NCBI GenBank assembly: GCA_033442325.1
Contig: JAWQFM010000028.1
Coordinates: 1-64,000 of the forward strand
From: Salpingoeca rosetta
Taxonomy: Eukaryota > Protista > Choanoflagellata
DNA: 64,000 nucleotides
Direction: 5' to 3'
The notes below the pieces were generated by a model. It had not been told where the DNA came from. It saw nothing but the letters and a program-made list of their open reading frames with translations, and did not search any database. Below, one piece after another: positions 1-64,000 of the stretch. The stretch's first letter is position 1, and every line of letters begins with the position of its first letter. Both the position numbers and the translations under genes were made by a program.

Positions 1-105
1 ACAACACAACATCAGCAGCAGCAGCGGCACAACACACACAGCAACACATCACACAACAGCATCACAAATACTACATCAGCACACAACATCAACAACAACA
101 ACAGC

Positions 106-152
<47 letters not shown>

Positions 153-154
153 AT

Positions 155-221
<67 letters not shown>

Positions 222-325
222 AACGTGCGGCCATGCGGGTGCTATTATGTGAGCTGTAGAAGGTGACGGAACGGCCAGCAGTCATGCCACAAGACAGAAC
301 ACACACACACACACACATAGATACA

Positions 326-369
<44 letters not shown>

Positions 370-2213
370 AAGCCAAAGCCAAAGATAAGCAAGTGCTCAC
401 CTGAACACCTGCGTGGAGCCATCATTCGTGTCATCTGTCGAAGTGCCGCCTTTGCGCTTCTTGCTGTCGGCCTTGGAATCACCTCCACCTTTGTTGTGCT
501 TTGACGTGGGTTTGGACGACGACGACGACGACGCTGCCGCTGCTGCTGCTTTTGACCGTGGCTTCGTGCCTTTGCTGGCACGCCTGCTGCTGCCACCACC
601 GGTGCTGCTGCTGTTCTTGCGTGCACTGCGGGGTGTCGACGATGATGACTGGCGGCGAGTGCGAGGCGCGCGACCATCACTGCCATCATCATCGCCATCG
701 CCACCACTACCACCTTCTCCATCCTCATCATCGTCGTTATCCTCGCCACTGTCGGCATCATCGTTGTCATCGTCGTCTTGCGCGTGTGCACGTGTTCGTG
801 CCGGTGGCAGGCGGAGCCGGAGCGACAGGTTGCCACGTCGACTGGAGCAGCGTGCCAAACACGCAGCGCAGAATAGTGTGCCCAGGAATGGTACATGGGT
901 GCATGTGTAAGCGTGCGTGTTGGGGTTAGGGAAGACAAGCGAAGCAGAGCAGCGAGCATGTCTCAGGGAGGAGAGAACAAAGGCAGGTGCAGGTGATCCG
1001 ACACGCACGCACACACACACACACACACACACGCACACACACACCCTGTTCTGCTTCGCGTTCTTGGCGTGCGAGCCTCGTCGTCCGTCGCGTCGGCATT
1101 GCCGTCTTCGTCGTCGTCGTGCACCTCGTCTTCATCATCTGTACCATCCGGTCTGTACTCATCATCGCTCTCATCCCTATGCAATGAACGCAGTCCAGGC
1201 ACAACAGTGTCAGTGCTGGGTAACACACAACACACAAGCACATGCACAAATCGCACACATCGCACACACACACACACAGACACAAAATACATATCGCAGG
1301 CAGGCACGCACATCCGGCAGTGGCAAGTACTGTATTTGGTTGCACTATGAAGGTGTTGGGCCTACCGAACTCGTGTCTTTCGTCTGGTCGATGGGCGTTT
1401 GTGTTTGGAGAGGGGACTTCGACTACGGCTCCTCGATGCAGCGCCTGCGTTGACGTTGGAGTGCAACGGGTAGTGTGTCGACACGACAGTGTGTGCACGT
1501 GTGCGCGTGTGCACGGGCAAGTGAGAGGGAGCGTGTGAGAGGAAGACTATTTGTGCGCGCATATGAGCGTGATCTCCGCATGTTACTGGTGCCTGCTGAG
1601 TTTTCCTGTTAAAGGCTGGGTGGTGTCGCATACCTTTGTTTCCCTTGCGGGATGGTGTAGACGACACACGGCGCGAGTGTCGACGCAACTGGCGCTGGTA
1701 CCGGCTCGACACTTTGTCGCTAGCGTCCGCTGGTGGTGTTGCCATGGTGCTGGGAGGCATGTCAGGCAAGCGAATGCGCAGCACACTGCCGGAGCCTGAT
1801 GCAAAAGCACACACACACATGAGTGAGAGTGGATATGCATGTGATGTTGGTGGTGGTGAGCTCGAGTTCAGTGCATCGTTGATGATGTGGGAGGGGGTGG
1901 ACACCTGTACCGCTTCACCACGCAAACAACCGCAAACCGCAAACGAGGACGACGACACATACAAATCGCAAGCCTCAGGCAGCTTGACACACATGCCAGT
2001 GATGGTGCCCGTGTCCGCACCCCCTCGCACACCGCACACACACACACACACACCTTCCAGCTTGCTGCCGTTGTTGTGGGGGTTTGTGTGTGTTGCTGTG
2101 GTTGGCTTTTCGCTGCTTGCGCGCCGTGTGTTGTTGCCCATGGCGCGGAGAATATTTGCCATAACACCAATCAATCATCCAAACCTGGCAGATGGTGTGT
2201 GTGTGTGCGTCAA

Positions 2214-2266
<53 letters not shown>

Positions 2267-2292
2267 CCTTCCCCTGATGAGCAGCCACTCAT
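222..2292 (-). CDS. Hypothetical multi-exon protein with acidic and Ser/Arg/Lys low-complexity regions; boundaries uncertain, probably continues off the window start
   Basis: Open, coding-like segments at about 2053-2190, 1905-2010, 1635-1797, 1069-1215 and 401-780 (e.g. DDDDNDDADSGEDNDDDEDG...KKRKGG) are separated by microsatellite introns. A GTGAG donor lies at 400. No family recognised. Confidence 0.45.
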
Positions 2293-3028
2293 GCTGTGTT
2301 GAAGGTTCCTCGTTTACTCTAGCAGTGTTTGATGTCACGCACACACGCACACACACACATCAATGCACCACACACTCACCCAACAGCAATGCGACAACAT
2401 GGAAAAGAACAAAACAGCAGCAAGGGCGTAAGTAGACCAGTACACACAACAACCTTCCAAACAAAGCAATCGCAAGGAACTGCGAGGCGAACACCACAGG
2501 AAGGAGAACGGAGAATGGGGGAGGAAGCAAGTACATACACACACGCGCGTGCATAGGAACGAGACATAGAACCAACAGCACGCGGCACAAATCCGATGAG
2601 ACGACAGGACATCAACAAGCCATATCCCCGATGGTATCAAACAACAACAACAACAACAACGGCAACAACAGCGACGACAGTACGTGCACGTGCACTGTTC
2701 GCAACCGCTGTCTTCCCTCCTAAGTCACGCGACCAGCGTCGCTTCATAACAGCAGCCGGAAGCAAGACAAGACAAGACAAGACAAGACTGAGACAAGACA
2801 AGACTGAGACAAGACAAGATAAGAAAAGACAAAAGGAAAATAGCACCCACGACATTTAAAAAGCAAAAGGCGATGATGACTGCAAACTGTGGCTGCTGAA
2901 ACGGTTGTAGTTGTTTTGACCTGATGTGAAGTCATTGTCGTTCAAGTTGCAAGTTGGTGTCGTTGGCGTTGTTGTTGGTGGCTGTTGTTGCATATGGGTG
3001 TGAACGTGTGTGTGAACGTGTGTGTGAA

Positions 3029-3093
<65 letters not shown>

Positions 3094-3127
3094 ATGTGGA
3101 TGTGTGTGTGTGTAGGTGTGGATGTGT

Positions 3128-4692
3128 TCAGCAGCAGCCGCCGCTCTTTGCCTCTGCTGCCTCTGCTCGTCGCAGGTTGACGCCGTCACCCCGCCGCGTG
3201 TCCTGGTTCTTCGGCAGATGCTTCGCTGCACACGCGCCAATCATGCCCCACATTGTATCGGGTGAGCACATGCCCATGCATGTACACGGTCAGGTTGAAC
3301 GAGACGGGAAGAGCTGGGGAGTTGAACACGTTTGAAGTAACACACAGGCAAAGGCATAGACACACACACACTCACACACCACGGAAAAGCAGGCGTACCG
3401 ATTGCGGCGAAGATCTCGACAACGTTGAATGCGGTCTTTGCAGACGTCTCCATAAACAGCAGCTTCTCCTCCTGCGCATACGCCTCAACCTCCTGTGTAC
3501 ACGCACACACATGCACGCACACATGCACGTGTGAGGCACGAGTAGGACATGCATGCATGCATGCAGGCGGGCAAAGCACACAAATGTGCGTGTGCACAGA
3601 CATCAAGGAAAACACACACAACAGGGTACATAAACACACGCACACACAAGGGTACATAAACACACACATGCGCACACACAAAGGTACATAAACACACACA
3701 CACACACATACATCCAGATAGACAGGGCACCTCGGTCTGGACTTCGCGGCGAGCGGCAAGATCGGCCTTGTTGCCGGCGAGAGCAATGACGGCAACGTTC
3801 TCGGCCTGCTTCTGCAGCTCCTTCACCCAGCTCTTCGCCCGCAGGAACGACGCGTGGCTCGTAATGTCATACACCACAATCGCAGCCTGTGCCGCAAGCA
3901 ACCCAATATGAGGTGGGGGGGGGCGGAGAGGTGTCAATTGGGGTTCAGCATCGCAGCGCATGCTTGCATGTGTGTGCGTGGAGTGGAGTAGGGCGAGGGA
4001 GGTGTTGCAGGCAGCAATACGGCAACACAAACAGGGTCACAGACAAAGACACACACACACACATACATACACGCACACACACACACATGTACGCACAGAT
4101 GATGACGCACCTGTGCACCGCGGTAGTACATTGGGGCGAGGCTGTGGTACCGCTCCTGGCCGGCTGTGTCCCAAATCTCAAACTTGACCTTGGTGCCATC
4201 GTCCAGGCACACCGTCTGTGTCAAAAAGGCAGCTGCAGAAGCAAGGCACACCATATCACGTCGACAGAACGAGTTCCAAGACGGGGTGTGAGGGCAAGGC
4301 GGTCGCCAGGTACAAAACTGGTACATATCGGCACCACAGAATAATCACATACACACACGCAGACACACACAGACACACACACATGCATACCTCCGATGGT
4401 GCTTTCTTGATACTCCTGAAATTGGCCCTTGACAAAGCGCAGGACAAGGCTGGACTTGCCCACGGCCGTCTCGCCTGCAGCCACATTCGAATGAGCCCAT
4501 GCTTAAATGAGAAAGGGTCACAGCCTGCTTGCTTTGCATGACACGATGTTCATTCCCTCTCTCTTGCCGTCGTGTTCTACGTGTCATGCGCCCCGACCAA
4601 ACACAGACAGACAGACAGACAGACAGACACACACACACACCGAGGAGGACGAGCTTGAACTGGTTCATTTGTTGGCCACCGCGTCCTGCCAT
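3128..4692 (-). CDS. RAB5: Rab5 small GTPase (6 coding exons)
   Basis: Spliced product: [36 protein letters not shown]...[12 protein letters not shown]...[33 protein letters not shown]...ALAGNKADL...FMETSAKTA...KSGGCC*. All G boxes, the Rab5 effector motif IGAAFL and a C-terminal CC prenylation site are present. ATG 4692, TGA 3128-3130. Confidence 0.96.
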
Positions 4693-5907
4693 GATGGTGT
4701 TGTGTGTCGCCGCTCAGCTGGGGTTGGGTTGTGTGCTTGTATTTGTGTCTGTGGGATGGTCGAGAGAGCAGCGAGAAGGTGTGAGTGCGTGCATATGTCA
4801 CACGAGGGTCGGGAGGGTTGACGATGATGATGATGGATGACAGAGGGTGGTTCGTGATTCAGGCGCAAGCGTCATTCAGGTACATGCGTGACTGTCCCCT
4901 CCTCCTCCCACCTCCGTCACACACACACACAGACACACACACAGACACACACAACCTCCAGCCATGCCAGCAAGCCGAGTGTGCGCGACCACCGCCTCAT
5001 TTGCGCACAAGCAGCAGCAGCAGCATGACTCACCCTTCGGGCTGTGTGCTTGTCGCAATAACGAGGGTAAATGTCAAGGGGGAGTCCTAATCACAAATAT
5101 AACGCTGCGCGGCGCTGTTGGCGTCTCTCAGCTTGCGTGGGCTGGGATGGGCTGTTCGTGTCCAAAGTAGGCAAGGCAAGACCAGCACAGAGCGCCAGAA
5201 ACGGGGGAGAGAGGAACGTGTGTGACTGCGGGTTTCTTGTTGTTGTTGTTGTTGTGTGTCCTACAAACGCAGAGGAGTGCGAGAAATGTGGCAAGCAATC
5301 GAGCGAGCGAGGGGAGTGTTGGTGACGGTGCTTGGTTGGCTGTCTGTTCGTTGTTCTCCTTCTTCGTGGTGTGTGTATGTGTGCCGTGTCAGGTATGTTG
5401 CTTGTGTGTGTGTGTGTGTGTGCGTGTGTGTGTGGCCTTTTGGGACCAAGCCAGCAAGCCGTGCCTTGCTTTGCGCCTTTGCGCTGCTTGCTCTCGTTGC
5501 TTGCCTTGGCTGTTGCTTTGCGGCGTTGGTTGGTTGGTGTGGATGATGATGATCTGGTGACGGCGCTGTTGTCTCCTCCACACACAGACACACAAACAAA
5601 CGAAAAAAAAAAACTATTTTGTGGCTGGCCCAGAAGAATTTCTTTATTTTTGGGGCGCAACGAGAGCAAGTCAGCGATTTCGCTTGGTGCTTCGGGGGAG
5701 CGCCAGCGTATCGCTGGACGCCGATTTTCTCGCCTCCGCCCATTATGATGACTCATCAGCACACACACACACCCGCCGCCAAGTTCAAACGAGTGTGTTC
5801 GCGCGACAAACACACATTCACACATACTCACATACGTACACACACAGTTACACACACACGTACACACAGACACACACACACACGTTCACACAGACGTTCT
5901 CACTCAC

Positions 5908-7472
5908 TCACTCGCTTGCGGGGAGGTAGAAGGTGAGACGAGAGGGAAGCAGGGTAATCTGCGCGGGCCGCGAGTAGTACGGGCTGTTGTCCAGGCTCAC
6001 AAGCACGTCATGTGTGCGCTCATTCGCCTCCTCCGGCTCCGCTGCTTCCTCTGCAGCATCTGACGTGGGCTGCTCTCCACTTTGCGCTCCATTCTGCTCT
6101 GCATCACCGCTGCTGGTGGCCTCTGCTGCACTGCTGGCCTCTGGAGCCGCGGCCGCTTGCTCTTTCGTTGTGGTGGTGGTGGTGGTGGTGGTGGTGGTGG
6201 TGCTGATGCTGCTGGTGCTTGCGTTGGATGCGACAGGTGTGGATGGGATCGGTACAGGCTCCTCCATGCCTGCAGGCATCTCAATGTCAACCTTGACAGC
6301 ACGCACGCTCACCGACGAAACACCCTCCAAGTCCACATACGACTCGCCCTGTTTGTGTGTTTTGTGAGTGAGTGAGTGAGCGAGTGAGTGAGTGAGTGAG
6401 TGAGTGTGTGTGTGAGTGTGTGTGTGTGAGTGTGAGTGAGTGAGTGTGTGAGTGTGTGTGTGTGTGTGTGAGTGAGGGAGTGTGTGAGTGTGTGTGAGTG
6501 TGAGTGAGGGAGTGTGTGAGTGTGTGTGAGTGTGAGTGAGGGAGTGTGTCTGTGTGTGTGTGTGTGAGTGTGTGAGTGGGTGCGTGTGTGTGAGTGAGTG
6601 TGTGAGTGAGCACACTTGGGTGACTGCATGCTAGGGGCTGGACGTTGGAGTCGTGTGTGCTGTGTACATATGGTTGTGCAGAGCGCTCTGAGATGGCGTC
6701 ACTCACGCCACGAATCTTGCGGAGGATGGTGAAGGTTGACGGGTGTGGGCGGTCCTGCAGCGTGTACGCCAGCGTCATGGCCCGGTCATTGCGGTTCCGA
6801 TCTGAACGGCAACACAACCACAGACAGCCGTGAGGTGGGCAGGGAAGCAGGGGCGGTACAAAGATACAAGCAGCGCACACGATAAGCATGACGGCACACT
6901 CGCATGCAACCACGACACACCAGCGCTCATGCAGTTACAAGGGGCAAACGCACACACACACACGCACACACACGCACACACACACACACACACAAGCACA
7001 CACGCACGCACGCACACAACGGTGAATGGTCGCTCACTTGCGTCGATGCATCTGTTTGCAAAGCACCAGTTTGCCTGGTTGGCAACGATGAGGGATGTCA
7101 CAGGCACGCTGCCGACATCAACCCACGTGTTCGAGTCGGAAAACGCTGGCCTGTGTGTGTGTGTGTGTGCGTGCGTGTGTGTGTGTGTGTGAGTTTGTGT
7201 GTGTGAAGGCGGGCGATGAGCCGATAGGGTGCAAGGAGATGCAATACGACGCAACGGATGTGAGAGTATGTCAGTCAGTGCGCTGGTAACGTACTGGTAG
7301 GAGAGACGGCACGTGCACGCGTCCAGTTTGCTGCCTTGCTGCAAATGGGGTCACCAACAAAAATTCACATGGGTGGTTGAGACCACAGGACATATTGTAA
7401 GGCAACAAGGACCCTGATGCAACAAGAAGAACACACACACACACACTCACACGCACACTCACACGCACACTC

Positions 7473-7554
<82 letters not shown>

Positions 7555-7791
7555 ATCCCCAGCAATACCCGTCTCTTTTCTCCGTCCCCCACCCCCTCCG
7601 CCGGAAACAACCGCCAATACCATTGTCTGGCACCACAGAGCAGGCTACCACGTACGGTGATCGCCCTGAGCATGGCCGCAACGTCGTATCTGCTGTTGCC
7701 CGGCCACCGCCGCGTCTGCCCGCCCTCTGCAGCCATCCCAAACATGCCCCATCCCCAGTGGCCCTGTTGCACGTGTGCACGCGCCAACAGC

Positions 7792-7849
<58 letters not shown>
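5908..7849 (-). CDS. 3' part of a probable acylglycerol kinase/DAGK-family protein; 5' end lost in the gap
   Basis: The last exon ends VLVSLDNSPYYSRPAQITLLPSRLTFYLPASE*, resembling the recalled AGK/DAGK C-terminal pattern (IDxExY..P..v.LLP..L.F). Upstream exons lie at about 6615-6802, 7015-7150 and 7270-7340, with a probable further exon near 7600-7700. The catalytic GGDG motif is not seen. Confidence 0.45.
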
Positions 7850-7949
7850 NNNNNNNNNNNNNNNNNNNNNNNNNNNNNNNNNNNNNNNNNNNNNNNNNNN
7901 NNNNNNNNNNNNNNNNNNNNNNNNNNNNNNNNNNNNNNNNNNNNNNNNN
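7850..7949. other. Assembly gap (100 N); further gaps at 14379-14478, 17760-17859, 23442-23541 and 62663-62762
   Basis: Uniform 100-N runs, usually next to microsatellites. True sizes are unknown; the first two hide the 5' ends of divergent gene pairs. Confidence 0.99.
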
Positions 7950-8539
7950 CGATGATGATGATGATGGCGATGATGGCGACGATGACGACGATGATGATGG
8001 CCGTGAGGTGGGAGATGGGCCAGCGACCAGCGGGGCACGGAACAAGGATGCCATGTCTGATTCCAGTGATGACAATGATGATGATGATGATCATGTCGGT
8101 GTGTACGATGTCCTCGGTCTTGCTGCCGACAGTGACGACGATGCCGGTACGAGATTGTCTGTGTGTGTGTGTGTGTGTGTGCTCTGTGTGCGTGCGTGTG
8201 CGTGCGTGTGTGTGCTCTGTGTGTGCTCTGTGTGCTCTGTGTGCGTGCGTGTGCGTGCGTGTGTGTGCTCTGTGTGTGCTCTGTGTGCGTGCGTGTGTGT
8301 GCTCTGTGTGTGTGCTCTGTGTGCGTGCGTGCATGTGCACGCGTGTCTGTACCTTCATGTGCATGGTTGTGCGCGCTCGTCCACCACCAGTTTGTGCGTG
8401 ACCTGCGGCGCGGGTCCCTCAGGACGCCGCTGACAGAGCAGTGCCGGCGGGCGACTCGGGCGGAGCGCGATGGATTGGGCGAGGACTTTTCCCGCGGGCC
8501 AGCACGCGATGTGGTATGCACACAGACTCACGCGCGCAC

Positions 8540-8620
<81 letters not shown>

Positions 8621-9469
8621 TGCACACGCACACACGCACATGCACACGCACATGCACGCACGCGCGCAGACAGGACGAGTTGGTGTTGGTGTTGGAAAGC
8701 GGAGATGAGGGTAGTGTTCAGGGTGTGTCACGTGCGGGAACCCACACGAATGCATTCGCTGATAGTATGGGTTCCCTGTACAGTTTGCGCCCAACGCATG
8801 CCTCGCAAATCAACTCAACACTCGCAATCATCATCACCGCCATCGTCACCACCATTATCGATAACAGGACATTGATCAGTATGTTAAGGTGTCACCGATT
8901 GAAGAACCGCAGCTGTTCTTTGCACTCCTGATGGAGTCCATCTACTACCTCATCATGCACGTCGAAAACTGCAGCAGAGACGAGGTATGTGTGTGTCATC
9001 GTGTCGTTTGCATGTGTGTGTTCGTGTGTGTGTCTGCGTGTGTCTGTGTGTGCTTGTTTGTGTGTGTGTCTGTGTGTGTGTGTCTGTGTTTCCGTGTTTG
9101 TGTATTTGTATGTGTGTGTGTCTGTGTTTCCGTGTTTGTGTATTTGTATGTTTGTGTGTGCGTATGTGTGTCTGTGGTATCTGCATCATGGTCCACCTTT
9201 TGCCAACAAAGCTCACACGTTCACATACACTCGCACGCATTCACCTACACACCATCATCACCATAAATCACCACCACCACGCAACCCCCTTCCATTCCAT
9301 CAAGGCGGTTGCGATTTCGCGGGAGAACTACCGTACGCAGGAGGAGGATATGGGCATGGAGCAGATGGCGCGGCAGTCTGTGCGGGAGCGCCAGCGGGAA
9401 CAGCGACGGCGGTACAGGGAGGACGAAGAGAAGGACGAGTACACGGATGACGATGGCGAGTGGGCGTAG
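7950..9469 (+). CDS. 3' part of an acidic hypothetical protein; 5' end lost in the gap
   Basis: Exons at about 7950-8146 (Asp-rich), 8391-8513, 8674-8710, 8868-8984 and 9305-9469 (AVAISRENYRTQEED...DDDGEWA*) have GT/AG boundaries. No family recognised. Confidence 0.6.
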
Positions 9470-9769
9470 CACATGCGCCGCACAATAAGTCGACACGACG
9501 AATGAAGAGGTGGAAGTGTGTTGTTCGCAGGAGTAGCATGGGTGGTGCTATGGTGATAATGTCGTGGTACTGTTTCCGTCTTGGCCTTGTGAATTGATTT
9601 GGACCCATAACGGAATAGAAGCTGCTTCCTTGCTTGCTGTTTTGTCTGTCACAGTTGTTGTCGATTGCACGTTGCCTGACTTGATAGGCGGTGTTCTGCA
9701 ACGAACTGGCATTCCTGTTGTGGTGATTATGAGACTTTGGGTTGCAATGTCAGCTGCGTCTATTCTTGC

Positions 9770-9825
<56 letters not shown>

Positions 9826-10396
9826 ACGCCTGTCTGTTCGTGTGCATTGCCCTTTCCTCTCCCTTTCCCTTCCGTGCGTGCGCTGTCGCTTATGATAACA
9901 ACAAAATAACATGCGTACACATGCGTTTTCATTTGCGCAAACAGTCGGCAAGCACACCAGGCAAAGCAAAATGAGCAACACGAGACGAGACGAGACGAGA
10001 CGAGACGAGACAAGCAAGCAAGCAGTCCACAAGCACAAGCACTCAAGCACCACGAAACAAACACTCGAACACACACGCACACATACACACACACAAAAAA
10101 AAAAAAGGTGCAGGTAGACAGGCAGGCAGGCACGCGCGCGGGTAAGAAACACAAGCACGACCGCCACAACAAACGGGATGATAACCGATCCACCCAGCAG
10201 TAGGAAGGAGACAAGGAGGAGAACAAGGACAGGGGTGGTGTGTTGGGTGTGATGTGAAACAATGACGAAGAAAGAGGAGGGGGCGGGTGCCATACAACCA
10301 CTCCACACTCAACCACCACCACAACGACAAAGCACGCCACACCGCCACACATGGAGACAGCTTGGCTACAACACAGCACGACAGCACGTTGGATCA

Positions 10397-11507
10397 TCAC
10401 GAGAGGTCAGCCTGGGGCTTGATGGTGTCAAAGTCCTTGAACGCGCTGCTGGATGTTGCGTCGAGCTCGCCGGGCTTGGGCGGCGTCAGGCGCGGCGCCT
10501 CCGAGGTAAAGTGGTCGTCAAAGTTGGACACGTCCGTGGCAGACTTGACCTGGGGAACACAAGACAAGACAAAAGAGGGGAGATGAAGAGGGAGGAGGAT
10601 GGGGGGGGGTTAGCAGTTGAGAGTGGACATTGGTTGTTCGTTTGGGGGGTGGGGACATGTGATGGCGTGTTGGGGGTGAGGAAAAAGAAGATCAAACCAA
10701 ACTGAATAGGGAGAGAACAGCACAGAGAACACAGGAGGACACAAGAGAAACTGACACACGACCACTGCCACCAACACAAATACAACTACAGCTACTACTG
10801 CTGTATCGACTGCCACGACTGCCACGACTGCTAATGTCACTACTGCTGGTGAACCATCTAACCTGTGGTACAAACGGGGCTGGGATTTCACGGCGGTAGA
10901 GCTTGTCAAAGTCGACGGATGCAAACCAGGGGTGCTCCTGGATCTCGTGGCCGTCGCGCGCGCCGCCGCCAATGCGCTGGGCAGGGTCCTTATGCAGCAG
11001 CTTGCCAATCAGATCCTGTCTCGCACACGCACACGACGACGACACACACGCAACGACCACACGCACAACCAAACACAAAAGCGGTACAGCAGACAAACAA
11101 ACACAAGCACGCATGTGCAGTGGTGGTCGTGGTGATTGACCCGTGCGTGAGTGAAGGGACAAGGGAAAAATACGTCGGGACAGTGGCATGTAATGAAAAG
11201 AGAGAGGGCATCGCATCAACAAGAGAATGTGCATGGTAGTGGCGAGCGTACAAGCCCTTCGCAACCAACGACCAAAAAATGCCTGCAAGCAACGGGGGTG
11301 CAAGTGCGGACCTGGGCGACGTCGCCAATGATGGGCGGGAAGACGACCTCCTGTGTGATGATGAGCTCAAAGAGCTCCTCGTAGTCGTGCGAGTTGAACG
11401 GAAGCTTTCCGCTCAGCATCTCAAACATCACAATCCCAAGGCCCCACCTGTTCACAAGGCAGACACAACGTTGCAGGCATTGTGTGAGTGTGAGAGAGTG
11501 TGTGCGT

Positions 11508-11570
<63 letters not shown>

Positions 11571-11916
11571 TGCGTGTAGTGTGTTGAGGCGGTTATAGGC
11601 TGACGTCGTGCATGTGATATCGCACGTCAGGTAGAGCGAAACCTTACTTGGAAACGGATGGGGGAGAGAAGACTTATCATTGTTGACACCTTTCGTTGCA
11701 TAAATACTCCGATCTGGCGTGCGCGAAGTGGGGGGCGTATAGTAATGGAACGGTTAATGTCACTTTCCTCCTAATATCGTGTCAGAAGATGTGAGTGCGT
11801 GAGTGTGAGTGTGAGAGAGAGTGGGGGTGAATGTGTGTGTGTGTGTGTGTGTGTGAAGAAGCGTGAATGAGTGAGTGCGAGTGCGAATGTGTATGGGTGG
11901 GTGCGTAAATGAGAAT

Positions 11917-12009
<93 letters not shown>

Positions 12010-12072
12010 CTCACTGACCAGTCGACAGGAAGGCCGTAGTCTGAGTCGAGAATCACTTCAGGCGCCTATGCA

Positions 12073-12137
<65 letters not shown>

Positions 12138-14230
12138 TGAAGAGGAAGAGTGAGTATCAAAAGCCGTCATTGCACACACGGAAATGAGTACCACTCTCCA
12201 TGCACCACAAATCCCCCCCCAAAGCCCTCTACTCCAGCCCTGCTCCCAACGCCATCAACACCACCACCGTCACGAGCAGGTGGCCAACGCACGAGGTATT
12301 CTGGGGTGCCGCAGAAGGTGCGCGTCGTGGAGCCGTACGTGATCTCCTCCTTACACAGACCAAAGTCCGTAATCTGAAGGGCGTAACCATGGCGTGGCAT
12401 CAAGCGTGTAATGGGTGAGTGAGAAGGTGAGCGCCTAAAAGGAAGTGTTCTGAGATGAGACAAATGGAAGCACCGCCTGTCGTTGTCAAAGGAGACACAC
12501 AGCACTCAAATTAAGGTTGCATAAAATTGCCCTGCGAGCGCCAATAACTTTCCCCGTCCACGGCACCACAACACCAACTGCCACGCCACCACGCCAACCG
12601 CATCGCACGTGCTGGTGTACCTTGATGTGTCCCTCGGCGTCGAGCAGCAGGTTCTCGAGCTTGAGGTCGCGGTAGATGATGCCTTGGTCGTGCAGGTATG
12701 TCAGCGCAAGCAGAATCTCCGCAATGTAGATGCGCGTGCGGTCCTCGCTGAACTTCTTCTCCTTGCGCAGGTGGAAGAACAGCTACAAGAGGGGAGGGTG
12801 GGTGCAGTGGTGGTGAGCTCACGAAGGGGAAGAGCAGGCAGGGACAACAACAGTATGGAAGTTGAAGCCCATGCATACACACGCACGTGTACACGCACAC
12901 ACATGGACACACGCACACGACACACACACGACACACGCACACGACACACACACACGCGCGCGCGCGCACACACACACACACACACGACACACACACGCCA
13001 TCACGGCAGCACGCCACATGACCGTCGAGCGTGTGAGCACGTGTGCACCTCGCCGCCGTTGACGTATTCCATGACGAAGCAGAGGAGGTCTGGTGTCTGG
13101 AACGAGTAGTGCAGCGACGTCAGGAACGGATGCGAGCACTTGGCCAGCACGGAGTTCTCCGTAAACGTGTGCGCCAGCTCGTTCTTCTCCAGAATCTGCC
13201 ACACAAAACAGGGACATGTGCGCGTGAGGTGTGATTGACGGCATGTGTGTGCGCGCGCGCGCGTGTGTGTGTGTGTGTTAGGACAAAACAAGCAGAACAT
13301 GCATATAAACCACCAAGAGCGACGCATGACGGTCACGTGGAAACAATAGTCACAGCAGGAGCAGCAAAGGTTTGTCTGTTACACATGTGTGCGCGTGTGT
13401 GCGTGTGCGTCTCAACAAACGCACCATGCTCTTCTTGAGAACTTTGATCGCGTAAACGGCACCCGATGACTTGAGCTTGGCAAGCATCACCTTGCCAAAG
13501 CTGCCCTTGCCAAGCACCTACACACGCGCCGTGCGTGCGTGTGTGTGTATGGGGTGTAAGTGGGTGTGTATGAGTGTAAGTGGGTGCGTTTGTGAGGTAA
13601 GAGAACGTGTGTATGTGTATGTGTGTGTCTGCCTGTGTGTGTGTGTGACACAGGCTGACTGAACAGGTAATCACATGTGGCGCTGCTACCATGATCCAAT
13701 GACCCCCCTCTCCTACACACACACACACACACACATACATACACACGCTGGGGCGAACCTTGAGCATTTCGAAGCTGTCCATGGAGATGTCTGCGGGCTC
13801 TGGGCGGCCGCCAATGAAGGACATGGCGCGGGTGTCGTGTGATGACCGCGAGCCGCGCGAGTCACCGGCTCCCTCGAGCTGTCCGTCATGGAAAGAGGAG
13901 TGGTGGTGGTGGTGGTGGTGGTGGTGGTGGTGGTGGTGGTGGTGGTGGTGGTGGAACAAGGCGAGGACGATGGTAGAAGCGTGTCAGTTGGATGGGATAG
14001 AATAAACTGGGGAGGGTGATGGTACGGAGCACAAGCAAGCGCTCACGTATGCCAGGTGGCAAGCAAACCAGCCTGTTTCCGCATCGAACAAAGACATACA
14101 CACACACATACGAGAGAGAGCAATGCGGTGGAGTACATACGGAGTGCTTGAGTCCCGTGATGGCGTCAACCCACTCCTGGCGCTCCATGGCAGACTCTGT
14201 ATGGAAGGAACGCTCAATCACGCGCGTCAT
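10397..14230 (-). CDS. AKT: Akt/PKB-like AGC kinase (end of PH domain, kinase domain, AGC tail); N-terminus in or beyond the gap at 14379
   Basis: Exons give [21 protein letters not shown] (Akt PH end), [74 protein letters not shown], then [28 protein letters not shown] at 10397-10399. Confidence 0.92.
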
Positions 14231-14478
14231 CTGAACAAAGCTGTTGGTTTGGCAGCATGCGTCAGTTCGTCATGTGAGCACATGACTATGGATGGAGTGA
14301 CCAGAAGAGGTGGAGGGTGATGGAGGTCGTGTACAAGCTTGGGCGACAAGCCATAACCACACAGAGAGAGAGACACACNNNNNNNNNNNNNNNNNNNNNN
14401 NNNNNNNNNNNNNNNNNNNNNNNNNNNNNNNNNNNNNNNNNNNNNNNNNNNNNNNNNNNNNNNNNNNNNNNNNNNNNN

Positions 14479-22145
<7,667 letters not shown>

Positions 22146-22172
22146 CCGCTTGTCTGTCTTGTGTGGTGTGGT

Positions 22173-22224
<52 letters not shown>

Positions 22225-22788
22225 CTCTTCTTTCCCTCTGTCTGTTTCTCCTTCCGTATCTTTGTTCGTTCTCGTAACTGTGCCCATATTCGTCTGCCCA
22301 TCAGTCCATTCATCTGCACTTCGAATCCATGTGTTATTTGCCCTCTGCTGAGTCTTCCTTTCCACTTTCCCCACCCAGCTCAGCACGCAGTGCATGAACA
22401 CCTTTTCTACCCACTCGAGCACTTGCCATGTAGCCTTGAGTCGCCAGTAGTGTGTTGTTGTGTAGTTGCTGCCATCCTTGCCTCTCCCTTCCTCTCTTCC
22501 GGCAACAGCGCGTCCTCCGCCTTGTCAACGCATCCAAACCCAGAAGCGTATCGAATTACACGAGCCAGGCACCCAACACCTGCCATTGTGTTCTTTACTT
22601 GGAAGGGGTGGGGGAAAGCAGTGTTGTCTGATAAGAAGAGAAGAGAAGAAGATGTAAGCTTACGTTGGTGATTGGTGTTGTTGTTGGGTGGTGGGAAGAG
22701 TCAGCTGATGTCCACCAAAGCGAGTGCACAAAGTGCCAGTGGGCCAGTTGCATGAGCATTGGCAGGACGCGCGAGTGGCGGGCGGATC

Positions 22789-23288
22789 TTAGGCCTTGAT
22801 GCGGTCCAAGGTCGTGTTCACCATCGCCTGCACGGACAAGGGAAGGCGATGGAGTGGAATGGGTCACGTTGTTGCCACAGTCGATGATCATGCACACACT
22901 CACGCACATTCACACATGTACACGCACACATTCATGCACACACTCACGCACACTCACGCACACTCACTCACACACATTCATGCACACCACACAACAAAGG
23001 ACACACACACACCACGCACACACAATGACGCACCGCAACGTTGTCGTGGATTTGGTGGAAGGGCGCGTTGCACATGAAGGCGGCCGATGTGACAATGTTG
23101 TTGCCGTCGTCAACACACACGGAGGAGAGGTCGTGCGGTTCGTGCGTTGCTCCCATCGTGCGAATCGCCTCAGCCGTGCCTGCAAGCATGCAGCCGTGAC
23201 AGGCGGGTGGTGAGCATGCGTTGTTCCAGCGGATGCTGACAGTCATACAGTGTCACTGGCGTTTGCGCATACACACATGACACACACG

Positions 23289-23375
<87 letters not shown>

Positions 23376-23405
23376 ACACACACACAAACACACACACACA
23401 CGCGC

Positions 23406-23437
<32 letters not shown>

Positions 23438-23817
23438 ACATNNNNNNNNNNNNNNNNNNNNNNNNNNNNNNNNNNNNNNNNNNNNNNNNNNNNNNNNNNN
23501 NNNNNNNNNNNNNNNNNNNNNNNNNNNNNNNNNNNNNNNNNCGCTTAGGTCTGGCGGTCCCCATGATCCTCAACAACATAAGGCGGCCCTTCGGTCCTTC
23601 ACCTTTCTAGGGAATTTTAAATCCTCCCGTAGGTGGGCTCCCGGTGTGTCCTCAGCAATAATCGAAACATCGCATCTACAGGCCGCTCTTAATTGGTCTT
23701 CTTTTCATCGTTGCCCTTCTAACCTACCTTATTACAGATAATAAACCAGCACAATCCCACACACAAACACCAACCCACACACACCAACACAACCCCACAC
23801 ACACACGCCCACACACA

Positions 23818-23861
<44 letters not shown>

Positions 23862-24368
23862 CACTGCAGTGGAGACTGTCTGTGCGTACCCGCATATGGC
23901 CAGTCGTCGCCCTGTGATATCGACGAGCACATCAAGACACACACGAGCACGAACACAAGAGGAGGCGGCGGAGTAAGCACTGGCGAGGACATGACACCAC
24001 TGGTGCTGCACATCACTTGGAGCAGGTGTTGTGAATGCACGTGCAGCAGTGCTCACCTCCTCAAGGCCAACCGTCACTTTGCCCTTGAACAGCTGCGCCG
24101 TAGCAGTTCACGTTGCGGTGGAATCATGGTGGCATGAGCAGCGAGGAAGTCCAAAGGCATCAGGCAGCACAGATACACACACAACACACACACACACACG
24201 CACACACACACACACAACACACACACAGCGCACCTTGGCGGGGATCACGGGAGCGATGCAGCAGAAGCTGGAGCGGTGACGCGAGCAAGCATGAACACAA
24301 GGGGAGAAAGGTGAGCGACACACTGAGCTGCGAACAAGGAGTACAGGCAGACACAGGCGAACAGACAG

Positions 24369-24424
<56 letters not shown>

Positions 24425-25027
24425 ACTCACACACTCACACATGCACAAGTAAAACGCACCCCATTGGCTTCTTTGTGTCGTGGAAGGAACGCACTGCCGC
24501 CTCGACTTCACTGTCAACCTGGTCAACGTCGTCCACAACAGCAAGCGACAAGCAACGTGAGCGGACCGTTGAATGACAGAAGAGCTGCTTCCATTTGCAA
24601 CACACTACGGCAGAGCAGCACGATGCGCACACGAAAGACGCCACGCTGCACGGCGAAGATATGCAGCAAGTGCGGCACACACGTACCGTGCAGTCTGCTC
24701 CCTTGACGGCAAAGTCGCACAGGTTCTTTGCGGCACCGAAGCCGCCGGGAACAATGAGGGCGTCAAACTGGTCTGCTGCAAACTCCGCCATGGGCTTCAC
24801 GTCCCCTGTTGAACCCACGTGCAGTGACAAGACGCCAAGGTGTTTGAGCGTGAAGGATAGTCAATCTCACATGACGACAGCAGTGGAGATGCAATGCAAT
24901 GTCGACTGTGGGTCTCTTATTGAAAGCAACGACATGCTTATGGAGAGACCCCAAGCATTTGCACAGATACGCACACACACACAGAGATACACACACACAG
25001 ATACACACACAGACACACACAGGCACG

Positions 25028-25075
<48 letters not shown>

Positions 25076-25511
25076 TACCGCGAGCGATGCGGGCTGACTC
25101 GAGCAGGACGTTGCGTTCCTCCTTCATCTCGTTGCCGGTGGTGTGGTCGATCACGTGCATCTGGGCCTTGTTGGGTGCAAAGATGGTTGGCTTTGCGCTG
25201 CACACAGAGGCGCAGGAGAAGGAGATGACGTGAGGCCCGAGCAACAAGCAAGACTACTGCACAAGCAAGTTAACAGTAGAGCACAAGCAGCAAACACAAA
25301 CACAAGCAGCAAACACAAACAACAAACAACAGAACGCACCACAAACAGGATGCACAACAAACAGTCAACAACAAACAGCGAACAAGGAAACGCACCCAGC
25401 GCGGGTGATACTGACGAGAGCAGCGGACGCCTCGTGAATCTCTGCACCGTCGTAAACGCCGCAGCCGCTCAGGAAGACGGCCACGCGCCGGCCAGCATGT
25501 CGCAGTGCCAT
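22789..25511 (-). CDS. GATD3: ES1/ElbB/GATD3 protein (DJ-1/PfpI class I glutamine amidotransferase-like, putative glyoxalase/deglycase)
   Basis: [29 protein letters not shown]...[16 protein letters not shown]...[13 protein letters not shown]...[20 protein letters not shown]...KPMGFCCIAPV...WPYAGTAEAI...IVTSAAFMC...IHDNVAAMV...IKA*. ATG 25511, TAA 22789-22791. Confidence 0.93.
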
Positions 25512-25670
25512 GATGGATGGATGGATTGATGGATGGGTGGATGGATGGGAAGTTGGATGGGTCCAGTGGCAGCAGAAATGCGATTGCGATGAAAACTGGT
25601 CCCGACAGCACAAATTTCGCTCTGCGGTGAACGCACGCATCGGATACAAGAACAACAAGCCAGCGACGCA

Positions 25671-26894
25671 ATGGCTGACTACTTGGCGTCCATCTTCGGC
25701 ACGGAGAAGGACAAGTGAGTGTGTGCGTGCAAGACGCTGCTGTGTGTATGCCTCCTGCTGTGTGCTCCATGATGCTTCCGGACTTTACTCACGCACGTAC
25801 ACACAAACACACACACGAACACACACACACACACACATGTCCACGACAGGGTCAACTGCTCCTTCTACTACAAGATTGGTGCCTGCCGTCATGGCGATCG
25901 TTGCTCCCGCTTGCACAACAAGCCCACCTTCTCACAGGTGTGTGTTATGTGTGTGTGTGTGTTTTGTTGTGTTCGTGTTTGCAGCGTCATCAGCAGTCCA
26001 CAACACAATCAGACAACACACTCATTCTCACTCACGCGCTCGCTCACACAAACACACACACACTTACTCTCCCAATCACACACACACTTGCTCTCCCAAT
26101 CACACACACACACAACACCATCGCACGGCGCAACACAGACGGTGCTGTTGCAGAACCTGTACCAGAACCCTGCCAACATGCCTGCGCTCTCGGATGGGCG
26201 GCCGGGCTGCGCCATGACGGAGGAGGAGCTGCAGGAGAACTTTGACAACTTCTTTGCCGATCTCTTCTGGGAGCTTGAGGAGAAGTATGGCCCCATCGTC
26301 GACATGAACGTGTGCGATAACCTCGGCGACCACCTCGTGGGCAACGTCTACATCATGTTCAAGAACGAAGAAGACGCCGAAAAGGCCGTCGAGGACCTCA
26401 ACAACCGCTGGTACAACGGTGAGTTACTCGCGTATGTGTTTTGCGCGCATGTGTGTGTGTGTGTCTGTGTGGCTGTGTGTGTCTGTGTCTATGCTGTGTG
26501 CATCTGTGTGTGCGTGCGTAGGTTTGTTTTGCACACGTGTGTGTGTGCACCCTCGCTGTGTATGATGCACCTGCGTTTTGGTGATGCGCACACATGGCCT
26601 CTTTTTGTCGACGCGCCACTCACGACACCCTCAATGTGCACCACAACACCCGAACAGGCAACCCGATTGTTGCTGAGCTGTCACCTGTCACCGACTTCAA
26701 GGAGGCGTGCTGTCGCCAGTATGAACTTGGCGAATGCACACGCGGCGGTTTCTGCAACTTCATGCACCTCAAGCCCCTTTCCAAGTCAATGCGGTGCGCC
26801 TGCGCACACACACACCCATACACACCACCTGCTCACGTCTTCGTGTTTGCGCCAGAGAGCGAGAGAGACTGTGTGTGTGTGTGTGCGCGCGCGC

Positions 26895-26925
<31 letters not shown>

Positions 26926-27183
26926 CGTGCGTGTGCGACAAGCAGTGCATGCGCGTACCTGCTTCTTCGTCCGCGCGTGTAAGCTCACTGCACCATTGTG
27001 CCTCCTTCCCCATATGCCCTTTGATTCGCCACCATTAGGGACGTTCTGTTTGGCGACCGCCGCCGGGAGGTCAGCCCGGGCAACATGCAGTTTGATGACG
27101 GGTAAGCAGTCGCTGCCTTGCATGCGCATGTGTGTGTGTGTGTGTTGGTGTCTGTGTCTGTGCGTGTGTGTGTGTGTGTGAAA

Positions 27184-27228
<45 letters not shown>

Positions 27229-27628
27229 CGTGCGTCTGTCTATCCGTTTGTCTGTCTATCTGTCTGTCTGTCTGTCTATCTGTCTGTCTGTCTACCTGTG
27301 TATCACTGCGTTTGCGTTGAGGTTGCCATGTATCCTGCTCTGTTTACACCGCCACCACCTCGTCTCACCTCAACCCCCCCCCTTGCCCCATCACCGCCAC
27401 AGCCCGCGCCGTGGAGGGCGTGGCCGCTTTGACCGCCGTGATCGCTTTGACCGCCGCGACCGGGGCGGCCGCCACCACCGCGACAGATACGAGCGCCGCG
27501 ACAGATACGAGCGCTACGACAGATACGAGCGCAGGGACCGCAGCAGGGACCGTGATCGTGACCGTGATCGTGACTTTGGTGGCGATCGCAGGGAGCGCGA
27601 CAGGGACTACGACGACCGCCGCGACTGA
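25671..27628 (+). CDS. U2AF1: U2 auxiliary factor small subunit (U2AF35)
   Basis: [45 protein letters not shown]...[15 protein letters not shown]...[44 protein letters not shown]. Two CCCH fingers flank a UHM, followed by an Arg-rich tail; 6 exons. Confidence 0.97.
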
Positions 27629-27631
27629 GCG

Positions 27632-27714
<83 letters not shown>

Positions 27715-28120
27715 GTTCTCGTGTTTGCGCATATGTGTGTGTGCCTGTCATCTCCAACGTGGTGGAGTGAAGTGTTGTTCCCGCATTGCTGTGACACATG
27801 ATTTCTGTTGTTGCTGCTTCATTCTTCTTGCTTCACGTTTCCCGAGCGATACAAGCTGTTCATGAGACGCGTGCGAAGTGACACTAACGCAAGAGACCCG
27901 AGCGAACAAAACAACATGCAGCGAGGACAGGATCACAGACACAACATGGTCCATTGTTGTATGACTGCGCTGTTGTGGGGGAGGGAACAGGAGGCAGCCA
28001 CGCAACTCTAAGAGAAGACTGCAGGCTGAGCAGGCTGCAGACAGCTGAGGAATGAAGCAGAGGAGAAAGAAGCAAAAGGTTAAGGAATGAACAGCAAAAA
28101 GGTGGCAAAAACAACAGATG

Positions 28121-28192
28121 CTCTCCAACAGGGAATCGAACCCTGGTCTTCCGCGTGACAGGCGGAGATACTAGCCACTATACTATTGGAGA
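28121..28192 (-). tRNA. tRNA-Asp(GTC)
   Basis: TCTCCAATAGTATAGTGGCTAGTATCTCCGCCTGTCACGCGGAAGACCAGGGTTCGATTCCCTGTTGGAGAG: 7-bp acceptor stem, anticodon loop CTGTCAC, GTTCGA T-loop, and downstream T5 Pol III terminators. Confidence 0.97.
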
Positions 28193-28361
28193 CAACCTTG
28201 CTTGTTTTGCGTGGGAAATTTTGCTCTGTTCAAAACAACCCCACACAACCACACACACACAACTGCTGCGATCGTGCAACAACAACAGCCATTCATTCTC
28301 TTTCGCTGTGTCTCCTCCTGTTCCCCTTCAACAACAACAGCAACAACAGCGACAACCAATC

Positions 28362-30581
<2,220 letters not shown>

Positions 30582-31016
30582 CGACATTGTGTGTGGGCGT
30601 TGTGTGTGTGCATGTGTCTGCGTGTGTGCATGTGCATGTGTGTGCATGTGTGCATGTGCATGTGTGTGCATGTGTGCATGTGCATGTGTGTGCATGATTG
30701 CGTGCAACATGCCTTGCCACCCATGAGCCCTGTTGTGTGCACACCACAGTTTGTTTCGTGTGTAGGACAGTTGAACGCGTGGAAGATTGCATCTGCGTAC
30801 ATGCATTGGAGAGAAACGCATTATTGGTGAAAGAGAATGACATAAACAACCCTGTTCATCGACGCATCTGATCCGGTGAGGGAAAGGAAGCGATGTAGCA
30901 CACATGTAAGCGCAGTGAGGCAACGATGGACAACACAAAGCAAAACACAAAGCAGCAAGCAAGCGATCCAAGCAAAAAGAACAGATGCTCTCAAAAGGTG
31001 GCAAAAAGAACAGATG

Positions 31017-31088
31017 CTCTCCAACAGGGAATCGAACCCTGGTCTTCCGCGTGACAGGCGGAGATACTAGCCACTATACTATTGGAGA
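31017..31088 (-). tRNA. tRNA-Asp(GTC), second identical copy
   Basis: The 72 nt are identical to 28121-28192 and the flanks are nearly identical. Confidence 0.97.
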
Positions 31089-32824
31089 CAACATTGCTTG
31101 ATGACAATGTAGAAAATGTATATTTCAATAGAATTCAAGCAAGTTGTGGGGTCAAAGACCTGACGATTGTCTCCATCCACTCCAGTCCACGCTCCCACCA
31201 CCATCGCTTCCCATGTCTAGTCCGCGTGCGTTCACTTATGCTTTCAATGGTATTTATTGTATCCACATGCGTGCGCATCCAAGGGACAACCACACAGCAA
31301 AACAACGATGCGTTGGATTAAGGGACAAGGTAAGGTAATAGACCGCAAGACAGGGTGCGATCGGTGCAACTCCACGAGAGCGACATCAATTCGTCGCTTT
31401 CAGCCAGGAACTTGGAAACTTGTCCAGTCTGAGTAAAGGAAGAACAGGTGCATCACAGCCGCAACAGTGAGTTCGATGTTGATGAGCAAACCAGTCACAC
31501 CACGACAAATAGGTGGAGGTTGTTTGTTGATCAGCGAGGGCAAGAGTCCGTTCATGTGCCACGACATGTGACATCACCCGGTAATTCCAATATAGCGTAT
31601 AATATATGTCCATTCTTCATCATCTCAACCCTTCCACCAAAGGAGGCACAAGAGTGTTTACACAAGGGGTGTGTGACGGCTTACCGAAGCGAAGATGGGG
31701 TTGCGGAAGCAGGCTTGGCCGAAGAAACTTCCACCGTTCCATCGCGCATAACTAGCGGACATTCAAATGGCAGCCTCGGTCAGCCTGCAGTCCCAACAAA
31801 GAAAGATATCAGGTTGGCGTGAGTTGGATACCATAGTGCAGGGCAGCAGTACAGAAAAGGTGTGGGTTTCAACGAGACAAGTTTCAAGAATGCGTGGGTC
31901 GGACTAAGGAAGGCAGACGCAAACCATCACCGCACCAACACCATGAGGTGGATGCTTTAGAGGAAACTGCGAATGAGTAAAAAAGCTTCATCATCCCCAC
32001 GAGAAAGCAGAAGGAAAACAAGACGAGAGAGAGAGAGGAAGGCGGAGAGATAGAGAGAGATAAAGAAACAAACAGCATCAGGCAAAACATGCACATGAAA
32101 ACACTCACTCTTTGAGGTTGGTTGAGCCCGTTGATCCTCAATGCGGTGAGCAGCACCCAGCTACATCCAGCTGCTGTTGCTTTTGAGAAGCGAAGCGAGC
32201 GCGTCCAGTCAAGTCATTCTCAGTTTAGAGATGAGGAAAGAAGAGACGACGGCGTGGCTGTTGCGACTTCAGGTGGCGAGAGCCGGCATCTTCTTGGCGG
32301 TGAGGAAAGGCATCTTCTTGGTCGGTTGGGGAGGGTCGAGTGGAAAATGACCATGCGCACGCACTGCACTCAAACATACACGTTGTGTGTGCGTGTGCGT
32401 GTGTTTGGCCACGTGTGCAGGCACCACTGTGAGTGGTCTCAATTCCCGCCCACGTGGGTAGGCGAAAATTCACCAAAGCTTGTAGGTTTTGCGAATTGCA
32501 GACAAGTTGAAGTGCAATTGGCCAAGCATCACAACGACTACATGCTGACTGTGCTTTTGTTGTGTTGTTGTCTGTCTGTATGATGGCTGCTTCATTTCAT
32601 CCACCACCTCATCCACCACCTCATACTCCACCACATGCCCGCTCCCTCTTCCTCTCTCATGTCACCACACGCTCTATGATCCTCCCCACGCTGAAACAAC
32701 AACAAAAAAGGTTTAAGGATGCAGTAACAACGTAACCACACAGCAAAGCAAGCACACGCGCACACACAAACGAAACAACCACACAAGCACAACACACACA
32801 GTCAAGGTCCAGCGGTGACAGCAA

Positions 32825-33635
32825 TCACTCGAAGAAGACAATGACCACCATGATGGCCACGCCAAGGGCCATGGCAAGCAGCTCCTTCACAGACTGCCAC
32901 AGGCGCGTTTCCTGAGAAGCACACACAGGCACATGCATGTGTGTGTGTGGTGGGGTAAGGCGACAATTGCGAAGAGTGGTGGTAGTGGTGGTGGTCGTAG
33001 GGAGGAGGGGAAGCACAATAAAGCGCATGATGGAACAACCACAGTACAACAGTACAACAGCAGCCATACACGTGTACACATGTACGTACACACATGTACG
33101 CACACACCTCGAGGAGCTCTGGGATGACGGAGACGGTGGCAATGTAGATGAAGCCGCCAGCGGTGAAGAGGAGGATGAAGTTGGTCACGCCCGTCATCTC
33201 GCTGCTCATCAGCCCGCACACCGTGCCAAGCATCGCACCAACAGCCGTCACAAGCTGCAGCATAATCGCCTATGTGTGGTGTATGAGTGTTGTGTGAGTG
33301 AATGGGTGAGTGAGTGGGTGTGTGTGAATGAGTCGGTGAGTGTGTGTCCTGTCGGTGTAAGCGTAAGGAGGGGACAAGTTGTGGCACTGAAACGAAGGAT
33401 ACACACACACACAAACAAACAACGCACGCAAATCAACACACACCTTTGTCTTGCTGTATCCGCTGCGGACGAGGATGGCAAAGTCGCCGACCTCATGCGG
33501 CACTTCGTGCAGGAGAATGGTGACGACCGTCGCATAGGCAGAGGCAGGGCTGCTCACAAAGCACGCGCCAATCGCAAGCCCGTCCGTGAAGTTGTGCGCT
33601 GCATCAGCGGCAAGGTTCAGGAACCCAGCAACCTA

Positions 33636-33681
<46 letters not shown>

Positions 33682-34420
33682 GTTTGTTGTGTACACGTGT
33701 GTGTGTGTGTGTGTGTGTGTTTGTTTGTTTGTTTGTTTGTGTGCGTGTACATGTATGTGTGGGCGTTGTGATGCGCGTGTGAGGGCATCGGGGCCAGCAA
33801 CCACAAGATCTCACCCGAACCACCATGTTTCAACGTCTCCCCGCCCGACCTTAATCTCCTGGGTGTCGTGTTGTGGCGCGGGTGCGTCGTCGTCCTTCTT
33901 CTTGCGCGCAACGGGATCGTGGCTGTGACTGTGACTGTGACTGTGGCCGTGGCCGCCCTGTGTCGCACGGAAACAACAGAGACAACAAGGTTGAAGCACA
34001 CGTGAACGTGACACGCGCACACGGATCAGCACAAATGACAAGAGAAAGACGTTTGAGTGTGCACGTACACTCGCGCTTGCGCCCATGCAAACACAGGCAC
34101 ACATGTACACACACATGCACCCACCTTGATGCCGCGCACAATCTTCTCAATGATGAGGAAGACAAAGATGCCGGAGAGAATATACAAGCCAGAGACAACG
34201 TCCCCAGTGTGGTCGTGGCCGTGGTGGCCGTGATCATCGTGGTCGTGATGATGGTGGTCGTGATGATGATGATGATGATCGTGATGGTGGTGGTCATGAC
34301 CCTCCTTTGCGTGTGGGATCAAGTGCAAGATGGCGTCGCCCAGCAGTCCGCCGGACGCAAACGCCAGCAGCACCTGCTCATCACACAAAGACGCGCAAAG
34401 TTGCATGGAGCGTGAGCTAC

Positions 34421-34457
<37 letters not shown>

Positions 34458-34480
34458 CTGAGTCTGTCTGTCTGTCTGTC

Positions 34481-34521
<41 letters not shown>

Positions 34522-35513
34522 CTGAGTATGTCTGTCTGTGTGTGTCTGCTTCTATGTCTGTGAAGTACTCGCAGAGCTGGCTGGCTGGAGTGAAATCAAA
34601 CAAAGGCAAGGTAAGCGGTCACCTTCAGAAGGGACGAGGTGGCGGGCGAAGACATGTCCACAGGAACCACGTACAGCATCGCGGCAGGCAAGGCGGAGAT
34701 GAGAAACGTCGAGCCCAGCGCCTGCATCCACGTATCCCAGGAGACACCGCTGCTCTTCGCTGCGCCATGATGGTGGCCGTCGTCGTGGTGATGGTGGCCA
34801 TCATCGTGATCGTGACGATGGCCGTCATCTCCATGGTGGTGCTGGTGGTGCTCGGCGTCGCCATGATCGTGATGATGGCCGTCATCTCCATGGTGGTGCT
34901 GGTGGTGCTCGGCGTCGCCATGATCGTGATGATGGCCGTCATCTCCATGGTGGTGGTGGTGGTGCTCAGCATCGCCATGATCGTGATGATGGCCGTCATC
35001 TCCATGGTGGTGCTGGTGGTGCTCGGCGTCGCCATGATCGTGATGATGGCCGTCATCTCCATGGTGGTGGTGGTGGTGCTCAGCATCGCCATGGTCGTGA
35101 TGATGGCCGTCATCTCCATGGTGGTGCTGGTGGTGCTCGGCGTCGCCATGATCGTGATGATGGCCGTCATCTCCATGGTGGTGCTGGTGGTGCTCGGCGT
35201 CGCCATGATCGTGATGATGGCCGTCATCTCCATGGTGGTGGTGGTGGTGCTCGACGTCGCCATGACCGGCATCTCCGTGACCAGCTTCTCCATGAGCGGC
35301 ATCTCCGTGGTCGGTGTGTTGATGACTGTGCACAGCATCACCATGTTCATGCTGGTGATGGTGGGCATCGCTTGCCTGGTGACCGGCGTCCTTTGATGCC
35401 GTGGTGGTCGTCGTGGCTGTCGACGCTGTCGCTGCCACCACCAACAGCAGTGCCACGGCAGCACCCGCCACCACCATCGCCGCCAATCGCCCTCGTTGCT
35501 TCATCATCATCAT
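32825..35513 (-). CDS. SLC39A7: ZIP7/KE4/Catsup (LIV-1 subfamily) zinc transporter with an expanded His-rich N-terminus
   Basis: Signal peptide, then [79 protein letters not shown], ending VIVFFE*. Confidence 0.94.
34808..35263 (-). repeat. Coding 57-bp tandem repeat x8 (HGDAEHH[Q/H][11 protein letters not shown])
   Basis: The period of 57 nt is visible directly (CCATGATCG at 34861 and 34918), and the translation shows 8 near-identical 19-aa units. Confidence 0.95.
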
Positions 35514-35729
35514 CGCTGCTCGCTTCTTGCTTCACTTCTTGCTCGTCGTCTGTCTTGCTTTCACACACACAACAAAAAACGAAAATAAAATTGCCAGTCA
35601 TCCGCGCCAAACCAAAACACCGCACACACACTCACTCATTCCACAACACACACACACACACACGCACACAACACACAAGCACGATCGCTCATCACAACAA
35701 CCACGACAGCAGCCAACTCGACGACCACG

Positions 35730-36538
35730 ATGTCCCTCCACGCGGTGGGTGAGCCGTGATCACGGCGGAGGGAGGTGGTTGAAGAGGGCAGGGAACAGCT
35801 GGCTGCTCGTGGTGTGTGCGTGCATCGCGTGCGTGGTTGCCATGATGTGGGACTGATCAGCTGGCGTTGTTGCTGTTGTTGGTGTGCACGGCAGGTGGTT
35901 GAATCCTCGCGCGCTCTGCGCAAGCACTTTGATGAGAACAAGAGCATCTCCGCCTCCTTGTACATCCGACACTATAGGGACATATCTGGCATGCTCAGCG
36001 GTCTTGGCATGGTGTGTGTCTGTCTGTCTGTTTGTCTGTTTGTCTGTCTGTGTGTCTGTGTGTCTGTGTCTGTGTCTGTGTCTGTGTGTGTGTGTGTGTG
36101 TGTGTGTCTGCGTGTCTGTGTCTGCGTGTGTGTGTCTGTGTGTGTCTGCGTGTCTGTGTCTGCGTGTGTGTGTGTGTGTGTCTGCGTGTCTGTGTATCTG
36201 TGTCTGCATGGCTGTTTGTCTGTCTTTCCGTCAATCCACGCGTACGACCATGCATCCGTTCACTCATGCATGCGTCGTTCTTGCACCCCACCCCTCCCGC
36301 ATGAGCAGGTGTTTTCTTTCGTGACAAAGGACATTGACTCCAAGATCTGCATCCTGGAGACGCACTTGGAGAAGCGAGGTAACACACACACACACGCACA
36401 CATACACACACGCACGCACACACACGCACACATACACACACGCACGCACCAGTACAGCAAGCTCTGCTTCCCCTCGATGTCCGTCAAAGCATGCTTGCTT
36501 CGTTGGCGTGCCCTTAGGGTCTCACATCTTGTTCTGTG

Positions 36539-36598
<60 letters not shown>

Positions 36599-37483
36599 CG
36601 TTTGCCTCAACCAACCACAAACAACAACCAACAACAACTTTGTTACTGCCCCAAGACACCGAAACCCTCGACGATATTGTCCTGGTAAGACGGCATCACG
36701 AGCACCTGCGTCTTTGCGTGCTCCATATGCATGCATCCAGCGCTGTGTGTTTGGCGTTGGTCGCTGTAAAGTCGTGTATTTCATGCTGATGGGGAGGAGC
36801 AACAGCAACAACAGCAACAGCAACAACAACAGCAACAACGACAACAGCAACAACAACAACAACAACACTCCTCACCTCGCATGTGTATCCGTGTCTGATG
36901 ATGCACAACCTGTTTCGCCGTGCTTGCTCGCGTTGGTGCCCCAGTTTGAGGTGAAAAACAAGTGCACCAACACGAAGAAGCCCAAGAGCGCCGCCCGCAC
37001 CCTCCTCCGTCTCCACCGCGCACTCGGTTCGGCACACAAACACAAAAGCACAAAGGCACACGAGCACGTTCCTGCAATACGCATGCCCCCGTTCAGCTGC
37101 CATTGAAGTTTGCGCTGCTTGCTCTAGTGGCATCATGCGCATTTGTTTGCAGGCATCTCACATATCACGCACCAACTCACATCTCACACACCAACTCACA
37201 TGCCCCACGTCTCACGTGACTTTATCACCGTACACGCCGCACCGCTCGCGTTGCTCTTCCTCTCCCCTCTATCGTTTGCATCAATTGCGCGCAGAGTTTA
37301 TCCACCACTTTATTGAGCGGTTGCATGCGCTGGAGCCGAGTGACAGCGCCGTCCCAGCAGCACAGGAAGCATACAGGTACGGACACGCGCGGTGTGCTCG
37401 CCATGCCGTGTGCAACGCAGCACTCGTGACAAGTGGCTGGCGCGTGCGCGTCAAGCTTGAACTGTTTGCGTCAACAACAACAA

Positions 37484-37518
<35 letters not shown>

Positions 37519-37771
37519 CAACAACACCACACACACACACACACACTTGTCTTACCTCACATCTTCCAACTTTTCATACAGACACACTCTGAGCCAGTAC
37601 CATTCGTGGATGATCCGCCAGACAGTGCAGGTTGCACTGCGGACGCTCGACAACAAGGACGCACTGCTGCTTCGGGTGACCAAGACGGAGGACCGGCCGC
37701 ACAAGCACGTGGAACCCAACGCCATCAGGTGCACACATCATGCTGCGTTTTGCATGCACGCATGCACAAGG

Positions 37772-37850
<79 letters not shown>

Positions 37851-38072
37851 TGTCTGTGTGTGTCTGTGTGTGTCTGTGTGTGGGCGCTTGATGTCAAGCA
37901 CAGCGCACGCCTGTGACAACCTCACATTTTCACACACACACACACATCAACCCTCCACATTCACATTCACACACGCACATCCTCCTGCAGGATGCTGTGT
38001 GAGGACTTGAGGAGGATCTGGGAGCATGTGCAGACCATGTTTGACGAGCACGACTTGCACGGCTTGCCATGA
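35730..38072 (+). CDS. CPTP: Ceramide-1-phosphate transfer protein / GLTP-fold lipid transfer protein
   Basis: LGMVFSFVTKDIDSKICIL, SAARTLLRLHRALEFI, AYRHTLSQYHSWMIRQTVQVALRTL, ending VQTMFDEHDLHGLP*. These match recalled CPTP/ACD11 motifs (DxxxK, RxxLRLHR). The start exon is tentative. Confidence 0.88.
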
Positions 38073-38775
38073 TGACCATACCTTCACACCTTCTCTGCTT
38101 AGTCTGCTTGCTATCTTTTCTCCTATCAACCTCTTCCTCTGTTACCCTTACGTCGTCGTCGTTGTTATTGTTGTCACTTGTGTTGGCTTGCCCTGTTATA
38201 TATTGTGCAATTGGCCGGCTGATTGATTGGTCTTTCCTAACTCCGTGCTCGTGCGTGTGACGCGTCACCCACAAATCATCACGCATGCCGCAACCACGTG
38301 TCACATGTCATCACAACCACGCTGTGCCATCAATGTTCATCGCCATGGTCTTAACAATGTGTCTCGTGTCCGTCTCGTGCCGGCATTGCCACCTCTTATC
38401 AAAGCAACACGTGTGACGTGTCACGATCACAATAAAACGATCCCCAAAATGCTGCACAAACGTCAGCAAATGTGCGTGTTTCCGTACAGCAGATTTTCCC
38501 GCCAAAATGCTTTCATCCAAGTGTTCGGCAAAGAAAGAAGAAGTAGAGAAGTGCTGTGGAGGCTCACGTAAGAAGAAGAACATATTCTTCCCCCTCATGC
38601 AGGGCAGCAGGCTGCGGTGGTGGGATTGTGATGACATGAACAGCAACGGATGAACGCGCTGTGTGCACGTCTCACATCTCACATCACCAACGACTCAAAA
38701 ACACATCTCACCTCGAGACAACTTGCTGACTTGCAGAAGGCTTGGTCACATCACCACCACCACCACCCTGCCAGA

Positions 38776-40473
38776 ATGACATCGTCAGCTCCATCGTTTG
38801 TGGGTCAGGCAAAGCCAACGTTTTGCTCTTGCGTGTGTGTGAATGGCAGCATCTTTACTGTCTTGCGCACATCACATAATATGTGAGTGAGAACAGCCCG
38901 TCAATTGTGCAAATCTTCGCAACCCGCGCTCACACTCCATAATCTGCTCTCTTCGTACACTCTGGCTGGGCTGACTTTTAACAGCTGCTGCTGAACCCGT
39001 CCATGCAGTCAAGTGCCATCGCAACCGCGCTCGCCCAGTGTCAAGCCAGCGTTCGCCTTCGTTGTGAGTGTGCGCCGCACGGTGCTGTCGTGTATGTACC
39101 ATCTACCATGACATGCAACCAGCTCAACAAGACAACAGGCCAAATGGCCAAATCGTGTTCTCAACTGTCGTCCTTCTCTCGCCTGCTCCATTTTGTTCCC
39201 CCCCCCCTCGTCGCTTACCATCTTGTACACGTGTTTGTGTGCCGCAGACACGCGAAAGATCGAGCCGGACGTGATTCGTCTCACGCGACCGCCCATGTCC
39301 TTCCTGGTTGTGACGAAAGCCGCGTCGTTCACAACCACCCAAGCAACGTGCGTACGTTGGAGAGAACCGGTAACAGACTCCTTCTGCGCCTGCACTGCGG
39401 CTACCATGCCTGTCTTGTCAATGGTCCATTAGCCTCGATACTGAGATCCCCTTGGTTGTGCATGAGCGAGGGTATCCACTTACAAGAGTTGCTTGCACAT
39501 ACCACTGTACGCACACTAACCTGCACGCGCAGGCTGCAATCCTGTGTAGCCAGCTCAAAGGCCTGCTTTGTGCTGCTCATCTCAGATGATGGCATGCTCA
39601 GCAGCGCGCAACACCAGCTCCAACAAAGGTGAACAATCATGGGTCAACGCTGTGTGTGCGTGTGTGCGTGTGTGCGTGTGTGCGTGTGTGCGTGTGTGGG
39701 CGATGAGGCGCGAAGTTGAAACCGCTTTGTGTCACATTAGTGGAGTAGATGGGTGGGGGAGCGCTCGCGGTCATCACAGCATCACATCACAGCATCACAT
39801 CACAGCATCGTCATCTGTACGCGACCACCCGACTGAGGTCACGTGCCGCCTGGTCTCGTGCCTCGCAGGTCTCACACTAGCACCTCATGTCTTGGACAGG
39901 TGGATGGGGAGATCGGCAGTTGGTGTTCGCATGTGCGTGAGTGGCGCGCAGGCCAGCAAGGTGCTGATAAACACGGCCACGTGCTCACAGCCCAGCACGC
40001 GGCAGCAGCTTCGCACCATGCTCGTTGGTCGCCAGGAGGAGGAGGACGAACGTGGCGATCGTGGAGCACAGCAGCAGCAACAGCTGGCACGCTGCCTGGA
40101 GAACACTGGTCAACTCACCCAGTCGGAGGTATGAGAAGAGAAGTGCGTCGACGTGTGGTGTGTGTCTGTGTGTGTGTATGTCTGTGTGTGGGTTGGTGCG
40201 TGTGTGTGTGTGCGTGAATGGTGAGGGAGTGAGCACAGAACCTTAGCTACGAGAGAGTATTCACATGTACCCTCTCTCTCCTGTTGCGCTCCAGGCAGCA
40301 GTGTTCTGCACTCACCTTGCTCGCTTCACTGCGCAGCCTTTACAACTGTGCGTCTCTCTCTCTCTCTCTCCGTCTCGCTCCCTGTATGCTAGGCTGGTCT
40401 CATTCAGGATGGCTTTGGATCAGTGCAGCGCTTCAGTTCTGCCACGCAGCACTCGCTGCTCGCATGCAGGTAG
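38776..40473 (+). CDS. Probable SPO16/SCRE(C1orf146)/PTD-like inactive ERCC1/XPF-fold meiotic crossover protein
   Basis: Exons 38985-39063, 39249-39347, 39533-39629, 39900-40128 and 40393-40470 splice in frame to LLLNPSMQSSAIATAL...RYTRKIEPDVIRL...SFLVV...CFVLL...LQQRWMG...LTQSEAGLIQDGFGSVQRFSSAT. Start and end are tentative, and the similarity was judged from memory. Confidence 0.6.
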
Positions 40474-40623
40474 TCATTTAGGGAGGCTGAGGGAAGGAGG
40501 GATGACTGCTTGACTGGGTGGTGCAGATGTTTAGGATGTTTCTTTGGGTGGAGGAGAGAACAACATGGCAGTGCACATGCAGTCCTTGAGGGCACACCCA
40601 AAGCTAGAACGCAGCCTCTCATA

Positions 40624-40697
<74 letters not shown>

Positions 40698-41065
40698 CTG
40701 ATTTGAATTTGGCGGCACAAGTTTGTCTGCGCAAACGGCGGAAAGAGTGCACAAAGCCATTCTCCAGCAACAACTGTGACAGCGCGGCACTGTGTCCGTG
40801 CTCTTCTTGTTCTTTCTTTGCTTGCTCTTGGGTTGCACCGGCCTTGAAGCGAATACACAACAGCACAAGCACACAAGAAGCACACACACACACACACATA
40901 CATACATACATACATACACGGATCTGAGGAAGAAATACAAGTTCCAAGAAGAGAGGGTGGTGCCATCGTGACGCAAGAAGGCGTCAGGTCCCAGCAGCAA
41001 TCGTTGGCGATCAGCACACGTCGTGGCACGTGCCTCTGGTAGCCCACGACGGCAGGCACGCGTGC

Positions 41066-43062
41066 ATGCTTGCACTGCGCTTGAGCCGGCGCCGGCTCAC
41101 CACGAGAACAGCCCTCCTGGCAGATGGCAAGCGCAACGGTCTTCCCTTCACAGGGTGCGTGTGTGTCTGCCTGTGTGCGTGCGTCTGTCTCCCTGTGTGC
41201 GTGCGAACGTGCGTGTCTCAGTCTCTGTGGCTGCTTGTCTTCTGCCTTGTCTTCTTCGTACGTTGTCTCTCCCAACGTCTCCTGTGCTTGATTGCACCGC
41301 GCTCTTCCCCTCAATTCACCTGGCACCCACCTGCACACCCCCCCCCCCTCCGCGGCTCGTCACATCGGCAGATGGATCTCGTTCAAGCAGCGCGACCCAC
41401 AAGACAAGGGCTTCTTCACCCAGAACCCTGCCCCCATCCACTCCAAGGTGCTGCTGACTCATCTGGCGATCCATGCAGCTGCACATACCATGCTCAAGAG
41501 AGCGCTCACATCCTGTGCCATGCCCCTGCCTGCAGATTCTCAGCGCCAAAGCCGATCCCCAGGAGGACGAGCACGTCGTTGGTGCGTACACACGCTTGTG
41601 CAACCGAATGCTTGCACAGCATTGCATACGTGCTGCTTCGGTGCCAAATGCTGGCTGTTCGCGTGCTGGCGCTGGGTACCCCGGCTTTCAGCACCTGCAT
41701 TTGACAGTGGCAGCATCCGACTTTGATATATCTCACCAGCACACTGCCTGCTTCTTTGTTGTGACTTGCTGAGTAGGTGTCAAGACAAACGAGCAGCACG
41801 ATGTACCACCGCGTCCAAAGACAGTGGTACGTGCCCATGCCATCACCAGCATGTGTTTCGCAGTTACATACCTCTTTCACGATGCGTGTCCATCGGTCAC
41901 ATTCCCACACTGCAACTGCATCCATTCCATGCGTGGTGCTCAGAAGAAGGAGACAGAGGCGGTTGATGTGTCGCGCGTACCGCCACCAGAACAGATCAAC
42001 GTGGCAGCGCTTCGCGAAACAATGCAGGAGGACTGGCGGAAGCTGCAAGAAGCCAACAAGCGCTTGCGGCAGTGGCCATTCGAGGTCAGGCGCATGTGTG
42101 TGTGCGTGCGTGTGCGTGTGTGTGCGTGCATGTGTGCGTGTGTGTGCGTGTGTGTGCATGTGTGCGTGTGTGTGCATGTGTGTGTGTGTGCGTGTGTGTG
42201 CGTGTGTGGCACATCTCGCTGTGCAACTGCGCGACTTGCTTTTCAAATGCATCCTCACAGCTCCAAACTGACCGCGGCCCAACCACCACCACCACCACCA
42301 CCACCGCCACCACCACCACCGCCACTATCATCCCATCAGGCCGATGTGAAAGCGCCGAAGATGCCGCTGTCCACGCGCGTCACCGTCGCCCTCTCCCTCA
42401 CAGGGAACATGCTCATCTCGGCCGCCAAATTCTACGCGTACACGCGCACGGGACACAGCGCAATGCTCTCAGAGGCCATTCACACCCTCGTCGACGTCGG
42501 AAACCAGGTGCGTGTATGTGTGCATGTGTGTGTGTGTGTGAGTGAGTGAGTGAGTGTATGTGTTAGCGTGTGCGTGTGGCTTTCTGTGGGCATATATGTG
42601 TGTGTGTGTCAGTGTGTGTCGTACGTCTCCTGATGTGTTCAAGACAATAACTATTCTTACGCCGCCTCCTCCTTCTTCATCACGCAACACACCACCACGC
42701 GACCGCTGCGACCAGGCGATCCTTGGGTACGGGCTGATGGAGGCTGAGCGCTCGCCTGACCGCAAACACCAGTACGGTTACGGGCGCGCTGCCTTCTTCT
42801 ACTCGCTGCTCACTGCCATGTCCACGTTTGGCTTCGGCGCTCTCTACACGGGGTACCAGGGTACGCAGCCACTTGTGCCGCTGTGTGTCGTGCTGTGTGC
42901 CGCTTGCTGTACTTGCAAGCTGAGAGCAAGGCGTGAGGGAGAGTCAAGCTCGTGTGTTCTTTTCAGCCCCAATTACAGTTACATCCATTTCACCACCACC
43001 ATCACCACCACGACCACCACCACCACGACCACCATTATCGTCATCACCACCACCGCCACCAC

Positions 43063-43094
<32 letters not shown>

Positions 43095-43098
43095 TCAT

Positions 43099-43145
<47 letters not shown>

Positions 43146-43165
43146 CCACCACCACCACCACCACC

Positions 43166-43211
<46 letters not shown>

Positions 43212-43547
43212 GGCGTACATTCGCTGCTACATCCGCCAACGGAGCTGTCAAGTCTTCCGGAAACGTGGGCCATCCTTGCTGTTGGTCTCGCTGTTGACGG
43301 CTTTGTTCTCCACACCGCTCTCCGCAGCACCCGGTGGCGCGCACGCAAGGAGGGCGTGTCGACGGCGCAGTGGCTGCTGTCGTTTCGTGATCCGTTCACG
43401 GTTGCGGTCGTGTTTGAGGACAGCGCTGCTGTTGCCGGCGTCATTGTTGCCGCACTCGGCATTGGCATGACACAGGTGAAAGGAAGGGGGGGGGGGGTGT
43501 TATGGGTGTTGTGTGTGTGTTGTGTGTTGTGTGTTGTGTGTTTTGTG

Positions 43548-43610
<63 letters not shown>

Positions 43611-44232
43611 GTTGTGTTGTGTCACGCGATCAACCCTCACTGCCATTTCGCACCCCTTACTTCCACCACCATCGCCACCATCATAATTAACCACGCCAGG
43701 TGACGGGCAACCCCATCTACGATTCGTTGGCGACGCTGTGCATCTCGGGTCTGCTGGCGTCCGTCTCGCTCAAACTCATCCAACTGAACAGATCCTTCAT
43801 CCTCGGACGCGTAAGCACTGGCGTCGAGGTGGAGGGAAGAGTGGGGGGAGGGACGAGGGAGACAGGGAGGAGGCAGGGATTGCTTCGCGTTGTGCATGTG
43901 CTCGTGGTTGTACATGCGTGCAGTCGTGTGCAGTTGTGTGCGGTTATGTTTGAACGTGGCCTGTCCTCACCAGGAGCGAAGATACATCCACACCCCCCCA
44001 TCCCCTTCTCTAACACCACCACCACCACCACCACCACCACCGCGCGCCAGCCTGTCGATGACAGCATTCTGTCTGGGCTGCGGCGCATCTTGAAGCGGCG
44101 GCAGTCTGTTGACGAGGTGCACAGCGAGCAGTCCCAGTGGATTGGGCCCTCCATGTTCTCGTACAAGGCCGAGGTCGACTTTGACGGCACCTGGCTCGCT
44201 GTCCAGGTAACACATCATGATGGGAAGGCGAG

Positions 44233-44276
<44 letters not shown>

Positions 44277-44630
44277 GAACATGCATATGCGTGCATGTAT
44301 GTGTGCGCGTGCGTGCGTGTTTTGCCCTGACTGTGCCGAACCAAAAACCAAGCACACAGCATTCGTTACCATTTCGAGCAACTGCTTTCCACCACCATCA
44401 TTCATCGCCACCACTAACCTACGATCCCCGCCATCCTGCAGTTGTTTGAAAAGTACCGTCCAGTGTTCCTCAACGCCGCCGTGCAGGGCCACGATGCAAT
44501 GCAGCACGTGCGTATCGTCGTGTGGTTGCATGCGCGTTTGTGTGATTTTGCGTGCGTGCTTTGTGTGCAGTCGCACATGAAAGCGTATGACTGCACATCT
44601 GCATTTGCATGTCCCTTCCTACATCCACTC

Positions 44631-44670
<40 letters not shown>

Positions 44671-44677
44671 TACACGT

Positions 44678-44714
<37 letters not shown>

Positions 44715-45494
44715 ACGTATACATGACCACCACTACGGCCGGTTCCAGGAGCTGGTGTGGCTGCTGCCGGCGTTTGCGGAAGACGTCACGCGCGTCCTCG
44801 AGAAGGAAGTCCGCGATATCCAGGTGCCGACAGCAGTCCGCTGATGGTGGTGGTGGTGACTGATAGTCGTGGTGGTGATTGGGTGGATGAAGAGCCATGT
44901 CACGTGTGCGATGTAGTGTTTGTCTTATCTTCGTTCAACGATTCACCACCTACTACCGACCGTCCTTACCACCGACCGCAACGACGACCATACACACCAT
45001 CTGGTGTGATGTGCGACTGCAACAGGCGGAGGTGCGGCGGGTGTACCCGGCGGCCGGGTTTGTTGAGATTGTGCCAGACAGCTCGCAGACGACGCTGATG
45101 GCACTCGAGTCGTTTATGAAGAAGAAGGCGTCACGCCTCGTCGAGCAATACCAGGTCAGCGGAAGGTGGGAGGGAGGAGAACGGGAAGGACGGAAAGGAA
45201 GGGCGAGAAAGCGGCGCGTGGTGTCGATGGTTGCTTGCATCGCCCATAACCGAAAGGCATCAAGCCAGCGCAGTCAACACACGCCAACACATGCCGACAC
45301 GTGACCGTTTGCGCTCATTTACCCCCGCCCTCCACTGCTCACTGTGTGCGAAGGTTGAGGCGATGTTATCCGGAGACAGTATACAGCACCACAACGACCA
45401 CTACAACCTCGGCAGCTTCTATGTTGGCATGGGCCAGTTTGAAAAGGCCGCCACCCAATTCCAAATCTGCCAGGACCAGCGCGAGAGCCTCCTC

Positions 45495-45542
<48 letters not shown>

Positions 45543-46307
45543 TGTGTGCGATATGCGGCGATGCGTTGTGCACATATGTGTTTGTGTGTGTGTGTGCGTG
45601 TGTGTTTGTGTGTGTTTGATTTTACCTGGTCATGTGCTGCTCATCGCCGCTTCAACTTTCGCGTTTGCTCTTCAGGCCGTGGAAGCGAGGAAGTCGTGGC
45701 ATGCTTGGAACGGTCAGTGCATTTGTCATCATCGGGTCTCTCCTTAATACCCGCACACACACACACACACTCATTCACACACACACACACACACACACTC
45801 ATTCACACACACACACACACACACACGCACACTCACACATTCACTCACGGTGATACGTGCGTGGCATGTGCCCTTGTTTCTCGGCTCTTGCGTCATGTCC
45901 GCTATCCTCTTCCCTCATCACCACCACACTGTGCCTGCATGCACGCCAGGCTCGGATACGTGTACCGGCGCCTGGGCGACACGCGCCGCGCTCTGCAGTG
46001 CCTCAAGTCCGCACAGCAGATGATGGATGCAAACGAGGCGGCGAACCCGCTCCTACGTACGTGAACCCGTGGTGATGATGGATGGGTGTGGAGCTGAAGC
46101 AGGTCTCGTTGCCATCCAGTCGTATCATGTCACAACACCCGCAGTCCTTGTTTACCGTCGTACACACTTGTTCCGCGTGCGTCATCTTGTTTCGCCTTCC
46201 CTTTGACTGTGTTCATACATACTCTCTCACTCTCTCTCTTTCTCACACACACACAGACACACAGACACACAGACACACACACACACACACAGACAGACAC
46301 ACAGACA

Positions 46308-46338
<31 letters not shown>

Positions 46339-47541
46339 TCACTCATACAAACTCACTGATTCATACACACACACACTCTCTTCCGCCATCAGTTGCGTCT
46401 GTGCATGCTGAGATGGGCCTGGTGTTATCCGAGATGGGCCAAGTGATTGCTGCGAGCAAGAGCCTCGAGAAAGCGCTGGCACTGCGGCGGGCGCACCTCG
46501 ATCCCCTCAACCCGGCCATCCTCTCCCTTCTCCTCGCACTCGGAGACCTCTACGCCCGCATGCCCGCAGTGCGTGACGATGGGATGGTGGTGTTGGTGGT
46601 GGTGATGATGATGGCTGGCTTGGTTCGTGTACATGTTGATTGTGTGTGAGAGGGTTCTTTTTTGCTTTGTTTGCTTTGTTTATGTTTGTGTGACTGCTTG
46701 CTTGTGCGTCCATCCTGTGCTCCTGTCCCATCTCTCCTCACGTTTGTTTACGTCCGTTCACATGTGTTCAGAAGCGCACGATGGCGCTCGACTACTACCA
46801 GGAGCTGCTGCGCTGTCGCATCAAACTCTACGGAGACAAAGACCTCAGAGGTTTGCGCACCGTGATGCATGTCTTCTTGTGTGCGTGTGTGTGTGTGCGT
46901 GTGCGTGTGCGTGTGCGTGTGTGTGTTTGTGGACACGTGTGTGTTCGTTGCGCCGGGGTCTTTCCATCGTTCATGAACGTGCAACTGCAGTCCTATCACG
47001 CCAACCCTCGCACTGCATCTTCACACCGCTCCTTGATGCCGCCACCACCCCTCTTTCCCTTCCTCAACCCCCCGCTCCAAACTTCCTGACCTCGCTTCTC
47101 TTGTCACCAGTGGCTGACGTGTACCACAAGTTGGCGCTTGCGTGCAAGACGACCGGTCGGCTGGATCAGGCCATCGACTGCGCCAAGAACGCCGCACACA
47201 TCAAGGAGCGCTGCTTTGCGTCGAGTGACCCCGTCGCCGTCTCCGTCGCCTGGGAGGATGTTGGCGACCTCCTCCTCATGCTCGTACGTTGCGGCCGGGG
47301 GAGAGTTGGGGAGGTGGGGGGTAGTGCGTTTGCTGTGCGTTGCGACTTGTCAATGGCTTTTGAAAGTTGGTATGTTTTGATGAGCACACACGAATGCCTT
47401 TTGCCATCCGCCGACACACAACCACACATCCCACGCTCACACACACCTACTCACACGCTCACACACACTTACTCACACACTCACACACACACAAACACAA
47501 TTGCTCACACACATACACCTCCTCACACAAACACTATTACT

Positions 47542-47579
<38 letters not shown>

Positions 47580-47764
47580 CTATTGTTCACGCAAACGCAC
47601 AACAGAAGCAGTATGCGAGGGCGCAGGCTGCGTTTGAGCACGCGCTGAAGGTGTTGGACAACGTGGACGAGCGGGTGGACCATCCGGATGTCAGACGCAT
47701 CATCCACAAACTCATCGACATCTACCACAAGTTTGGCTTCCCCATCCCCAGCTCATGGAGATGA
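41066..47764 (+). CDS. SLC30A9: ZnT9/SLC30A9-like cation diffusion facilitator fused to a C-terminal TPR array; probable mitochondrial presequence
   Basis: TGHSAMLSEAIHTLVDVGNQ, HQYGYGR, VVFEDSAAVAG, TGNPIYDSLA, YKAEVDFDG are followed in frame by TPR-like units (YNLGSFYVGMGQFEKA, LGYVYRRLGDTRRAL, ADVYHKLALACKTTGRLDQA), ending SSWR*. The N-terminus MLALRLSRRRLTTRT is Arg-rich; the start is uncertain. Confidence 0.85.
42990..43210 (+). repeat. (CAC/CAT)n compound trinucleotide repeat in an intron
   Basis: Directly visible; it runs right up to the CAG acceptor at about 43212. Confidence 0.95.
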
Positions 47765-47782
47765 CATGCAGGATGTATGTGA

Positions 47783-47866
<84 letters not shown>

Positions 47867-48292
47867 AGCACGATGCGGGTGGATCACGGCGTAGCGTTTA
47901 GGTCATTGTTACCGAGTAACATGAGAAGATGAGGCGTGTGGTGAGAACATGCGAGAGTTAGCGCAGATGGCTTTTCCTTTGTCACTCGTTTGTGAAGCTG
48001 CTTTTGGTAAGTGAACATGTGCGTGCCAACACCGGGGGATGTGGACAATGTGTACAAATCGCATGTGCATGCGTGCATGTGTGCATCCTAGCTAGTTTGT
48101 TTGAGTTGTGCGCGCGCTTGTGTGTGTGTGTGTGTTGTGTGGTTTTGGTGCGTGTGTCTCCGCTTGTGTCTTTGCGTGTGTGCGTGTGTGTGATGAGCTG
48201 TTATAACTGCCAAATGAACTGCGATCACGAAAGGAAGCGTTCACAACGGATGTTGTTGTGGCTGCCGGTTAGTTTGATCTTGATCCACAACA

Positions 48293-48390
<98 letters not shown>

Positions 48391-48897
48391 ACACACACAC
48401 ACACACCACAGCCTTTTTTTGTGCTGTCGGCAGCAATTTTTCTTCGACCGACCACGACGATTTTCGCTGACACTTCGCTGACGTGTGGTCTGCATTTGAT
48501 CGATATCAACTGTACCGTTCACATCTCCCATCTGCTTATCTCCCGCCAACTGCCGCTGCAGTTGAACACACACACACACACACATACACGCACACGCACA
48601 TACACAAGGTACATGACATGTGTTGCATATGCGATCCCAGTTTACTTCATTCTTTCCTTGTTTTCGCCTTCGCAACTCCCCACATCATATTCGACAAGCT
48701 GCTTGCTTGCTTGCTTGTCTGTCGACAAAAGCGCTTGGTTCTGCTGTCTCATCAGCATCCATCAGCATCCTCACCAGTCGGCATCCACCTGTGTCGATCC
48801 ACCCACTGCGCTACCTCTCACCCTGCCTCTTCTGCCTGTGTCCTCCTTTTTTGTTCATCCAAAGGGGCGTCTTCAGCCTTTGTGACAGTGCTGACCT

Positions 48898-49307
48898 ATG
48901 TCCAAGAAGCGCGGAAGGGGGCGCAGAAGGTTATTTCTTGGAAGATACCGAGGGCGTCGTCGGCAATTCAGACCAGGCATGGCAAACGCACTGCTGCTGC
49001 GTGAGGGCGCAAAGACCGACAAGCTCCTGCCGTACGAGGCCAACTCCGAGGAAGAGTTTCGCGCATACCTGCTGCCCGGCATCGAGCATCTGCGCGACCT
49101 TGTTCTCAATGATGGCCCTCTCGACGAGATCCGGGACTGCGTCCACTTTCTCAAGAGGTGCGTCACCGTGCCGTGCTTTGTCGACGCGTTGCCGTCGTGG
49201 CGATGGCATGTGTGCGTGTGCGGGTGTGTACCTGCGGATTGCAGGTGCTGCTTGCTTGTGTCCCCTCTTGCATGCATGCATGTGCACATACGCTGGCACA
49301 GTCCCTT

Positions 49308-49338
<31 letters not shown>

Positions 49339-49351
49339 CACACACACCCAT

Positions 49352-49385
<34 letters not shown>

Positions 49386-52147
49386 CCATCCACACACACA
49401 CACACACACACATTTTCTCTCTCCCTCTTCCCTCTTCTTGATGCAACGCTCACTGCTGCCTGCGCGCTGACACTGGCCATGATTTGCAGGGCATGTGATG
49501 TCATGATCCAGATGCCACTGAGCACAAAGGAGATGGCGGACGTGCTGCTGTTCCTGTGGGAGCTCGTACTGTGCCGTCCCCCAGATCGCTTCTTCTGCAA
49601 CGAGCCCCTCCTCGCACTCCATGCCTGGCTCAGGTCAGTTCATCAGCGCAGTGGCTGCTGTCGTGTAGTGTCTTGTCGATGTGTCTTGGGCACGTGATGG
49701 TGCGGTGTCTTGTCGATGTGTCTTGGGCACGTGATGGTGCGATCGACACGTGTCGTCACTGTATCGCTGTTACGACCCTTGCAACCATGATAGCCATTGT
49801 TTTGTTTTTCCTTCCCCTGCTGTGTGCGCACCATGTCACTGCACGCGGCACGACTGACCGCCACCCACTTCCCCACGTGCAGGCGGGCGGCGTGCATGCT
49901 TGAGCCCGGTGACGTGCAGCTGCCATGGCGACCAGCGTACAAGGTCTGGAAGCTCGTCAAGTGGGTGCCATCCCGCCTCAGTGGCAACCTTGTGTAAGTG
50001 AACGGTGTCGCTGGCAAGCGCTTCCTGTGTTGTAGCAGCTGAATCACACACACACACAGCTGATGGCTGCACCCTTCCCGCTTCAGTGTCGTGCCCTGCC
50101 TGAAGTTGCCGATGAACCTGCGGCGCGCGTGTGTGTGTGTGTGTTTGTTTGTTGGAAGATACACCGCCCACTCTCTATAATCACGAATTTGTCTTGCCCC
50201 CGGAGCGCCTGCTTTCTCGTCCCTTTGTTGTTCTCTCACTCGCCCTTCCCCAAATGGCTGTCATGCATCTCCCTTGCCCACTGCTGCTGGCAGCAACACG
50301 GCCGTGCTTGAGCAGGTGATCACCTATGCCAACCGCTTCTTCACGCCCGGGTCCGATGCAGAGGTTATGGCTGAGCTGAGGCCTTACCTCTGCGGCACAG
50401 ACACGAGCCTCGAATACGCATGCACCACCCTCTTCTTCTTCATGCCCAGCAGACCACAGTCAGTACCGTCGTTTTAGCTTGTGCTTGTGTGTGTGTGTGA
50501 ATATATATGTGTGTGTATGCATCTGTGTGTGTGAATGTGTGTGTGTGTGTGTGAATGTGTGTGTGTGAATGTGTGTGTGTGTGAATGTGTGTGTGAATGT
50601 GTGTGTATGTGTGTGTGTGAATGTGTGTGTGTGTGAATGTGTGTGCGCTTGTATGTTACACCTTCTCCGTGCAGCTTTAACCGCTGTCCACATAACTTCT
50701 GACCGCCAACCAACATCACCGTGGCCACACCACTCGAACCGCCTCCATTCACCATTCCCCTATGCACAAACACACCCACACCCACGCCAACACCAACACA
50801 CCTTGTTCTTGTGTGAGCAGTGCGTGGTATGCGGCTGGGGTGGACTGCGTGCCGTGGCGGCATGAGATGGCGCAGGTGTGGGAGCACGCGCGGCGGCACA
50901 TATCGTCCAAGTCAGCATGCATGGCGACGCTGGCGCGGGCCATCCGCATTGGCATTGGGCGCGTCGACCTCGCTGACATGCGGCCAGTCATCTTCAAACA
51001 GGTTAGCACGAAACGTCGTGTCACTTGCACCGTTGGGACAGGCAATGCATCCTTGGCTACACCACCCTCTACATCACTTTCACTCACTCGTGCACCCTTT
51101 TCGACACCCCCCCCCACACACGCACACACGTGACAGGTGCTGCGGTACGTGCGGCTGAACCCGAACGAGCCCCCCGGCCGCGACCAAAGCCCAATGTTCC
51201 ACCTGAGCGAGAGCCGCGCCTTCGTCTGGCTCTGCCTCCCGAACGACGACGAATTCTGGGTACGCACCGTGGCGTGTACATGCGTGTGTATGTATGCATG
51301 TGTGTAAGTATGTGTAATTATGTGTTTGTATGCATGTGTATGTATGTGTGTAATTATGTGGTGTATAAGTATGTGTATGTGTGCGTGTGCGTGCGTGGCT
51401 GTGATCCTTTGTTGGTTGCTGCTGGTGATCATCATTGTTGTTACGTCAATCAAAAACGTGTTAACCCATGTCCAAACTCACAATATCTCCGCCACCCACC
51501 TTTCACGCTTCACCCTTCACTGTAGGCGTTTGTGGATGATCTTGTGCATGTGCTTGAGCCTGAGCTGCACCCGTCCAACGCGGGCCACCAGCAGCAGCTG
51601 TGCGCAAATTTCGTCTCCGCCGTCATTCAGGGCTTCCTCGCCCGCCGCGAATCTGAGATGGACCCCCGCACCACCATCCCGGAGCACGCCAGGTCAGCAC
51701 CACCCATGGCGGGCGACCCCTGTTGTGCTGTTGTGCTGTTGTGCGGGTGTGCTGTTGTGCTGGTGTGCTGGTGTGCTGGTGTCTGTTGCCGTGCTTTGTT
51801 CCCTGGCTCGTGGTCACGTACTGCGGCCGTTCCTGTGCTCTTGTGTGCGGCAGCAACAACCCATGTCACGTTTTCGTGTGTGACGTCTCACGCTCGCCAC
51901 TGGGCTTGTTTCCCGAAACGCCATTACGCCACTTGCACCTGTTGCTCGCATCCACACAGGCTGAAGCAAGGGGACTACGACCGCCTGTTTGACGCCTTCA
52001 AGGAGAGCGTGCTGCGCTGCCTCAACTCAAAGGACCCCGTAAGCAATTGCTCGCTCGAGCTCGCTCATGTCGCTTTGTATCTGGCCGCAACAAACCCGTT
52101 TCTCCTTTGCGTCTTGCTCCACTTCCACAACAACAACAACAACAACT

Positions 52148-52190
<43 letters not shown>

Positions 52191-52213
52191 CTTAAACAAC
52201 AACAACAACAACT

Positions 52214-52262
<49 letters not shown>

Positions 52263-52426
52263 CTTAAACAACAACAACAACAACTTAAACAACAACAACA
52301 ACAACTTAAACAACAACAACAACAACTTAAACAACAACAACTTAAACAACAACAACAACAACTTAAACAACAACAACAACAACAACAACTTAAACAACAA
52401 CAACAACAACAACTTAAACAACAACT

Positions 52427-52471
<45 letters not shown>

Positions 52472-55400
52472 GCTTAAACAACAACAACAACAACAACCTA
52501 CACCGCTTGAATGCCTCCCCCCCCCCCTTCATCCATCGACACTTTGCATGCCGGCGTCTCCTTCATTCATCAACCTGCCCCACCTCCACTCCCTTTTCAC
52601 TGCTGCCCTTTGCTCCACCACCACCTTCACCACAACACGCAAATCCGATGCCCCTCCCCACCACCAGGCCATTGTGCAGCTTGGGCTTGCCGGCGCCATG
52701 TACATGTGCATGCTCTCACCGCGCCGCTTCGTCCCATGGGTCGTCGACCAGATGTACTCTGGTCTCGAGGTGAGCTGATGATACTGCTGCTCCCATCGTC
52801 CACCTCGTCTCATCCTCCCCTTTGTTTCTCCTCAGTGACATCAATTTGCCCCATCCCCTTCTCATCGCTCGCACCGTCGTCGTCCTCTCTTCATCTAACC
52901 CTCTCTCCGTTCCCTCTCACCTCACACCACCTCGCCAAACCACGTGTTTCTGTAGAGCCTGGAGAGCCACCGGCTGATTGCGACGCTGCTGCTGCTGAGC
53001 GGCATCCCCAAGTTTCTCTTCTCGCCGACATTTGTGCCCAACGGCGATGCGCACCTCATCCCGCTGCTGCACGCGCTCCTGCCCGCGCTTGACGTCAACG
53101 ACCCCAACAAGTCGCTCGAGGCCATGAACGTGCTCATGGAGGTGACGCAGACGGTCACGTTTGTGGACTGTTCCAACGCCATCCCGGACGACGCCAGCGC
53201 GGAGGAGCAGGAGGCCATGGAGGCCACGTGCCAGATTGAGTCGTGGCTGGACGCCTTCCTGGACACCATGTTTGAGCTGGTGGAGAACATGTCTGGGCTG
53301 AGCACGCCGGCCGGGTGGCGCAACGCGTCGCTGTCCTTTGACGCCATGCTGCAGGGCGCGTTTATGCAGCTCAGCCCCGAGCTGGCGAACCGGGCCGTGG
53401 ACAAGACGGCGACGTGGCTGCTTACGCGGGCCGTGAACCGCTCCAACGGGTCCATCAAGGCCGTCGCTCGCAGCGCAGCCATCTGCAATCCAAAGCGCAT
53501 GCTCGACAAGGTGCTGCCCACGCTGACAGAGAAGCTGCTGGACCTGTGCGCGCACGAGGCGACGATTGACGAGGCGAAGCGGGAGGTGATGGGCCGCATG
53601 ACGCTGCTCGTGTCGTACCTCGACGTGTGGCGGAGCATCATCACCCAGCTGGACCCCGCGGTCATGGAGCACAAGGACAGCATCATGGCCGTGTTCCGCG
53701 CCGTGCTGCGGCTGCGCGGCCAGGGGGCGGTGCAGCGGGCGGCGGATACGCTGGGCGTGCTGCTGGAGCGGCTCACGCTGCCGTGGATGCCGGACAGGTC
53801 CGCCGTCACCGTGGATGACCGGCAGGGGAAGACGGACATCGACCCCGTGACCATGTTCCGGCGCAGGTTCTACTCTGGCATGAGCGAGGACGAGGTGACC
53901 GAGAGCATCTTCACGTACAAGTTCCTCAAGCCGCTGGTTGACGGCACGCTGGACCCGCGCTGGCGGAAGCCGACGGCGGAGACGCGTGCGTTTGCAGAGG
54001 AGCTGGTGGCGGCGTTCTACGACGACGCCGTCGCCTTTCTCAGGGAGTGCACCACCAAGACGAGCAAGGAGGCCGCAGCCACGGTGGACCGCGACATGCT
54101 GCGCACGGCCCTCTCCATTGTGGAGTGCGTGGCAGACACGCCGACGGTGGTGTGGCCGTTCACGGCGGACAAGTTTGATGCGCAGGAGGGCGGCATCCCC
54201 GGCGCCCCCTTCAAGACGCAGCCGCCGCGGCACTGGGTGGAGCCGACGTGCGAGCGGGCACATGAGCGGCGCGGGGAGCTGATTGAGGTGCTCACGGCGC
54301 TGGTGCCGTGGGCCATGGAGCACCGCGCGTCGGACGTCAAGGTGCTCAAGGCGTGTGTCATCTGCGCACAGGTCACGCTGGTGCCGAGCACACGCGCGCA
54401 GTCGCGCATTGCGGGCGCGGTCGGGCACGTCGGCGAGACGTCGACGGCGTTGTCGCGGGCATACCTGATGGGAATGCTGGAGGAGCTTGACGCTGCGCGG
54501 TACGACATGGACCTGGTGGTGCAGCCGCTGCTGGCCACGGACGTGCCGCTGGTGCAGGCCATTGTGGAGACGCTGCGGTCGCCGCTGCCGGACGTGCGGT
54601 TTGTGGCGGAGCACGTGCTGCTGCAGATTTCCGACCTGTGCTGGAACCGCGGCGTGCCGCTCATCTTCGACATGCTGCTCGAGCTGTGGGACCAGGTGCG
54701 CACAGATCCCGTGGACGACGCAAAGCACGCGCTCATGGGGGTGCTGGCGCTGCTCTCCACGCCGACCATGAGCGGATGGACCGCGCAGGACAGCGGCCGT
54801 CTCCTGCGCGTGTACCGCCTGCTGCGCCAGTGCACCCACTTTGAGGACCAGGAACTGTACGACCAGCTCAACGCGTTTGCGGCGACACAGTGCTCCAACC
54901 TGCCCGGGTTCCCATGGCCCGTGCCGCACTCGCCATCGTGCCTGCAGGCAGCCCACCGCCTGCCAACCACCGCACGCCGCCAAAACAACGACAAGACGTC
55001 AAAGAGCGAGGCAGCCGAAACAGAACAGCAGCAGCAGCAAGAAGGTGCAGGAGAAGGGCGCATGGATACTGCGCAGGACGAAGGCGGGGCGAGTGCATCT
55101 GGTGTTGACGCGTACGGGCGGCCGCGGCGCCGGCAGTCAATTGTGCAGTGGCGCCGGGAGCAGTCGCACTCTACGCAGGAGGTGATGCTGCTGGCCCTGG
55201 ACGCCCTCAAGGCGCCAGACCTGACGTGGAAGCACAAGCTGTGGTTTGCCAGCGTGGCAGGCTTCCTTGCCTCTGCCACGGAGACGCTGCACCCGGAGGT
55301 GGTGGGCTTCCTCTTCCGCAACCTGGTGTCGGACGAGCCTGCGCTGCGGGAGGGCTGCCAGGTGGCCATGGTGCGCGTGCTGCAGGCCCTCAAGACGCCC

Positions 55401-57302
55401 GTCGCAAAGGTGGACGTGCGCGTGACCCAGGACGGCGACGTGGTGGAGGTGAACGGCCCGTACTGCTGGCGCCGAGTCGCCTCTATCGACCAGCCGTTCC
55501 GTGGCGACCTGGCCGACCTGCAGCAGCGCGACCAGGACCCAAGCTGCGGCGGCGGTACTGGCGGTGATGGCGGTGGTGGCGGTGATGGCGGTGATGGCGC
55601 CGGCAACACCACGCCTGCACACCAAGACCAACAGCAGCAACAGCAGTCGTCGTCGTGGTCGTACAAGCATCAGCACTTTGGGTACCGCAAGGACACGCGC
55701 GTGGTGTGCCCAAAGATTGATCCTGCAACCATGCAGGTGCAGGACATTGGGGAGGACGAGGTGTACTTTGACAAGCCGTTCTGGGGCTGGTATGCGTGGC
55801 CGTCTGTGGTGCGCACCTACGCGCCGGAGAAGTACCAGAGCTTCGACCACTTTATCGGCCGCCACCCGGCGCCCACGGAGAAGGACACCCGCGTTGGTGA
55901 GGACGGGGCGCCGGTGTCGCCGTGCATGGACGTGGAGCACATGCTGGCTGCGTCGCGGGCGGTGATTGAGCTTGAGCTGCAGGACCCGGCCTTTCTGCAC
56001 CGCCTCATTGGCTTTCTCAAGGAGGACACGTTTACGAGCCTGAGGCGGGTGAGCCACCTGTTCAAGGGCCTCTTCCGCAACTACGGGTACGCGCTCGTGC
56101 CGCTGGTGCTGCCGGATGTGGCGACGCTGTGCCAGTCGACGCTGCGGCAGGACCACCGCGCTGCCGCGGGCGTGCTGCTGGGGCTGCTGCGTGGCAGCAA
56201 GCACTGGCCGCGCGCAGACAAGGTGAAGATGCGCGCGGAGGTTGAGCCGCTGCTGGAGGGCACGCTGCTGACCATGCCGGCCTCTGTGATGCGGGCGTGG
56301 ACGGCGCTGGTGCAGCTGACGGTGTGCGAGCACGACCCGCGCCGCTCTGCGTGGCTGATGAACCTGCTCCTGCGCAAGTACTTTGAGCCAGACCCCACGC
56401 GTACGGCGCTGCAGAAGAACGTGCTTGGGTCGGCGCTGTCGGCGGTGCTCGGGGAGCTGTCGTGGCGCGCGCGGCACATCTCGCGGCTGGTGATGGAGAA
56501 GGCAGCGGCCGATGTCCCGCACGCGTACGGGCTGGTGCGGCAGACGGCCGTGGGCCTCATTGTCTGCGGCTACACGGCGCTCGTGCCAACCAAGAACCCG
56601 CTCTGCACCACAGAGGCGACGACCGTGACAGCAGCCGCGGGAGGCGTCAAGGGCGGTGCACAAGGCAAGGAAGCGAGTGAAGGCGGCGTTGAGGACCAGG
56701 CTTCCAGCGCCAAGGGCGACCAGGCTGATGCCGAGACTGAGGCTGAGATTGATGCTGATGAGGAGGCGCAGTTCCTGGCGGCGTTCACGGCGTCGCTGAT
56801 GGCGCCCCTGCGTGCAGCCGTTGAGACGACGCCGACCACCCCAGCAGCGCACCTCGGCGAAGGCAAGTTTGATGTCCTGAGCGAGATTGGCGTGCCGGGC
56901 GAGAAGCGGGCTGTGGAGGCAGCGAATGCTCGTGGGGACATGGCAACCAAGCGCGCAGCCCTCATCGCCATGGACACGGAGGCTGATGGTGGTGTTGCCG
57001 ACAGCGACGCGGTTGCTGTTGACACGCGCGCGCACCGCCACCACCGCTTCCACCACGGCGGCCCCCGCGAGCAGCACACGCACCGCCCGCGCCCGCACCC
57101 GCATCCGTCCAGCGGTCAGCCAGTATCGCCGCCACCAGGCACAGGCGAAGGCGGCGAAGGTGTTGTGTTGTCTGTCCCCGAAAACGTGAGCTTTGAGGAG
57201 TTTCAGCAGCTCATGCAGCAGCAGCTGGCGCAGCTGAAGATTCCGAGCGACCAGGCCCAGCAGATGATGCGGCAGATGCACGAGCAGGTCACCCGCCTCC
57301 AC

Positions 57303-57338
<36 letters not shown>

Positions 57339-58432
57339 CTGTCATCACCGTCTCCACCACCGTCGTCGGTACCACAGCGCCTGCGCCCGCCCCCAACCCT
57401 GGTCCAGCAGCAGCAGCAGCAGCAGCAAGGTGGTGGCGCGAGTGGGATGAGCACCACAACTGCGAGTGCTGCGGCCAGTGGGGGCGGGAGCCGCAGCATC
57501 AGCCCTGCGAGCGGCGGTGGCGGCGACGACACGCTGCCGGAGGACGAGAAGCGGCGCCTCAAGGCCGTGTGCCACCTCATTGGCCATGCCAGCCGCTTTT
57601 CTTCGCAGCAGGAGATTATGGTGCTCTTCCTGGAGCACGCCGAGGTGCTGCTGGACTTGCTTGAGCGGGTGAGCGACAAGGACCTGTCCCGCAGCTGCAA
57701 GGTGAGCCTGCGCCGGATGGTTGCGCACAGCACGGTTGAGTCTGGGCGCCGCCTGTGCAACTACCTGCAGGTGGGCGCGTGCACGTGGCACACCAAGGCG
57801 CTGGTGCTGTCGCTGCTGACGACGGTGGCGCGCAACACGTTCCCGCACGTCGATCCGTGCGTGACGGAGACGACCATGTCGCACCTGGAGGACCCGCAGG
57901 TGGAGGTGCAGCAGGCCGCGTCGCAGTGCGTGACGCTTCTGACGCGCATGGGGGTGCTGCGCGGCATTCCCTCGCTGCTGCAGGAGTTTATGTCGCGGGC
58001 GGAGGCGAAGGTGCGGCGGGTGAAGCGCGCCCCCGTGGTGAGCAGCACGCCGCTCGGGCCCGAGCACCAGCCGCTGTCGGCCGAGGAGAAGGCAACGCTG
58101 CGGCGCAAGCACAGCGGCGTGCTGGGCGTGTCTGCCCTCATTAACGCGCACCCGTACGACATGCCATCTTGGATGCCAAAGGCGCTCCTCCTCCTCGCTG
58201 CCCACACCACAGACGTCAACCCAATCAAGTGCGTGTGTGGATGAACTTGCGTATGCGTTTTGTTTGTTCGCGTGTGCGGTTTCGTTTGTGTGCATGTGTC
58301 CGTGTGTGTGCTTGTGGTTTGCCGATTCAAGGGCTTGCTCTGCCGGCTTTGGTTTATTTGATGTTGCTTGCTTGTCGGTTGTTGGCTATGTTTGTGTATT
58401 CGTGTTCCATCACTCGTTCCCACACACATGCA

Positions 58433-58491
<59 letters not shown>

Positions 58492-58642
58492 CACAAACAC
58501 ACGCAGGAGCACGGCAAACAAGGCGCTGACGCAGTTTTGGAAGACACACAAGGAGGCGTGGCACGAGATGAAGAACCAGCTGACAGCAGAGGAGCAAACA
58601 ACGCTGCAAGACGTGCTCATCTCGCCATCGTACTACGCTTAG
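48898..58642 (+). CDS. PSME4: Proteasome activator PA200/Blm10
   Basis: DKLLPY near the N-terminus, [87 protein letters not shown], and the HbYX terminus ISPSYYA* (TAG 58640-58642). The start is either ATG 48898 or ATG 48979 (same frame). Confidence 0.95.
52126..52497 (+). repeat. (AAC)n array punctuated by TTA, in a PA200 intron
   Basis: About 370 bp of AAC runs are interrupted by CTTAAAC. Confidence 0.95.
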
Positions 58643-59746
58643 AGCGACTTTGTCTGGTTGTCCACCTCGCTGTAGCTTGGGGGCTGACTGGAAGTTGATG
58701 TCCGTGGTGCTGTTGCCGTTGGCGCTGGTGTCTGCATGCTCGCTGACCCGAGTGCCGGGTAGATGCCCCTCTCTTGTTGCATCTGTGACACGGCCGTGTT
58801 GTACGAAGGCACGCGGTCCACCGGCCCGCCTTCCCCTGCTTGTTGTGGTGGTGGGAGTTGTGGTGATAGTTGCTGTCCTGTGTATGCGTAGTGTGGTTTG
58901 CTTTGGCTGTCGTTGCTGGAGCGGCTACGGTAGTCGTCATTGTCATCATCGTCATCAATGTCATGTCCGTCGTTGTCATTGCCGTGCGCGTGCGTGTCTG
59001 TGCTTGCGTCGTTGCTGTGGTCGCGTCTCGAGGGGCGCGGGCTGCGGTGCTTTGCGTGAATAGACAGTCTGTCAAACCACTGGTCCCGCAGTGCTGCCGT
59101 GTCAAAGGCGAAGTCGTACGCCGTGCCCTTGGCGCGCAGCGAGATGCCTGGCCCGTTCTCTGTCTCCACAGCCTTGATGCTGTCGATTTGCGTTCGTACA
59201 ATGGACGACTCTGGGTGATATGACTGCGCAACATGCCGGTGTGGGATGCAGTTATGGGGGCGGCGACAAGACGCGATTGGTGAGGAGCAAGGTTGTGTTG
59301 TTTGGAAAGTGGAAGGAAGGGAAGATCGAAACGGAGGGGAGGGGAGATCGAAACGGAGGGGAGGGAAAGGGCAGGGAAGATCGAAGAGGGGTTGACATGG
59401 CATGAGACGTGCAAGGAACGAATCACATCACAACGTTAAATGGACGAGTCAGATGCGGCCGGACACACAGATGGGAGTAGTAGTCACAACGTGGTGTGTG
59501 AGGTGTGGTGTGTGTAGAAACATGCAACGCCAACACAGGAGCACTGCAGCCCTCCTCACTTTGGGGACAACTTACGCCTTCGCCAGCTTTGATGTGCAGG
59601 TAGGACTTTTCCAGGACCAGGAACTTGTGCTGCCATGTCTTGCCCATGACGCGCTTGCTGAAGGAGCTGATGACGCCACCGAGCATGCCGCCCGCCTGCG
59701 TGTACACCTGCGCAGGCGACCACAGCTCCTGCTTTCCAGACGACAT
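58639..59746 (-). CDS. Small PH-domain protein with a disordered tail carrying PPxY
   Basis: Two exons (59746-59576 and 59223-58639) are joined by a phase-0 GTAAG..CAG intron. KTWQHKFLVLEKSYLHI...YDFAFDTAALRDQWFDRL is a PH-like pattern with the conserved Trp helix. The tail is [15 protein letters not shown]. Confidence 0.75.
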
Positions 59747-60234
59747 TGTTTTCTATGTTCTCTGTTAGTCGGCGGTGGATTGGACGACAAGTGTTTGTCT
59801 GTGTGTGTGTGAGCACAACGTGAGCGTGCAAGGAAGGACACTTGCTTGCTTGACAAGGTTGGAGAGAGAAGGGAAGGGTGTGACTGTGCCTGCAAGCAAC
59901 AGAAGAGCTGAGAGACTGGCGGATGGATGAATCATGTCACTACCAGTTTGCCAATTGCAAATGTGAGTTGTGGTTTACCAATTGCATCAAGTGTCCTGCC
60001 TTGCTTGTTGCTTTTTGCTTCTTCTTGTTTGTGTTGGTTGACGTGGAAGTTGGTGTGGTCGTGGACGGCGGTGGTGGTGCATCCAAACCGTGCTGCCTTG
60101 CTTGCTGCCTCGCTTGCTTGCTTGCTTGACTCGACAGACAGCGAAGCCCTGGTGAGCACCTGAGCGCAAGGTCTTTGTTTGGGCCGGACGGTGGCCTGTT
60201 GAGGAATCCGAGCGACAGTCCAAACCCCACGGCC

Positions 60235-64000
<3,766 letters not shown>

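What the first reader, a model, noticed from the sequence alone, without database searches (positions are those of the whole stretch)
38776..40473. Cryptic SPO16/SCRE/PTD-like meiotic crossover gene, invisible in the ORF track
Seen: five small exons with GT/AG boundaries join in frame to LLLNPSMQSSAIATALAQCQASVRLRYTRKIEPDVIRLTRPPMSFLVVT...CFVLLISDDGMLSSAQHQLQQRWMGRSAVGVRMCVSGAQASKVLINTA...LTQSEAGLIQDGFGSVQRFSSATQHSLL. Recalled, not searched: this is colinear with mammalian C1orf146/SCRE (SLKSYEVATAL..KVRY...AFLL...SFLVL...IQQRFLG), and the FGSVQRFSSAT segment resembles the HhH-type tail of plant PTD/ERCC1-like proteins. Established: Spo16/SCRE/PTD pairs with Zip2/SHOC1 in the ZMM class I crossover pathway and diverges quickly, so it is easily missed. 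Inference: this organism has a Zip2-Zip4-Spo16 module, possibly with an HhH tail longer than in the mammalian protein.
Basis: partly seen in the sequence, partly recalled or inferred. Interest (0 to 1): 0.8.

Follow-up and report, generated by a model that had tools for sequence, protein, structure and literature searches.

The report
Unannotated ERCC1-like gene, possibly SPO16
A small, weakly expressed, seven-exon gene of the choanoflagellate Salpingoeca rosetta, which the public annotation truncates to a 101-residue "hypothetical protein", really encodes about 220 residues that look like a non-catalytic ERCC1-type partner protein, perhaps the meiotic crossover factor SPO16, though that identity could not be proven here.

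Summary
The window is Salpingoeca rosetta scaffold GL832979.1. The fourth (40128>40393) rests on a depth step and the NCBI model.

- A 24-nt first coding exon (ATG at 38776) splices to 38985.
The donor at 40470 is used and a last exon (40722-40779) adds 19 residues.
- There is a 5'UTR intron (38568-38736).
- The product is 220 aa.
- The gene is not fully invisible. NCBI holds a truncated two-exon model, PTSG_08919 (101 aa).

- No piece of the protein matches Pfam (SCRE, PND, Rad10, HHH) or any PDB chain.
- HMMER of the largest exon against 1.84 billion representatives finds only itself.
- The only positive signal is the protein-language-model neighbours of PTSG_08919. These are ERCC1 (0.90), a FAAP24-like cluster (0.87) and EME1 (0.85). 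Once those families are skipped, C1orf146/SCRE is first (0.80).

The whole spliced protein has no reference, so it could not be given to Pfam or profile searches.

My estimates: ERCC1-like superfamily about 0.8, SPO16 orthologue about 0.45, FAAP24-like about 0.2.

The parts
38495..38507 (+). E2F-type site TTTCCCGCCAAAA, just upstream of or within the first (non-coding) exon
   Evidence: It is the only match in the 64 kb window at up to 1 mismatch, and none of 100 shuffles gave a match. Its function is inferred, not tested.
38557..38567 (+). 3' end of a non-coding first exon (its start is not mapped)
   Evidence: In X16, 6 reads starting at 38737 carry 11-12 loose letters that equal 38557-38567. 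A GTAAGA donor follows.
38568..38736 (+). 5'UTR intron, 169 nt, GT..AG
   Evidence: Inferred from the loose ends and the sequence.
38737..38799 (+). Exon carrying the start codon (ATG at 38776, 8 codons)
   Evidence: Joint 38799>38985 is seen in X16 (2 reads plus 6 loose-end reads), X18 (3 reads) and an X4 contig.
38985..39063 (+).
   Evidence: Joints on both sides; in frame.
39248..39347 (+). Coding exon 3
   Evidence: Joint 39063>39248 (X18 and an X4 contig); joint 39347>39533 (X4 contig only).
39533..39628 (+). Coding exon 4
   Evidence: Joint 39628>39900 in X16, X18 and an X4 contig.
39900..40128 (+). Coding exon 5 (end of the N-terminal domain, Q/E-rich linker, start of the helical tail)
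   Evidence: Depth 5.2x in X18. It is part of NCBI model PTSG_08919 from 39904.
40168..40301 (+). Probable alternative intron (134 nt, GT..AG). The donor at 40128 is skipped, so the frame stops at TGA 40131-40133 and gives a 177-aa product without the tail
   Evidence: X4 contig record 6 holds 39898-40150, then 31 letters, then 40316-40467. The only GT..AG solution that removes 134 nt is 40168-40301. This is inferred, because the tool dropped the joint as lying in a repeat.
40393..40469 (+). Coding exon 6
   Evidence: X18 depth resumes at 40393. The junction with exon 5 is the same as in PTSG_08919. The donor at 40470 is used (joint 40469>40722).
40722..40779 (+).
   Evidence: Joint 40469>40722 in X18 (1 read, 47 nt on the shorter side) and an X4 contig (150 nt on the shorter side); translation.
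40780..40869 (+). 3'UTR (at least this far)
   Evidence: X4 contig record 6 runs to 40869, and X17/X18 have depth to about 40938.

Best explanation
This is a real, low-expressed, seven-coding-exon gene of Salpingoeca rosetta. NCBI annotates it only as the truncated PTSG_08919. It encodes a 220-aa, basic (pI 9.4) protein in three parts. Residues 1 to about 126 form an N-terminal domain with alternating hydrophobic strands and helices. Residues about 127-161 are a Q/E-rich linker. Residues 162-220 are a helical tail of about 59 aa. I read it as a non-catalytic ERCC1-type subunit. Such a subunit is a nuclease-like domain without the ERK catalytic motif, followed by helices that are degenerate helix-hairpin-helix elements. 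Most likely it is the choanoflagellate counterpart of Spo16/SCRE(C1orf146)/PTD. [quoted passage not shown] The pair would bind branched recombination intermediates without cutting them. Together with ZIP4/TEX11 it would stabilise crossover-designated intermediates (class I crossovers). What is shown here: gene structure, transcription, strand, most junctions, and absence of an ERK motif. What is inferred: the fold, the family, the partner and the meiotic role.
For: Gene reality: RNA-seq joints and strand, in-frame 220-aa product, and partial agreement with the NCBI model. Superfamily: the ESM-Atlas feature neighbours of PTSG_08919 (residues 102-201 of the full protein) all lie in one superfamily. 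They are ERCC1 Rad10+HHH_5 at 0.90, a PND/HHH (FAAP24-like) cluster at 0.87, EME1-MUS81_C at 0.85, and further Rad10 and ERCC4 clusters. With those families skipped, the first named neighbour is 'Chromosome 1 open reading frame 146', PF15162 SCRE, at 0.80. A plant SCRE-bearing cluster is third at 0.77. That the family named beforehand comes up first is unlikely for an unrelated protein. There is no ERK or GDxnERK motif, as expected for a non-catalytic partner. Size and layout match Spo16/SPO16, which have a central domain plus a short HhH-type domain (PMC6357729, PMC5859969). C1orf146 is reported in almost all metazoans (PMC6357729), PTD in plants and Spo16 in yeast (PMC5859969), so a choanoflagellate orthologue is expected. 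Unchecked scan notes list SHOC1-like, ZIP4/TEX11-like, M1AP-like, HEI10 and CNTD1-like genes in this genome. A unique perfect E2F-type site sits at the promoter, and scan notes report the same for the ZIP4/DMC1, SPO11/PCH2 and TERB1-like genes. From memory only, not tested: a 'QQR-aromatic-hydrophobic-G' motif and an 'ATAL' helix lie at the places where I recall them in human C1orf146.
Against: No statistical sequence match to any family. PDB sequence searches gave nothing relevant. HMMER of exon 5 against 1.84 billion representatives found only itself and a spurious repeat protein. The Atlas scores are at or below the level where shuffled proteins sometimes score (0.9 in 4-10% of cases), and the shared-feature count (162) is below what is typical for same-family hits. 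For the half that could be tested, ERCC1 and FAAP24-like clusters score higher than SCRE. AF2 models of PTSG_08919 (pLDDT 59) and of the tail (pLDDT 71, with the last two expected helices fused into one) gave no HhH or ERCC1 match by Foldseek or VIA-align. The gene is expressed in cultures of unknown state, so meiosis specificity is not shown.
Confidence: 0.45

Rival explanations
1. It is the FAAP24 orthologue. FAAP24 is the ERCC1-like partner of the degenerate ERCC4-(HhH)2 C-terminus of FANCM, and it targets the Fanconi/FANCM complex to stalled forks in dividing cells.
For: A cluster carrying PND (PF17949) and HHH families is the third-nearest Atlas neighbour (0.87), above SCRE at 0.80. The 59-aa tail is long enough for a full (HhH)2 as in FAAP24, whereas mammalian SPO16 has only three helices (PMC6357729). 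Transcripts are present in ordinary culture RNA. The E2F-type promoter site fits an S-phase repair gene equally well. Unchecked scan notes report Fanconi core-like genes in this genome.
Against: No PF17949 hit for any piece. No match to the FAAP24 chains in PDB. Whether S. rosetta FANCM keeps the ERCC4-like C-terminus is unknown.
Confidence: 0.2
2. It is an ERCC1-superfamily protein but orthologous to none of SPO16, FAAP24, ERCC1 or EME1. It would be a lineage-specific, fast-evolving paralogue with another XPF-family partner.
For: The Atlas neighbours are spread over ERCC1, FAAP24-like, EME1 and ERCC4 clusters with no clear winner. It is a singleton in a library of 1.84 billion representatives.
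Against: Known small ERCC1-like partners in holozoans are few. A SHOC1-like gene (unchecked note) would need a partner, and no other candidate is known.
Confidence: 0.15
3. It is canonical ERCC1 (Rad10) or EME1 of S. rosetta.
For: The first Atlas neighbour is an ERCC1 isoform cluster at 0.90.
Against: ERCC1's central domain is strongly conserved, yet pieces covering nearly all of this protein give no PF03834 hit at E<=10 and no ERCC1 chain in PDB. EME1 proteins are much longer and carry PF21292, which was not hit.
Confidence: 0.03
4. It is an orphan protein unrelated to the ERCC1/XPF superfamily, or a low-level spliced transcript with no conserved protein function. On this reading the resemblance is composition and chance.
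For: All sequence and fold tests were blank. Atlas scores of 0.8-0.9 occur with shuffled proteins. The protein is rich in Q, S, A and L. Read depth is only 1-5x, and an isoform that stops early exists.
Against: The Atlas neighbours fall in exactly the superfamily proposed beforehand, and SCRE is first once the larger families are skipped. Six canonical introns keep a 220-codon frame open.
Confidence: 0.15

Closest known systems
SPO16 / SCRE / C1orf146 (animals), PTD (plants), Spo16 (yeast); Pfam PF15162 SCRE
   Same: Small size (180-260 aa). An N-terminal nuclease-like domain without catalytic residues, then C-terminal helices. Extreme divergence, so that homologues are missed by ordinary searches (PMC5859969, PMC6357729). 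It is the first named Atlas neighbour once ERCC1, HhH and EME1 families are skipped. Scan notes report the expected partner genes in this genome.
   Different: No PF15162 hit with any piece. There is a Q/E-rich linker of about 35 aa. The 59-aa tail is longer than the three-helix tail described for mouse SPO16. Meiotic expression and SHOC1 binding are untested.
FAAP24 (Pfam PF17949 PND plus HhH)
   Same: About 215 aa with the same two-domain layout and a full-length HhH-type tail. Non-catalytic. The Atlas neighbour scores 0.87.
   Different: No PF17949 hit and no match to FAAP24 chains in PDB. The FANCM partner domain has not been shown in this organism.
ERCC1 / Rad10 (PF03834 plus HHH_5)
   Same: Nearest Atlas neighbour for the C-terminal half (0.90). 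Same superfamily architecture.
   Different: The conserved Rad10 central domain is not detectable. The protein is shorter.

Membership tests
SPO16/SCRE/PTD (PF15162) | Match to the family profile PF15162 SCRE | tested here: inconclusive
The whole 220-aa product could not be scanned because it has no reference, and HMMER's filters drop weak short hits. The ESM-Atlas puts SCRE clusters first and third once ERCC1/HhH/EME1 families are skipped (0.80 and 0.77); this is a lead only.
SPO16/SCRE/PTD (PF15162) | ERCC4/XPF-type nuclease-like fold in the N-terminal domain, without catalytic residues | not testable with these tools
   The domain is split over five exons and no contiguous reference exists. 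Only the absence of an ERK / GDxnERK motif was checked, and it is absent.
SPO16/SCRE/PTD (PF15162) | C-terminal HhH-type helical domain | tested here: inconclusive
   No Pfam HHH family and no PDB hit for the tail. The AF2 model is all-helical (pLDDT 71) but gives no HhH match by Foldseek or VIA-align. Atlas neighbours of the C-terminal half carry HHH_5, HHH_2 and Rad10.
SPO16/SCRE/PTD (PF15162) | [quoted passage not shown] | not tested
   The partner gene is known here only from an unchecked scan note. No co-folding tool or remaining structure job was available.
SPO16/SCRE/PTD (PF15162) | Meiosis-specific expression | tested here: inconclusive
   Depth is 1-5x in three RNA runs of unknown culture state. 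An E2F-type site lies at the promoter, as noted for other meiotic genes of this genome but also for S-phase genes.
FAAP24 (PF17949 PND) | Match to PF17949 or to solved FAAP24 chains | tested here: inconclusive
   No hit with any piece. An Atlas cluster with PND in 24% of members scores 0.87. The whole protein was not scanned.
ERCC1/Rad10 (PF03834) | Conserved Rad10 central domain | tested here: not met
   Pieces covering residues 9-57, 79-126 and 102-201 give no PF03834 hit at E<=10 and no ERCC1 chain in PDB. A true ERCC1 would be expected to hit even in 50-aa pieces.
Active XPF/MUS81 nucleases (PF02732 ERCC4) | GDxnERKxxxD catalytic motif | tested here: not met
   No ERK anywhere in the 220 aa, and no PF02732 hit.

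The most novel reading that the evidence does not exclude
This is the pre-metazoan SPO16, and it keeps a complete ERCC1-type (HhH)2 tail, intermediate between plant PTD and the shortened animal SCRE. With the SHOC1-like, ZIP4/TEX11-like and M1AP-like genes, it would show that the whole ZZS crossover module predates animals. It may also be driven by an E2F-type promoter element shared with DMC1, ZIP4 and SPO11, in an organism where mating can be induced and genes edited.
Probability: 0.3. Interest if true: 0.5.

Novelty: new member of a known kind. Interest (0 to 1): 0.35.

Why it matters
The finding corrects a public gene model: PTSG_08919 goes from 101 aa to 220 aa, with five more coding exons. 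[quoted passage not shown] S. rosetta can be induced to mate and can be edited, so class I crossover control could then be studied in a unicellular holozoan. The family is known in yeast, plants and nearly all animals, so a choanoflagellate member is expected rather than surprising. The value lies in annotation and experimental tractability, not in a new principle.

Tried and rejected
These attempts were blank or gave only chance matches:
The only hit was a chance NACHT helical domain at E 0.15.
- PDB sequence searches with exons 3, 5 and 6, PTSG_08919, the tail, both reader strings, and a profile of exons 2+4. The only matches were chance ones (FixL, Vibrio endonuclease I).
- Word search with exon 5 and with the exon-3 ORF.
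- Full HMMER with exon 5 against 1.84 billion representatives. It found only PTSG_08919 and a spurious repeat protein.
- ESM-Atlas with exon 5 alone: no usable hit.
- Two metagenome scans, one with exon 5 and one with the neighbouring cation-efflux exon, hoping for a wild relative with synteny.
- AF2 of PTSG_08919 (pLDDT 59, unusable).
- AF2 of the tail (pLDDT 71), followed by Foldseek against PDB (one chance hit, E 5.7) and VIA-align wide (best Z 4.8, unrelated helical proteins).
- The fold search 'atlas' library did not answer.
- A check of whether the three 184-185-nt introns are copies of one another: they are not.

I tried an alignment trick to join exons into one profile. It works only for exons 2 and 4, which happen to share a frame with no stop between them, and the profile kept the intron-encoded columns.

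Full report
**Where we are.** Window 34904-45473 is 100% identical to scaffold GL832979.1 of GCA_000188695.1, Salpingoeca rosetta (the organism name comes from the cluster record and from PMC11061109). The neighbours are a GLTP-domain gene upstream and a cation-efflux/TPR gene downstream. Both are on the + strand.

**Checking the observation.** I laid three raw stranded RNA-seq runs (X16-X18) and the Logan contigs of a run from another study (X4) on 38300-41000.
- Listed GT..AG joints are 38799>38985, 39063>39248, 39347>39533 (X4 contig only), 39628>39900 and 40469>40722.
- All read pairs have the first mate on the minus strand, as does the well-expressed upstream gene, so the RNA is on the + strand.
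- Depth is low, 1-5x against about 30x for the neighbour.
- X18 covers all exons. X16 and X17 cover mainly the 5' part.

**The revised gene.**
- The ATG at 38776 lies in a separate exon (38737-38799) that contributes eight codons and splices to 38985.
- In X16, six reads starting at 38737 carry loose letters equal to 38557-38567, which is followed by GTAAGA. This gives a 169-nt 5'UTR intron and a further non-coding exon.
The joint 40469>40722 adds 19 codons, ending at TGA 40777-40779.
- The product is 220 aa, pI 9.4, rich in Q, S, A and L.

**The one junction not listed.** The joint 40128>40393 was not reported. Three things support it. X18 depth runs 5.2x, then 0.26, 0 and 0.09, then 3.0x across the proposed intron. 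The frame stays open. NCBI's own model uses the same junction.

**An alternative isoform.** X4's contig runs through the donor at 40128 to 40150, then holds 31 letters, then resumes at 40316. The only GT..AG solution that removes 134 nt is an intron at 40168-40301. That isoform stops at TGA 40131 and would give 177 aa without the tail. This is inferred.

**Annotation status.** HMMER of exon 5 against 1.84 billion representatives found one true hit, a 101-aa protein. This is PTSG_08919 / XP_004990304.1 / F2UL29, a 'hypothetical protein' that forms a singleton cluster with no Pfam family. It corresponds to 39904-40128 plus 40393-40473. The gene is therefore half-annotated, not invisible. The model misses five coding exons and has a false stop. 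No paper mentions it.

**What is it? Sequence tests.** Nothing relevant came from Pfam on any piece:
- the five exons, PTSG_08919 and the complete 59-aa tail;

Eight PDB sequence searches also gave nothing relevant. Word searches and two metagenome scans found no relatives. The claimed colinearity with C1orf146 and the 'HhH-type' tail are therefore not statistically demonstrable from the pieces.

**What is it? Fold tests.** The N-terminal domain is cut by five introns and has no contiguous reference. I did not type the long spliced sequence, so the decisive whole-protein Pfam, HHpred and AF2 tests were left out. AF2 of PTSG_08919 was poor (pLDDT 59). AF2 of the tail gave helices only (pLDDT 71), with the last two expected helices fused. 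It found nothing by Foldseek or VIA-align.

**The one positive signal.** The ESM-Atlas feature neighbours of PTSG_08919 (the C-terminal 100 residues) all belong to one superfamily:
- ERCC1 (Rad10+HHH_5), 0.90;
- a cluster with PND/HHH families (FAAP24-like), 0.87;
- EME1-MUS81_C, 0.85;
- further Rad10 and ERCC4 clusters.

When these families are skipped, the first named neighbour is 'Chromosome 1 open reading frame 146' (PF15162 SCRE, 0.80). A plant cluster with SCRE is third at 0.77. These scores are in the range that shuffled proteins sometimes reach. However, the hits fall in exactly the superfamily, and then the family, that was named in advance. I take this as fair evidence for the ERCC1-like superfamily (about 0.8) and as weak evidence about which member it is.

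**Which member?**
- ERCC1 itself is excluded in practice. Its central domain is well conserved and should have hit PF03834 even in 50-aa pieces.
- EME1 is much larger.
- SPO16 and FAAP24 remain. Both are about 200-aa non-catalytic partners.

For SPO16:
- The family is reported in nearly all animals (PMC6357729), in plants as PTD and in yeast (PMC5859969). It diverges so fast that even yeast orthologues escape HHsearch (PMC5859969).
- The scan's unchecked notes list SHOC1-like, ZIP4/TEX11-like, M1AP-like, HEI10 and CNTD1-like genes in this genome, and a SHOC1 needs a partner.
- From memory only, two short motifs sit where I recall them in human C1orf146.

For FAAP24:
- The tail is long enough for a full (HhH)2.
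- The FAAP24-like cluster scores above SCRE for the half tested.
- Transcripts occur in ordinary cultures.
- Scan notes mention Fanconi core-like genes.

My split is: SPO16 0.45, FAAP24 0.2, other ERCC1-like 0.15, canonical ERCC1 or EME1 0.03, not ERCC1-like 0.15.

**Mechanism if SPO16 (inferred by analogy).** The protein lacks the ERK catalytic motif. [quoted passage not shown] The pair would bind D-loops and Holliday junctions without cutting them. With ZIP4/TEX11 it would stabilise crossover-designated intermediates (PMC5859969, PMC6411835, PMC6357729).

**Promoter.** A perfect TTTCCCGCCAAAA lies at 38495-38507, between the upstream gene's 3' end and the first exon. It is the only such site in the 64 kb window, and no shuffle produced one. 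Scan notes report similar E2F-type sites at ZIP4/DMC1, SPO11/PCH2 and a TERB1-like gene, but also at S-phase genes. The site therefore fits a DNA-metabolism gene and does not separate the two readings.

**Verdict.** This is a new member of a known kind and a useful annotation fix, of modest interest.

Noticed in passing
window 38495-38507: A perfect E2F-type site, TTTCCCGCCAAAA, at the gene's promoter. It is the only match in the 64 kb window and no shuffle produced one. An ATG (38507-38509) overlaps its 3' end. If transcribed, that ATG would open an out-of-frame upstream reading frame.
   Followed up: partly
window 40129-40392: An X4 transcript contig skips the donor at 40128 and seems to use an alternative intron at 40168-40301, whose donor lies inside a (GT)n run. 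The frame then stops at TGA 40131, giving a tail-less 177-aa product or a non-productive isoform.
   Followed up: partly
window 38800-39532: The first three coding introns are 185, 184 and 185 nt long but are not similar in sequence. The later three are 271, 264 and 252 nt.
   Followed up: yes
window 40129-40721: Intron 5 starts with an interrupted GT-rich run (40151-40222). Intron 6 holds a 72-nt (CA)n run near its 3' end (about 40626-40697). This fits the scan's separate note on GT/CA-armed introns in this genome.
   Followed up: no
window 39904-40473 (L001 5001-5570): NCBI/UniProt model PTSG_08919 (XP_004990304.1, F2UL29, 101 aa) is a truncated version of this gene. It has a false start at an internal Met and a false stop from intron read-through.
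   Followed up: yes
window 38300-38480: The upstream GLTP-domain gene is expressed about 10-fold higher. Its 3'UTR ends only some tens of bases before the E2F-type site, so the intergenic promoter is very short.
   Followed up: no
window 34782-35265: A tandem repeat with a period of about 57 nt and 94-97% identity between copies appeared as self-hits when the NCBI locus was aligned to the window.
   Followed up: no
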